Of a DNA stretch of 64,000 nt, positions 1 through 64,000 are shown one piece after another. Each line of letters begins with the position of its first letter. Positions within the stretch are counted from its first letter, which is position 1. A model generated the notes under the pieces. The model had not been told where the DNA came from and ran no database searches. It saw only the letters and a list, made by a program, of their open reading frames with translations. The stretch covers positions 3,008,001 through 3,072,000 of the forward strand of contig OY970166.1 of assembly GCA_963706595.1 (NCBI GenBank), given 5' to 3'. This DNA is from an uncultured cyanobacterium (GTDB lineage: Bacteria; Cyanobacteriota; Cyanobacteriia; Cyanobacteriales; Nostocaceae). Position numbers and translations under genes: made by a program.

Positions 1-18
1 AGGGGGCAGGAATCAGGG

Positions 19-1176
19 TTAAAAAATATCGGCTGGGTCGGCTGAGTTTAATTTTCGCATGGCGATCGCACCGGAAATTAAACACATGATAATTGTTAAA
101 ATTAGAACTAAAATTATTCTGTCAGGTGTCATAAATAGTGGTAACTTGGTGACATTGCGGGTAAAAGCATACATCACAAAGGAAACAAAGCCACCAGGAA
201 TAAAACCGCAAATAGCTAATATTAAAGCCTCTTGAAATACAACCAATAATAAATAAGTATTACGATAACCCATGGCCTTAAGTGTGGCATATTCCGGCAA
301 GTGATCCATGACATCACTGTAAATAATTTGATAAACAATAATTACACCCACTAAAAAGCCGATGGTGACACCCAAGGAAAAGATAAAACCAATCGCGCCG
401 TTTTCTTGCCAATATTTCTTTTCAAAATCAATAAATTCTTGACGGGTAAAAACTTGCACATCATCATTCAAGTAAGATTGTAATGCTTTGGCGACTAAAT
501 CAGCATCACTACCCGGCTTGAGATTAATTAAACCTAAATTAACTTGACCTGGTTGTTGTCCTGAAAAAATCCGCAAATAGTTTTGATCACTTGTGATCAC
601 ACTACCATTAGCAACAAAAGAAGCGCCAACTTCGTATAAACCGCCAATTTTTACTTTACGTCCTTGCAGTTCTGTGGTAATAGATTTACCCTGAGAAATT
701 TGGGCGATCGCCTGTTCATATTTCCCACTAGAATTGCGGTCAAATAACAGCGTATTGGGATATTTAATCTGATCTAATTTTTGATTAACTGCTGGTAAAT
801 TGAACGCAGGTTTTTCAGGATTAAAGCCAATTACCAAAATAGATTCATCCAACTTCGTTTGGGGACTTTTCCAAACACCCAAGCGGACATATAAAGGATT
901 AACAGACTCAACCTCAGACAAATTAGCAGCTTGAAACAACCGCCGACGCGGAAAACTACTGAGAAGCCCCAAATTTTGGGCTTGACGACTCACTAACACC
1001 ACATCAGCTTGTAAAAGTTCATGAAAGCGAGTATTACTATCATATAAAGCCGACTGAAAGCCCAACTGCATTAACATCAAAAAATCAGCAAAAGTGATTC
1101 CACAAAGAGCAACTAAAAACCGCCCTTTTTGCTTCATTAATTGCCGCCAAGCCAAAGGAATTTTACGCTTAAACAT
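19..1176 (-). CDS. devC: DevC-family ABC exporter permease
   Basis: 385 aa; N-term IPLAWRQL..KGRFLVALCGITFA..LMQLGF, FtsX-like C-term YATLKAMGY and ending DPADIF typical of cyanobacterial DevC paralogs. Confidence 0.88.
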   Translation of the reverse strand: MFKRKIPLAWRQLMKQKGRFLVALCGITFADFLMLMQLGFQSALYDSNTRFHELLQADVVLVSRQAQNLGLLSSFPRRRLFQAANLSEVESVNPLYVRLGVWKSPQTKLDESILVIGFNPEKPAFNLPAVNQKLDQIKYPNTLLFDRNSSGKYEQAIAQISQGKSITTELQGRKVKIGGLYEVGASFVANGSVITSDQNYLRIFSGQQPGQVNLGLINLKPGSDADLVAKALQSYLNDDVQVFTRQEFIDFEKKYWQENGAIGFIFSLGVTIGFLVGVIIVYQIIYSDVMDHLPEYATLKAMGYRNTYLLLVVFQEALILAICGFIPGGFVSFVMYAFTRNVTKLPLFMTPDRIILVLILTIIMCLISGAIAMRKLNSADPADIF

Positions 1177-1225
1177 AAGGATAATAACTAATGACCAATG
1201 ATTTACCCTGAGCGTAGCCGAAGGG

Positions 1226-2440
1226 CTAAGGACTAATGACTATTTCAACATTCACCTGAAGATTAGTAAAATTAGCCACTTGCTGACTAGAAGCTTCATC
1301 TAAACGAATTTTGGCTTCAATTACTCTCGCATCTGTAGCTGCGGTGGGGTCACTATCTAACACATCTTTCTTCGCCACTTTTAAACCAATACTATCCACT
1401 CTTCCGCTTAATTCACCTGTAAAAGCATTACTAGGACTGGTAATATTAGCAGTTTGACCAGGGCGAATCTTGCCAATATCACTTTCATAAATTTCCGCGA
1501 TCGCATACATTTGATCAGTTTCCCCCAGTTCCACAATTCCCTCCTCACCGATGGTTTCACCGGGACGAGCTTGAACCCGCAGAATTTGACCTGCTTGGGG
1601 AGCGCGAATGTATGCAACATCCAGTTCAACTTGCATTTTTTCCACAGTGGCGATCGCACTATCCACTTCTGCTTGTGCTATAGCTACATCTGTGGGACGC
1701 ACCTCCGATGTTTGCTGTAAGGTGGCTTTGGCTTCTTGAATTTGGGCGGTGAGAGTGCGTTGAGTTCTGCCTAAACTGGCTTTAGCACCATTTAATTCCG
1801 CTTGGGCGGTGCTGACGGTTAATCTGCGAGTATCTAAAGCTGAAGCCGCGATCGCACCTTCCTTGTAAAGACTTTCATAGCGGCGAAATTCCATCTCTGC
1901 ATTTTGTAACTCAGCTTCCAGACGAGCATTTGTAGCTTGCTGGGTTGGGATTTCTCCCTCTAACTGTGCTTGCAGATTTCTGACAGTGGCTTCTCTCGCG
2001 GAGATTTCACCTTGTTTTGCACCGGCTTTCACCTGATTAAGACGTGAAATTGCTACTTGGACTTGTTGCTGTGCTTCCTTGAGATTAGCTTGTAGGCGAT
2101 CGCGATTATCCAAAATAGCAATCACCTCACCCGCGCTCACTTGCTTACCTTCCTCAACCAACAATTGAGCCACACGACTACCACCACTAGGATCAGTAGG
2201 AGCCGAAATTCTAATTACCTCACCGGCTGGTGACAATCGTCCCAGCGCATTCACCTTTGGAATTACTGGCGGACTAACCTGAGTTGACACCACTGGAGTT
2301 GTTTGATTAGTTGTGGGACGGGTTACATAGACTACACCCGCCCCCATGGCCATCACAGAAGTAATACCTAAAGCGACTAACCAACGCAAATTGGGCGCAA
2401 ACAAAGACGACTTTCTAATTTCTTCAGAATTTCGTAACAT
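1226..2440 (-). CDS. devB: DevB-family membrane fusion protein (HlyD-like) of ABC exporter
   Basis: 404 aa; N-term TM, VNALGRLSP.GEVI, long coiled coil, YIRAPQAGQIL, DARVIE.KIRLD; directly upstream of devC. Confidence 0.88.
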   Translation of the reverse strand: MLRNSEEIRKSSLFAPNLRWLVALGITSVMAMGAGVVYVTRPTTNQTTPVVSTQVSPPVIPKVNALGRLSPAGEVIRISAPTDPSGGSRVAQLLVEEGKQVSAGEVIAILDNRDRLQANLKEAQQQVQVAISRLNQVKAGAKQGEISAREATVRNLQAQLEGEIPTQQATNARLEAELQNAEMEFRRYESLYKEGAIAASALDTRRLTVSTAQAELNGAKASLGRTQRTLTAQIQEAKATLQQTSEVRPTDVAIAQAEVDSAIATVEKMQVELDVAYIRAPQAGQILRVQARPGETIGEEGIVELGETDQMYAIAEIYESDIGKIRPGQTANITSPSNAFTGELSGRVDSIGLKVAKKDVLDSDPTAATDARVIEAKIRLDEASSQQVANFTNLQVNVEIVISP

Positions 2441-2471
2441 TCAATAGTTCCTTAAATAGCAGGTTAAAATA

Positions 2472-3916
2472 TTAAATTCCAGTCCCCCTCCTCGCTTGCG
2501 GGGAGGGGCTAGGGGTGGGGTTCCTATTCGCCCCTGTTTCTGCGAGTTCTTCATACTTAAAGAAACCAGGATTTAGAATTCCACAAGGGTCATATTTCCG
2601 TTTCATATTATTGACAGTAGACCAGTAATTTCCGAATTGCGATCGCCATCTTGGCAAATCAAAATCTGCCCAAGTCGCCATATATCTTTTACCACCCATT
2701 TTCAAACCCAAATCAGTCAGTAAATTTAACTGTTCTAGCACAGGTTCAACCTGAGATTTAGGAATAGTCGGATACATTCCCAAACCGATAATTAAATCAT
2801 CATCAGGTAAAGGAAACATAGGCATTTTATGCTTACCAGAATTGAGACAAAAAGAACCCACAGGAACAGTGCGGAAATCAACAAACCCTGGTAAACGCTG
2901 GAGAGCAATATCAATAAATTCTTTTGCTCTAGACCCTGGTAACAGTACATCTATCCAAGCATTAGCAGTATTGACAGGATGAGGAAGTTGTCCTAAAGGT
3001 TGAATGAACTGCTCAAAAGTCAAATCTTCTGTATGAATATGACGATAAAAATTTAAACCAGCAAGCAATTCTGCATCATTTATCTCATTTACAGAATCAA
3101 CTTCCACAGTAACTTGCATCCTATAAAACCATTGAATTAACGGTTTCATCTGATTTTCTTTCCTACTTATGCCTTGTAAGCAGGGTGAAAATAAAGATAC
3201 TAAACCATCTATCCGACCTTCTGAAACCAGACGACGTGCATCAGATAAAAGCTGATCTAAATCGTCATAGCAAAGAAAATAACTGCGAGTGTAAGGGCGA
3301 TATTTTCTCAAGCGATTTTTGACTTTAGTAATAATACCAAACTGACCATAACCACAAAGAACGTGATTAAAAAGTTCGCTATTTTCTTCTGGCGTACACC
3401 AAACAATATCACCACTCCCAGTAACAACTTCTAAACCCAAACAATTATCAGCTTGAGAACCGTAACGAAAAGAACTTAAACCCAACCCAGCCGCAGAGAG
3501 AGTTCCCCCAAAGTCACTTCAAAGTTATTAGTCAGAACAGGCGGAATTACACCATGAGGTATAGCAGCATCAACGATTTGCTTCCAAGTCACACCAGGAT
3601 CAGCTTGAAACCAAAGTTCATTAGGACGAAATTCATCAATTTGATTAAGACTCCTCATATCTAAAAGAATGCCATCTTGATTCAAAGATTGACCACTTAA
3701 AGAATGTCCCGCAGCCCGTGAAGAAATTGTTAAACCTTGTTTAGCAGCATATTTAATTGCTGCTGCAATATCACTGGAATTTTGGGGACGAATCACAACT
3801 TGAGGTTGTCTTTTAACAATATTCCCAAAATCCTGAGAAACTGCTTCTAACTCTGATTCCTTATTACTAATTTCCCCAGAAACAATCTGTTTTAAATCGG
3901 TTATAATCTTGTTCAT
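2472..3916 (-). pseudogene. FAD-binding oxidoreductase (FAD_binding_4 / cytokinin dehydrogenase-like, TolJ-like), split by a single 1-bp frameshift
   Basis: ORF 3476-3916 has RAAGHSLSGQS (His-FAD motif); ORF 2472-3485 has GYGQFGIIT and KYDPCGILNPG. One extra G in the minus-strand G5 run (C run 3505-3509) restores EVTLGGTLSAAGLGLSSFRYG. May be a sequencing error rather than a true pseudogene. Confidence 0.8.
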
Positions 3917-4085
3917 TTTTTTTATTGTAATTAAGATTTTAATCTAACCACAGAGACGCAGAGTACACAGAGGAATAAAGAACGAGCATCTCAATGATAA
4001 AACCCTCTTATACCCTCTTCCCTTGGCGTTCTTTGCGTCTTGGCGGTATGCGCTGCGCGCACGCTACGCGAACGTTTCTCCAAAA

Positions 4086-4736
4086 TTAATTAAAAACCCG
4101 CATTTTCAGCATCTTAAAACCAACCTTAAACAAACTAGGAATCAATCCCATAAAAGAAAAAACACGAGATATCACCTGAAAAAGATTATTTTGAGTATCT
4201 ATCTTAGCCCCCAGCAAATTATCTGCATTCCTTTCATACTTAAATACACAAACACAATCACCCTCAGCTTGTTTACTCAAAATAGCCGCCTTTATTCCCG
4301 GAAAAGCCCTTCTAGTAGCTTCTTGTTCCATCTCACAAAATACACGACAAGGACTATCAAAACCGTATTCTTTAGCGATAGATAAAACAGGACAAACCCG
4401 TTGAATTTCTAATGCTGCATCTGTGCCATGTTGAGAAACATCTACCACATCCATCACAAAGCCCATCAAACCCAATAACGGTGCAGCTTGGGTGAAACCT
4501 TTGGCTAAAGTATTATGATCGATGAAAGTACCCATCAACGCCTTTTGTTGTTCAGGATATTTTTCCATCATCTGTTCAAAAGCAGCAGCTTCTCCTTTTT
4601 CTGCAACCAGATTTTTGTATTTTTGAAATCTCTTCCTAAACAAATTCACGGCTTTAGATTCATCTAGATTGATGATATCTTCCATGCGGAGATTCCCTGT
4701 AAACAGTTCTTTTTCTATGCTCATTTTTTTGTCCAT
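4086..4736 (-). CDS. L-2-amino-thiazoline-4-carboxylate hydrolase-family (ATC hydrolase/V4R-like) protein, TolI-like
   Basis: 216 aa; Cys pattern RVCPVL..AKEYG...PCRVFCEME....AEGDCVCVFKY characteristic of the ATC-hydrolase family. Confidence 0.7.
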   Translation of the reverse strand: MDKKMSIEKELFTGNLRMEDIINLDESKAVNLFRKRFQKYKNLVAEKGEAAAFEQMMEKYPEQQKALMGTFIDHNTLAKGFTQAAPLLGLMGFVMDVVDVSQHGTDAALEIQRVCPVLSIAKEYGFDSPCRVFCEMEQEATRRAFPGIKAAILSKQAEGDCVCVFKYERNADNLLGAKIDTQNNLFQVISRVFSFMGLIPSLFKVGFKMLKMRVFN

Positions 4737-4839
4737 ACTATTAAGATGGAATAACGAACCGCCAAGCCGCCAAGAACGCCAAGTTAGAGAGGGAATATTG
4801 ATTAGTTACAAGTTGATAAGGATTGGTGTAAATAGTGTT

Positions 4840-5079
4840 TTAGATACTTGAGTAGATGCAAAGGCAAATTATCCAAGCTAGTACATATTTACAAGCATTA
4901 AGAAAGGATAATGCAATGTCTATTTCTAGTTCGCTGGTAATATATGTATTGTGTGTTGTTTTATTCAAAGTGATATTTTTTGACATTACCTGTAGTGGCT
5001 GTTTGTGGGTTTGGGTGCGAGTGTTGAATAAGGTTTTAGCTATTGATTGTCTGATGTTGACGGATTTGGGTTTTCTCAT
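4840..5079 (-). CDS. small hypothetical protein with C-terminal hydrophobic helix
   Basis: ATG at 5079 preceded by AAAGG; co-oriented inside the operon; C-term FLNACKYVLAWIICLCIYSSI is hydrophobic. Confidence 0.4.
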   Translation of the reverse strand: MRKPKSVNIRQSIAKTLFNTRTQTHKQPLQVMSKNITLNKTTHNTYITSELEIDIALSFLNACKYVLAWIICLCIYSSI

Positions 5080-5127
5080 TGCAGCATCGCCTTTATTAAA
5101 GTGTCTATCAGTTGCAATCAAAAAATT

Positions 5128-6132
5128 TTATAGCCACTTACGAGGATTTCTTAAAACTTCTTTCAACATGGCTTCTTTACTACCAGCAATAGGTTGATCA
5201 TCGTATTCCCAGTTAGCAGCAGGAGGCATACAATTAAACACACTTTGCTGCTTCACCATACCACTGGCTAAACCAAAACGAATGCCGCGATCGCACGATA
5301 AAATAAACTCCACATATCGCCCACGCACTAAATGTTGCCAATACTTATTTGCTTCTGTAAAAGACATATTTTTACGTCTTTCCAAAATAGGCATATAAGC
5401 AGGGAGAAAAGCATTAGCACAATTAGTCACTAATGACAGCAGCTTTTCGGGATTTTCGTGATTTAAATTGTCAAAGAAAATACCACCTACACCTCGATGT
5501 TCGCCACGATGTGGGATGTGGAAATATTCATCACAGGCATTTTTAAAGCGGGGGTAATAAGCAGAACCATACTGATCACAAACATCTTTATGCACCTGAT
5601 GAAAATGAACTGCATCTTCCTCAAAAAGATATGCTGGTGTTAAATCAGCGCCACCTCCGAACCACCAATACACAGGTTGGTTAGCATTACGAATCTCGAA
5701 ATAGCGATAGTTAACATGAGCCGTGGGAGCCATCGGGTTATGAGGATGGATAACAAAGCTAGAACCTGTAGCGAAAAAGCGGTTCCCTTTGCTAGTAGTC
5801 ATTTTATCGGCTGCATTTGTAGCGAGAGCGCCTGATTTCTCAAAGGACATTCCCGGAGGTAGCTCACCTTCTATGGCTACATAATTAACTCCGACCTTTT
5901 CCAACACATTACCATTGTGCAGAACCCGGTCAATATATATAGCGTCTTCACTACTTTCACCAACCGTCCAGAGTCCCTTGCGATCGCGATTCCAGGACTG
6001 TTCAGAGAACTTTTTACCATCTAAAGCTTCCAGCGCTTGGCAAGTATTATCAAACATTTGTCTGAAAAACTTGTCGATTACCCCACGCATGATTGGTTGT
6101 TGAATCAATGATTTTTCGAGGACATGGTTCAT
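5128..6132 (-). CDS. hemF: oxygen-dependent coproporphyrinogen III oxidase paralog (HemF2-like, divergent)
   Basis: 334 aa; EKVGVN, HPHNPMAPTAHVNYRYF, WWFGGGADLTP, RGVGGIFFD, RGRYVEF...DRG..FGL; several C-terminal motif substitutions. Confidence 0.88.
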   Translation of the reverse strand: MNHVLEKSLIQQPIMRGVIDKFFRQMFDNTCQALEALDGKKFSEQSWNRDRKGLWTVGESSEDAIYIDRVLHNGNVLEKVGVNYVAIEGELPPGMSFEKSGALATNAADKMTTSKGNRFFATGSSFVIHPHNPMAPTAHVNYRYFEIRNANQPVYWWFGGGADLTPAYLFEEDAVHFHQVHKDVCDQYGSAYYPRFKNACDEYFHIPHRGEHRGVGGIFFDNLNHENPEKLLSLVTNCANAFLPAYMPILERRKNMSFTEANKYWQHLVRGRYVEFILSCDRGIRFGLASGMVKQQSVFNCMPPAANWEYDDQPIAGSKEAMLKEVLRNPRKWL

Positions 6133-6280
6133 GATGATCTCCCCACTATTGATGAAGTACGTCTATATTTACCAAAAATCATGAATGCTACAAAACTGAT
6201 TCAAAACCGTAAGCCAGCACCCAAAACAAATTCGTTTGATCTGTGGTTCCTGATCTCTTTCCTTTCTTCACCCCAAAGCA

Positions 6281-7315
6281 TTACTTCACATCAACAATTT
6301 GTTGCTGTTTATCCTGACTATATGCAGAAAATTCAGCCTGAGACTTTTGCAGAAACTGACGAAAAGTAATATCTAAAGCATCAGCCGCAACATGAAGTTC
6401 CTCTGATATTTGCGGCATTGATTGAGAGTTTAAAGTGGAAACTACTATTGTGTCTTCTTGGGCTAGTTTGTGGTCAATTTTTCTAAAGAAACCATCTAAC
6501 CAAGGGAAGGGTAAAACATTGCGATATAACACGCGTTTGACACGAGTCCTATTTTGATCAATCGGTAGGTGAGCAACTAAAATGCCAAACTTAATATCAA
6601 ATCTACTACCACGACCGACACTAATTTCTGCCAGAGTAACATTAGGCAAATATAAAGTCAATTTGGTTTTCAATTCTGGTCGTCCACCGAGTAAAAAGTT
6701 CAAGAAACTTTTCGAGTTACCTAAAGATTCATAATTAACTTTAGCAACTGCACCCCAATCATATTTATCAACTTGATATTTAATAGTTGTATCGATGGGG
6801 ATTCTCTGACCAAACGATTTTTTATGGACTGCAATCACATGGGTAAAATCAAGATTAGCTTCCATGAGACGAGCATAGTTAGCATTATCTATACTGTCAT
6901 CATACACAGGACGCATAGTCGAGACCATGTATTCGGGAAAAGTTGGTAGAGGAGGATGTTCGGCTTCTGGTAAGTCCCCATAAAACAGCCAGACAAAACC
7001 ATATTTTTCTTGAACTGGGTAGTTATCAACAAGAGCTTTTTTAGGAATAGCAACTTCAGTCCCATTAGAAGGAATTTCAACACATTGCCCATCAGCTTGA
7101 AACTTCCATCCATGATAAGGACAACGAAGACAATCTTTTTCAATCCAACCCAGAGACAAAGCAGCACCACGATGGGGACATTGATCATTCAAAGCTACTA
7201 TTTGTTTTTGAGAATTGCGATAAAGCACAAATCTCTGATTAAACATCAAAACTTGCTTGGGCTGATTAGTAACTGCCGAGCTAAATTCACAAGCATACCA
7301 AAAATTTTTCAACAT
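6281..7315 (-). CDS. Rieske non-heme iron oxygenase alpha subunit (VanA/PaO/CAO-like), copy 2
   Basis: Rieske motif CPHRGAALS..CPYHGW; mononuclear Fe motif NLDFTHVIAVH; distal QED. Confidence 0.9.
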   Translation of the reverse strand: MLKNFWYACEFSSAVTNQPKQVLMFNQRFVLYRNSQKQIVALNDQCPHRGAALSLGWIEKDCLRCPYHGWKFQADGQCVEIPSNGTEVAIPKKALVDNYPVQEKYGFVWLFYGDLPEAEHPPLPTFPEYMVSTMRPVYDDSIDNANYARLMEANLDFTHVIAVHKKSFGQRIPIDTTIKYQVDKYDWGAVAKVNYESLGNSKSFLNFLLGGRPELKTKLTLYLPNVTLAEISVGRGSRFDIKFGILVAHLPIDQNRTRVKRVLYRNVLPFPWLDGFFRKIDHKLAQEDTIVVSTLNSQSMPQISEELHVAADALDITFRQFLQKSQAEFSAYSQDKQQQIVDVK

Positions 7316-7370
7316 ATTTGTCTCCTATCCTTTTTAGATATCTTGACCTCAAAGCCGAAAAAAATCTCAT

Positions 7371-8438
7371 CTAATTCATCAATGAAGTGTAAATAGACTG
7401 TGATTGATGGTAATGAGAATTATCTAATTCATATTGCTCAGAATTTAAACCCCATCCCATAGTTAAATATTTTTGGCGAAGCTGACGATAAGCCAGAGTC
7501 AAAGCATCAGCAGGAACATGAACTTCAGTTAATAAATTATCAGGAATTAACTGGGGAGTTTGTGACTCAGTTACTACCTTATCTTCTAAACCAACTTTAT
7601 GATGAAAATTGATAAATAATCTGTCTGCCCAAGAATAGGTAAAGAAATTACGCAGTTGAATGCGTTTACTAATGGTTGTGTTCTCATCAACAGGAACATG
7701 AATAGCATAGTTGATAATTTTGCCCCGACCAAAGTCACTTTCAATTTTAGTTATGTTTGGTAAATAAAAGGTAGTTGTGGCATTTAGTTGTGTTTGTTTG
7801 GGACGAAAAAAAGATTTAAAAATGCCATTTTTGGGCTGAGTGTAATTCTTGTAGATAATTTTCGTACTTATGCCCCAAGCTTCATCTTTAACTACATAGT
7901 CTGCTACTTTTGGATCTTGTGCAAATCCTGCACCAAAAGAATTAGCATGGACTGCATAAAGATGGGCAGGATCAAGGGCATTTTCTATGACACGAGTGTA
8001 ATTAGTTTGCATTCCATATTCTATATAAATAGGATGCATTTTCGGGTCTTCGTATTCTGGAAATGGAGGAATTGGTGGCCGTTCTGATTCTGGCAATTCT
8101 CCATAAAATAGCCAGATAAAACCATATTTCTCTTGTACAGGATAACTATTTACATTAGCTCTTTTCGGAATGGGTATACCAACTTCATTAGAAGGAATTT
8201 GCACACATTTTCCATCAGCTTGAAATTTCCATCCATGATAAGGACAACGAATACAGTTGTCTTCTAGCCAGCCCATAGATAATGCTGCACCGCGATGAGA
8301 ACACTGGTCTTTCAATGCAACTACTTGACCTTGAGAATTGCGATAGAGGACAAACTTCTGATTTAACATCGCAATTTGCTTCGGCTTCTTAGTAATAGCT
8401 GAACTAAATTCACAAGCGTACCAGAAGTTTTTTAGCAT
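7371..8438 (-). CDS. Rieske non-heme iron oxygenase alpha subunit (VanA/PaO/CAO-like), copy 1
   Basis: CSHRGAALS..CPYHGW; NALDPAHLYAVH; LED; N-terminal half very similar to the downstream paralog. Confidence 0.9.
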   Translation of the reverse strand: MLKNFWYACEFSSAITKKPKQIAMLNQKFVLYRNSQGQVVALKDQCSHRGAALSMGWLEDNCIRCPYHGWKFQADGKCVQIPSNEVGIPIPKRANVNSYPVQEKYGFIWLFYGELPESERPPIPPFPEYEDPKMHPIYIEYGMQTNYTRVIENALDPAHLYAVHANSFGAGFAQDPKVADYVVKDEAWGISTKIIYKNYTQPKNGIFKSFFRPKQTQLNATTTFYLPNITKIESDFGRGKIINYAIHVPVDENTTISKRIQLRNFFTYSWADRLFINFHHKVGLEDKVVTESQTPQLIPDNLLTEVHVPADALTLAYRQLRQKYLTMGWGLNSEQYELDNSHYHQSQSIYTSLMN

Positions 8439-8779
8439 CCCTAATTTCCTAAGCTTTTAACGAAAGTTCTTATTTATACTAAAATGCGGTCGAAAAGACG
8501 GAGTTTCTGAGGCTGTGGCAAAATCTAACTGATCTTTTGGCTTGTAGTGAGTGCTTTAACGCCCAAAAAATTTTTCCCCGTATTTTTTGTACTTTTTTGA
8601 ACAACAATCATTTGGTTTTGTTTTTGATGAAAATATTTATTCCAGGATAAATGAGCCAAATTTAGAGAAATTTAGCTGCTGTTGGGATTTTGATATGTGT
8701 TTTCGCAATTTGACACTTTCTGGCTTCTCTTGCCTTTGTTTTGTGTCACCCTTTGGATAGAGTTACTTCTCTTTCCGGG

Positions 8780-8869
8780 GGTATAGGTGATACTATACCA
8801 ATGCACTGGTGCATTAGTCAACCAATGAATAATTTTACCTGATGAACCATTACACCAATAAACTAGTGA
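8780..8869. promoter_or_regulatory. putative operator between Rieske operon and RHH regulator
   Basis: IR GGTATAG-N6-CTATACC (8780-8799), IR AATGCAC-TG-GTGCATT (8800-8815) and 8-bp-period repeats ACCAATGC/ACTGGTGC/ATTAGTCA/ACCAATGA (8797-8828) and ACCATTAC/ACCAATAA/ACTAGTGA (8846-8869). Confidence 0.5.
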
Positions 8870-8882
8870 ATAAGTTTATTCG

Positions 8883-9104
8883 TTGGAGTATAGTGTGGCA
8901 CAAGGAGAAGCTTCGATTCGGGTTTACTTACCCCCTGACATCAAAGACAGGTTTAAAACAATTTGCTTTTTTAAGGGATTGAATATGTCTGACGTTTCGG
9001 CTGAACTTATTGAAGACTGGTTAGCTAAAAATGACATGGAACTGCCAAATTCTCAGAAAACCGCATCTGCGCCCGCTATTAAAAAGGGTGATATGTCAGC
9101 ATGA
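8883..9104 (+). CDS. ribbon-helix-helix (ParG/CopG-like) DNA-binding protein
   Basis: 73 aa; SIRVYLPPDIKDRFKTIC...LNMSDVSAELIEDWL fits the RHH pattern; divergent from the Rieske operon; start may be GTG 8895. Confidence 0.72.
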   Translation: MEYSVAQGEASIRVYLPPDIKDRFKTICFFKGLNMSDVSAELIEDWLAKNDMELPNSQKTASAPAIKKGDMSA

Positions 9105-9366
9105 TTCAAGGAAGTTGATTAAATAACCTGCGCCTTTAATTCTGCTGGTGTTTGGGCTGTGTAGTTTTACTGGTGTTGGAGGTCATCAAAGCCAATCTAT
9201 ATCTATGCTAGAAATTTCTGAGATTTTTTGACTCATTTTGTAGCTAATGGGGTGACAACTATGGTTGAAAACCCTATCTAGCCACTGTTTAAGTCACAGT
9301 TATGCAAAAAAGTCCGGTCAGTTTTTTGTAACTCAACCGAACTTATAAAAAATTCCAGCGTTTGGG

Positions 9367-9472
9367 TATAGCGGTTATCAGTTAATTGAGATACAAGAAC
9401 CCCACCCCCAACCCCCTCCCCGCAAGCGAGGAGGGGGCTATGATGTACTTCATTCAAGTGCATACCGCTATA
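9367..9472. mobile_element. MITE-like repeat element
   Basis: TIR TATAGCGGT/ACCGCTATA enclosing CCCCACCCCCAACCCCCTCCCCGCAAGCGAGGAGGGGG; related inverted copy at 55908-56014. Confidence 0.6.
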
Positions 9473-9569
9473 TTAAGTATTGGGTATCAAGTATTATTGA
9501 CACTCCCTAGTCCCCAGTCTCTGGTACAGGTAGGCGTTTGCAATCATTCAAAAGCCTAGAAAATAAGCT

Positions 9570-9598
9570 TTTTGACTTTTGACTTTTGACTTTTGACT
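9570..9598. repeat. heptamer tandem repeat (TTTTGAC)n
   Basis: four TTTTGAC units; also two units near 37257-37275. Confidence 0.75.
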
Positions 9599-9610
9599 TC
9601 CGCCTTGCGG

Positions 9611-11211
9611 CTAGCTATATCCATCCCAGGCTAGAGGAAAGGTGTAATCTGAGAACAAGGGAAAATCTGGGTTTTCCTTACGGGTTTCTTCGTCGAGGAC
9701 TTTTACTACTTTGTGATAAATGTCTTCTGCTTGTTGTGGGGAATCGCCAATGCTGGTTAATCCCAATTTGCCAAACTGGGAAAGACAACCCATGAGATGA
9801 AAAACTGTGCCTGTTTCTGTACAGCTATCAAAGTGCAGTCGGTGATGGGCGATAATATCCATTAAATCGTTGGGTAATAATCCCCGATAGCGGTCTTTTT
9901 GCAGGTTGTCGGTGGCTATATAGTATTTGGGTCGTCCTTGCTGACTGTAAAATAACCCGGTGGAAAGGTCGTAGCGTCCATTTGTTAACAATTTCAGGGT
10001 CATGAACGGATGCGTAGTTCCACCTTTACGCAAGTTAATTTCAATGGCTTGAATGTCCCACTGGCCGTTTCCTTGGTCTACGGTGATAAAGTCTACGCCA
10101 AATCTTTCAACTGCACCTTTTTCTGAGAGTTTTCTGCCGATTTGTAAACCGCATTGCTGTAATTGCAGCCGATAGCGGGAATCAGCCGGAAATCTACAAC
10201 CCAGATAAATTTGTCCGTCTGGTCCGCCGAGTATTTGGTCATGGGTGGAGACAATTTCGACTTCACCTGTGGGTGTGATGCGTCCTTGGACACTAGGCGA
10301 TCGCTTGATTTCTCCTTCGACAAATGCTTCGGCGATCGCACCTAACTCTGTAACCGGTTAGCAAAATTTCCCCAAGTCTCGTGTGTGGATTGAAAGCGCA
10401 TGGTGGGGAAGCGATCGCTAATTGCTGCTACTGTTTGGCTATGAGACACTTTCCCCGGTGCTAAATCCATAATTGGTCTCAAATCTAGCAGTGCATTTCC
10501 TTCTCCAGAAATGCCTTCATTGAGTTTGACAACTATTCTTTGTAATGTCGGTTGGCGTTCCCATAATTTACCCGCAACTTCTGCCAAATCTTGCTGATTA
10601 CAGACTTTTTCGCTGCCATCTGGTAGAGGAACTCCACTTTGGGCAAAGATTTGGCGACTACCGCTTTTTGTCCCCCAAATCTGTAAATTTGGTGCAACAG
10701 CATACAATGGCACATTTAATTCTAGAGATAATTCGGCTTCTAAAAATGTGGAATTGTAGCAAGTCATAAATGATTTTTCTAGTCTCAAGGCTTGGCGAAT
10801 TCGCTCTAGTAGCCGAGGACGTTCTAAAATCTTAGCCGTTAGGGGTCTAAGGGAAGAATCATAAGTGGACAGTAGCAGCAAGCGATTACGCGCATGGGAA
10901 AAGGGAATTCCCGGTAAAAGTTGCAAATAGTAATCAATCACACTCGGATGTAAAGGCATTGATGTGACGTAAATCAACCGAGTCCGGGGGTTTCGCAAGC
11001 GCATTAAAGAGAATAATAGTCTTTCTTCATAATGCTCACAACCTTCGATTTTATGCAGTTCATGCTGGTCGATGCTGAGGGAGGGAATAATTAAAATATC
11101 CGCCTCACCATAGTCAAATAGCTCAATGGTCGGCCAGCGATCGCATAAAGTTAACTGAAGATGGCGAAACTTTTCAACTTTGTCTAATTCTGAAATATTC
11201 AGCATCTCCAT
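9611..11211 (-). pseudogene. PGM1-related ATP-grasp peptide ligase family protein, split by a single 1-bp frameshift
   Basis: ORF 10342-11211 (HYEERLLFSL, WGTKSGSR, VKLNEGISGEGNA); after a shift near 10354 the frame reads ELGAIAEAFVEGEIKRSPSVQGRI...EINLRKGGTTHPF continuously to the stop at 9611. Confidence 0.78.
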
Positions 11212-11719
11212 AATCCCTTCTCTGTATTGATCCCCAATACTGCCTTCTTACTCTGGTATATACCAAAGCCAGTCAGATACAGCTAATATGCAACACTTCT
11301 TTGACTGCTGTTAACCTATGTTGAGTGAAGAACTAAAAATACACAAAAGCACAAACAGCTATTTTGCTCAGATATTGCCTGTATTGTTAAAACCGGAGAA
11401 ACAACTATAGCTATCTCCATTCAGTTGTGAGAAAGCACTTAGATTTGACTCCACAACTAAAAGTCAAATTTTATTCAGCCCTGCCCATTAAAAATCACTG
11501 TGGATGGCTATCTTTGTCATATTTGACGATATTTAGCACTGATTTAAATGCAACATAGATTTTACCAATTATTTGTAAATAAACCAACATAAATAAATTA
11601 TATGTATAGAGATGTTGCGTACCCCGTTTTGCTTGAGTTAGTTGGTCAATTCCCTCCTAAAATAAAAAACATTATCTAAAAAGTTTATTACTGTACTTAT
11701 TGCTAATATCGGGAGGGGA

Positions 11720-12661
11720 ATGATGGTCCGTCCAATAATTTTGGGAATTGTCGGTGATAGCGCCGCAGGCAAAACAACACTGACTAGGGGAATTGCTCAG
11801 GTACTAGGTCCAGAAAATGTTACCCTCATCTGTACTGATGATTATCACAGTTATGATCGTCAGCAACGTGCAGAAATGGGTATCACAGCCCTTCATCCTG
11901 ATTGTAATCATTTAGATATCATGCAGCAGCATTTATCGCTGCTACGCACAGGACAACCGATTCTCAAACCGGTTTACAGTCATTCAACTGGGAAATTTGA
12001 GGCTCCACAATACATTAAGCCCAATAAATTTGTGATCATTGAAGGCTTACTCGGTTATTCTACCCGTGCAGCCCGTGAGGCTTACGACGTAAAAGTTTAT
12101 CTTGCACCTCCCGAAGAACTCCGCGCTGAGTGGAAAGTGAAGCGGGATACTCAAAAACGAGGCTATACTGCTGAACAGGTATTGGCAGAACTAGAAAAGC
12201 GTGAACCAGACTCAGCAAATTATATTCGTCCTCAGCGTCAATGGTCGGATATAGTGGTGAGTTTTTATCCCGCCAATGAAGAAGACGAGGATAATAATGG
12301 ACATTTAAACGTGCGGTTGGTACTGCGACCAACAATCCCTCATCCTGATTTTACTTCAATTTTGAACTTAACTAACGGTAATTCTGAGTCAGCGATTCGC
12401 CTGGGATTAGATAGGGATATGAGTAAACCTGTGGATGTGTTGGAAGTTGATGGTCATGCGACTTTGGAACAGGTGAATAAGTTAGAGCATATTTTATGTT
12501 CAGATATGCCTTACTTATTAAATGTGTGCGATCGCGAGAGTAATCCAGAATTGGGTAAAATTGCGGGAACAACTGGAGAGACATTGCAAAGTTATCCTTT
12601 AGCGCTGACGCAGTTGATTATTACCTACCACATGCTCAAAGCAACGCAAATGTATCAGTGA
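11720..12661 (+). CDS. phosphoribulokinase/uridine kinase family protein (PRK paralog)
   Basis: Walker A GDSAAGKTT, ICTDDYH, IIEGLL, WKVKRD..KRG; lacks the Cys of the canonical cyanobacterial PRK motif GDSGCGKS. Confidence 0.82.
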   Translation: MMVRPIILGIVGDSAAGKTTLTRGIAQVLGPENVTLICTDDYHSYDRQQRAEMGITALHPDCNHLDIMQQHLSLLRTGQPILKPVYSHSTGKFEAPQYIKPNKFVIIEGLLGYSTRAAREAYDVKVYLAPPEELRAEWKVKRDTQKRGYTAEQVLAELEKREPDSANYIRPQRQWSDIVVSFYPANEEDEDNNGHLNVRLVLRPTIPHPDFTSILNLTNGNSESAIRLGLDRDMSKPVDVLEVDGHATLEQVNKLEHILCSDMPYLLNVCDRESNPELGKIAGTTGETLQSYPLALTQLIITYHMLKATQMYQ

Positions 12662-12693
12662 TATCCTCTTACAACTGTAATTGTGATTTAATC

Positions 12694-12809
12694 AGGACTT
12701 ACGCAAAATTATGAAAAAACGAACCACATTCGCGTAGCGTCTCCCCTTGGGAGAAGGACGCAAAGAACACAAAGGAAAGAGGGTTTGAGAGAGCTATTGC
12801 GTAAGTCCT
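12694..12809. mobile_element. MITE-like element with 13-bp TIR
   Basis: AGGACTTACGCAA (12694-12706) / TTGCGTAAGTCCT (12797-12809). Confidence 0.6.
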
Positions 12810-12818
12810 AATAAATAT

Positions 12819-13289
12819 TCACGCAGCAGCCTCTTGACGGAAATAACCTCCAGCTACAGCAGTATATAGTCCTGATTCAATTAGCCATCTTTGAGAATCA
12901 TCAATTTCTTCGGTAAGTTTCTCAGAATGAATAATTTTACTCAGCCAGGATGCAACAATTAATTCCAGACTTTGACCTGTGATGTCATTAGCAGATACTC
13001 CTGCTTGTTCAAAGTCGGGTTGAAGAAAAGGGCGTGCGTCTATATTATAAGTGGGTTGAATTTCGTCTACTTGTGCAGCCGCACCAGTCCACAAGTAGAA
13101 TTTATCTGGAAAAACCATCAGAAAGTAAGGCGCTTTTGGGAAAGTACCGTGCGCCAACATATTGCGCCGCAGTTTTTCCGCCCATTCTGAAGAAGTATTG
13201 AGTTTGTTTTTAATCTCGACAACCAGCACTAATTGATTGTCTTGGTTATACACAGCTAAATCCCAACCAGCATCCCGACGAGTAAACAT
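12819..13289 (-). CDS. hypothetical protein, possible PD-(D/E)xK nuclease fold
   Basis: 156 aa; WDLAVY...VLVVEIK motif. Confidence 0.6.
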   Translation of the reverse strand: MFTRRDAGWDLAVYNQDNQLVLVVEIKNKLNTSSEWAEKLRRNMLAHGTFPKAPYFLMVFPDKFYLWTGAAAQVDEIQPTYNIDARPFLQPDFEQAGVSANDITGQSLELIVASWLSKIIHSEKLTEEIDDSQRWLIESGLYTAVAGGYFRQEAAA

Positions 13290-13599
13290 GATTTAAAACC
13301 TTTTTACACGGTTAACTATTGATCATTTTGACGCAGAATCGGGTAAGTCTTCATCTATAGAACCCATTTGATTATTGTTGGCGTAGCCTGCGCTTGGCGC
13401 TTACAAACACATAGTAGCGTGGCAAGCTTAAATATAGTGCATTAGTTTAGAGGTAAAAAAACGCCGATAAACGCCGATAAACGCGGATGATATGGATTGA
13501 CAGCAGAACGAGTGCGCGATCGCAGTAATAGTAGTTTATTTTTGCTAAACTAAGAATTTGCTCGCCTTCCTCCCACTGCTGCAACATAACCAAGAAGAG

Positions 13600-13893
13600 A
13601 TGATGGCTGAACTCAAACTCAGGTCAAAAGATCCAGATTCCCTGAGAAGAATCATTCAAAGTGCTTTGTCAGAAAGATTGCAAAGTGTTAAAGCTGGAAT
13701 TCAAAGGACAGAAGAACGCCTTCAGGAATTTGAAACTAAGTATCAATTATCAACGGTGGAATTTATCCGCCGCTTTAATAATGATGAATTCTCCCATAGT
13801 TTTGACTTTGATGAATGGATTGGGGAATCTAGAATGTTGGCGCATTTACAACAGACAAAAGAAGCTATAGAGGAAGTCAATTTTGTTAATTGA
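13600..13893 (+). CDS. putative antitoxin (TumA-like)
   Basis: about 97 aa; LQEFETKYQLSTVEF..RF....DFDEW; overlaps the start of the downstream DUF6516-like gene. Confidence 0.62.
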   Translation: MMAELKLRSKDPDSLRRIIQSALSERLQSVKAGIQRTEERLQEFETKYQLSTVEFIRRFNNDEFSHSFDFDEWIGESRMLAHLQQTKEAIEEVNFVN

Positions 13894-14272
13894 AGACTAT
13901 TTTCAGGAAATTCAACTTTTGATTGAATCCTCTAAAATAGTACAATTATTTAATATTACTAATGAAAAAAGAGGGTTATAGGAAGGCTTTATTAAAGGAC
14001 ATATCAGCTTTAAAGATAACTCATTACTGCATTTGCGAGAATTTGTCTATGTTGAAATCCAGATAGATAGAAAAATGTATAGTTATCAATATATGAATAC
14101 ACACAATAATCTAATATTTCGCTATGACAATACCGAACATCACCGAAAATTAAATCTTCCTACTTTTCCGCATCATAAACATAATGGTAGTGAGCAGAAT
14201 GTTATTCAATCAAATGCTCCTTTTTTAGTTGAGGTACTTCAAGAGGTTGAAAAAATATTAGAGACTGCCTAA
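13883..14272 (+). pseudogene. DUF6516/TumE-like toxin interrupted by in-frame TAG
   Basis: TTG 13883 reads MLIEDYFQEIQ...EKRGL*EGFIKG...; TAG at 13979-13981; C-term YSYQY...IFRYDNTEHH..LPTFPHHKH is the DUF6516 signature. Confidence 0.72.
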
Positions 14273-14289
14273 TCGCACTGTGAAAGTCC

Positions 14290-15279
14290 CTACAAACCCG
14301 ATTCAGCCAAAGCCACAGCACCCCAAAGCGGCGCATCATCACCCAAAGCCGCCGGCACAATTGCAAAATCAACTTCCGGTAAAGCAGTCTCCCGTGACAC
14401 CTTACGTACAACATCCCACCAATTATCCCCAGCCTTAATTACACTCCCACCCAAAATAAACAACTGTGGATTAATCAAATTTGCCACATTACCAATACCC
14501 ACACCCAAAGCCCAAGCACCCTTAAATAAAACATCCTGCGCTAACTCATCACCTTGCGCCGCAGCATCACTCACCACCTTTCCCGTAATCAAATCCAAAT
14601 CATTACCCACCAACCCCCTCAAAATCTTTCCTTTGCGTCCTTGGCGACTAACGCCCTGGGGGCATACGCTGCGCGAAGGCGGTTCGTCCTCCAAAACTCC
14701 CCTAACATCCTTCGCCATATAAGGCCCCGAAGCCAACCTTTCCACACAACCCCGCTTCCCACACAAACACACAGGCCCCGCAGGGTCTACAACTATATGA
14801 CCAATTTCACCAGCCATTCCGCCCACACCCCGCCAAGGCTGACCATTGAGTATCCAACCACCACCGACACCAGTGCTAATAGTGATATAAAACAAGCTGT
14901 GATTTCCCTCACCAGCACCAAAGCGATATTCACCCAAAGCCGCCACATTAGCATCATTATCCACAGTCACAGGAACCCTAAACTCGTCCTCTAGCAATTC
15001 TTTAAGGGGAATATTTTCCCAACCAGCGACGTGGTGAGACAGTCGCACAGTCCCAGTAGACGCGTCTACTGGTCCCCCAAAACTAACACCAATTGCATCA
15101 GGTTTTTCTCCTTGCAGTAAAGAATTAATCAGGTCGCGCATGATCTCCAAGTCAGTGCTAGCATTGGCATTAGTTGGCGAAAGGCGACGTTCATACCGTA
15201 ACCATTTTCTAGAACCAGAATTTACCAGTGCTGCGGCCAGCTTCGTTCCGCCAAAATCCAGCGCTAAAATTAACGTCAT
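14290..15279 (-). CDS. ROK family sugar kinase
   Basis: ILALDFGGTK, VDNDANVAALGE, STGVGGG, GEIGH, CLCGKRGCVE; start taken at MTLILALD. Confidence 0.9.
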   Translation of the reverse strand: MTLILALDFGGTKLAAALVNSGSRKWLRYERRLSPTNANASTDLEIMRDLINSLLQGEKPDAIGVSFGGPVDASTGTVRLSHHVAGWENIPLKELLEDEFRVPVTVDNDANVAALGEYRFGAGEGNHSLFYITISTGVGGGWILNGQPWRGVGGMAGEIGHIVVDPAGPVCLCGKRGCVERLASGPYMAKDVRGVLEDEPPSRSVCPQGVSRQGRKGKILRGLVGNDLDLITGKVVSDAAAQGDELAQDVLFKGAWALGVGIGNVANLINPQLFILGGSVIKAGDNWWDVVRKVSRETALPEVDFAIVPAALGDDAPLWGAVALAESGL

Positions 15280-15381
15280 AATTTCCTCCAAACATTCCCA
15301 AGAAAAACAGATAATTATCCAGAAACTACCCAAAAGCTGATAGCGTCAAACAATAGAAAATATCTTTGTGGAAGTTACAGC

Positions 15382-17106
15382 TTGAAAACCCGTTCTAATT
15401 ACTGGCAATTATCACCTTATCTCCGACCCCATTGGCAAAATATTACCAAGGGATTTATTGGCATTATCGGTTATGTACTGGCGACGTTAACCTTAATTAA
15501 TCTTGCGGGTAGATTGGCAACTCCCTTTGGTGAAGGTAATGTAGTAGCGATCGCGCAATTAGCTGGAATCCTAGTTTTAGTATTTCTGGTGCGGGGCTTT
15601 TTTCAGTCTGTGCAAGATATGTACATGGCAAAAGTGGCTTTAAGGGTGGCTTTTGACCTCCGCAAGCGGGTTTACTCCCATTTGCAAAAACTGGATCTCA
15701 GTTATTTTGAAACAGCAAAAGCTGGTGATTTATCTTACCGCCTCACCGAAGATATTGACCGGATTGGGGAAGTGGTCAATAAAGGATTTCACGACTTTAT
15801 CCCCTGCGCTTTGCAATTGCTGGCTATCCCCATCTACATGATTTACCTGAATTGGCAATTAACACTAGCGACAGTGGTTGTTGCGCCACTGATGGGTATT
15901 TTAATTGGCTGGTTTGGGGAAAGGTTACGTAAGTATTCTCTCAAAAGTCAAAATCGTGTTTCTGGCTTATCGGCAATTCTCACAGAAGTATTTAGCGGTA
16001 TTCGTTTAGTACAAGCTTTTGCTGCTGAAAACCATGAAATTGCTCGCTTTAGTAATGAAGCAGAGCGTAGTTTCCAAGCTAAATTCTCTGCCGACCGTTT
16101 AAAAGCTATTCAAATACCCATCGTGGGCTTTCTAGAAGCTTTAAGTGCAGTGTCTTTAGTTATAGTGGGAGCATGGCAAATTGCCCAAAATAACTTAACA
16201 GTGGGAGAGTTTTTCAGCTACTTAACGGCGGCGGCGTTGTTAATTGACCCCATTGGTCATACTACTAATAATTACAACGAGTTTAAACAAGGTGAGGCTT
16301 CCGTTGACCGGATTTTTGAATTGATGGCTATTCAACCAACGGTATTAGAAAAGCCCAATGCGATCGCCTTACCCCCAGTCAAAGGAAAAGTAGAATATCG
16401 TCATGTTTCCTTTGCCTACAAACCCGGCGAACCTGTATTAAAAGATATCAGTTTATTGGCATTACCAGGAGAAGCGATCGCCTTAGTTGGTGCTTCCGGT
16501 GCGGGTAAAACCACCTTTGTGAATTTACTTCCCCGCTTTTATGATCCAGAAGTCGGTGAAATCTTGATTGACGGTGTAGATATTCGGGATGTGAAGCTTC
16601 AGAGTTTGCGGCGACAAATTGGGATTGTTCCCCAAGAAACCGTGATGTTTTCCGGGACAATTGCTCAAAATATTGCTTTTGGTCAGAATTCCTTTGACAT
16701 GGACGCAGTAGCAGAAGCCGCTAAAATTGCCAACGCCCACCAATTTATTACTCAGTTACCAGAGGGTTACTATACCTGGGTGGGAGAAAGAGGAGTCAAT
16801 TTATCTGGTGGACAACGCCAAAGAATTGCGATCGCCCGTGCGGTATTTCTCAACCCGCAAATCCTGATATTAGACGAAGCCACATCAGCCTTAGATTCCG
16901 AATCAGAAGCCTTAGTCCAAGAAGCCTTAGAAAGACTAATGCAGAATCGCACAGTATTTATTATTGCTCACCGTTTAAGCACAGTCCGAAGATGCGATCG
17001 CATATTAGTTCTAGAACGGGGACAAATTGTCGAATCAGGAACCCACGAAGAACTGCTAAAACTTGAGCAACGCTACGCAAGATTTTACGCCCAACAATTT
17101 AGTTAA
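15382..17106 (+). CDS. ABC transporter fused permease/ATP-binding protein (MsbA-like)
   Basis: N-term TM domain; GASGAGKT, LSGGQRQR, ILDEATSALD, IAHRLST. Confidence 0.92.
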   Translation: MKTRSNYWQLSPYLRPHWQNITKGFIGIIGYVLATLTLINLAGRLATPFGEGNVVAIAQLAGILVLVFLVRGFFQSVQDMYMAKVALRVAFDLRKRVYSHLQKLDLSYFETAKAGDLSYRLTEDIDRIGEVVNKGFHDFIPCALQLLAIPIYMIYLNWQLTLATVVVAPLMGILIGWFGERLRKYSLKSQNRVSGLSAILTEVFSGIRLVQAFAAENHEIARFSNEAERSFQAKFSADRLKAIQIPIVGFLEALSAVSLVIVGAWQIAQNNLTVGEFFSYLTAAALLIDPIGHTTNNYNEFKQGEASVDRIFELMAIQPTVLEKPNAIALPPVKGKVEYRHVSFAYKPGEPVLKDISLLALPGEAIALVGASGAGKTTFVNLLPRFYDPEVGEILIDGVDIRDVKLQSLRRQIGIVPQETVMFSGTIAQNIAFGQNSFDMDAVAEAAKIANAHQFITQLPEGYYTWVGERGVNLSGGQRQRIAIARAVFLNPQILILDEATSALDSESEALVQEALERLMQNRTVFIIAHRLSTVRRCDRILVLERGQIVESGTHEELLKLEQRYARFYAQQFS

Positions 17107-17127
17107 AATCCTTAACTACCCTCTTAA

Positions 17128-17158
17128 ATCTGCGTTTATCTGCGTTTATCTGCGTTTA
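17128..17158. repeat. 10-bp tandem repeat ATCTGCGTTT x3
   Basis: read directly; related inverted AAACGCCGAT repeats at about 13459-13488. Confidence 0.7.
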
Positions 17159-17166
17159 CTCACCAT

Positions 17167-17200
17167 AAAAAACGCCCCCTGTTTCCAGGAGGCGATTTTT
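17167..17200. terminator. bidirectional intrinsic terminator between the ABC gene and psbA
   Basis: AAAAA-CGCCCCCTG-tttc-CAGGAGGCG-ATTTTTT hairpin between convergent genes. Confidence 0.7.
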
Positions 17201-17219
17201 ATTCAGCTAAACTTAATGA

Positions 17220-18302
17220 TTAACCGTTGATAGCAGGTGCAGTTAAAGCAACGGGAGCGACATCAGCAGCAGCCAAGTCTAGGGGGAAGTTGTGAGCGTT
17301 ACGCTCGTGCATTACTTCCATACCCAAGTTAGCGCGGTTGATTACGTCAGCCCAGGTAGCGATAACGCGACCTTGAGAATCAATTACCGATTGGTTGAAG
17401 TTGAAACCGTTCAAGTTGAAAGCCATTGTGCTGATACCCAAAGCGGTAAACCAGATACCGATTACAGGCCATGCAGCTAGGAAGAAGTGAAGTGAACGGC
17501 TGTTGTTGAAGGAAGCGTATTGGAAGATTAACCGACCAAAGTAACCGTGAGCAGCTACGATGTTGTAGGTTTCTTCTTCTTGTCCGAACTTGTAACCGTA
17601 GTTTTGTGATTCGGTTTCGGTTGTTTCACGTACCAAAGATGATGTTACCAAGGAACCGTGCATTGCGGAGAACAAAGAACCACCGAAGACACCAGCTACA
17701 CCCAACATATGGAAGGGGTGCATCAAGATGTTGTGTTCTGCTTGGAACACAATCATGAAGTTGAAGGTTCCGGAGATACCCAAAGGCATACCGTCAGAGA
17801 ATGAACCTTGACCAATTGGGTAGATCAAGAATACTGCTGTAGCAGATGCCAAAGGCGCAGAGTAAGCTACACAGATCCAAGGACGCATACCCAAGCGGTA
17901 AGATAGTTCCCACTGACGACCAAGGTAGCAAGCGCAACCGATCAAGAAGTGGAAAATTACCAATTGGTAAGGACCGCCGTTGTACAACCACTCATCTAAG
18001 GAAGCTGCTTCCCAGATTGGGTAGAAGTGCAAGCCGATAGCGTTAGAAGAAGGAACAACTGCACCAGAGATGATGTTGTTTCCGTAAATCAAGGAACCAG
18101 CTACGGGTTCACGGATACCGTCGATGTCTACTGGAGGAGCAGCTACGAATGCGATGATGAAGCAGGTTGTAGCAGCTAGTAGGGTTGGGATCATAAGAAC
18201 GCCGAACCAACCGATGTAAATTCGGTTATCGGTGCTGGTGATCCACTCGCAGAAGCGATCCCATACGTTAGCGCTTTGGCGCTGTTGTAAGGTAGTAGTC
18301 AT
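17220..18302 (-). CDS. psbA: photosystem II D1 protein, Gln130 (D1:1-type) form
   Basis: 360 aa from MTTTLQQR to [19 protein letters not shown] gives Q130. Confidence 0.98.
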
Positions 18303-18360
18303 GTTTTTATAATTGCTGTTGTTTTTATGAATCAGGTAGGTCTTTTTACCTGTTGTACAC

Positions 18361-18389
18361 ATACTAAACCATTTATTTAGATTTGTAAA
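18361..18389 (-). promoter_or_regulatory. psbA sigma70-type promoter
   Basis: minus strand -35 TTTACA, 17-bp spacer, -10 TAGTAT. Confidence 0.65.
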
Positions 18390-18554
18390 GCTTTTTAACA
18401 AATATATTTACAATTGCCCTGTAAAAACCTCCAAAACCAGATGCTGCTTATGAATGGGGTTTTAATATAAGAACCTCACCCCCAACACCTCTCCTTAGCA
18501 AGGAGAGGGGAGATGGGAATCTGAGCGAATCAACATCTATATATATAGTGTCTT

Positions 18555-19526
18555 ATGGGAAATTCTCATTCTTCCACCGTCACCTATAGCCCGGCTTATA
18601 CCATCGTTCCGACTTACGAGTGCTTCAATCGCTGTACATACTGCAACTTTCGCACCGCACCAGGTCAAAGCCCCTGGATGACTTTATCGGTAGCAGAAAG
18701 CATTTTCCTACAACTGCAAAGCCAGCAAGTATGTGAAATCCTCATTCTCAGTGGTGAAGTACATCCCCATTCACCCCAGCGTCAGCAGTGGTTTCAGCGA
18801 ATTTATGATTTGTGTGAGTTAGCTTTGGGAATGGGATTTTTACCACATACTAATGCGGGAATACTGAGTTTTGCGGAAATGCAAAAGCTGAAGAATGTCA
18901 ATGTTTCGATGGGTTTGATGCTGGAACAGTTAACCCCAGCATTTTTACAGACTGTGCATCGACACGCGCCGAGTAAATTACCAGAAATTAGGTTGCAACA
19001 ATTAGTATGGGCGGGAGAGTTGCAGATTCCCTTTACCACGGGTTTGCTTTTAGGAATTGGGGAAACTGAAGATGATTGCTGGGAGACTTTAGCGGCGATA
19101 TCTGATTTACATCAGCGTTACCATCACATTCAAGAAGTCATCTTGCAACCCCACAGCCCAGGAAATCAGCAAAGCTTTGATGCAGCAGCTTTTGATCCTC
19201 ATCAATTACCAGAAGTGATTGCGATCGCACGTCAAATTTTATCGCCAGATATTACAATTCAAATTCCGCCGAATTTAGTTCAAGATGATGGATGGTTACT
19301 GGCTTGTATAGAAGCGGGCGCGAGAGATTTAGGCGGAATTAGCCCCAAAGATGAAGTTAATCCTGATTATCCCCATATTCAGGAACAGGCTTTGAGAGAA
19401 ATTTTACAGCCTGCGGGGTGGGAATTAGTGCAACGGTTGCCTATTTATTCCCAGTTTGATAGTTGGTTGACTGGGGAATTGCAAAAAGCAGTTAAGCGAT
19501 CGCGCAATACTATGTTATTAATCTAA
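18555..19526 (+). CDS. cofG: 7,8-didemethyl-8-hydroxy-5-deazariboflavin (FO) synthase subunit CofG, radical SAM
   Basis: VTYSPAYTIVPTYECFNRCTYCNF, PHTNAG, SMGLMLE, PFTTGLLLGIGE, DLGGISPKDEVNPDY. Confidence 0.92.
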   Translation: MGNSHSSTVTYSPAYTIVPTYECFNRCTYCNFRTAPGQSPWMTLSVAESIFLQLQSQQVCEILILSGEVHPHSPQRQQWFQRIYDLCELALGMGFLPHTNAGILSFAEMQKLKNVNVSMGLMLEQLTPAFLQTVHRHAPSKLPEIRLQQLVWAGELQIPFTTGLLLGIGETEDDCWETLAAISDLHQRYHHIQEVILQPHSPGNQQSFDAAAFDPHQLPEVIAIARQILSPDITIQIPPNLVQDDGWLLACIEAGARDLGGISPKDEVNPDYPHIQEQALREILQPAGWELVQRLPIYSQFDSWLTGELQKAVKRSRNTMLLI

Positions 19527-19618
19527 CAGGTTTAGCGCGATCGCTAACCAAGAGCGATTACTTTACTACGGATGATCCAGAACATATACATCTACCTTGA
19601 GTTTGCCCAGATTTGACA

Positions 19619-20080
19619 ATGATCAATGATCAGGAATTACTTCATGGCGCTGCGTTGATGCGGCTAGTTGATCATGGAGAACGTCTCACAATCTCTCACG
19701 CATCTTGGATACATTCATCTATTTATCTAGTTGAAACTGAAACCAGTCAATCGGCTATTCTTTTTAAGGTTTCCAAAAAGCCCAAATCCGCATGGCCATT
19801 CACTTTAAGCAATCAAGAAGAATTAGCTTTAGCTACTCTGCATAGTAAATATCACAGTATTTCCGTATTTTTGGCATTCATCTGTCATAAAGACGGTATC
19901 TGTTGCATCTCTGAAGAAAGGCTTTGGACTATCCTAGACAAAAATTCTGGTATTGCAGGACAGCATATATCCATGTCTCGCAAGACACATGGTAGTTATC
20001 ATATAAGTGGACCAGGTAGACAACAGATGGATCAGACAGTCCCTCAGAATGACTGGCCTCGCGTACTATTTTCTAATTAG
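19619..20080 (+). CDS. hypothetical protein, possible degenerate restriction-endonuclease-like fold; partner of Z1 protein
   Basis: 153 aa; HGAAL, FKVSK..W.FT, FICHKDGICC; 10 bp upstream of the Z1 gene start. Confidence 0.65.
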   Translation: MINDQELLHGAALMRLVDHGERLTISHASWIHSSIYLVETETSQSAILFKVSKKPKSAWPFTLSNQEELALATLHSKYHSISVFLAFICHKDGICCISEERLWTILDKNSGIAGQHISMSRKTHGSYHISGPGRQQMDQTVPQNDWPRVLFSN

Positions 20081-20090
20081 GACAACACCG

Positions 20091-22310
20091 ATGAGTAAGA
20101 TTGATATTGCAACGGATGGATATTGTATTAATAAGGTTATTGACAGACTTAAAAGCAAAATTGGAGATACAGCCGCAGGACAATTAAAACAAACTGCTGT
20201 TGAGGTAGTTCAGAATTGTGTTGATGTCTACTCTACAAGTTTTGGTTATGGTGATGTTGGTGCTATAGGTACAGGTATTGTTAGTCAGCCTCATAAGGGA
20301 GAAATAGCTGATGGTACTACCGGACTAATTTATGGCAAAGTTCAAAGCGGTAAAACCAATACTACCATTGCTACACTGGCACTTGCTCAGGCTAACCATT
20401 TCCGTTGCTTCATTGTGTTAACATCTGATAACACGTGTTTAGGCGAACAAACTGCGGCTCGTTTTGCCGATCAACTTAAAGGTGGTCCGGTTGTTTTTAA
20501 TTGGCAAAAATGGAGAAATGATCCAGAAGACTTTGCCACTAACGAACTACTTGATTATATCCAAGATACTGGTGTTGTCCTAGTATCTACAAAAAATAAA
20601 AGTCACTTAGATAATTTGTTAAAAGTTCTCAAGTCCGCTAAAGCAAGTAGTGTACCTACTTTAATATTTGATGATGAAGCTGATAATGCTAGCCCAAATA
20701 CTAACGAAGCAAAACAGGCTAAAAAAGGTAAAGACACAGTTCCAGATAGTGCAATTTTTGAAAAAATTGGTAACATTCGGAAAGAGGTAGCTAATCATAT
20801 ATATGTGCAGATTACTGCAACTCCCCAAAGCCTTCTACTACAAAATATTAATCATCCCTGTAGACCAGTTTTCTGTGCTGCTCTTCCTCAACCTGGTGAT
20901 AGTTACATTGGAGGAGATTTATTTTTTTCAGACAACAGCAAATATTGCTGCACAAAAGTTGAACTAGAAGAGTTAGATAAATTAAAAAAACAGGGAGGAA
21001 AGATTAACCCTGGTAATAATTGGGATATTCCTCCTGGATTGAGACTATCTCTATGCTGTTTCTTCTTAGGTTCAATATATAAGATAAAATCTGCAAAAAA
21101 TTCAGATGCTAAATACTCTTTTCTAGCTCATATTGATCATAAGCGCATCACTCATAGTACTTTAGAAAAAGTTATTCGTGGCTTTGTTGTAGAGCTTGAT
21201 AAGGCTCTTCGAGGAAAGCTATCTGCTACAAAGCATCAAGAAGCAATGAAATGGTTAAGTCAAGCTTACATAGAGTTAAGTGAAACAGCAAAAAATCTAC
21301 CGCCACTCAAGGATTTAGTTATAGAGTTAGAGCATGAGCTAAGAAATGCCATACCAAAAGTTATTGATGCCAGCAATCCAGATAAAGAAATAAAGTATAG
21401 CCCAGGAATGAACATTCTTATAGGAGGTAATAGGCTTGGACGTGGTGTAACTATCGAGGGATTAATGATTACTTATTACGGGCGTGATGCCAAGCAAAAG
21501 ACGATGGATACAGTTCATCAGCACGCACGAATGTTTGGTTATCGTCAGGAATTACTTGATGTGACGCGCCTTTTTTTACCTCAGCATATTTTAGAAGATT
21601 TTCGAGCGATTCATGAAGCTGATGAGGGAATGCGCCAAGCTATAGGTGATGACCCTAAAAATATTAATATTAAGCCCGTTTGGGTAGGTTCTAAGCTGAA
21701 AGCAACTCGTTCTAATGTCTTAAATCCAGCAGCAATTAATGCTTTTACACCTGGGAAAGCTATTTTTCCCCCTGATCCACTCTGGAAAGCTTCGGAAATT
21801 AAGAAGCATACAGAAGATTTAACCAAGCTTTTAGAGCCGTATAGCGATGAAGATATGCTATATGAAGTAGATATCAACTTTTTACTGAATATTCTGTCAT
21901 ATATGCCAAGTCGCCCTGCGGGTAATTATCCCTGGGAGGATAAACGAGTTCAAGAGGCACTCAAAGCAATGAAGAATACGGCTGGTATTCAGCAGGGACG
22001 GTTGAATGTTCGTCGGGGGAAAGAGACAAAAGGGCAGGGACTGAGATTAAAAAATAGACCAGCAAAAGATGGGTCAGGAACTTGGAGAGGAACTTCTGGT
22101 TTTACGAGTCCTGAATGGGTAAATAAGGCAAAACAGGAATATCCTAATCTTCCTACACTTATTGTCATTTTGGAACAAGGTAGAAAAGAAGATGGCTGGG
22201 AAGGTTTCCCGTTCTATCTTCCAACCTTAGTTCTACCTAAAAACAAATTTGTCTTCATGTTCAATTACTCAGACAATGCTGAGGATTTGGAAGATGATAT
22301 AGATTTATAG
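20091..22310 (+). CDS. Z1-domain protein with SF2-helicase-like ATPase
   Basis: GKVQSGKT (Walker A), IFDDEAD (Walker B), TATP, GGNRLGRGVTIEGL..TYY.R, DTVHQHARMFGYR are hallmark Z1-family motifs; ATG 20091 after TAGGA. Confidence 0.85.
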   Translation: MSKIDIATDGYCINKVIDRLKSKIGDTAAGQLKQTAVEVVQNCVDVYSTSFGYGDVGAIGTGIVSQPHKGEIADGTTGLIYGKVQSGKTNTTIATLALAQANHFRCFIVLTSDNTCLGEQTAARFADQLKGGPVVFNWQKWRNDPEDFATNELLDYIQDTGVVLVSTKNKSHLDNLLKVLKSAKASSVPTLIFDDEADNASPNTNEAKQAKKGKDTVPDSAIFEKIGNIRKEVANHIYVQITATPQSLLLQNINHPCRPVFCAALPQPGDSYIGGDLFFSDNSKYCCTKVELEELDKLKKQGGKINPGNNWDIPPGLRLSLCCFFLGSIYKIKSAKNSDAKYSFLAHIDHKRITHSTLEKVIRGFVVELDKALRGKLSATKHQEAMKWLSQAYIELSETAKNLPPLKDLVIELEHELRNAIPKVIDASNPDKEIKYSPGMNILIGGNRLGRGVTIEGLMITYYGRDAKQKTMDTVHQHARMFGYRQELLDVTRLFLPQHILEDFRAIHEADEGMRQAIGDDPKNINIKPVWVGSKLKATRSNVLNPAAINAFTPGKAIFPPDPLWKASEIKKHTEDLTKLLEPYSDEDMLYEVDINFLLNILSYMPSRPAGNYPWEDKRVQEALKAMKNTAGIQQGRLNVRRGKETKGQGLRLKNRPAKDGSGTWRGTSGFTSPEWVNKAKQEYPNLPTLIVILEQGRKEDGWEGFPFYLPTLVLPKNKFVFMFNYSDNAEDLEDDIDL

Positions 22311-22385
22311 AGTGAAAAAACAAGTATCTAATGTAGCGATCGTATCGCATCTTATGACAAAGCCCTGGCGATTAATTTTATAACA

Positions 22386-22450
22386 CATTTAGCCTGCCTA
22401 CGCAGGCTAAATGTGTGTAGCGCCAGACAGACTTCTAGTCTGAGGGTTCT
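22386..22450 (+). repeat. REP-like palindromic repeat, left copy flanking TA module
   Basis: CATTTAGCCTGC-CTAC-GCAGGC...TGTGTAGC..CAGACTTCTAGTCTGAGGGTTCT. Confidence 0.7.
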
Positions 22451-22477
22451 GAACTACTAGAAAGGAATGCAAATTAA

Positions 22478-22801
22478 ATGCCAGAAACAATTAATATTGA
22501 ACAAGCAGTATTGAATTATTTACGCATTCTCTCTAACGAGAAGCAACAAGAAGTCCTAGACTTTGTGGAATTTCTTGCCCAAAAGACGGCAAATCATCAG
22601 CAATTAGACCGAGAAGATTCATCAAATCCTCAACAGCAAGCACGGATATCTCTTCAAGAAATTGCTCGGCTACCTGTGGCAGAACGGCACAAAATACTAG
22701 AACCTTTTATTGCCGCCACAGCCGAAGATTTTTTGAATGACCCGGAATTAACAGAGTTTGCCGTTTTGGATGGTGAAGACTGGGAAACGGAAAATGACTA
22801 A
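22478..22801 (+). CDS. DUF2281-like antitoxin
   Basis: LRILSNEKQQEVLDFVEFL; acidic C-term; overlaps the mazF start. Confidence 0.7.
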   Translation: MPETINIEQAVLNYLRILSNEKQQEVLDFVEFLAQKTANHQQLDREDSSNPQQQARISLQEIARLPVAERHKILEPFIAATAEDFLNDPELTEFAVLDGEDWETEND

Positions 22802-23159
22802 TCCTCAAAATGGTGAAATTTGGTTAGTGCAACTTGATCCAACCAAAGGACAAGAAATTCAGAAGACTCGCCCTGCTGTTGTCATTAGTTCTGATATTTT
22901 CAATTCTATACCAATGCGAATTATTATTCCTGTGGCAACATGGCAACCTAAATTCCAAAATCGCCCTTTCATGATTCCGATCCAGAAAAAAGATGAAAAT
23001 GGGTTAGACTCAGACTCAGCAGGTAATGTGTTGCAAGTTCGTAGTGTAACAACACAGAGATTTGTCAGGTGTTTAGGAAAAGTATCAACAGCCGTTAAAC
23101 AAGAATTATTAAATGGTTTAATTATCTGTATTGATTACGCTCCGGAAAGCCATGATTGA
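22794..23159 (+). CDS. mazF: PemK/MazF family toxin
   Basis: GEIWLVQLDPTKGQEIQKTRPAVVIS, QVRSV..RF...LG. Confidence 0.9.
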   Translation: MTNPQNGEIWLVQLDPTKGQEIQKTRPAVVISSDIFNSIPMRIIIPVATWQPKFQNRPFMIPIQKKDENGLDSDSAGNVLQVRSVTTQRFVRCLGKVSTAVKQELLNGLIICIDYAPESHD

Positions 23160-23286
23160 ACAGGAGCTTTCATGTAAAATTCTCAAAACCCTTGCGGATT
23201 GCTTCACTCCGCTACGCTCCGTATGGCTAACGCCACGCTCCGCTAACGCAATGACATACATTGCAATTTTCACGCTTACTTGCCTG

Positions 23287-23347
23287 CATTTAGCCTGCGT
23301 AGGCAGGCTTTGTCTGTGTAGCCCCAGACTTCTAGTCTGAGGGTTCT
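23287..23347 (+). repeat. REP-like palindromic repeat, right copy flanking TA module
   Basis: CATTTAGCCTGC-GTAG-GCAGGC...TGTGTAGCCCCAGACTTCTAGTCTGAGGGTTCT; direct repeat of 22386-22450. Confidence 0.7.
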
Positions 23348-23469
23348 AGAGCAAAATTCCCCAAAAATACAGAATGCTTCCTCCAAAAGAAAGAGCTTGC
23401 AGACAAAACCCTGTTGTAAAATAGACATAAGTAAGAATTCGGGGGGCCATTTACTGGTCATAAACGCCT

Positions 23470-25221
23470 ATAGAAACTATTGTTGGCAATCTCCAAGGAC
23501 TAAAAGCCAGTCAGCTGAAACAACTACAGCGACTGTACCACCAGCGCATCCCAGGCGATCGCATCACCACGCCTGATTTCTCCCAGCGTCTGGCAGCAAT
23601 TAGCACAGAAATCAATCAGCCGATATGTGCCTACCTCAACCGTCGCGGACAAGTGATGCGTGTAGGGGTAGGTACACCACGTCAAACGCAAATACCACCG
23701 CTAGAACTGCCCCGTTACGGTGCAGAACGTCTGAGCGGTATTCGTTGTATAGCTACCCATCTCAAGCCAGAACCGCCCAATGAATCGGCACTGACAGCGA
23801 TGGCGTTGCAACGCTTGGATGCTTTGGCCGTGATAAATATCACCGGCACAGGATTTACAAAGCGCGGTGGCGGTTCCACTGGGTACGTCAAAGAAACTTA
23901 TTTGGCTCACCTAGTCTCAAGTACCAAACACCTCGTATCAACTCCGCAATTGGTAATCAGCGATGAAAAGTCTCTCGCGCAAGACACAGCCCTATACTCT
24001 AGCGTATCGCCGCCTATGAGCTTAGATATGCTGTCAGAGCATGACTTTATCGAGTTGGTGGAAGGTCTGGAAGCAGAATTTCAACGGGATTTTGTCGCCC
24101 AGGAAGTAGATGCAGACCATGATCGGGTGCTACTTGTGGGACTGATTACCGATAAAACCACTCCCCAACAATTCCAGGACACCATAGTGGAATTAGCCCG
24201 GTTAGTGGATACGGCTGGCGGAGAGGTATTGCAGACAGTACAACAAAAGCGATCGCGCATTCATCCGCAGACGGTAGTTGGTGAAGGTAAAGTTGAAGAA
24301 ATCGCCTTAACCGCCCAAACTCTGGGAGCTAATCTCGTTGTCTTTGACCGCGACCTCTCACCCGCCCAAGTTCGTAACTTGGAAAGAAAAATTGGTGTCC
24401 GGGTAGTTGACCGCACCGAAGTTATTTTAGATATCTTTGCCCAACGCGCTCAGTCCCGTGCTGGTAAATTACAAGTAGAACTTGCACAGTTAGGATATAT
24501 GATGCCGCGACTCAGTGGCAGAGGTCTAGCTATGTCCCGGTTAGGTGGTGGGATTGGGACACGTGGACCTGGTGAAACGAAACTGGAAACAGAACGCCGG
24601 GCGATTCAAAAACGGATTTCCCGACTGCAACAAGAAGTCAACCAGTTACAGGCGCATCGTTCGCGGTTACGCCTGAGACGGCAAAATCAGGAAGTTCCCT
24701 CTGTGGCTTTGGTTGGCTATACCAACGCTGGTAAATCCACTTTGTTGAATGCTCTCACCAATGCGGAAGTTTACACAGCCGACCAGTTATTTGCAACTCT
24801 TGACCCCACCACCCGCCGTTTAGTAATTGCTGAGGGTGACACTGGTGCAACTCAAGAGATTTTACTTACCGATACAGTAGGTTTTATACACGAACTTCCT
24901 GCTTCCTTAATGGACGCTTTTCGCGCCACCTTAGAGGAAGTCACAGAAGCCGATGCTTTACTGCATTTAGTTGATTTATCTCATCCGGCTTGGTTGAGCC
25001 ATATTCGCTCAGTCAGGGAAATTTTGGCACAAATGCCCGTAACTCCCGGACCAGCACTGGTGATTTTCAACAAGATTGACCAAGTAGATAGTGCGACACT
25101 GGCGATCGCTCAAGAAGAGTTTCCCTTGGCTGTGTTCATTTCCGCCAGTCAACGATTAGGATTAGAAACCTTACGCCAACGTCTGACTCAACTGATTCAA
25201 TATGTGGTTGACGCTCGGTGA
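23470..25221 (+). CDS. hflX: GTPase HflX (long cyanobacterial form), probable non-AUG start
   Basis: GYTNAGKSTL, DTVGF, NKID; frame is open upstream of GTG 23653 to ATA 23470 (I-ETIVGNLQGLKASQLKQL), with an in-frame TAA at 23461. Confidence 0.9.
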   Translation: METIVGNLQGLKASQLKQLQRLYHQRIPGDRITTPDFSQRLAAISTEINQPICAYLNRRGQVMRVGVGTPRQTQIPPLELPRYGAERLSGIRCIATHLKPEPPNESALTAMALQRLDALAVINITGTGFTKRGGGSTGYVKETYLAHLVSSTKHLVSTPQLVISDEKSLAQDTALYSSVSPPMSLDMLSEHDFIELVEGLEAEFQRDFVAQEVDADHDRVLLVGLITDKTTPQQFQDTIVELARLVDTAGGEVLQTVQQKRSRIHPQTVVGEGKVEEIALTAQTLGANLVVFDRDLSPAQVRNLERKIGVRVVDRTEVILDIFAQRAQSRAGKLQVELAQLGYMMPRLSGRGLAMSRLGGGIGTRGPGETKLETERRAIQKRISRLQQEVNQLQAHRSRLRLRRQNQEVPSVALVGYTNAGKSTLLNALTNAEVYTADQLFATLDPTTRRLVIAEGDTGATQEILLTDTVGFIHELPASLMDAFRATLEEVTEADALLHLVDLSHPAWLSHIRSVREILAQMPVTPGPALVIFNKIDQVDSATLAIAQEEFPLAVFISASQRLGLETLRQRLTQLIQYVVDAR

Positions 25222-25677
25222 TTTTGTTCTAGTTCATCCCAAATATAGTACATTTATACTGAATTAAAGTCCCTTTAACCGGGCTTTTTTTTTGAGCAAA
25301 TGATATCTATTTGCATTTGACTTTCCTCTACTCCTGACACATCAATAATTTTTTTATAGGTAAACATAAGCTCAAAAAGCTTGCTAAAGCTACTTTTTTA
25401 CTTCACAATACTAAATTAGTATAATCACCAGATAGTAGCGTCTGAATATATTACCAAGCTTTAGCGTGAGATTTTAATAAAAACTATTTCTATTAAAAAC
25501 TGAACAGCACTTTTTTTATAAGCTTGATCGCTGACTAGCAAGTGGTAAAGATTACATGAGTCATTAATAAAGATTGCATGAATTATCAATCAGATATATT
25601 GACTTGTATCATTTTTTGTAGGATCTTATAATGAAGGTGTATAACAAGTTACTAAAAATCAGGGTAACAAAACAACA

Positions 25678-26349
25678 ATGCTCAACAAAATTTCTACTTT
25701 ATTAGCTTCTGCGGCGATCGCTACTGGTACTGTTGCTACACTAGCTGCTGCACCCGCTTATGCGAATACTGGCATTTGCGCCCTATCAAATGTCCAATAT
25801 AATTCTGGTGGTGGATTGGTTAACGCAACCAAATGCGTAGGTGAGTTGGAAACTAATAGCACACAGTGGAATTTTAATAACGATGTTACAGGAACTGGCG
25901 ACCCATTACTGAGTCGATTGAATACTTTGTTTAATCTGTCCCCAGCAGAGTACACATGGTCTTTTGTTGGTAAAGATGAGTCAACTGGGGCGAATAGTCC
26001 AACAAATGGTTTTAATGGTAGGGAGAATGCTAAGTCAGGAAGCTGGAGTGTTGCAAACGCTATAACTGGCCCATTTGCGATTAGTTTGAAAGCAAGTACA
26101 GGATTCGCTGTGTATCTGTTTGAGAACTTCAACGATTCAGTAACAAGCGGATTTTGGAATACTCAGGCTCTACGTAACAATGGTGGGAACCAACCTAATC
26201 TGTCTCATATCTCCTTATTCAAGGCGACTTATGTTCCTCCCGAACCTCCTACTCCCAGACCCGTCCCCGAACCTGCGACAGTCCTGGCTCTAGGTCTACT
26301 AGCTAGTGGTATGGTAATGTCCCGTCGTCGTCGCACCATTCCTAACTAA
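25678..26349 (+). CDS. PEP-CTERM sorting domain protein
   Basis: signal peptide; C-term VPEPATVLALGLL-TM-RRRR. Confidence 0.88.
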   Translation: MLNKISTLLASAAIATGTVATLAAAPAYANTGICALSNVQYNSGGGLVNATKCVGELETNSTQWNFNNDVTGTGDPLLSRLNTLFNLSPAEYTWSFVGKDESTGANSPTNGFNGRENAKSGSWSVANAITGPFAISLKASTGFAVYLFENFNDSVTSGFWNTQALRNNGGNQPNLSHISLFKATYVPPEPPTPRPVPEPATVLALGLLASGMVMSRRRRTIPN

Positions 26350-26593
26350 TACTCCGCAACTGTCATCCTACCCATATCATAATTGGCAGCGCTAGAACTA
26401 ACGCTGCTAAAGATTTTTTTGTGGGTATTTTGTTGATGGAGTTTCATACATATTTAAATCAATCAACAGAAAGCGGTGCTAGTGTCGTCAAGTCGTATCT
26501 GATGAACAGGTTCCGTTTTTTATTGCTCATAAAGCGGTTATAGCCAGGACAAAGTTCTAAAATTGAGGAGTATTCAATCTAATTAAAGACTTT

Positions 26594-26860
26594 ATGGCTG
26601 CCAACGTTGAAGTTTACACTTGGAGTACTTGCCCATTTTGCATCCGTGCTAAAAGTTTATTGAAGAAAAAAGGCGTTAATTTTACTGAATATTGTATTGA
26701 TGGAGATGAAGCAGAACGGGCTAAAATGGCCGAAAGAGCTAACGGTAGACGCTCACTACCGCAAATTTTTATTAATGATTACCATGTTGGTGGTTGTGAT
26801 GACATCCACGCGTTAGAAAGTCAAGGTAAGCTGGATGAGTTACTAGCTGCTGGTGCGTAA
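26594..26860 (+). CDS. grxC: glutaredoxin 3
   Basis: CPFC, SLPQIFI, VGGCDD. Confidence 0.93.
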   Translation: MAANVEVYTWSTCPFCIRAKSLLKKKGVNFTEYCIDGDEAERAKMAERANGRRSLPQIFINDYHVGGCDDIHALESQGKLDELLAAGA

Positions 26861-26955
26861 CTGAAAATGGAATTGTTTCCACAGCCGCAATTGTGAATTA
26901 GTCCAATCATCAGGGGATAATCTAAGAAGAAATTCCCGGTGATTGAGGCAACAAC

Positions 26956-27924
26956 GTGAAACTGGCTTTTATTATTGATCCCATCCATCAACTTGACCCG
27001 TGTCATGATACCAGTGTTGCTCTGATGGAAGCAGCACAAATCTTAGGACATGAAATTTGGGTAACTCAGGCGAATCTGCTCAGTGTAGTAGATAGCAAAG
27101 CCTGGGCTATTTTACAGCAGGTTGAATTAGTTCCAGTGCAGTTAGTGGAGGGACGCTGGATTGCGGCAAATCCTTGGTATAAATTGAGCGCTCCCAGCTT
27201 TACCTCCCTAGAAGCAATGGACGCTGTGTTCATGCGGACAGATCCCCCAGTCAATGATTCTTATCTCTACGCAACTTACGTTTTAGACTACATTGACCAA
27301 AATAAAACTTTATTAGTTAATAGTCCTAGTGGTATCCGGGGAGCAAATGAAAAAATGTATGCCCTCCAATTTATCAATGCAATTCCAGAAACTATTGTCA
27401 GTGCAGACAAGCATTTAATTAGGCAATTTCTCGAAGCCAAGGGTGCAGCAATTATCAAGCCACTGGGTAACAAAGCTGGGGAGGGGATTCTATTTTTAGA
27501 ACCAAGCGATCGCAATTTCAACTCCATTGTTGAACTTAGTACACTGCGCGGTCGATTACCAGTGATGGTACAAACTTATTTACCAAAAGCTAAAGAAGGA
27601 GACAAGCGAATTATCCTGCTCAATGGTGAACCCATTGGGGCGCTGAATCGCCTTTCTAGCGGCAGTGATTTTCGGAATAATATGGCCGCTGGTGGGACTG
27701 TGGCTCCCACTACAATCACCCCCAGAGAGTATGAAATCTGTAATGAATTAGCCGAGACTTTACGTCAAGATGGCTTAATTTTTGTGGGGATTGATGTCAT
27801 CGGCGGTTATCTGACTGAAGTCAACGTCACCAGTCCGACCGGTCTTCGGGAAATTGACCGACTAGATGGGACTCATCTAGGCGAGCAGGTGATTTTATGG
27901 CTTTCGCAAACGTTAAAAAAATAA
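26956..27924 (+). CDS. gshB: glutathione synthetase
   Basis: MKLAFIIDP, FMRTDPP, ANEK, GDKRI, FRNNMAAGG, EVNVTSPTG. Confidence 0.95.
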   Translation: MKLAFIIDPIHQLDPCHDTSVALMEAAQILGHEIWVTQANLLSVVDSKAWAILQQVELVPVQLVEGRWIAANPWYKLSAPSFTSLEAMDAVFMRTDPPVNDSYLYATYVLDYIDQNKTLLVNSPSGIRGANEKMYALQFINAIPETIVSADKHLIRQFLEAKGAAIIKPLGNKAGEGILFLEPSDRNFNSIVELSTLRGRLPVMVQTYLPKAKEGDKRIILLNGEPIGALNRLSSGSDFRNNMAAGGTVAPTTITPREYEICNELAETLRQDGLIFVGIDVIGGYLTEVNVTSPTGLREIDRLDGTHLGEQVILWLSQTLKK

Positions 27925-28299
27925 ATAATTGCCTAAGTTTAGTTGATACCCCGGTTTTTTCCCGTCTGTTTTGGTTATTTACTAGGATCAAAAAATGAGC
28001 GATCGCCTCAGTGGGGGGCTTTCCTCCGGAACGCTGCGCGAACGCCCATCGCATCCTTCCGGCTCGGATTTTCACTTTTATTGCCAAAGCAAAATTAGAC
28101 ATCTGAATTTGTGGACTCCTGTCTAAGTTAATTTGATTTGTGGATGGCGTTCACAAGTTGGATCACCAATTTACTGCTTTGGCAATAGCAACCATATCAC
28201 TTTCCCTCACATAGTGACACTCTAAACCACTAGATTTTGTCCAGCGTTCAGCCAAATCTGAAACTGCAAATTTTATTGACAACTTAAATCCCCAATCAA

Positions 28300-29586
28300 T
28301 TAATTCCTTGGTGTCCGCCGATTGCGGAGAAAGTCTGGAATATCCAAGCCCGTTTTTTCTTTAGTAGGTTCCACAACTGGTGTGGGAGGATTAACTGGTG
28401 GTGGCTGTGGCGTTGACCGTTTGGAATTAGGTGCTACCCTGACATTAGCCACATTTTGGTTTGGTGGTACTTGGATTTCACCAGTAAACCCAGTTGCAAT
28501 TACAGTAATTCTCACCTCACCTTGGAGCCTGTCATCAATCACCGCCCCAAAAATAATATTGGCATTGGGATCAACTACTTCATATATCGCTTCGGCGGCA
28601 GCATTCACTTCATGTAAGGTGAGGTCACTGCCACCAGTAATATTAAATACAACTCCTCTGGCTCCTTCAATAGAACATTCTAATAAAGGCGAAGAAATAG
28701 CCGCGATCGCTGCTTCTCTAGCTCTTGATTTTCCAGAACTGACTCCTATCCCCATTAATGCTGATCCAGCATCCGCCATCACGGCTCTGACATCCGCAAA
28801 GTCAACGTTTACCAAGCCGGGGATAGTAATAATATCAGAAATACCTTGTACACCTTGACGCAACACATCATCTGCATAGCGAAAAGCTTCTTGTACAGGG
28901 GTTTGCTCTGGTATGACCTCCAGCAACTTATTGTTAGGGATAATAATCAGTGTATCTACTCTACTTTTTAACCCTTCAATACCTTGTTCAGCTTGACTGG
29001 TGCGGCGGCGACCTTCAAAAACAAATGGACGTGTAACAACACCCACAGTCAGAGCGCCCATTTCCTTGGCTACCTCTGCCACAATCGGGGCTGCACCTGT
29101 TCCAGTACCGCCTCCCATACCAGCAGTAATAAACACTAAATCAGCACCTTCTAAAGCCGTAGCAATTTCATCTCGTGACTCTTCAGCTGCCTTTTGACCA
29201 ATAGCCGGATTACCACCTGCACCTAAACCTCGTGTGAGTTTCTGTCCAATTTGTAATCGACTCGGCGCACCTGCCAAAGTCAAAGCTTGAGCATCAGTGT
29301 TAATTGACCAAAACTCTACTCCGGAAACATCAGATTCAATCATGCGGTTAACCGCATTTCCACCCCCACCACCAACACCAATTACTTTGATGTTGGCTAC
29401 CCGACCGGGAACAATCTCGCCAATCCGACTATTTTCCGTAGACATCTTTTTACTGTCGTGGTTTTGTCCAAAGTTCAGCCCAGAGTTGTTAAAGGGATTG
29501 GTTGAGTTAACTGCTAACGGAAACCCGTGCTGTCCCACAGATTGGGAGTTTTTATAGGTAAGCTCTTGGTTATTATCAAGTGTCAT
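28300..29586 (-). CDS. ftsZ: cell division protein FtsZ
   Basis: [24 protein letters not shown]-term LDIPDFLR. Confidence 0.98.
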
Positions 29587-29979
29587 GGGATTTGTGAAAG
29601 GTAGATAAACGACTTTTTCAGGTATTATTCACCAGAACCTTCGCATCAAGGAAGCCTCTGGCTTGATTTAGACATGAGGTTTCTGATCTTAGAGTCAACT
29701 ATAGTTTGACACTGCAAAAATTTATGGCACTGTTCCTTATTGTGATCATGACTCCCAACCGTAACCAGATTCTTAGTGCGAAAGTTTGCTAGGGGAGCAG
29801 CTTAGTCGCGCCGCGCCGGAGACAATAGCACAGCTAATTCTAGAGAAGTATACTGAGATTTACTTAAAATTTATCTGTATAACTTCAAGGAAATATTAAT
29901 ATTTTCACTACTACGTTGCCGACTTAGTACATAATAACCTCCACTATTTTTTGTTAATGCTTTAGATTAGCAGATGTTT

Positions 29980-30801
29980 CTAGGGTGTTTGGGGATTAAG
30001 TTTTGGGGTTGTTTGGTTCGTATGTACTAATGGGGATGCTGGATTTTTCAAATCAATGTAGTTTATTTGACTAAAATCAATTTTTGCAGATAACGCTCGC
30101 ATTTGGGCGAGGACTTTGATTTGTTCGCTTAACTGAGGACTAATAGCACCAAGATGTACATTTCCTAGTTCTGTTTTTAAAATGAGATTTGTGGGATTTT
30201 GCCAATCTATTTCCCTTATTTTCACAGAACTTTGACTTAGGGAAGAATAAACTTGACTCCAATAGGAGCGATATTGTTCTGGTGTGCCAACAACTTTGAG
30301 AGTTGGCAGTTTGATGCTGGGATTGACTAATCTGTATTTTTCTACGGGGATCAAAACGCCACTAGCATCTAATAAGCCCGCAGGTGAACTTTTTTTGGGC
30401 ATCTGAGCGATGGCTACAGGTATTCTTTCCTGAATTTCGATGTTTAATCCAGGAGGAAAAAGGCGGCGATTGACAGTTGCTTGGGCAATAGTAGGTTGTT
30501 GCTTCAAAGAGTCGGCGATCGCATTCGGTTGGATTCGCCATAAAGACTGAGGATAGGATATCACCAGTAATGACTGAATTGCTGCTGCCGATAGTAATTG
30601 ATCACCTGATTTGATCACAATTTGCTTGGGAGCATTTAGCACCCATATTGGTTGGAGTGCCACCCAGACCAAACCACCAGCTATGCCACTAGTGGCCAGA
30701 GTTCGCCAAATCGCCTGAATGATGGTTATCTGGCGCTGCCGACGGATTTTTTGACGGCGCTGGACTAAATCCTTTTGGGAAACTGATACTATGCCAGCCA
30801 T
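29980..30801 (-). CDS. ftsQ: cell division protein FtsQ/DivIB
   Basis: basic N-term, single TM, POTRA region (VNRRLFPPGLNIEIQER), YIDL..P; upstream of ftsZ. Confidence 0.88.
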   Translation of the reverse strand: MAGIVSVSQKDLVQRRQKIRRQRQITIIQAIWRTLATSGIAGGLVWVALQPIWVLNAPKQIVIKSGDQLLSAAAIQSLLVISYPQSLWRIQPNAIADSLKQQPTIAQATVNRRLFPPGLNIEIQERIPVAIAQMPKKSSPAGLLDASGVLIPVEKYRLVNPSIKLPTLKVVGTPEQYRSYWSQVYSSLSQSSVKIREIDWQNPTNLILKTELGNVHLGAISPQLSEQIKVLAQMRALSAKIDFSQINYIDLKNPASPLVHTNQTTPKLNPQTP

Positions 30802-31308
30802 TCAAACCTCTTTGTGGTTGCAGTTAAACAATTTTAGATTTTGGTTCGACCCACAGATAAATCCAGGGGCTTGTACTATTAAGGAACTATTGGTCAAATT
30901 ATTTACTCGGCTCGGTTTATAGATATTGGTTAGTTAACCTATCAGTATCTATTAATTTTTCTCCTCAAGATTTTTTCACATAAACTAGACCAGTATTTAA
31001 GTACTATAATGACTAGTATCTTTTCTATTCGAGTTTGCAGTGTTAAGTTTAAACCGAACGTAACCTTTTTGGCAGGTGGTAGCTATTACTAGCTGGTAAA
31101 AACTTCACAAAAAAAAGTACCGACTAACATAACACAATATGTAATATTAGTAATCCCGTTGACAGTAATGATATTCGGGAGAGACAAATTATGAGTTAAT
31201 TAGGCGCTGGCATGACTGGCGAGAAATTTTTTGTAGATCAGAAATTTTTAACCGAGAGCGTACATATCTGAATTTCCGACCATAGTTGTGAGCTTTTACC
31301 GAAAATAA

Positions 31309-31860
31309 CGCCAGCTGAAATTGCTGCAACAGCGTGTTTCCAGAAAACGATTAGGCTCGAACAATTGGAAGAAAGCACAAAAGAGAGTTGCCTCATTGCA
31401 TGAGTACGTTGCTAATTGTCGTAAAGATTGGCACAGAAAACTGTCTCACCAAATCTGTGACAGCGCCGGAATGGTGTTTGTTGAGGATTTAAATTTAGTT
31501 GGTTTGTCCCGTGGAATGTTGGGTAAACATTGCCTGGATGGGGGGTTCGGACAATTCTTTAATATCCTTGAACAAACTTGTTTTAAACGTGATGTCTATT
31601 TTCAAAAAGTAGATGCGCGGAAAACAAGCTAAATCTGTCCCAACTGCGGAATTAAGACAGAAAAGAAAGAATTTTCACAACGTACTCATGTTTGCTCAAA
31701 TTGCCGCTATACGACTGATAGAGATGTTGCAGCTGCTCAAGTAGTCGCAATCCGCGGACTTGCAGCCGTAGGGCATACGGTCAAGATGCTGGCTGAGGGT
31801 AAATTCATTGGAATCCCCGCGAAGCAAGAATCCTCGTACCTTTAGGTCGAGGAGTGTCAA
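31309..31860 (+). mobile_element. tnpB: IS200/IS605-family tnpB remnant (5' truncated, internal stop) with intact right end
   Basis: RKDWHRKLS, VFVEDL, KTS*ICPNCG (TAA 31630), HVCSNC..DRDVAAA; terminal hairpin TCCTCG..CGAGGA followed by GTGTCAA. Confidence 0.85.
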
Positions 31861-32246
31861 CAACTCAAAGAGCGATCGCCGGAGGCGGGGCTTTGCCTAT
31901 CGCTCTCTAATAAATCGGCACTCTTTTCCTGATCACCATAATTTTCCATCGCGGCTCGTGGCAAAGTGGCTAAAAAGGCTTTAAGTCTCATGCGCTCAAT
32001 GTAAGGCCAGCCGCCTTCAGACTCAATATCTTTGAGTAAAGAGTAGAGTTTTTGGCGGTTATCAGGCAAACTCTCCTGAAAAGCACTATCCCGAATATCT
32101 CGATGTAACTGTTCTAAATGCCGCAGCAAGCTCAAAAGAGCGATCGCATCTCCTTGAGAAACGCTAGCTACATCATGCACCGCCGTGGCGATCGCTTGCA
32201 GTTGTTCAGATAAATTTCCTGATTCCAAACCTTTTTGGTTGCTCAT
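31857..32246 (-). CDS. conserved cyanobacterial hypothetical protein
   Basis: LLRHLEQLHRDIRD..FQESLPDNRQKLYSLLKDIESEGGWPYIERMRL; start at MSNQKG assumed. Confidence 0.7.
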   Translation of the reverse strand: MSNQKGLESGNLSEQLQAIATAVHDVASVSQGDAIALLSLLRHLEQLHRDIRDSAFQESLPDNRQKLYSLLKDIESEGGWPYIERMRLKAFLATLPRAAMENYGDQEKSADLLESDRQSPASGDRSLSC

Positions 32247-32692
32247 GCAACTATCTCCGTGTAAATGAGGCCTACTCAAATTTACCGAAGATTCTTGGTT
32301 TTTATTCGTGATCACAAATTTTCTAGCGCATGAATAGATAAATAAAGGAGAAAATCATAAATTTTCATCGCCTAGAAATGCCTCCAGACGAGGATTATAG
32401 CTCCTACCTCCCTATTGAACACAAACAACCATCATCTATTCTCAAACACATTCATCACCTTTAGCACAGCCTGCCATCTGTGCTAAATACAAGCAAATAT
32501 TTTTCGATCAGATGAGAGAGCTTTGATCTTGAGTTAAAAAAAATCGTATGATCTGGCTAATTTCCCCATAAAGCAATGGACTGTATTTGTATCTGGTGAC
32601 AACACATAACATAATACAGAAACATTTGGGCAACACCGAAAATGCCATAGGCATTAGTTTTACAATATTAATTTTTGAGATTGAGGTTGACC

Positions 32693-33532
32693 ATGAGGTA
32701 TCGCGCTTTAATTGTTGCATTCTTGGCTGTATGTCTGGGGCTATTAACTGCTTGCAGTGATGCTCCCTCTTCTGCTTCTAGTGGTAGGGATTTACTTACT
32801 TACGAACAAATCCGAAACACTGGCTTGGCTAACAAATGCCCCCAACTGACAGAAACCAGCCGAGGTTCCATTCCCATTCAATCCAGCCAGTCTTATGCCA
32901 TCAAAGAACTTTGTTTAGAACCAACCAATTTCTTTGTCAAAGAAGAACCTGCTAATAAACGGCAAGTAGCAGAATTTGTACCTGGTAAATTGTTGACCAG
33001 ATACACTTCTACCATTGACCAAGTACAAGGTGACTTGAACGTTAACCCAGATAATAGCTTGACCTTTCTCGAATCTGATGGTTTGGACTTCCAAGCGATC
33101 ACCGTCAAACTTCCTGGTGGTGAATCCGTTCCTTTTCTGTTCACCATCAAAGATTTAGTTGCTCAAACCCAACCTGGTTTGACCAGTATCAACACCTCTA
33201 CGGACTTTGAAGGTACTTTCAAAGTTCCCTCCTACCGTGGTGCTTCTTTCCTCGATCCTAAAGGTCGTGGTGTCGTCAGTGGCTATGATAATGCCGTAGC
33301 TCTTCCAGCCCAAGCTGATGACGAGGAACTCACCCGCGCCAATGTTAAGAGTGTTAAAACTCTAGATGGCAAAATTTCACTGCAAGTAGCCAAAGTAGAT
33401 AGCGTTAGTGGTGAAATTGCTGGTACTTTCGAGAGCGAACAGCCATCTGATACTGATTTGGGTGCTGGCGAACCTAAAGAAGTTAAGATTCGGGGTCTGT
33501 TTTATGCGCGAGTTGAACCAAATCGCGGCTAA
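32693..33532 (+). CDS. psbO: photosystem II manganese-stabilizing protein PsbO
   Basis: MRYRALIVAFLA, TGLANKCP, VPSYRGASFLDPKGRG, FESEQPSDTDLG. Confidence 0.97.
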   Translation: MRYRALIVAFLAVCLGLLTACSDAPSSASSGRDLLTYEQIRNTGLANKCPQLTETSRGSIPIQSSQSYAIKELCLEPTNFFVKEEPANKRQVAEFVPGKLLTRYTSTIDQVQGDLNVNPDNSLTFLESDGLDFQAITVKLPGGESVPFLFTIKDLVAQTQPGLTSINTSTDFEGTFKVPSYRGASFLDPKGRGVVSGYDNAVALPAQADDEELTRANVKSVKTLDGKISLQVAKVDSVSGEIAGTFESEQPSDTDLGAGEPKEVKIRGLFYARVEPNRG

Positions 33533-33578
33533 GTTCTCTGGAATAATTCTGTAATCATTAACTTGATCGCAAAACTTT

Positions 33579-33619
33579 ACCCATTTGTTTCCTTTGGTCT
33601 GGAAGCAAATGGGTTTTTT
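33579..33619 (+). terminator. intrinsic terminator after psbO
   Basis: ACCCATTTGTTTCC...GGAAGCAAATGGGT followed by a T run. Confidence 0.7.
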
Positions 33620-34404
33620 CAGTCAGTTTTCCCTCATATTTCCTGCCATAACAACAGACAGGGCAGTTAGGACATGACCAGAAGAGGCAGGGGAGCAGGG
33701 AGCGGGGAGCAAGGGAGAAGGATTTTTAATTCCCCTGCCAAAAGGGATACAAGCCTCTGCATTTATGTATGCCAAACATAAAAATATTTATTATGCCTAC
33801 GGCACGCTGCGCGAACGAGACGCGCAAGTGCGAAAAATAATGCGTCCTTTTCCCAAGCCCCTGTATTTATGCATGGGGTTCTCCCCCCGGCACCCCGCCC
33901 CTTGTCCTCTTGCTTGACAAAATTCCCAAACCAATTCATGGGCATATTGCAATATGCCCCTCCTGATGAACTGATATAAAATTTGTATCAGTCACTGCAT
34001 AAATGTAAAGTTTAGATAAATTAAATTGATTCACAATAGTATTTTTACTGAAAAAGAATGTAAAGGAATCATAAAGTTTAATTCATTAAGCTTTATGACT
34101 AATTAATTAATTAATTGAATTCAGTAAAATTTCGGTTTTGAAAGTAAGCAATAATTTTATACACTGCCTAGTGTGTAGCTTAAATATCTACGCAAATTAA
34201 AAAATCCAACCAAAAATAAAAATACCAATCGCGCTTATTTGAATTTGGCTCGATTGTCCATTTAATCAGGTGTTTAGCCGTATTTTTGTGGCTTACACCA
34301 AATTTTGCTGGAAAAATCAACAAAGTTTTTCCGGAAATGTTTTGCAATCGCAAATTTTTTAAGCGGGTATTCACTGTTTTTTTAAATAAAATAAATGCGG
34401 TGCT

Positions 34405-35181
34405 ATGCCTACTACAGCCAGCAACGAACTGAAGCATGAGATTTGGCAGTTATTGCGAGAATATCAGCAATGTCGCTCTGAAACCATTCGCAATAAACTG
34501 GTAAAAATAAATTTTGGACTTGTACGAAAAGAAGCCCACTACTGGATGAATCAATGTCATGAAAATTATGATGATTTGATCCAAGTTGGTTGTTTGGGTT
34601 TAATTCGGGCTATTGAAAAATTTGAAGTTTCCAAGGGACACGCCTTCAGCTCCTTTGCTATTCCCTATATTCGGGGTGAAATTCAACATCATCTTCGAGA
34701 TAAAGGCGTTACAGTCCGGATTCCTCGGCGCTACTTAGCATTGCAACAGCAGGCCATAGGAGTCTCACGCTCTTTGCGCGAAAAATATAATCGTCAACCT
34801 ACCGACTCAGAATTAGCCGCAGCATTAGCAATTTCTCTCAACGAATGGCAAGAAATTAAACTCGCATGGGTCAATCGTTCCCCTCTCAGCTTGGATGTTC
34901 CTATTTTGGACTCAGAAGATGGAACCACCAGCCTGGGAGAATTAGTTCCAGATCCCCGTTATCGCAGCTTTCAACTGGCGCAAGAAGATCAAATTCGCCT
35001 GCAACAAGCACTATTTCAGTTAGAGAAATGTACTCGGGAAGTTTTGGAATGTGTATTTTTGCAGGATTTGACCCAAAAACAAGTCGCAGAACATCTGGGA
35101 ATTAGCGTAGTTACAGTTTCCCGCAAAGTCAAAAAAGGGCTGGGTTTGTTAAAGCAGCTGATGGGTGTTACAGAAGATTAA
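34405..35181 (+). CDS. sigF: group 3 RNA polymerase sigma factor (SigF/SigB family)
   Basis: DDLIQVGCLGLIRAIEKF, FSSFAIPYIRGEIQH.LRD, PLSLD, region 4 LTQKQVAEHLGISVVTVSR. Confidence 0.85.
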   Translation: MPTTASNELKHEIWQLLREYQQCRSETIRNKLVKINFGLVRKEAHYWMNQCHENYDDLIQVGCLGLIRAIEKFEVSKGHAFSSFAIPYIRGEIQHHLRDKGVTVRIPRRYLALQQQAIGVSRSLREKYNRQPTDSELAAALAISLNEWQEIKLAWVNRSPLSLDVPILDSEDGTTSLGELVPDPRYRSFQLAQEDQIRLQQALFQLEKCTREVLECVFLQDLTQKQVAEHLGISVVTVSRKVKKGLGLLKQLMGVTED

Positions 35182-35347
35182 TTAAGAGCAAGGTTAAGCT
35201 GCATTTGCTCTAGGCTGGTGGTGTTAAAAATAACCTTCAAAACTGCCAAAATTAGGTTATAAAGGTAACATAGTTTGCCTGAATACAAAATAGGCAATGT
35301 TGATTTCCACAAGTCGCAACGTTTCCTAGAGCTTTTGAGAACAGCTA

Positions 35348-36148
35348 ATGGACAAAAATTTCCCCATCGCATTTGTAGCTATTTCAATGTTAGCGATCGC
35401 TGGATGTACTATAGGAGGTACACCAGAGGCTACCGCTCCTACGCCCACTGAAACGCCAACAGCACAGTCGCCACCAGCAGCTGAATCCTTTAATAATCCT
35501 GTGGTGTCTACCAACGAAACCACAACAAATGCCTCTTCAACTCCTAACTTGATTCAACTCACTAATCCCACAGAACGGGAGCGGATAGTTTCAAAAGGAA
35601 GAAATGATCCATTTGCGGGAATTATTGGGCTGCCAACTCCTGTAGCGGCTACTACTACTACTACCAGGACGATTCCCGTCATACCTCCCCTACCTACTCC
35701 TAGAGTACAAAAACCCCCAACATCCAGCGCGGCGCTTTCCACCAGAACTACTACGGGAGCAAATCCACAAGCCAAGACACCGAAGCCTGATAATCGTCAG
35801 GCCTCAGTTATCCCAAAATTGATGCCCGGAGTCCTTTTAACTCCGACTCTAGGATCTGTCCTACCACCACCACCACAACCTGAGTTAGCTGAGGGAGTGA
35901 TGGTGACTGGTGTGGTGCTAATTGGTCAAAACCCCCAAGCAATTATTAAAGTACCCAATGAAAGCACAAGTCGCTACGTACAGGTAGGACAACAGCTGGC
36001 TGGTGGTTTGCTAATTAAACGTATTGAAATGAATGAAGGTTCCAATCCGATCGTCATTCTGGAACAATATGGTATTGAAGTTGCCAGAATGGTAGGTGAA
36101 GAACCTGTCAATTCAGCATCATCAGCGACTAATGTTGAAGCTTCATAA
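35348..36148 (+). CDS. Pro/Thr-rich putative lipoprotein, possibly PilP-like
   Basis: lipobox IAGC; GRNDPF; C-term beta domain VTGVV.IG..QAIIKVP..TSRYVQVGQ. Confidence 0.6.
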   Translation: MDKNFPIAFVAISMLAIAGCTIGGTPEATAPTPTETPTAQSPPAAESFNNPVVSTNETTTNASSTPNLIQLTNPTERERIVSKGRNDPFAGIIGLPTPVAATTTTTRTIPVIPPLPTPRVQKPPTSSAALSTRTTTGANPQAKTPKPDNRQASVIPKLMPGVLLTPTLGSVLPPPPQPELAEGVMVTGVVLIGQNPQAIIKVPNESTSRYVQVGQQLAGGLLIKRIEMNEGSNPIVILEQYGIEVARMVGEEPVNSASSATNVEAS

Positions 36149-36150
36149 AA

Positions 36151-36399
36151 ATGGAAACTCAAGAAAAAATTGAATTCCCTGGTTTACCTCTGGCTGTCTA
36201 TCGAGAAATAGCAGCTCATTTGCGTCAAGTGGAAGGAATAGAAGTGGGCTTAATTCGCCAATCATCTTCAGAGTTTAATTACAATCAAAGTCAAATTGCT
36301 GGCTTATGGATTTCTGGACTACCCAATTCCGGATTAGAAAGTCAGCAACGCGTACAGCAAATTTTGGCTTACTATCAAAACCGCTACGGTGTTTCATAG
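36151..36399 (+). CDS. conserved cyanobacterial hypothetical protein
   Basis: LPLAVYREIAAHLRQVEG; 2 bp after the previous stop. Confidence 0.7.
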   Translation: METQEKIEFPGLPLAVYREIAAHLRQVEGIEVGLIRQSSSEFNYNQSQIAGLWISGLPNSGLESQQRVQQILAYYQNRYGVS

Positions 36400-36628
36400 G
36401 CTGAATTTATCATTGCCCAATTTTCTGGAACTTGTAGATAACATTAGGCTTTTTTTGTTCACAGTGACCTTGTTAAACAGGTCTATTTTTTTTCTCCAAG
36501 TTGTTCACAAGTAAGTCTGTGCTAATATTTCCAGCTATACTAAGAAATTTTTATGTCGTCGGTTTTGTCGCCTAGCACTAACCACCTTCCACAATTCAAG
36601 GTACGTTATACTACCGCATAACAGATCG

Positions 36629-36801
36629 TAGTGGCGTGGCAAGCTTAAAATAGTGCATTAGGGAAAAAGCAGAAAACATTGATTTATCAAAATTTTCTCA
36701 AAAATCTATTGTGGGGTGGGCATTCTGCCCGCCCAGAACAGGCAAGATGCCTGTTCCACAAGAGAAACATAATGCAACATTTTAGGCTTGCCACACCAGT
36801 A
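36629..36801. mobile_element. MITE-like element
   Basis: imperfect TIR TAGTGGCGTGGCAAGCTTAAAAT / ATTTTAGGCTTGCCACACCAGTA; one matching end also at 13412-13445. Confidence 0.55.
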
Positions 36802-36909
36802 GAAATAATTGATATTTCTTCAGATACAGGGAATTATTCTCGCCGACTTACTTACTATTATTTTCTACTTACTAGTAACAACACTAAAATATCCGCATAT
36901 ACTAAACTA

Positions 36910-37089
<180 letters not shown>

Positions 37090-37835
37090 TTATGTTACCG
37101 ATACTTTTCGCTAATATTTGCTAACAAATACACTCACAAAGTGAAGGCGTATCAACCAATGCACGAAGGAAAATCCCTCGCGCACCATTTATAGCAACCG
37201 CCAAGGTAGTTAGGAGATGGCAAAAGTCTAAAACCCATCCACACCAAGCATTTCAATTTTGACTTTTGACTTTTGCTATAGATCCCTCGGCATCCCTCGC
37301 CCATCAGTTGGTGACTTGATGAATTTAGTATTAGCTTTAGTAATTTTATAAATCAGTTTATCTAGTCGAAAGCAAAGCTTTTGAATTTGGATATTAGCTA
37401 ACGCTCCAATTTTCCCATACCGTCCTCGGTGCAATATCCGTGTATAGAGAAAATTCTGGGATGGGCTACGCCCCGCCGGAGGCGATCGCAATTTACTATT
37501 GACCAGAAATATACAAGTTTTCTGAAAGTAAAAGAAAAACTTATGATTTGAATTGGAAATTACTTAGCAGATCCATGTATAGCGATCGCAAATTTGTGCA
37601 GATTTAAGGATAGACTTAAGCACATAGAAATTTTGTTCTTAATAGGTCTTGGTCTTGGTCTAGTAATTAATCCGGGAAAGCCACACCTTCGGGGCCAGTT
37701 CAGAGAGTGAACACCCTGTCGGCAGGTATTCGCGTAACACTTGTGCTGTAGGGATGAAGCGCTTCATCCTTACTTTTTAAAGCTAATTAGTTCACAATAA
37801 TCGCTCTTCGTTAGAGGAGTCATAAGGAGGTATGC

Positions 37836-39360
<1,525 letters not shown>

Positions 39361-39378
39361 ATCGAAACGACGCAGACC

Positions 39379-39409
39379 TAAAAACCGGGGCATGACCCCG
39401 GCTTTTTAG
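39379..39409 (+). terminator. intrinsic terminator after sbtB
   Basis: AAAAACCGGGG-CATGA-CCCCGGCTTTTT. Confidence 0.75.
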
Positions 39410-39759
39410 CTTAAACAGCAAGAAGCCTCTCACTTAACACGATAGCGGAAGTGATGAGATGAATTGCGCGTGAATTGACGACAGTCTCCCGACCAATGCG
39501 ACAGCGAGGAAGGGAGACACGGAGGAAACGAGCAAAATATTTTAAATTTGGTATAATCGATTTGGTTGACTTCACCCATATTGGTGTCTGATAAGCCTCT
39601 GTCCAATAGCATTACGATTATTGGTAAGCGACTCCGTTGCACAGCATAGAAGCAAGTAGGCACATCTTGATTAATACAGATCACCTCCGGGTTTGTCCTA
39701 TAGCGCGAATCAGCCAGCATCTCATCCAGGACAGTAAAATTTGTAGGGTACAAGGTAAG

Positions 39760-39880
39760 AAATTGCATAGTCTGCGGAGGGGCTTCTCGTGGACTTAAAA
39801 CAAAGCTCAGTCAATGTCTTCATAGAAGAGTCGCTGAGAAGCCTACACTGTATGCTTGCATCAGTGTAGGAGTATGTCAC
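39760..39880 (+). mobile_element. orphan right end of an IS200/IS605-type element
   Basis: GAGAAG-CCTACACTG-N11-CAGTGTAGG-AGTATGTCAC; subterminal hairpin plus TCAC tetranucleotide; left boundary uncertain. Confidence 0.5.
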
Positions 39881-39913
39881 TAGCCGTATTTCTTGCCTGT
39901 GGGACTTGGGTCT

Positions 39914-40003
39914 CAGTTGCAGCCCCTAACGCTCTGCTTTCTGATTGGTGGTCTGGTCATTGCCGCCCTCGGTAGCCAACTGCAAATTCCAGATGCGATC
40001 TAT
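39914..40003 (+). pseudogene. sbtA-like N-terminal fragment
   Basis: QLQPLTLCFLIGGLVIAALGSQLQIPDAI aligns to SbtA QLQSPTLSFLIGGMVIAALGSELIIPESI. Confidence 0.7.
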
Positions 40004-40284
40004 CCATCGGCGGCGCAGTTAATATTACCCAGTGGGGGATTTGCGGCGATCGCCTCTGGCGGGGCTTTGCCCATCACACGTCTTGAAGATCAGACACGGC
40101 GCAGAATTGAAATCCGCTTTACCCGGTTGGGGAAAGCGCAAGAAGTAAAGTAGTGATTAATCTTGCCGAACTGGGAAGCAAATAGTAACATTGGGTGATG
40201 CAATTGCTAGTTGCTGAAGTAAACTTGCTAGCAAGTTAATGGACAATCTTACTCAGCTGCTCTTCGGTCTGGGCGTAACTCATA

Positions 40285-42867
40285 ATGGAACACTGGCAAT
40301 TTCTAATACAGAAACAGGGCGATCGCTCTTGGCATAACCTGGAATCGCCAAACTTAGAAATTTCGGAAGGTCGGTACAGAGTCTTGGCTCGTTGTCATCT
40401 ACGTAATACTGACGTAGAAATACGGGTAACTCACTCCTCAACCCAAGAAATTCCCCCCAAGCGGCAAACTCAGAAGCGATCGCGGCGTACTAATGCCGAA
40501 GGTTTAATGGCGGTAATTCCTTTTACCCACCTCAAACCGGGAATTTGGGAGTTGCAATGCTCTGGGGATTTGATGTCAGATTTGCTGGGTCAATCTTGGC
40601 ACTACGTTATCCGTCTACAAGTACCCTCTGAGGAATCTCCCAGAGTATGGGGACAACCGCACAGGGGGGAGAATGTCGCGTCAAATTTACCCCCTTCTCC
40701 AGATATTATTGCTGATAGCAACCTGAAATCGACCATTGCACCGTCACCTCAACCAACTGTCAAAAACGATCCAGTTCTCACCAATTTACCAACAGCAACA
40801 GACAGCACAATTATTGATCAGCCTGTTAGCCCAGCCTGGCTCGAAGGTGAAACGACTGAAGAGCTTTTACAAAATTTAATGGCTTTAGCTTTACCCATGT
40901 CTGAAACTTTGTTAGAAGATGGCAAAGTTGAGGATATTTCAGAGCCAAAACCACCGCCACCGCTATCGTTGACTTTAGATCGGGATACCCATATTGCTCA
41001 TTGGGGAGAAATTGCCGTCATTCATGGGCGAGTGGAGCGACAAAACCAGACAAATCAAAAAGGTGAACCAACAAACCCAGAAACTTTTTATGCCTTGGAA
41101 CTGGTAATTGAGATGCGATCGCCTTTAGGCTCAGAAATTTTCACCCAAGTTCGACAGCCTTTACCAAATAGCTCGTTGCCGATGACAATTAGCTCTGCAA
41201 TTGATATTCCCGTGGATTGTGAATCGAAGCTGATTTTGGCAGATATCAATTTATATGGCGCATTTACTGAATTTGGTGAAGTAGTAATATTAGCTAGTAA
41301 AACTTTTACAATTACAGCAGATGTGACAGAATTGCTAGCAATTACAGCCGCAACTAGATTTCATGAACAAAATTTATTAAATCACCCCATAACACCAGCA
41401 ACAGAGCCAGAACCATCTATTGGCATCGACTTAGGACTTTTCAACCTGGCTAAAACTGCAAAAACCGGCCATCCTCAGTTTATTCAAACTTCCCTAAACA
41501 AGTCACTACCTCCGCAATTTAACCTTAAAGAACTAGAAATAACCTCTCTACGAGACGCTACGCCAACGCTGCGACTGTCTGAGCTAAATAAATTAGCCGA
41601 TTCTCGTTTACCGCAACTACCAAGGCTACCTGAAAACCAAATAACTGCCAAAGCTGCGCTTACCGAAGGTGTAACCAGTGCTGATGTAGATATAGAATCC
41701 TCTAGAGATGAAGAGTTTGTAGAGAAAAAAGAGACTATAGCCCCGATCAATTTAGAGCAACTCGTGATTAGCCATCATCGAGTGCGGATGCTCCACAGCA
41801 CTTTTCCCTACTTGAAACGCCTGAAAGCGTTACCTGAGAAAACAGAAGAACTAAAAAACGATACATCAGATGCGTTGTCACTTGCAACTGGTGATGATTT
41901 CTCGCAGATGGATACAGCTATATCTGAACCTGAAAATATACCTGAATTAGTTATTAGTGATGCAGAGTCACAGGATGAATCAGTGGCAGAAATTTCTCTC
42001 CTACCCAATTTAGAATTAAGTCCAGAGGCTAATCTCAATTCATCAGCCCTGCTGAGAAAGTGGACACAAAGCCAAGGATATTCTTTGCCGAAATCGATTA
42101 TTGAGGTTTTAGAACAGCAAAAATTATTTGATGAACAGGTTCCAGTTTCAACTCCAACTGAGGAAATTAACTCATTATCACACCTAGAATCGGAAACGGA
42201 TATTCCAGAAAATGCTACAGAAACAGAGAATCCTACCTGTGCGGTGGAAATAGAGGAGATAGAAACATTAGAACAGGTAGAAGAACCAGATATATCAGCA
42301 GAAATCTCTGTAACCTCTCCAGATTCAGAATTAATAGCTGCGGATGATCTCGCAACACCTCCGCCTTGGTTGATCCAAGAATTTGTTGTAGAAGATACAA
42401 CTGAACCAGCGATGGATGTGATAGACAGCCATTTCTCTGAACAGCAAGAGGAACCAAGCTCAGATTTATCCCATACTCCACTCATGGAAGGGAGAATTGT
42501 TGAGCCTTTGCCAATTCCTCTATTACACGTTCCAGATGGTGAACTAATCGCTGGTACTTCTGTGAGAGTCAGGGTAGAATTGCCGACTGTATCCCCGCAA
42601 ATCGTGGTCAAGTTATGGGTGGAAGATTGCCAAACTCGCGGGCTGCTAGATGGTCTACATTTGCTGACAGACTTGCTACCTAACCATTTGGGGGGTTTAG
42701 AAGTGATGACGCAATTAAATATTCCCTTCGGTTGTTTGGAAATTAGCTTAGAGGCGATCGCTTTTAATCAAGCTACTGAACAAGAAAGTCACAAAGTCAC
42801 AGTGCTGCGGAATGTGATTCCTCCAGACTTACCGAATTTGCAGCTAGACGAATTACTGGGGATTTGA
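40285..42867 (+). CDS. large acidic conserved hypothetical protein
   Basis: 860 aa; ordered N-term (WQFLIQKQGDRSW) and C-term (VKLWVEDCQTR..LDG) with a low-complexity Glu/Pro/Ser middle. Confidence 0.8.
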   Translation: MEHWQFLIQKQGDRSWHNLESPNLEISEGRYRVLARCHLRNTDVEIRVTHSSTQEIPPKRQTQKRSRRTNAEGLMAVIPFTHLKPGIWELQCSGDLMSDLLGQSWHYVIRLQVPSEESPRVWGQPHRGENVASNLPPSPDIIADSNLKSTIAPSPQPTVKNDPVLTNLPTATDSTIIDQPVSPAWLEGETTEELLQNLMALALPMSETLLEDGKVEDISEPKPPPPLSLTLDRDTHIAHWGEIAVIHGRVERQNQTNQKGEPTNPETFYALELVIEMRSPLGSEIFTQVRQPLPNSSLPMTISSAIDIPVDCESKLILADINLYGAFTEFGEVVILASKTFTITADVTELLAITAATRFHEQNLLNHPITPATEPEPSIGIDLGLFNLAKTAKTGHPQFIQTSLNKSLPPQFNLKELEITSLRDATPTLRLSELNKLADSRLPQLPRLPENQITAKAALTEGVTSADVDIESSRDEEFVEKKETIAPINLEQLVISHHRVRMLHSTFPYLKRLKALPEKTEELKNDTSDALSLATGDDFSQMDTAISEPENIPELVISDAESQDESVAEISLLPNLELSPEANLNSSALLRKWTQSQGYSLPKSIIEVLEQQKLFDEQVPVSTPTEEINSLSHLESETDIPENATETENPTCAVEIEEIETLEQVEEPDISAEISVTSPDSELIAADDLATPPPWLIQEFVVEDTTEPAMDVIDSHFSEQQEEPSSDLSHTPLMEGRIVEPLPIPLLHVPDGELIAGTSVRVRVELPTVSPQIVVKLWVEDCQTRGLLDGLHLLTDLLPNHLGGLEVMTQLNIPFGCLEISLEAIAFNQATEQESHKVTVLRNVIPPDLPNLQLDELLGI

Positions 42868-42979
42868 ACATCTATCACTCAGGGTTGTGTTAATAATTTT
42901 GAGAATTTCAAAAATCGGGTGAATTTTGCAGTAAGCTCGTTTTCGAGGATTGTCTAATTATTCAATAGGAAAGTTAACT

Positions 42980-43090
42980 ATGGCAGCTTCATTTTTGCCT
43001 TCGATCTTGGTTCCTCTGACTGGTCTAGTTTTTCCAGCAGTGACAATGGCGTTTTTGCTGTTATACATCGAACGCGATGATATCAGCTAA
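42980..43090 (+). CDS. psaI: photosystem I subunit VIII PsaI
   Basis: hand-translated [44 protein letters not shown]; below the ORF-track cutoff. Confidence 0.92.
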
Positions 43091-43330
43091 TTAGTTGATA
43101 ATATCCCACGTCTTCAAGGCGTGGGATTCGCGTTTAATATCATGTCTGCTTGATTACTTATTAAAACCTCAGAACCCCACTCCGCCAAGGAAGTTAAGAC
43201 ATAAACGGATAATCAAACTTGGAGGATGTTTGAAAATTATTGTTTATTACTCAAAAATTTTAGAAACCTAACCCCCCTACCCCCCTTCCCTAGAAGGGAA
43301 TGGGGGTTTCAAAGCCTCTCTCCTTATAGG

Positions 43331-44951
43331 CTATCCATTACCCACATCTTTCTTAACATGGCTGTAAAGCAGACTGTGTGGGGATGACATAGCTTCCATG
43401 AGAGGGGATGGTTGACAAACTAGACAAAACATGAAAATGAATATATCTATATTGGGATGCGATCGTTAACCAGAAACATCAGATGGGGAGTGGGAATGGA
43501 GAAGTTTCCAGGTAGCGGCGATATCGTGTAATCGCCGTAAACCCCGCCAAATAGTTTTAACTCCCGGCTCACCATCTCCCTTGCGAGCCAGAAAGCCGCC
43601 GAGAGTGGCAATCATTCGCACCGCTTCTCGTAAAGATGGAGGTTTTTTTGGTGGGGTGGGATTTTTGTTGACAGTGGCACATAAAGATTGCCATTCATCA
43701 GTTTCTAAAACAGCATCAGAGGATAAATCAGGGTGAACTCGTGAGGAGTAAGTTAGCCATAATAAACGCCAAGCGACAACAGAATAAGTGGCTAGTGCCA
43801 TATTGATGCGGTCAGCAGTGGACAATTGTAATTGTTCAATTCTACACCCACTCTTTAGAGTGTAATGATAGCGTTCTATCAACCAACGATAGGTGTACCA
43901 TTGCACACAACGCGCGGCATCTTCTAAGTTATGAATCTCAAGGCTGGTGAGCAATAACCAACTAATAGGATTGACTCCGGGTGGTGGATGATCTTCTGAT
44001 GCCAGAATTACTTGTAACTTGACAGGTTTTAGCTGTGAACGCCCGATGTGATGTAATGGGACTTGGATATCAACACTAGTGAATCGAATTGTAAGTATCG
44101 CTTTTCTAGCACTATGTTCTGGACTGCGTTTGACCTCTGCTGTCAGTGTTCCATTGGGTTCAATTTGGCGGATTGCAAGATGTAGATATTTCGCACAATG
44201 GTCAACTTTGCGGTTGTGAGTCCCACGAATTAACAAATGGGAATTTTCTGAACGTTTGAGATTAAATAAGTCAAATATGTCTGCTTCTGAGTCACCTATT
44301 GTCACCACTTGAATCTCTGATGGGACTGAGCTTTGTGTGACTTCTAATCCATCTAACCAGCGCTGACTTTCTTTTAAAAGTGTTTCCCTTTGACGACGTT
44401 TTTTCGCTATGCCCAAATTTTCAGGTGGTCTAGCCCATACCTGCTGTTCAATAATTCCTAACGGCACTCCATTACTTGTGGCAGCAAATGTTGAATGTAC
44501 TTTCAATCCTGATGATTGACGATGGTCAAGATAACCCACACCTTTAGTTTTGGGGTGGTCTGTTAAATCTATGTTTGTTGTGTCTTGAATCGCTAAGACT
44601 ATTTGATGTTCTTTGATTCTTTCGATTGTGCTATTTATATGCCCTTGACGAATTTCACTGGCGGGAAAATATGGTGATTTCCAAAAGTTATATGCCGCTT
44701 TGGTTGCTGCCATATTTCCGCTCGCTTGTGGTACGCTGCTATCCGGCTGTGCGGCTAAGTCCTCTACTATCTTGATTAACCGCTTGTTTCGACGAAGGTC
44801 TCCTAGGTCTACCCCAGACAGTTCCTTGGCTGCCCACTTTTCCATGATTCCATTACCCGATTCTGTTCTCTCCACACTATACTTAGCAAGCTTTTTCCCT
44901 TTATATTAAGTATCTTGTTGGATTGTTAAGAAAGATGCGGGTAATGGATAG
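43331..44951 (-). mobile_element. complete IS4-family (IS50/Tn5-like) insertion sequence, 1621 bp
   Basis: 28-bp TIR with one mismatch (43331-43358 / 44924-44951); 9-bp TSD CCTTATAGG (43322-43330 / 44952-44960). Confidence 0.93.
43466..44875 (-). CDS. IS4-family transposase
   Basis: LGDLRRNKRL, IQDTT, GDSEAD, WLLLT, YTYRWLIERYHYTLKSG (YREK motif), GGFLARKGDGEPGVKTIWRG. Confidence 0.93.
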   Translation of the reverse strand: MERTESGNGIMEKWAAKELSGVDLGDLRRNKRLIKIVEDLAAQPDSSVPQASGNMAATKAAYNFWKSPYFPASEIRQGHINSTIERIKEHQIVLAIQDTTNIDLTDHPKTKGVGYLDHRQSSGLKVHSTFAATSNGVPLGIIEQQVWARPPENLGIAKKRRQRETLLKESQRWLDGLEVTQSSVPSEIQVVTIGDSEADIFDLFNLKRSENSHLLIRGTHNRKVDHCAKYLHLAIRQIEPNGTLTAEVKRSPEHSARKAILTIRFTSVDIQVPLHHIGRSQLKPVKLQVILASEDHPPPGVNPISWLLLTSLEIHNLEDAARCVQWYTYRWLIERYHYTLKSGCRIEQLQLSTADRINMALATYSVVAWRLLWLTYSSRVHPDLSSDAVLETDEWQSLCATVNKNPTPPKKPPSLREAVRMIATLGGFLARKGDGEPGVKTIWRGLRRLHDIAATWKLLHSHSPSDVSG

Positions 44952-45162
44952 CCTTATAGGGGAGAGGTTTGAAGAGAGGTTTTTAGTATACTTTACGACT
45001 TTACAAACATCCTCTTAGACACCATTCGGGTTTTAAACCACTCCCCAGAAGAAGCAGGGGAGCAGGGCGCACCGGAGTAAGGGGGAGTAAGAAATTATTT
45101 TAAACTTCCGGTTACTTAACAAGCATTCTTCTTCTCCCCTGCCCCCTGCCCCTTTTCCTCTT

Positions 45163-45205
45163 CTCCCTACTCCCCACTCCCCACTCCCCACTCCCCACTC
45201 CCCAC
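45163..45205. repeat. STRR heptamer tract (CTCCCCA)n
   Basis: about six tandem units. Confidence 0.85.
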
Positions 45206-45318
45206 CCATAACTAAAATTACAAACCGCCTGTCTCTAGGAAACAAGCGGTTTGTTAATGCTAATTTTTAAACAACTGCCCGAAAATCCAGACTAAATTGT
45301 TTTCTGATCAAACTATTC

Positions 45319-45441
45319 TTACATTGAAGAACCGACTCCAGCGTAGGCTCCATAAAAGAAAATGCCTACAACTGTAATTACACCTAAACCTGCGATTGTA
45401 GCGACAACCCACAGGGGAATTCTTCCACTTCCAGCAGACAC
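45319..45441 (-). CDS. psbJ: photosystem II protein J
   Basis: GTG start after [45 protein letters not shown]. Confidence 0.95.
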
Positions 45442-45512
45442 AGCTTTTCTCCTCCCTTAATAACAAATCAACGCTGATTTCATGAACAAAGATTTACAAC
45501 ACTTGCTCTGTG

Positions 45513-45632
45513 TTAGTTAAAGAAGTAACTAGAGAACAGAATTCCTAGAACAAAGACTAAAAGTAGTCCCAGGTATAGTGAAGTCCGGTTTAGTTCAACC
45601 GGTTGATTATTCGGATTAGGCGATCTATCCAT
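45513..45632 (-). CDS. psbL: photosystem II protein L
   Basis: [39 protein letters not shown]. Confidence 0.96.
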
Positions 45633-45641
45633 AATTTCCTC

Positions 45642-45779
45642 CTAGCGTTGAATAAACTGCATGGCGGCGATCGCGCCTAAAAAGAAGACCGAAGGTACAC
45701 CCAAAGTATGAATTGCCAGCCATCTCACTGTAAAAATGGGATAGGTAATTGGCTGATTTATGTCATTTCCGCTAGTCAT
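45642..45779 (-). CDS. psbF: cytochrome b559 beta subunit
   Basis: [45 protein letters not shown]. Confidence 0.96.
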
Positions 45780-45788
45780 AATTTCAAA

Positions 45789-46037
45789 CTACTTACCGAT
45801 AAATTGTTCAACTTGCTGTTTAGCGCCAAAACGATCCTTCACAATGGGCAATTCCTGCCGTGTTTGTGTGTAGTATTCGTTAGGACGGGGAGTGCCGAAA
45901 GCATCATAAGCCAATCCGGTTTGGACAAAGAGCCATCCAGCAATAAATAATGCGGGAATGGTGATGCTGTGAATTACCCAGTAACGAACGCTGGTAATAA
46001 TGTCCGAAAACGGACGTTCTCCAGTGGTACCTGACAT
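45789..46037 (-). CDS. psbE: cytochrome b559 alpha subunit
   Basis: [28 protein letters not shown]. Confidence 0.98.
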
Positions 46038-46155
46038 TTAGATTCCTACCTTCACAAAGATTGTTATTGTCTATTATCCTACAAAGTTTAGAAAGAGTTA
46101 CAAGTTGCAACGACCTTCTCAGAAATCAGAGCGAATACTGAAGCCTATCATCCCA

Positions 46156-47184
46156 CTAAGCTGCCTCTGGTGAGGAAGTTTTAGCAATGTTTGGTTGGTA
46201 TTTTAACAAAACGCCGCGATCGCCGATCACAAATCCCTGATTAGGATTGAAGAAAACAACTTTGTACAAATTAGCCGCTACTCCCTCCACATCACGGTCT
46301 TTTTCCCAAGTTTGACCACCATCAGGGCTTAAAAGTAAATTACCGCTACCGCCACCTATCCAAAGTTCATCGGGAGTGCGATAAGCCAAATCCAATAAAC
46401 CCCAACTGGTAGCCAACTCAGGATTTTGCGCTTCTTGCCATTCTTCAGGATTATTGAGATCGCTGAACTGCACCTGACCCCCACGGGCCAGCAGCCACAA
46501 CTGCCCATTCTCAGCAAAACCCATATTTTCTAAGCGGCGAGAATTATTGCGGTTATGGGGTTCCCAGCTAGTTTGTCCTGGTTCCCAAGTAGAGTAGAAA
46601 CTACCCTTAGCCGAAACAGCAACATATTTACCATCAGGCGATCGCTCAATATTACGCACCACACCAACGGCTCCCTCTACCTGGGCTTTCCAGTTGATAC
46701 CACCGTCTTGAGTTCTATATATTGCTCCCACATCGGTAGCCATTTCCGCCGAATTTTCTCCCAAAGCATAAATAGCGATGGGACTACCGGGTAGCTTTTC
46801 GCTCAGAGCAATGCGCGACCAAGAACTACCTTCGTCAGTGGTATGCAACAGTAGAGAAGGTTCACCCAAAATCCAGCCTTCTTTGCCAGCAAAACTTACT
46901 GAGTCAAAGCGAGACTTCGGATCATCCAATTCCAACGTTAGCGGTTGCCAAGTATCACCACCATCATTGGTTTCCAAAAGAGTAGCATTGCCACCCACCA
47001 GAAAACCATGCTGAGAGTTATCAGTAAAGGCGATATCCAGCAGCTTAGAATCTGTTGGCACAGAAATTATCGCCCAAGGGTTAGAGACGGTAGAGGGAAC
47101 TTTGCTACAACCTATACACAAGAAAACTACTATCAACAAGGCAAATAATCTTTGCCAATTTTTCATAATACCCATTGAATGCAT
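46156..47184 (-). CDS. ycf48: photosystem II assembly factor Ycf48/Hcf136
   Basis: lipobox IGC; repeated T.DGG.TW beta-propeller motifs; rubA-ycf48-psbEFLJ synteny. Confidence 0.95.
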   Translation of the reverse strand: MHSMGIMKNWQRLFALLIVVFLCIGCSKVPSTVSNPWAIISVPTDSKLLDIAFTDNSQHGFLVGGNATLLETNDGGDTWQPLTLELDDPKSRFDSVSFAGKEGWILGEPSLLLHTTDEGSSWSRIALSEKLPGSPIAIYALGENSAEMATDVGAIYRTQDGGINWKAQVEGAVGVVRNIERSPDGKYVAVSAKGSFYSTWEPGQTSWEPHNRNNSRRLENMGFAENGQLWLLARGGQVQFSDLNNPEEWQEAQNPELATSWGLLDLAYRTPDELWIGGGSGNLLLSPDGGQTWEKDRDVEGVAANLYKVVFFNPNQGFVIGDRGVLLKYQPNIAKTSSPEAA

Positions 47185-47265
47185 CAGTATTTTTTACTTT
47201 TTTCTAAATTCTTGATCTGAGTGGCGATCGCCGCCCTCTAAAACTTGCTAAAAAGATAACGGGTC

Positions 47266-47613
47266 TTATTGTAAGCCGTAGAGACTGATAAAAAACAAAA
47301 ACCCCAGCGCCAAAGCCCCAAAAATCAGGAGATTTTTCTGCCCTGGTGTCATTCTGTTAACACCCAAACCATAACCAAGATTTTCTTTAAAACCCGACAC
47401 AGTACCAGCAGGTCCAATATTGGCGAAAGCAATCTTCTTCGCCGTACATACCGGACAACGCCAAGTTATGGGCAGTTCAGCAAACAGAGTTCCTGGGTCA
47501 ATATTATGGCTATCGTCTCCCTTTTCAGGTTCGTAAACATAACCACAGGCACGGCATTCAAAGCGGTCTAATGCCGGAGTTTCAACAGCTTGTTCGTTAG
47601 CTTGTTCGCTCAT
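47266..47613 (-). CDS. rubA: membrane-anchored rubredoxin RubA
   Basis: FECRACGYVY, WRCPVC, C-term TM; start MSEQ assumed. Confidence 0.93.
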   Translation of the reverse strand: MSEQANEQAVETPALDRFECRACGYVYEPEKGDDSHNIDPGTLFAELPITWRCPVCTAKKIAFANIGPAGTVSGFKENLGYGLGVNRMTPGQKNLLIFGALALGFLFFISLYGLQ

Positions 47614-47806
47614 GGCTAAATCCTCGCAGAGGAGAAATATTAAATATACGTTACAAATTATGACATAACTGTGAGACTTTTCCATCATCTGCAAAAACGA
47701 TTAATACCTGAAATCGTTCTGTTTCACAGATTTCATCAAAAGCAACCAGATATAATGTAAAAGAAAGTAACAGCCTTATTTACACCATTAGCGGTAGATA
47801 TTCATT

Positions 47807-48169
47807 GTGTTTGTCCTTAGCGGTTACGAGTACCTTCTAGGCTTCTTCATCATCTGTAGCCTAGTTCCAGCCCTTGCACTTTCAGCCTCCAAGCTCCTGC
47901 GACCCAGTGGTAACAGCCTAGAACGGCGCACTACTTATGAATCCGGCATGGAACCCATTGGCGGAGCCTGGATTCAGTTCAACATTCGCTACTATATGTT
48001 TGCCCTCGTCTTCGTCGTCTTTGACGTAGAAACCGTATTCCTGTACCCTTGGGCGGTTGCCTTCCACCGTTTGGGGCTTTTGGCATTCATTGAAGCCTTA
48101 GTTTTTATCTCAATTCTAGTAGTTGCCCTAGTCTACGCATGGCGTAAAGGAGCGTTGGAATGGTCTTAA
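47807..48169 (+). CDS. ndhC: NDH-1 subunit 3
   Basis: [30 protein letters not shown]. Confidence 0.97.
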
Positions 48170-48897
48170 ACTCAAAATTAACCACCCCAGACAAAGAGCA
48201 AATCATCAACCCGGTTGAACGTCCCGCAATCACCCAGGATTTGTCAGAAAACGTCATTCTCACCACAGTTGATGACCTTTATAACTGGGCAAGGCTTTCG
48301 AGTCTGTGGCCTTTGCTATTTGGTACAGCTTGCTGCTTCATTGAGTTTGCAGCTTTAATTGGCTCCCGGTTTGACTTTGACCGTTTCGGTCTCATTCCCC
48401 GTTCCAGCCCCCGTCAAGCCGATTTAATTATTACAGCAGGCACAATTACCATGAAGATGGCACCCCAATTGGTGCGTCTTTATGAACAAATGCCCGAACC
48501 CAAGTATGTGATCGCTATGGGTGCTTGTACAATTACTGGCGGGATGTTCAGCATGGACTCTCCCACAGCTGTACGTGGAGTTGATAAACTCATTCCTGTA
48601 GATGTTTACTTGCCTGGTTGTCCCCCTCGTCCCGAAGCGATTATTGACGCAATTATTAAATTGCGGAAAAAAATAGCTAACGATTCCATGCAGGAACGAG
48701 GACAACTGAAGCAAACCCACCGTTTCTACAGCACAACTCACAATCTCAAGCCCACAGAGCAAATTTTAACTGGTAAATATTTGCAGTCAGAAACTCGCTA
48801 CACACCACCGAAGGAATTGACAGAAGCTATTGGTTTGCCAGTTCCACCTGCGCTGCTGACAGCAAAGACACAAGAGAAGGAGCAAAACCGTGGCTGA
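48160..48897 (+). CDS. ndhK: NDH-1 subunit K
   Basis: [26 protein letters not shown]. Confidence 0.97.
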
Positions 48898-49417
48898 AGA
48901 AGAATCCAAACCAGTACCAGCAGCAGAAGAGTCTCTAGTTAAAGCCGGTCAAATTTCCCAATGGTTAACGGAAAATGGTTTTGATCATGAGGCTTTGGAA
49001 CCTGATAAGCTTGGGGTAGAAATAATTAAGGTAGAGGCAGATTTTCTGCTCCCTATTTCTACAGCCCTTTATGCTTACGGGTTTAATTACCTTCAGTTTC
49101 AATCTGGTATTGACCTTGGTCCAGGTCAGGATTTAGTCAGTGTCTATCACTTAATTAAAGTTGGTGATGATGCTGTTAAACCTGAAGAAATCCGGGTGAA
49201 AGTGTTTCTACCGCGTGAAAATCCCAGTGTGCCTTCAGTTTACTGGATCTGGAAAACCGCAGACTGGCAAGAGCGCGAAACTTACGATATGTTCGGCATT
49301 GTCTATGAAGGTCATCCGAATCTGAAGCGGATTTTGATGCCGGAAGATTGGGTGGGTTGGCCTTTGCGGAAGGATTACATCTCGCCTGATTTCTACGAGT
49401 TGCAAGATGCTTATTAG
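48890..49417 (+). CDS. ndhJ: NDH-1 subunit J
   Basis: [36 protein letters not shown]. Confidence 0.97.
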
Positions 49418-49616
49418 GTAGCGCTGATTTTCAGCAGTGAGAATTTTGTTCAACTCACCTTAGCCCCTTTCCGGTCGCGGAGAGGGGTAATGTTTTTTAA
49501 CGCAAAGGGGCGCGGAGGTTAGCGCAAAGGTACGCGGAGAATGAGGAGTTTACTGACTGGCTAGAGCTGATTAGTTCAGTTAAGTTGGCTTCGCATCCTA
49601 TGTAAGATACTATTAT

Positions 49617-49720
49617 CTATAGCCATCCTATTTGATTTATGAATTTATCGAACCGCCAAGTCGCCAAGGTCGCCAAGTGAAGAAGTAAAGAGGTTCAGAA
49701 ATAATTTAGGACTGCTATAG
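49617..49720. mobile_element. MITE-like element
   Basis: TIR CTATAGCCATCCTA / TAGGACTGCTATAG enclosing CGCCAAG repeats. Confidence 0.55.
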
Positions 49721-49746
49721 TTGTAAATTACGTTATCCCTAGTTTT

Positions 49747-50205
49747 TCACATAAAATAATTTTGAAGTTCTTTTCTTTTTTTTATTATTTCATTATCAAT
49801 AATTATACTGATCGATTTAAAAATATTTATTAAAATATCTAATTCGGAAGTTTGAATATCACTCATACTATTAATTGGTTTTAAATGTTTTTCTATATCT
49901 TCATAAATACCCCATTCTTTTAAAATAACTTCGTTAGACTCAACTTCTTTTAACCCATCAAAAATAATATTAACTATATTAGTATTATTTAGTGGGTATA
50001 TGCCACGTTTAATAGTTATTAATTTAACAAAACCATCAGTAATGTTAGTTTTAATTTTAATTAAAGTTAAAATATCAGATTCCAAAAACTTTATAGATAA
50101 AGTTTGATTTTTTATTTTTATATTTGTACGCCAATTTACCATACTTAAAATCAATGAAAATAAAGAAATAATTACTGTAATTAAACTTTTGAAATCGAAA
50201 TCCAT
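49747..50205 (-). CDS. very AT-rich hypothetical protein with N-terminal TM helix
   Basis: 152-aa ORF in visibly extreme AT-rich DNA; LITVIISLFSLILSMV is hydrophobic. Confidence 0.55.
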   Translation of the reverse strand: MDFDFKSLITVIISLFSLILSMVNWRTNIKIKNQTLSIKFLESDILTLIKIKTNITDGFVKLITIKRGIYPLNNTNIVNIIFDGLKEVESNEVILKEWGIYEDIEKHLKPINSMSDIQTSELDILINIFKSISIIIDNEIIKKRKELQNYFM

Positions 50206-50419
50206 AATAATTATTTTTAAATTTAAAGACTATTGAATCTTATAATATTAGGTTCTTGCGTCTCTTTTATGCTGATTGAGGATTGATTATAACAAAACCC
50301 TTATGGGGCAAGGGTTATAAAGAATCATGGCATGATTTTGAATGAAATGCCCACGGAATAAGGATTTTAACGATTTTGAAGATGGTTTTCCATAAAAAGT
50401 ACCGAAGAACCGCAAATAT

Positions 50420-50821
50420 TTATATTTCTGCTGAAACGTTGCACAACCCAAGATGTTCCACAAATGGTAAAAAATCTTTGTCACTGAATAAAAGTGAGTT
50501 TTGGGTTTCGATACAGAAAGTTGCGATAATAACATCAGCCGTCTTCCGAATCGTGATACCACGCTTTCTGAGAAACCTATAGTTATCAACACTTTTGAGA
50601 GCAAAATTAACACCCAACATTTCAAAAATTGTCAGAGAAGTTAACAATTTATTTGCTGTTCTATAATCGGTATCTGAGCGAAATCCTTGTAAAACTTCAG
50701 TCAAAATCAGGTCGCCAATTGCAAGCGGTTCTACTCCCAGAAGACCATCTAGTTTATTTGTTTCTGGAGTTTCCCTGCCATTGAAATAGTCTATCCACAC
50801 GCTTGAATCTACAAGAATCAT
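50420..50821 (-). CDS. vapC: VapC PIN-domain toxin
   Basis: MILVDSSVWID, EVLQG, TADVIIA, SDKDF. Confidence 0.9.
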   Translation of the reverse strand: MILVDSSVWIDYFNGRETPETNKLDGLLGVEPLAIGDLILTEVLQGFRSDTDYRTANKLLTSLTIFEMLGVNFALKSVDNYRFLRKRGITIRKTADVIIATFCIETQNSLLFSDKDFLPFVEHLGLCNVSAEI

Positions 50822-51012
50822 TGATTTGTTCTTATTTCTTCAAGGTCGCCTTCCCATTTTAGATTGCCTCTATAAGTTTTAATTGTTTCTTGTTGTTTTA
50901 GTTTAATCAGTGTTTTCAGCCCAAGTTCTATCACTTCTCTTTGAGTTTTAATTCCAGTTGCTTTAATAGCATCATCTATAAGTTTTTCATCAATAACAAT
51001 GTTGTTAATCAT
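50818..51012 (-). CDS. vapB: VapB-family antitoxin
   Basis: NIVIDEKLIDDA...TQREVIELGL...WEGDLEEIR; ATGA overlap with vapC. Confidence 0.85.
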   Translation of the reverse strand: MINNIVIDEKLIDDAIKATGIKTQREVIELGLKTLIKLKQQETIKTYRGNLKWEGDLEEIRTNQ

Positions 51013-51217
51013 GACAGGGTTATATGGATACTCTGGATAGGATATTTTGGTAATCAATTAAACTTGACTTGAGGCGATTTGCAAGTGTGAATTAGCCTTT
51101 AATTGAATGTTAAAGCGTATTCGTTGAGGTTGTCAACTAACTTATGAAAACACTTGTACTCATTTTGGTATAAAGTGTGAATCTTGATTTAGTATTTATG
51201 TACTATAGCAATTATAA

Positions 51218-51772
51218 CTAAAGCGTTAGCCAGCTAAAAACTTGCTCAACAGTTAGGGATAAATCTATGTTGCTGAGAACGGGTAACGAGTCTGCACCTG
51301 TGAGCATTTCAACTCGTTGATTTGGGAATATGGTTAAAATGCTGGTTTCTTCTGGAAAAATTAACCAGCCTAGTTCTGTGCCATTTTGGGAACAGTGTAG
51401 CAGGTTACGGAGAACTTTGGCTTGGCTTTGGCCTGAAGAAAGAATTTCTATTGCCCAGTCTGGATGAGTTTGAAAACGGTTGGCAATTCTGCCGCTTGGT
51501 TCACGGGGAATGCGTTCCCAACGAAATACGGCAATATCAGGAATTATCGCAGCACCGCCAAAAACACAACGCAGTTCGGGGAAAGCAAAGGCAGTTTTTG
51601 GAGTTTCCGCAACTTCATTAATAGTAGCGACCAGTTTACCTTGCAAACGGCTATGTTCTCCTTGAGGCATGGGTTTTTGGCTAATTTTTCCGTCAATATA
51701 TTCGGAAGCGGGTTTGGTTTCGGGAAATTGCAGGAATTCTTCTAAGCTGATTGATTTGACTAGCGTACTCAT
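51218..51772 (-). CDS. Uma2-family endonuclease
   Basis: SLEEFL.PETKPASEYIDG, PELRC, IPDIAV, PDWAIEILS. Confidence 0.9.
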   Translation of the reverse strand: MSTLVKSISLEEFLQFPETKPASEYIDGKISQKPMPQGEHSRLQGKLVATINEVAETPKTAFAFPELRCVFGGAAIIPDIAVFRWERIPREPSGRIANRFQTHPDWAIEILSSGQSQAKVLRNLLHCSQNGTELGWLIFPEETSILTIFPNQRVEMLTGADSLPVLSNIDLSLTVEQVFSWLTL

Positions 51773-51955
51773 CGTTTTTCCTCGCCAAATTCTCTTACTT
51801 GTATTTTACTTTTTTAATTTGTTGATCCTGGATATTTTTTTTAATATGTATATGAAATCACATAAGTTTTTATACTGAAGATACAACTGTAGGGGGAGAA
51901 TTAGAGATAGCGATCGCCAATAGCCTAGACATAACCAACTAAAAGAGGTTAAGTT

Positions 51956-52147
51956 ATGGCAGTATCAGCAATTGACATTTCCAGAAGTCTCAGTGGTATA
52001 GACTTTCCGGTAAACAAAGAAGGTTTAGTTAACCATGCTAGACAGAAAAAAGCCAACCAGGAGATAATCGACACCCTGCAACAAATGCCAGAACGGGAAT
52101 ATGGCAACATGGCAGATGTAGAACACGCCTTTGGTGAAGTGAAATAA
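51956..52147 (+). CDS. DUF2795-family small protein
   Basis: LSGIDFPVNKEGLV..A......L..MPEREY....DV; GAGG RBS. Confidence 0.8.
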   Translation: MAVSAIDISRSLSGIDFPVNKEGLVNHARQKKANQEIIDTLQQMPEREYGNMADVEHAFGEVK

Positions 52148-52268
52148 TTCCTGAAGTTCTACGGGCGGGTTTACAGATATCATTCATCATTAACGGGCTG
52201 ATGAGTAAACCCGCTCCTACTTTAAAAAAGCGATCGCTCTAAAAATGGGGCGATCGCTTCTAAAATGA

Positions 52269-54212
52269 TTAAACCAGCAGTGATTGCATCAATGGTCTGT
52301 CTTCAGATAACTTCCCAGTCCGTAACCACTCACCCAGTTCATCTGGTGCTTGCACTTGGTTGAGACGTTCGCGCAACTTAGCACCTTCGAGAATTTCTTT
52401 CTCCAATAACGCCTGTGCAGTCTCCTCTAGCAACTCGCGGTTATAATGCAAAATACTTAAAGCGATGTGATGAGCATTATCCAGCGTCAGCTTCACTTCC
52501 CGGTCAATTTCCTCAGCCACTTTGGGGCTAATACTACGGCGAGGATTACCATAACCTTCGAGGAACTGCTGTTGTTGAATCTTCTCAAAAGCTACAGGAC
52601 CCAATTTTTCACTCATACCATAGATAGTAATGGCTCGTTCCGCTAAATCAGTAGCCTTCTGGATATCATCAGCCGCACCAGTGGAAACCTTGCCAAATAC
52701 AGTTTCTTCCGCCGAACGTCCACCCAACAAAGTTGCAATGCGACCGCGAATTTCATCTTCTATCATCAAGAAGCGGTCTTCTTCGGGCATCTGAATTGTA
52801 TAACCCAAAGCACCCACACCACGGGGGACAACAGAGATTTTTTCCACCTTACCAGCCCCAGGCATTAACGCACCGATAATGGCGTGACCGACTTCGTGAT
52901 AAGCTACGGTGGTTTTTTCCAGTTCATTCAGCACACGAGAGCGTTTTTCTAACCCAGCTACCAAGCGTTCAATAGCTTCATTAAAATCTGCCATCATCAC
53001 CGCTTGCCGATTTTGCCGTGCTGCTAATAATGCCGCTTCATTCACCAAGTTAGCTAAATCTGCACCCGCAAAACCAGGAGTTCTCGCGGCAATAGTTGAC
53101 AAATTAACATCATTAGCTAATTTGACATTTTTCGCATGGACATTGAGAATAGCTTCCCTACCGCTTTTATCAGGACGGTCAACCACAACTTGACGGTCAA
53201 ATCGTCCAGGACGGCTTAAAGCGGGGTCAATGACTTCAGGACGGTTAGTAGCAGCGATAATTATCACCCCTGTGTTAGCGTCAAAACCATCCATTTCGCT
53301 GAGTAACTGGTTGAGAGTTTGTTCGCGTTCATCGTTCCCGCCCATCATTGGTCCAGCACCGCCACGAGACTTACCCAGTGCGTCTAACTCGTCAATAAAG
53401 ACAATACAGGGCGCTTGCTGTTTAGCTTGGTCGAACAAGTCCCGCACACGTGAAGCACCGACACCCACGAATAACTCAATAAATTCTGAACCAGAAATGC
53501 TGAAAAAGGGAACACCCGCTTCACCAGCCACAGCTTTAGCGAGCATGGTTTTACCTGTTCCTGGCGGTCCGACTAACAAGACACCTTTGGGAATTTTTGC
53601 CCCCAGTCTGGTGTATTTACCCGCATTTTTGAGAAAATCAATGATTTCTTCCAGTTCGGCTTTGGCTTCATCGACACCAGCCACATCACTAAATTTTACA
53701 CCTGTGATGCCTTCAGAATAGATGCGGGCTTTGCTTTTACCTACTGTTAAAGCCGCAGGTCCACCACCTTGACGATTGATTAAGAAAGCCCAAATTCCAA
53801 AGAAAATTAAAGGTGGGGCTACCCAGCTAAGTAAAGTCCCAATCCAGGCGTTCTCAGATGGGGGTGGGGCAGTAAATTGGACATCATGCTCACGGAGAAT
53901 TTTGGGCAAATCCAAATCCAGAGCTACTGGCGTAGTGGTAAATACTTTTTCTACAGTTTCGCCTTCAGGAGTTTGGGTTTTGATGGTATATTCAATGCGA
54001 TCGCTACCCACAACAGCTTGCTCAACTTGATTATTTTGCACCTGAGTAATAAACTCACTGTAAGGGACTTGCACTTGTCGCTGCCCAAACAAACTGGGAA
54101 CAATTAAGTTAAGCAGTAATAAAAAACTTAGCAAAATCAGTAAACTACCGCCAAACTGCCTAGTTTTCGGATCTTTATTTGGTTTATTGTGATTATTAGT
54201 TTCTACAGGCAT
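52269..54212 (-). CDS. ftsH: ATP-dependent zinc metalloprotease FtsH (FtsH4-like)
   Basis: two [34 protein letters not shown]. Confidence 0.95.
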
Positions 54213-54375
54213 TTAATATACCCTCCAAATTCAGTTATCAATTTTTCTAACTATTGGGAGCGATTTTGTCAGTGTGGATGTAAAGGTTTGTGTCTGTATA
54301 GGTCTATTCTAGAAACTAAAGTCAGTATCCTAATATCGGGTATACCCCACAGAAAAATGTGTATTGCCGAACTGT

Positions 54376-54564
54376 ATGAAAAATAATTTCGGATTTGTAG
54401 TGAAATTGTTGGTACTGTCGGGTTTGCTGTCTGTATTGATTAAGTACGCAGGACCGCATTTATCCATAGCGGCAACAAATACTAATGCGTTAATTATAGT
54501 TTTGTTACCGATTGTAATCATTGCGATCGCTTTATGTTGGAGATTTCAGTCAGCACAGTCATAA
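54376..54564 (+). CDS. small two-TM hypothetical membrane protein
   Basis: FVVKLLVLS.LLSVLIKYAGP...NALIIVLLP. Confidence 0.6.
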   Translation: MKNNFGFVVKLLVLSGLLSVLIKYAGPHLSIAATNTNALIIVLLPIVIIAIALCWRFQSAQS

Positions 54565-54626
54565 AATGCGGATAAATTGCTAAAATCAGCTAGCCTAATC
54601 TCAATTACACAGATGGGGGGCAGCCT

Positions 54627-55775
54627 GTGAACCTTGGTCAATGGATCGGCTTAATCGCTATAGTTCTGTCTTTATATATTTTATGGCAAATTCGACAGGT
54701 ATTGTTGCTAATATTTGCCGCAGTTGTGTTAGCTGCTACTTTAAATCGGCTAGCGAAACGTATTCAAAGCTTAGGCTTGAAACGTGGGTTATCTGTTGTC
54801 CTCTCAGTGCTGATTTTCTTCGCAGGTGTAGCAGGTTTTTTCTGGCTAATTGTGCCGCCTTTTGCACAGCAGTTTCAAGAACTAACTTATCGGGTTCCGC
54901 AAGGATTTGCTCGCTTTAATAGTTGGGTACAACAACTAGAAACTCTCATTCCTGAGCAATTAGTTCCTTACATCCCTAATCTCAATAACCTGATTGCACA
55001 GGCGCAACCTTTTCTTAATCAAATATTAGGTAACTCTTTCGCTTTTGTTTCTAGCTCTTTAGAAGTGATACTCAAGATTTTATTAGTCTTAGTATTAACA
55101 GGAATGTTTTTAGCCGAGCCTCTAGCCTATCGCCGATTATTTATTCGCCTGTTTCCCTCATTTTATCGGACAAGAATCAATGGCATTTTAGATCAATGCG
55201 AACTTTCATTGAAGGGATGGATCGCAGGTGCTTTCATTGCTATGAGTGCAGTGGGCATATCAACTGTAATTGGCTTATCATTTTTGGGTGTGAAAGCAGC
55301 CCTAGCTTTAGGAGTTTTAGCAGGATTCCTCAACGTAATTCCTAATTTAGGTCCTACATTAAGTTTAGTACCAGCAATGGCGATCGCTTTATTGGATACT
55401 CCCTGGAAACCTCTGCTAGTATTGCTGCTTTATCTTGTCATTCAACAGATTGATGCCAACTTAGTGACTCCCACTGTGATGGCACATCGAGTTTCGCTGC
55501 TACCGGCTGTCACCTTAATTGCCCAACTATTTTTCGTGACTTTCTTTGGCTTTTTAGGATTATTTTTAGCCCTACCCTTAACTGTCGTTGCTAAAATTTG
55601 GCTGCAAGAAGTATTGATTAAAGATGTACTAGATGAATGGGGTCATAGTCACCGCAAAGAAACTGAATTAGTCATAATTTCTCCATCTTCCCTGTCAGAT
55701 ATTGATTGGAACACAGAAACTCCCAACGGTGAACAAGACAATAAAATTGATGATGTTTTGCCACAACAAGAGTAA
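54627..55775 (+). CDS. AI-2E family transporter
   Basis: multi-TM; NVIPNLGP, IQQID.NLVTP, GFLGLFLALP. Confidence 0.9.
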   Translation: MNLGQWIGLIAIVLSLYILWQIRQVLLLIFAAVVLAATLNRLAKRIQSLGLKRGLSVVLSVLIFFAGVAGFFWLIVPPFAQQFQELTYRVPQGFARFNSWVQQLETLIPEQLVPYIPNLNNLIAQAQPFLNQILGNSFAFVSSSLEVILKILLVLVLTGMFLAEPLAYRRLFIRLFPSFYRTRINGILDQCELSLKGWIAGAFIAMSAVGISTVIGLSFLGVKAALALGVLAGFLNVIPNLGPTLSLVPAMAIALLDTPWKPLLVLLLYLVIQQIDANLVTPTVMAHRVSLLPAVTLIAQLFFVTFFGFLGLFLALPLTVVAKIWLQEVLIKDVLDEWGHSHRKETELVIISPSSLSDIDWNTETPNGEQDNKIDDVLPQQE

Positions 55776-55907
55776 TTACTTATTTATATCTTTTGTTGTA
55801 GCATCATTCTAGTCTACGTAAGTTGGGTTTCACCTCGTTCTACCCAACCTCAGATTTTCTGAAATCTAAAATAGTGAATTAGTCAAAAATTAGACTGGGA
55901 TATTATT

Positions 55908-56014
55908 TATAGCAATTTCCAATTATATAAGGTACTCTTAGCCCCCTCATCGCTTGCGGGGAGGGGGTTGGGGGTGGGGTTATTGTACCTCATAACACCG
56001 GGAAGTGCTGTATA
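55908..56014. mobile_element. MITE-like repeat, same family as 9367-9472 in inverted orientation
   Basis: TATAGCA..TGCTGTATA ends; core CCCCCTCATCGCTTGCGGGGAGGGGGTTGGGGGTGGGG. Confidence 0.55.
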
Positions 56015-56080
56015 GCGATCGCCAAGGAGGTTAAGACATAAACCGATAATCAAACTTAGACACCAAAAGGATTTTAACCC

Positions 56081-56150
<70 letters not shown>

Positions 56151-56167
56151 AGCTATAATTCAGATTC

Positions 56168-57553
56168 CTAAGTCAAATGGCTAAAGATAATTTTGTGTAA
56201 TTCCAAACGTGTAAAAGGTTTTGTCAAATACCCAGATGCTCCCACTAATCTTGCTTTTACCTTATCAACCACTCCCTTATAGCCTGTGACAAAAATCACT
56301 GGAGTATTTTTAAACATCGAATTATTTCGGATAATTCGGCACAATTCATAACCGTCAATTCCGGCCATATTCAGGTCAAGTAAAATCAAGTCTGGCTTGT
56401 GTCGAATAATCGACATTACAGCTTTTAGCGGGTCATTAATGGCAACGACAACAAAAGTTTCACTTTCTAAAAAACGGCTAATTTCTCGAAGAATTGTCGG
56501 ACTATCATCTACAGAAATAATTTTATAGGGTTTTAGAGTAGTAATGGTAGCAGTCGTTACTCTTTCAGAACTCAGATTTATGTTATTTGATATTGTTGAT
56601 TCCTGAATATTTTGTTTGACAACAGCAGAAATATCCTGAAATTGCTCAACAGGAATGTCTGCGTAAGATGAAATTGTATTGTTACTCGACTCCACTGGTA
56701 TGTCTACTACATTTGCTGTAAAGAATTTTGTTGTATAACTAGAAGATAATGAAAACTTTTTCACATTTGTGGGTAATTGATCAAAAGGTGGATCTGGTTC
56801 ATGTAATATAACTCCGCCTTTGATAATGTAAGGGTATATTGTTTTAGCTAGTTCAATTTCATCTTGATTAATCATCACAGCTAAATGACGAAGACTGAAA
56901 CCCTTCATCCAGTTAATTAATTTTGGCTGGAGAGATGGAAAAGCTTGACTGGGGATGACACTCCTCATCAACAGATATGGTCGCTGATAAGGTGAAGAAA
57001 TATGAGGTGCTAAAGACAGCCAATTATGTAATTGGATTTGGCAGCTTTCTATAAGTTTTTCTATATCCAATCTACATATCTCTGATACTATTAGCTGGGA
57101 ATCGCTTAAGGCAAAGTCGCCAGTGTTGATTAACAAAAATGATTCAACAACTTCTTTGACTAATTCTGAAATCAGCACAGTCGCTTGTTGAGTATTCAAA
57201 TATCCTTCATTAATCAGCCAATGAATAGCTTGATAATCAGCAGGTTCCATATTGGTATCACTATGATCTTTCCTGAACTGATGATGTAAGCCAGGGTCAA
57301 AAATTAAGCGTAACTGGACACGAATTTCACTAGTAAGCTGCGGAATGTCATAGCTAAGGCGACGCAGATGGCGTTCTAATCGATCAAAAGGCTCTACTGA
57401 ATGGGTAGCGTAGGTTATTGTTCCATGCTTGATGTAAATTGACCAAGTAACTGAGTTGCTAAAAGCTTGTAAACAAGTAGTGTCAGAACAACTAGATAAT
57501 TGCCTTAACAAACTTTGGGGAGGTAGTGTTGTGAAAGTGCCAAAAATATTCAT
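56168..57553 (-). CDS. PatA-family response regulator (PATAN/DUF4388 + REC)
   Basis: N-term YATHSVEPFDRLERHLRRL, SPYQRPY; C-term REC domain VDDS, ILLDLNM, YLTKPF. Confidence 0.85.
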   Translation of the reverse strand: MNIFGTFTTLPPQSLLRQLSSCSDTTCLQAFSNSVTWSIYIKHGTITYATHSVEPFDRLERHLRRLSYDIPQLTSEIRVQLRLIFDPGLHHQFRKDHSDTNMEPADYQAIHWLINEGYLNTQQATVLISELVKEVVESFLLINTGDFALSDSQLIVSEICRLDIEKLIESCQIQLHNWLSLAPHISSPYQRPYLLMRSVIPSQAFPSLQPKLINWMKGFSLRHLAVMINQDEIELAKTIYPYIIKGGVILHEPDPPFDQLPTNVKKFSLSSSYTTKFFTANVVDIPVESSNNTISSYADIPVEQFQDISAVVKQNIQESTISNNINLSSERVTTATITTLKPYKIISVDDSPTILREISRFLESETFVVVAINDPLKAVMSIIRHKPDLILLDLNMAGIDGYELCRIIRNNSMFKNTPVIFVTGYKGVVDKVKARLVGASGYLTKPFTRLELHKIIFSHLT

Positions 57554-57595
57554 ATTCTGGAATATTTGTTCGATATATTATACAGAATATACTAA

Positions 57596-57774
57596 CTCAC
57601 ATCTTGCACCTAGCCCTGGCAATGAGAAATTGCGACTATACAAACTAAGTCCACCTGCGCGGATTAACAGAAAATCAAGGTTTTCAACCCGCGTAGGCGG
57701 CCTTCCCGACCGGATGACGCTTTGCGTCACGCCTGTGTAGCAGTGAATTGCAGTCGCCTGATGCAAGATATGAG
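57596..57774. mobile_element. MITE-like element with internal REP-like hairpins
   Basis: TIR CTCACATCTTGCACC / GATGCAAGATATGAG. Confidence 0.65.
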
Positions 57775-58407
57775 CGCCCCAGGGGGGAAGTCAAAAATCA
57801 AAAGTATTAAATCCCCTCGCAACGAATGAAACAAATACATTTCTCTTGTTTGGCTAAAAGCCTTGCTATATAAGGGTTATAAAGTGTGTTAGTTAGGAGC
57901 TAGCATCACACAATCGCTATGTATAATTTTGTCGTACTTCATATTTGGCTAAAAAATATAAATTTTTAACTAAAATAACGCATAAAATTTCGTTGCAGCT
58001 ACTATTAAATAATCCGGCTCAGGCAACTTTGATTTCAAATACTTATGCTTAAAGCCGTGAAATATTCAGCCAATAGTTGGGATTTTGCAGATTAAAAAAA
58101 CCTGTTTTTTTATAAACATTTTATGAAGTAAGTATGTATACCAATTTTATAGAAGCTTGTGCTTTATTCAACCACAAAAAGTAATACCACAGGCTCACAA
58201 ACAAAGCCGTATTTAGCTGGATGATTAGGAACATTTTTCTCAAAAAATTTATCTATGGGAATAATTTTGTTAAAACTATCTGTTTCATAAAGATTGCACT
58301 AATTAGTGTTAAACATCTATGTTTACTCTTGTAGACTCCGGAAACTCAACTATATACTTTGAAAAAAGGAAAATAAAGCCTTGGACAATAACATAACAAA
58401 AAAAGTT

Positions 58408-59082
58408 ATGCACGATACCTTTAAACTCGATGAAATAGTAGAATTTGCTGAAAATCCTGAACCACGTTGTCCTTGTGTGCTATTGCTAGACACATCTGGC
58501 TCAATGCAAGGAGATCCCATAGAGGCGTTAAATCAGGGCTTGTTGAGTTTGAAGGATGAATTAGTCAAAAATTCCTTGGCAGCCAGAAGAGTTGAAGTGG
58601 CGATCATTACTTTTGATAGTAATGTGAATATAGTCCAAGATTTTGTGACAGCCGATCAATTTAACCCACCAATCTTGACAGCACAGGGACTAACCACGAT
58701 GGGGGCGGGAATTCATAAAGCATTAGACATGGTGCAAGAGCGTAAATCCCTATATCGTGCCAATGGTATTGCTTACTATCGTCCTTGGGTATTCATGATT
58801 ACAGATGGAGAACCACAAGGTGAATTAGACCAACTCATAGAACAAGCAGCCCAACGCCTGCAAGGAGATGAAGCCAATAAACGAGTCGCATTCTTCACAG
58901 TCGGTGTAGAAAACGCTAACATGATGCGCTTAAATCAATTAGCGGTGCGGACTCCGCTCAAACTGAAAGGACTTAACTTCATAGAGATGTTTGTGTGGTT
59001 GTCAGCTAGTATGTCAGCAGTTTCCCATTCCCAAGTAGATGAACAGGTTGCACTACCTCCCATTGGCTGGGGGACACTTTAA
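58408..59082 (+). CDS. terY: TerY-like vWA domain protein
   Basis: EPRCPCVLLLDTSGSM (MIDAS), TTMG, YYRPWVFMITDGEP, F.WLSAS. Confidence 0.88.
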   Translation: MHDTFKLDEIVEFAENPEPRCPCVLLLDTSGSMQGDPIEALNQGLLSLKDELVKNSLAARRVEVAIITFDSNVNIVQDFVTADQFNPPILTAQGLTTMGAGIHKALDMVQERKSLYRANGIAYYRPWVFMITDGEPQGELDQLIEQAAQRLQGDEANKRVAFFTVGVENANMMRLNQLAVRTPLKLKGLNFIEMFVWLSASMSAVSHSQVDEQVALPPIGWGTL

Positions 59083-59116
59083 TGGCGAAGCGAAGCTAGC
59101 TGCTTTGAAAAAATCT

Positions 59117-59893
59117 ATGAACACAACATCAAAACTATCTCATTGGCGAGTAGTCGCCGCATCTGTATGTGGTACAAGCCACGTCAGAAACAAACAGCTG
59201 TGTCAAGATGCTCACCATTGGCGGCTATTACCAGGTAATGTGTTGGTGACTGCGGCTGCTGATGGTGCAGGTTCTGCCAGCCAGGGAAAAGTGGGAGCAA
59301 TGGTGGCTGTAGAAACAGCAATAGAAACCCTTGCGATCAAAGAAATTACTCGAGACTCCCTTGCAGATGACGCAATTGTGCAATCACTCTTAAATGAGGC
59401 CTTGGTAGCTGCTAAAAAAGCGGTAGAAGAGGAAGCAGTAGCTTGTAGCAAACAGCCTCAAGATTTAGCCACCACCTTAATTATTATGGTTGCTACACCA
59501 GATATGGTGGCAGTTGTACAAATTGGCGATGGTTTAGCAGTAGCTAAGGATCATAAGGGTAACTTACTGGCACTGACAACACCCGACAATGGCGAATACA
59601 TCAACCAGACAACTTTTTTAACTTCGCCTGATGCCTTAGATACAGCCCAAATGAGATTATGGCGTGAAACCATAGTTAATGTTGGTGTCCTCACCGATGG
59701 ACTACAAATGCTGGCTTTAAACATGGTTGTGGGTGAGCCTCACAAGCCATTCTTTTTTCCCTTATTCGACTTTGTAGAGAATGCCGAAGATAAAACAGTC
59801 GCAAAAGAACAGTTAGTGCGGTTTTTAGGTTCTGAGCGGATTACGCAACGTACTGATGATGATCTGACGCTGATTTTAGCTGGCTTCATTTAG
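59117..59893 (+). CDS. PP2C-like phosphatase of TerY-P triad
   Basis: ASVCGTSH....CQDA, ADGAGSA, ATTL, QIGDG, GEYINQTTF, TDGL, TDDDLT. Confidence 0.88.
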   Translation: MNTTSKLSHWRVVAASVCGTSHVRNKQLCQDAHHWRLLPGNVLVTAAADGAGSASQGKVGAMVAVETAIETLAIKEITRDSLADDAIVQSLLNEALVAAKKAVEEEAVACSKQPQDLATTLIIMVATPDMVAVVQIGDGLAVAKDHKGNLLALTTPDNGEYINQTTFLTSPDALDTAQMRLWRETIVNVGVLTDGLQMLALNMVVGEPHKPFFFPLFDFVENAEDKTVAKEQLVRFLGSERITQRTDDDLTLILAGFI

Positions 59894-59995
59894 CGATTGA
59901 TCGCGTCTAATTGCTCATTATCTTTTTTCTGTGCAGTGTTGTGGTGATTTTGCGATATCGGTCTTTTACATAACCCCATTCACAGTAATTTTATC

Positions 59996-62176
59996 ATGCA
60001 GGTCTTACGTTGTCTTCCCAAACCAGAAATTATCAACCTCAGCGTTAGTTTGGGGCGTGGCGGTGAAGCTTGCATCTATGCAGTGCCGGACTGTGGCGAT
60101 TTAGTAGCCAAGGTTTATCACAAGCCCACAGTTGCTCACGCCCACAAACTCCAGGCGATGCTTGCCAACCCTCCAGAAAACCCTACCGCTAGCTTGGGGC
60201 ATATTTCCATTGCTTGGCCAGAGGATTTATTATGGGCGACAGATCGCCGCAAGGGCATCATCGGCTTTTTGATGCCGCGAATTCGCGGGATGCGCCCCAT
60301 CATCGACTTTTATAATCCCAGAACTCGTCGCGAACACTGTCCCTTATTCAATTATCAGTATCTGCTTCGCACGGCGCGTAATTTAGCAGCAGCTTTTGCG
60401 GCTTTGCATCACAGTGGATATTGTGTTGGTGACGTGAATGAGTCAAATATTTTGGTCAGCGATAGCGCATTGGTGACTTTGGTAGATACTGACTCTTTCC
60501 AAGTGTCTGATCCTGATCAAAAGATTGTTTATCGTTGTTCAGTTGGTAAACCAGAGTTTACTCCACCAGAACTACAGAATAAAATTTTTGCTCAACACGA
60601 CCGGAAAATTTCCCATGACTTGTTCGGCTTGGCGGTGTTGATTTTTCAACTCCTCATGGAAGGTACTCACCCATTTTCGGGAATCTTTCAAGGTATTCCT
60701 GAGCCACCAACTTACGAAGCCCGGATTGCGGCGGGACATTTTACTTACAGTCAAAAGCACCAAGTCCCTTATCGTCCTACCCCCATCGCACCGGCTTGGG
60801 AAGTGCTTCATCCTCAGTTGCAAGAATTATTTTTACGTTGTTTTGAGGATGGTCACAATGACCCAAATCTGCGTCCCAGCGCCCAAACTTGGCTATCAGC
60901 TTTAGCTGAAGCCGAAGATAGTCTGATTACTTGTACTGCGAATCCCCAACATCGCTACAACAACCATTTAGATAGTTGTCCTTGGTGTGAACGTGCTTTA
61001 CGCTTAGGTGGACGTGATCCATTTCCATCACCTAGAGCAGTTGAAAATCGCGAACATCTGCGTCCGCGAGTTGTACCAAAAAGGCGTTACGCCCAGCGTC
61101 CCCGTTCTCCACAACCAGTTAGAAACCAGTCCCCAGTTAATTATTGGCAACCTGTAGCTACTTCTAGCTATTCGCCTTATCAACCTCAAAAGAAAACTAA
61201 GTTTTATCCGGCTGTGTTGGGTTTAATAGGTCTTGGTGTGTTGGGGTATTTGGACGTAGCAATTAAATTTACTCGTCCTTATGTTTCTCAAAATGCCTAC
61301 ACTCAACAAACGTTGATGGCTCGTCCTCAACCCCAGGAAGATACTTTAACTTTCGCCGATTACTATAGCGCTGGTCATGCTGCTTACCAAATCCAAGATT
61401 ATGAGCAAGCAGTAGAAAAGTTTAGTCAAGCCATAGAACAGGAACCGACAAATGCTAGAGCTTTTGTTAACCGAGGTAATTCCCGCTACAATTTGAAAGA
61501 TTATGAAGGGGCTTTGGAAGATTATAACCAAGCTTTGCAGATTAACCCCAAAGAAGTGAAGGCTTTTGTCCACCGAGGCAATGCCCGTTATATGCTAGCT
61601 GAATTTAGCCATGATCCTGATCGAGAATATAATCTCGCGATCGCAGATTTTGATCAAGCACTGGGAATCAATAATCAGGAAACTGAAGCCTATATTAGAC
61701 GAGGTGTTGTCCGCTCTCAAATGGCTAGATATAGTAGCGAATCTGTGCAGGACTATCAACAGGCGATCGTTGATTTTACCCACGCTATTCGACTCAATGC
61801 CTCCAGAGCCGAAGCTTATTTTCAGCGCGGTGAAGTTCGCTATAAATTGGCACAATTTAGCAGTAACTTTATTCCAGAATATCACCAAGTCATCGCTGAC
61901 TTTAACCAAGCGCTACAAATTAATGGCAACTTGGCAAAAGTCTATCTCAAACGAGGGATGATTCGCTATGAACTTACACAATATACTGGCAAAGAATCTG
62001 ATCCCAATAATCTGAAGGCTATTGAAGATTTACGAACAGCAGCCAAACTTTCCTTAGAACAAGAGGATACAGAAAGCTACCAGCAAGCACTAAGCAGTAT
62101 CTGTGTAATTATAGAAAGCCAATGTACTGCTTTATTACAAAGCTCTGCCATGTGGAAATATACAGGAACAAATTAA
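59996..62176 (+). CDS. TerY-associated Ser/Thr kinase with C-terminal TM and TPR repeats
   Basis: GRGGEA, VAKVY, IAWP, GDVNESNILV, VDTDSFQ, FTPPE, HPF, C..NPQH...CPWC, TM helix, several TPRs. Confidence 0.87.
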   Translation: MQVLRCLPKPEIINLSVSLGRGGEACIYAVPDCGDLVAKVYHKPTVAHAHKLQAMLANPPENPTASLGHISIAWPEDLLWATDRRKGIIGFLMPRIRGMRPIIDFYNPRTRREHCPLFNYQYLLRTARNLAAAFAALHHSGYCVGDVNESNILVSDSALVTLVDTDSFQVSDPDQKIVYRCSVGKPEFTPPELQNKIFAQHDRKISHDLFGLAVLIFQLLMEGTHPFSGIFQGIPEPPTYEARIAAGHFTYSQKHQVPYRPTPIAPAWEVLHPQLQELFLRCFEDGHNDPNLRPSAQTWLSALAEAEDSLITCTANPQHRYNNHLDSCPWCERALRLGGRDPFPSPRAVENREHLRPRVVPKRRYAQRPRSPQPVRNQSPVNYWQPVATSSYSPYQPQKKTKFYPAVLGLIGLGVLGYLDVAIKFTRPYVSQNAYTQQTLMARPQPQEDTLTFADYYSAGHAAYQIQDYEQAVEKFSQAIEQEPTNARAFVNRGNSRYNLKDYEGALEDYNQALQINPKEVKAFVHRGNARYMLAEFSHDPDREYNLAIADFDQALGINNQETEAYIRRGVVRSQMARYSSESVQDYQQAIVDFTHAIRLNASRAEAYFQRGEVRYKLAQFSSNFIPEYHQVIADFNQALQINGNLAKVYLKRGMIRYELTQYTGKESDPNNLKAIEDLRTAAKLSLEQEDTESYQQALSSICVIIESQCTALLQSSAMWKYTGTN

Positions 62177-62513
62177 TTAAAAAACTAGTTAAATTACAGC
62201 TAGTTTTTCCCTAAACAATTTGTGTTGAAGGAAACATAAACATGATAAGTATTAGCATGATACTAATCTTATCATGTTTAGCTATTTTTAATATAGTTAA
62301 CTAATTCAATTACCATCATATAAGTATTCATATATATTTTATATATAAAAGAAAATCATTTACACCCTCTTCATCAATTTCCTCCAAATAATAGTTATAT
62401 TATGTACGGAAAGAAAGACATTATCCCAGCATTTTTTTCGCTGACACGTGCATCCTCTTTATCTGAAAAAATTTAAATAATAATCTACCTGCAAATCTTC
62501 AAAAGGTAATTGT

Positions 62514-63287
62514 ATGAAAGCGGTAATTCTGGCTGGAGGACTTGGTACACGACTCAGTGAAGAAACTAGTATCAGACCAAAGCCCATGGTTGAAGTTGGT
62601 GGTAAACCAATTCTTTGGCACATCATGAAGACTTACTCTGCTCACGGTATTAATGACTTCATTATTTGTTGTGGATATAAAGGTTACATCATTAAAGAGT
62701 ATTTTGCTAATTACTTTTTACACATGTCAGATGTTACCTTTGATATGCGATTTAACCAAATGAACGTGCATTCTGGTTATGCTGAACCCTGGCGCGTCAC
62801 CTTAGTTAATACGGGGGATGACACAATGACAGGTGGACGCTTAAAGCGCATCAGCGAGCATCTTGGTAATAGCACATTTTGCTTCACTTATGGTGATGGT
62901 GTCAGTAACATCAATATCACAGAATTAATTAAATTCCATCAAGAACAAAAAACTTTAGCGACACTCAGCGCCGTCCAACCCGCAGGACGGTTCGGTGCTA
63001 TTTCTTTAGGACAAGAGCAAACTAAAATTAGCAGCTTTCACGAAAAGCCTGAAGGCGATGGTGCATGGATTAATGGCGGTTACTTTGTTTTAGAACCGGA
63101 AGTAATTAACTTAATTGCTGATGACTCTACAGTTTGGGAGAAAGAACCATTAGAAAAACTGGCACAGATGGATCAGCTATCGGCTTTTAAACATAATGAT
63201 TTTTGGCAGCCAATGGATACTTTACGCGATAAAAATTACCTGGAAGAGCTATGGAAAAGTGGCCATGCTCCTTGGAAGGTGTGGTGA
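62514..63287 (+). CDS. rfbF: glucose-1-phosphate cytidylyltransferase
   Basis: MKAVILAGGLGTRLSEET..RPKPMVE, TMTGGRLKR, TYGDG, FWQPMDTLRD. Confidence 0.95.
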   Translation: MKAVILAGGLGTRLSEETSIRPKPMVEVGGKPILWHIMKTYSAHGINDFIICCGYKGYIIKEYFANYFLHMSDVTFDMRFNQMNVHSGYAEPWRVTLVNTGDDTMTGGRLKRISEHLGNSTFCFTYGDGVSNINITELIKFHQEQKTLATLSAVQPAGRFGAISLGQEQTKISSFHEKPEGDGAWINGGYFVLEPEVINLIADDSTVWEKEPLEKLAQMDQLSAFKHNDFWQPMDTLRDKNYLEELWKSGHAPWKVW

Positions 63288-63377
63288 TTCGTAATAGGGT
63301 TTACCGCAGGCTACGCCAAGGTAAATACCATATCTAAAGCTTTATTTACACCGTGCTGCAATAGGAGAAATTATCTA

Positions 63378-64000
63378 ATGGAATCAAAATTTTGGGCGGG
63401 AAAAAAAGTTTTTGTCACGGGACATACAGGCTTTAAAGGTAGTTGGTTATCTCTGTGGTTACAAATGTTAGGGGCTGAGGTGTGTGGTTACGCTTTAACT
63501 CCTCCCACAACTTTGAATTTGTTTGAATTAGCTCATGTTGCTGATGGGATGACATCGGTAGTAGGAGACATCAAAGATTTAGATTTTCTCAAAGAAGTGA
63601 TGCAAAGCTACCAACCAGATATTGTCATCCATCTGGCAGCGCAGGCGTTGGTACGGGAATCTTACTACAACCCAGTAGATACCTATGCCGTGAATATCAT
63701 GGGAACAGTCAACTTATTGGAAGCAGTCCGAAATGTACCCAGCGTCAGAGCTGTAGTTTCGGTTACTTCTGATAAGTGTTATGAAAATCGGGAATGGGTT
63801 TGGGGCTACCGGGAAACTGATGCTATGGGGGGATATGACCCTTATAGCAGTAGTAAAGGATGTGCTGAATTAGTTACTACAGCTTATCGTCAATCATTTT
63901 TCAATCCTGCTGATTACGCACAACATGGGGTAGCTATAGCCAGTGTTCGAGCCGGAAATGTGATTGGCGGCGGAGATTGGGCTAAAGACCGACTGGTTCC
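63378..64000 (+). CDS. rfbG: CDP-glucose 4,6-dehydratase (partial, runs off window)
   Basis: MESKFWAGKKVFVTGHTGFKGSWL, HLAAQALVRESY, TSDKCYEN, DPYSSSK, RAGNVIGGGDW. Confidence 0.93.
   Translation, partial: MESKFWAGKKVFVTGHTGFKGSWLSLWLQMLGAEVCGYALTPPTTLNLFELAHVADGMTSVVGDIKDLDFLKEVMQSYQPDIVIHLAAQALVRESYYNPVDTYAVNIMGTVNLLEAVRNVPSVRAVVSVTSDKCYENREWVWGYRETDAMGGYDPYSSSKGCAELVTTAYRQSFFNPADYAQHGVAIASVRAGNVIGGGDWAKDRLV

Follow-up and report, generated by a model that had tools for sequence, protein, structure and literature searches.

A compact tolyporphin-type gene cluster with tandem Rieske oxygenases in a Nostocaceae cyanobacterium, a candidate source of a sugar-free oxygenated porphyrinoid

A 2023 review names HT-58-2 as the sole known tolyporphin producer, counts eight strains with clusters, and leaves open both the role of hcaE and the physiological function. 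The HemF2 and TolI steps have been shown for the HT-58-2 and Oculatella orthologues (Ushimaru et al. 2023, as relayed in the reviews PMC10548856 and PMC10459692, section 16), and in the known route the P450 TolH oxygenates the freed beta-pyrrole positions. Tandem hcaE genes lie beside hemF2-tolI-tolJ in HT-58-2 BGC-2, Oculatella LEGE 06141, and Nostoc FACHB-892 (Jin et al. 2021, PMC8401325); the BGC-2 duplicates were published with "relevance unknown," and every cluster in that study includes grouped hem genes together with tolB and tolD. Three assays picked up no tolyporphin signal from three tol-cluster strains, the hcaE-bearing Oculatella among them. An earlier note on the locus described here took the link between tandem Rieske oxygenases and this core to be new, but it is the published one; the novelty lies instead in a compact form lacking P450 and sugar genes, and in how widely it occurs. 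The literature searched describes neither this form, free of P450, glycosyltransferase, and hem genes, nor its reach.

Cluster organization and core enzymes

The window, a 64,000-nucleotide stretch of the genome of an uncultured Nostocaceae cyanobacterium (assembly 94% complete), contains a cluster ordered as an RHH regulator gene, two Rieske genes, hemF2, a small membrane gene, tolI, tolJ, devB, and devC (Table 1). The eight co-oriented genes of the earlier note were all found again at the expected coordinates, with one 73-aa ParG/RHH-like gene divergent. That note treated the genes as an operon, but the operon column of a published table for Nodularia spumigena puts the matching genes in four units, and a single transcript is a prediction. 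The compact order is repeated in 24 of 68 cyanobacterial tolI loci, so the arrangement goes beyond chance. All cluster genes are under purifying selection (dN/dS), and in one genome (G402) the entire block is absent, with a devC remnant remaining. The cluster probably channels a heme precursor into a pared-down porphyrin modified with oxygen, which is then exported.

Table 1. Features of the compact cluster and its regulatory region
Feature	Coordinates	Strand	Basis or remark
DevC ABC permease, final cluster gene	19..1176	-	TIGR01185 above cut-off
DevB-family membrane fusion protein	1226..2440	-	TIGR02971 above cut-off
TolJ, cytokinin-dehydrogenase-like flavoprotein	2472..3916	-	Split by frameshift at 3505-3509
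TolI, Fe-S vinyl-cleaving hydrolase orthologue, 216 aa, amphipathic tail	4086..4736	-	Direct comparison
Small membrane protein, 79 aa, E-x-D...Y motif then hydrophobic C-terminal helix	4840..5079	-	
HemF2, non-canonical coproporphyrinogen-oxidase paralogue, 334 aa	5128..6132	-	Sequence identity, clade
Rieske oxygenase 2, 344 aa	6281..7315	-	Orthologue of second hcaE, BGC-2; 50% to Rieske 1
Rieske oxygenase 1, 355 aa, Rieske + VanA_C	7371..8438	-	Pfam; orthologue of first hcaE, BGC-2
Predicted sigma-70 promoter TTGACT-18-TATAGT, extended -10	8792..8821	-	About 350 bases upstream of Rieske 1
Candidate operator, 7+7 palindrome AATGCAC-NN-GTGCATT in promoter spacer	8800..8815	.	One exact site in source genome
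RHH (ParG-like) regulator, divergent	8883..9104	+	Pfam ParG E 4e-4, slightly below cut-off

The tolyporphin-like core proposed in the earlier note holds up: the HemF paralogue is not the only genomic copy, the 216-aa protein does resemble TolI, and the gene set co-occurs in other genomes. HemF2 is 57% identical to BGC-1 HemF2 and 71% to BGC-2 HemF2, versus 40% to HemF1 and 41% to the housekeeping copy, which lies elsewhere in the genome; it falls within the HemF2 clade (support 100) and has 26/26 clade-diagnostic residues. TolI (60% and 61% identity to HT-58-2 BGC-1 and BGC-2 TolI) sits inside a HemF2-linked clade (support 100), its residues C115, C130, C134, and C163 are invariant in 34 sequences, and its structural model is similar to the H-NOX/V4R/TRAPP fold group (Z 6-9). 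It had been labeled an ATC-hydrolase-family protein; the Pfam ATC_hydrolase match scores 23.4 bits, short of the curated threshold of 28.1 bits, and the TolI assignment rests on direct sequence comparison. By analogy with the characterized orthologues, the HemF2 and TolI steps very probably occur here too. The small membrane gene, with its likeliest start at the ATG at 5079, separates hemF2 from tolI in 54 of the 66 loci inspected, BGC-2 among them; D54 and Y65 are invariant among 40 aligned proteins, dN/dS is 0.19-0.69, and Pfam, NCBIfam, and Atlas gave no match.

The FAD oxidase of the earlier note is TolJ, with 55-60% identity to BGC-1 TolJ, 67-74% to BGC-2 TolJ, and the GH flavin motif; the intact orthologue of a close locus (L007) matches cytokinin dehydrogenases (E 1e-47). 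The gene is broken into open reading frames 3476-3916 and 2472-3485 by loss of one base in a G run, which could reflect a decaying cluster with tolJ a true pseudogene, or core enzymes that have drifted to another substrate, as a TolI-like sister family adjoining hydrogenase genes without hemF2 and identities of only about 57-60% to the characterized enzymes might suggest. Either is very improbable, as TolI and HemF2 fall in tol-linked clades and dN/dS is low (0.10-0.31) in both tolJ halves. The frameshift is likely an assembly error, since all nine other loci retrieved by sequence pattern (13 tried) have one extra base at the G run and comparable one-base losses also interrupt other genes of the source assembly (3 of 16 L007 proteins of at least 150 aa are split there). 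TolJ is one full-length open reading frame in 24/24 other compact loci.

The Rieske pair and the proposed pathway

Our main reading, to which we give a probability of roughly 0.5, is a minimal tolyporphin-type pathway to a sugar-free oxygenated product that is exported and RHH-repressed. Housekeeping enzymes would supply protoporphyrinogen IX, HemF2 would decarboxylate its last two propionates to a tetravinyl porphyrinogen, and membrane-anchored TolI would yield tolyporphyrinogen P by releasing the four vinyl groups as acetaldehyde. The two Rieskes, fed by housekeeping ferredoxin, would then oxygenate the freed beta-pyrrole positions in place of TolH, and TolJ would act as a dehydrogenase on the macrocycle or on a secondary alcohol. 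The result would be a hydroxy-oxochlorin or dihydroxy-dioxobacteriochlorin free of sugars, comparable to tolyporphin Q or J, and DevBC would export it with the help of an ATPase whose gene lies elsewhere.

Several lines of evidence argue for this pathway: orthology of HemF2, TolI, and TolJ to the HT-58-2 genes, the published enzymology (PMC10548856 and PMC10459692), single hem copies and the lack of a TolD match in the source genome, Rieske/P450 complementarity in the 68 loci, a same-type Rieske in 63 of 71 genomes of the family with tolI versus 5 of 289 without it, and the purifying selection, whole-block loss, and non-zero expression in N. spumigena CCY9414. The hem genes hemABCEF1 are absent from the cluster, and hemA, L, B, C, and E are single dispersed copies in the source genome. 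Two TolD queries found no match there at E 1e-8, and the best TolD matches in 9/9 other compact-cluster genomes are weak (22-36% identity, E no better than 1e-16, versus 100% and 66% in the control). No TolG/TolH P450 is encoded among window open reading frames of at least 180 aa, nor did tblastn find one in the 30 kb to the left. The earlier note had seen no P450 or glycosyltransferase in view, and the lack of a TolD-like glycosyltransferase and of extra hem copies extends genome-wide. The pathway is weakened by the closest solved Rieske relatives being C-H monooxygenases on other substrates, by the blank assays of three tol-cluster strains, by the lack of a reductase gene or devA in the cluster, by the tolJ frameshift, and by unlinked P450s in the genome.

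Pheophorbide a oxygenase (PaO) and chlorophyllide a oxygenase (CAO) are Rieske enzymes that act on tetrapyrroles, and CAO oxidizes a ring methyl to a formyl. Both cluster Rieskes group in a quick tree with their counterparts in the BGC-2 hcaE pair (Rieske 1, 62% identity; Rieske 2, 69%), while the longer Rieskes of the source genome (445-465 aa) sit on distant branches. The ligands C46, H48, C65, H68, H159, H164, and D286/D288 are invariant in 103/103 sequences, and both window proteins have the bridging Asp D156, a complete CxH...CxxH cluster, and a complete 2-His-1-carboxylate iron site. Neither matches the PaO C-terminal domain (PF08417) in Pfam at E 0.01, which counts against a disposal route that would strip excess protoporphyrinogen, open its ring with the Rieskes in PaO fashion, and export a linear product that is not phototoxic. 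Such a route would suit low expression and a compact form without hem genes boosting supply, as well as the weak heme-oxygenase-like gene and SOUL heme-binding gene of Nostoc-type clusters; it is nonetheless unlikely, as hemA, B, C, E, and F1 are present in other clusters of the Rieske type (35 of 68 tolI loci have hemA), a mark of biosynthesis.

Among the 68 tolI loci, 50 have Rieskes only, 10 both oxygenase types in view, 4 a P450 only, and 4 neither. The earlier proposal that Rieskes act instead of P450s is only partly supported, since ten loci, BGC-2 among them, have both, which suggests that the Rieskes may do something else. They could oxidize ring methyls of tolyporphyrinogen P to hydroxymethyl, formyl, or carboxyl groups, as CAO does, either singly or as the two subunits of one enzyme; TolJ would then complete the oxidation to a product outside the 18 known tolyporphins. 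This is the strongest of the alternatives, if still doubtful: the two paralogues form old, separate clades with different active-site motifs, the best NCBIfam match (NF052579, falling well short of its cut-off) is a methyl monooxygenase, the best PDB matches are C-H hydroxylases (for Rieske 1, SxtDIOX at E 1e-34 and SxtT at E 1e-32), and tolyporphin-tuned assays were blank in Oculatella. Against it, clusters without Rieskes almost invariably contain a P450, and most of those with Rieskes contain none; three further tolI stretches without a Rieske (L097, L116, and L117, which may overlap the 68) carry a P450 and TolD, and in the TolD-bearing loci L035 and L047 Rieskes are present and the contig shows no TolH-like P450 at E 1e-60 or better, which fits a Rieske-made oxo-ring precursor.

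The Rieske subfamily is not bound to tetrapyrroles, since a sister pair, 47-56% identical to that of BGC-2, lies on either side of a membrane protein gene in loci that have neither hemF2 nor tolI. Together with L031/L119, which has hemF2 and tolI but no tolJ, Rieske, or P450, and with the unlinked P450s of the source genome (40-49% to TolH/TolG), which could act in trans, these pairs leave some room for a cluster that makes only tolyporphin P, with TolJ aromatizing, or that relies on such a P450, the Rieskes using another substrate. This too is improbable, as the Rieskes stay beside the hemF2-tolI core through changed gene orders in 60 of 68 loci, come first behind a conserved promoter, and were lost with the block in G402.

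Regulation and export

The RHH protein has an orthologue in 24/24 compact loci (73-91% identity), and Nostoc-type clusters have a distant RHH gene upstream. The predicted promoter is the top-scoring of 20 promoter-like sites in positions 1-9600, a total that is not enriched (25.8 expected by chance); the call stands on conservation across loci rather than on site count, the element being kept in 17/24 compact loci and 7/7 further stretches. The palindrome in its spacer retains 6-7 of 7 pairs in 22 of 24 other loci with the element and 4/7 in the remaining two. The RHH protein is a probable cluster repressor that may bind the palindrome and so keep the cluster low. N. spumigena CCY9414 expresses its matching genes at low but non-zero levels (published table): hemF2 stands about 13-fold below the housekeeping copy, whereas the small divergent gene is high. 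Repression may account for the apparent silence of cluster-bearing strains, and the candidate repressor and operator are a possible handle for turning the pathway on.

DevC clusters with the DevC of three other tolI loci and not with that of BGC-2 (47%). The earlier note had proposed reading to the left of the window for devA and more tol or hem genes; that region has none, with a HigA-like gene after devC followed by unrelated genes. Of the 22 compact loci that are not truncated, 11 have devA behind devC, and at least six devA-like genes are present elsewhere in the source genome.

Distribution and comparison with known systems

The tolI core is present in 10/11 genomes of the same genus and 71/360 of the same family, mostly in the Rieske form, against the eight cluster strains of the 2023 review. 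We tentatively suggest that a P450-free, sugar-free, de-vinylated tetrapyrrole branch, tailored by the Rieske pair and RHH-repressed, is the commonest form of the pathway, present in about one-sixth of the species of the family (the bloom formers Nodularia, Anabaenopsis, and Umezakia among them) and exporting a product whose structure is outside the known tolyporphins. If so, tolyporphins would be a decorated exception within a widespread, overlooked pigment class, and export of a photoactive porphyrinoid by bloom-forming species would be relevant to their chemical ecology. The short gene set could be expressed whole, making the action of the Rieskes and TolJ and the purpose of the pigment directly testable.

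Among known systems, PaO and CAO are Rieske non-heme iron oxygenases that act on tetrapyrroles; the cluster Rieskes differ from PaO in domain content. SxtT and SxtDIOX (GxtA), of the VanA_C family, are the nearest solved relatives by sequence, with full-length alignment and a shared domain pair, but they are distant, use other substrates, and are uninformative on regiochemistry. BGC-1 of HT-58-2 shares HemF2, TolI with its cysteines and amphipathic tail, and TolJ, but has two P450s, no Rieske, C-glycosylation, and its own hem genes. BGC-2 and the Oculatella and Nostoc FACHB-892 clusters have hemF2, tolI, tolJ, the hcaE pair, the small membrane gene, and devB/devC in common with the compact cluster, which differs from the BGC-2 type in dispensing with the P450, TolD glycosyltransferase, TolC acyltransferase, sugar genes, and hem genes, in placing the Rieskes first, upstream of hemF2, and in having its own RHH regulator and candidate operator and another DevC lineage.

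Gene content and core enzymes

The minus-strand cluster comprises a pair of Rieske oxygenase genes, a HemF-family gene, one small open reading frame (ORF), the gene for a protein of 216 aa, an FAD oxidase gene that is split, devB, and devC; a 73-aa ParG-like RHH gene is transcribed divergently. Its GC content (0.37 to 0.41) is only slightly lower than the 0.40 to 0.45 of most of the window. The HemF-family protein is a HemF2 paralogue rather than the housekeeping copy, as the earlier note proposed. It shares 71% and 57% identity with HemF2 of BGC-2 and BGC-1, the tolyporphin clusters of HT-58-2, and 40% with HemF1; it lies within the HemF2 clade (support, 100) of an 82-protein tree, many members of which are close kin, and has the HemF2 residue at 26/26 diagnostic columns. 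A separate hemF elsewhere in the genome (G000) is the housekeeping gene, with 41% identity to the window HemF2 and 80% to HemF1.

The similarity to TolI suggested for the 216-aa protein is borne out by 60% and 61% identity to the BGC-1 and BGC-2 proteins and by its grouping with 70 hemF2-linked proteins, separate from 10 sister proteins. Nodularia and Anabaena sp. CCY 0017 supply its closest named homologues (92 to 96%), and the protein has four invariant cysteines and a hydrophobic tail helix. The sequence has no relative in the PDB, and a Foldseek search with the TolI model gave nothing at an E value of 0.001; the predicted fold is near H-NOX, DmpR/PoxR sensor, and TRAPP proteins, with middling VIA-align Z scores of 6 to 9. 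The FAD oxidase is TolJ, with 55 to 60% identity to TolJ of BGC-1 and 67 to 74% to that of BGC-2. Because its nearest solved relatives are cytokinin dehydrogenases and it accompanies P450 forms and Rieske forms alike, TolJ likely serves a dehydrogenation step common to both.

According to two reviews (PMC10548856, PMC10459692), HemF2 converts protoporphyrinogen IX to a tetravinyl compound, TolI, an Fe-S protein whose tail is amphipathic, takes off the vinyl groups as acetaldehyde, and the P450 TolH gives a hydroxy-oxochlorin; no reaction is attributed to TolJ there. By analogy, the core enzymes of the window would very probably lead to tolyporphyrinogen P. Of the 66 loci examined, 54, BGC-2 included, encode a 79-aa membrane protein between hemF2 and tolI; it is not named in the tolyporphin gene lists compared, and ESM Atlas gave nothing usable for it.

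Coordinates of features in the window and in fetched homologous loci (L numbers)
Feature	Location	Remark
Rieske 1, Rieske 2, hemF2, small gene, tolI, tolJ, devB, devC	window 19..8438	minus strand
RHH gene	window 8883..9104	divergent
Duplicated devC end (final ~38 bases)	window 19-60 and just left of window	around short hairpin-like repeat
Short dispersed repeats	window 2475-2523, 3940-4091, 9361-9475	inside and between cluster genes
PGM1-related ATP-grasp ligase	window 9611-11211	split by frameshift; 533 aa in relatives
Two tandem tolI copies behind hemF2	L070:7482-8781	distant cyanobacterium
TolI sister genes	L101:9708-10268; L102:9790-10335	without hemF2

Integrity, flanks, and regulation

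In the window, tolJ has five G where relatives carry one base more. This could mark a true pseudogene, which is unlikely given the low dN/dS in both halves (0.10 to 0.31), the splitting of other G000 genes, and breaks at G runs; that the cluster has drifted or decayed is very unlikely. Three of the 16 proteins of homologous locus L007 are split in G000, those of tolJ and an MFS gene at G runs, and the split ligase and the split MFS gene, the latter left of the window, are signs of indel errors in the assembly. An assembly error is thus the likely cause of the tolJ frameshift. Among public sequencing runs, none contained half of the window's words (best share, 0.39) and reads of the strain were not found; contigs spanning the tolJ site have one gap each in runs X1 and X19, at a place not given, and the site is not listed in the indel table of the public-run contigs. 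Contigs of relatives cover the cluster genes in two RNA runs, a coverage that cannot show transcription.

The earlier note proposed looking to the left for devA and further tol or hem genes; the presence of devA or more tol genes there is rejected, since the 30 kb left of the window contains neither, and the neighbor of devC is a HigA-like gene, followed by unrelated genes. The duplicated devC end, beyond which lie the HigA-like gene and probably a HigB partner, resembles the scar of a small insertion at this edge of the cluster. The dispersed repeats of the cluster region have many copies in one same-genus genome, and one lengthens the TolJ C terminus. The reported lack of P450 and glycosyltransferase genes holds in the window, with neither among the 26 ORFs of at least 180 aa scanned in 14000-64000 (26 of the 27 listed). 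An Rfam scan of window 1-12000 gave zero matches, and a terminator scan performed at chance level.

Upstream of the cluster is a promoter-like element whose spacer contains a 7+7 palindrome; the palindrome occurs once in G000, and the element is kept in 17 of the 24 compact loci described below and in 7/7 further stretches. Folding of the 350-base leader is no stronger than that of shuffled sequences (z = -0.22), and no NtcA-type site (GTA-N8-TAC) is upstream in the window, although 2 of 24 other compact loci have one. In an RNA-seq table for Nodularia spumigena CCY9414 (PMC9846622), the consecutive genes NSP_RS06535 to NSP_RS06570 are putative counterparts of the cluster, matched by product name and order; the enzymes have values of 1 to 7e-4, ~13-fold below housekeeping hemF by row average, and the divergent small gene 4 to 9e-3. 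None carries a flag for phosphate limitation in that table, whose operon column divides them into four units; the low enzyme values fit a putative repression of the cluster. Twelve of the 17 supplementary files of PMC5853447 contain no match, and the supplements of PMC3610870 gave no start-site data for the cluster.

Distribution and variant forms

A TolI alignment used to search species genomes recovered 112 relatives, the best 80 of which include BGC-1 (L055, matching the published tolI coordinates), BGC-2 (L048), and Nostoc FACHB-892 (L035). Of these best 80 of 112, 68 belong to the cyanobacterial type; the other 12 are distant and lack hemF2, tolJ, and Rieske genes in the part in view. The 68 loci, seen with flanks of up to 10 kb (several truncated), are ranked by likeness to the window and biased to its kin; hemF2 is present in 67, tolJ in 65, at least one Rieske gene in 60, two in 43, hemA in 35, P450 in 14, and the glycosyltransferase gene tolD in 7. 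A Rieske gene occurs without P450 in 50 and with it in 10 (in two of which the P450 is a fragment at the far edge), P450 alone in 4, and neither in 4 (three of them short or truncated and one core-only).

The predicted recurrence of the gene set is confirmed: the exact order Rieske 1-Rieske 2-hemF2-tolI-tolJ is found in 24 of the 68 loci, and the full compact order in 5/5 fetched same-genus stretches. All 24 compact loci have one full-length tolJ ORF and the RHH gene, and trees of HemF2, TolI, Rieske 2, and DevC each unite them in a single clade; the Rieske 1 tree is the exception, with L009 placed outside. In searches not ranked by likeness, tolI is present in 10 of 11 same-genus genomes. Family-wide counts, which include kin and are not independent, give tolI in 71/360 genomes and 23/67 genera (one match a fragment, one a sister protein) and the Rieske type (E value of 1e-90 or better) in 68/360, 63 of them overlapping tolI. 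Genome G402 lacks the block and retains just the devC end beside the flanking ligase gene. A phylum sample says little beyond Nostocaceae, since tolI was matched in 6/401 genomes and two matches are weak and spurious. The cluster is real, conserved, and under selection.

A Nostoc form (L092-L095, L056, L058-L069, and L073, the last on a plasmid) has one Rieske gene, hemA/E/C/B/F1, devBCA, a SOUL heme-binding protein, hemL, and upstream RHH and weak heme-oxygenase-like genes, with no P450 or glycosyltransferase. A core-only cluster (L031/L119) carries hemE, C, B, F1, hemF2, tolI, and hemA without tolJ, Rieske, or P450 genes, and could make tolyporphin P alone. The TolI sister family without hemF2 (L101, L102, and L074-L086 except L078) has ~45 to 55% identity, is shorter, lacks the tail, and extends to Chlorobiaceae and Thermodesulfobacteriota; the L101 gene is directly behind nickel-hydrogenase genes, and the family may represent the ancestral function of the fold.

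The Rieske pair and the predicted product

Both Rieske proteins have complete metal ligands, pair off as orthologues with the two hcaE copies of BGC-2 (62% and 69%), one to each, and fall in two old paralogue clades in a quick tree. Single-sequence structure prediction for Rieske 1 reached a pLDDT of 30, and ESM Atlas returned generic Rieske clusters only. Ferredoxin would be their electron donor; pheophorbide a oxygenase (PaO) and chlorophyllide a oxygenase are Rieske enzymes that act on tetrapyrroles, and SxtDIOX, a solved Rieske relative, is also named GxtA. Membership of the window pair in the PaO family was rejected, and a ring-opening disposal route is improbable.

Sister tandem pairs (L108-L115, 47 to 56% to the BGC-2 pair) mostly flank a 210- to 240-aa membrane protein without a Pfam match, sometimes occur with an MFS transporter, and represent an unexplained small pathway. 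Tetrapyrrole genes are absent around them in 8/8 fetched stretches (seven pairs with the membrane protein, one without), so subfamily membership alone gives no substrate; noninvolvement of the window Rieskes in the pathway, set against their recurrence beside tolI, is improbable.

The favored reading, with a probability of about 0.5, is that the Rieskes would oxygenate the freed beta positions to give a product that lacks sugars and resembles tolyporphin Q or J, which are hydroxy-bearing members. That they act instead of P450s, as the earlier note held, is partly upheld: the 50 Rieske-only loci agree, and L035 and L047, with TolD and Rieskes and no such TolH-type P450 on the contig, support substitution, but the 10 loci with both argue for different jobs. 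Other Rieske chemistry, leading to a new structure, is a less probable alternative. TolH matches in five genomes are at a background of 37 to 47%, and a P450 may act in trans. A TolD search of G000 gave no match, and nine other compact-cluster genomes gave only weak TolD-like matches with a strong control; G000 has single copies of hemA, L, B, C, and E.

The claim of a new cluster with tandem Rieskes stands in part. The Rieske-tol link is rejected as a novelty and is known at the level of gene content but not of function, because the hcaE pair is reported for BGC-2, Oculatella LEGE 06141, and FACHB-892, with "relevance unknown," in Jin et al. 2021 (PMC8401325), which mentions neither Nodularia nor Anabaenopsis. 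The compact P450-free, sugar-free form is unmatched in the literature searched (subscription journals mostly outside): no paper treats it, Rieske function in the tolyporphin pathway, or such a cluster in Nodularia, and a search pairing tolyporphin with Rieske retrieved 0 papers. The value lies in the reach of the pathway and a tractable test of the Rieske step, the gene association itself being known. Without hem genes, TolD, and P450, the cluster falls outside the tolyporphin cluster as published (Jin et al. 2021), yet judged by sequence it would work like the tolyporphin pathway, with a core shared by orthology and a predicted product.
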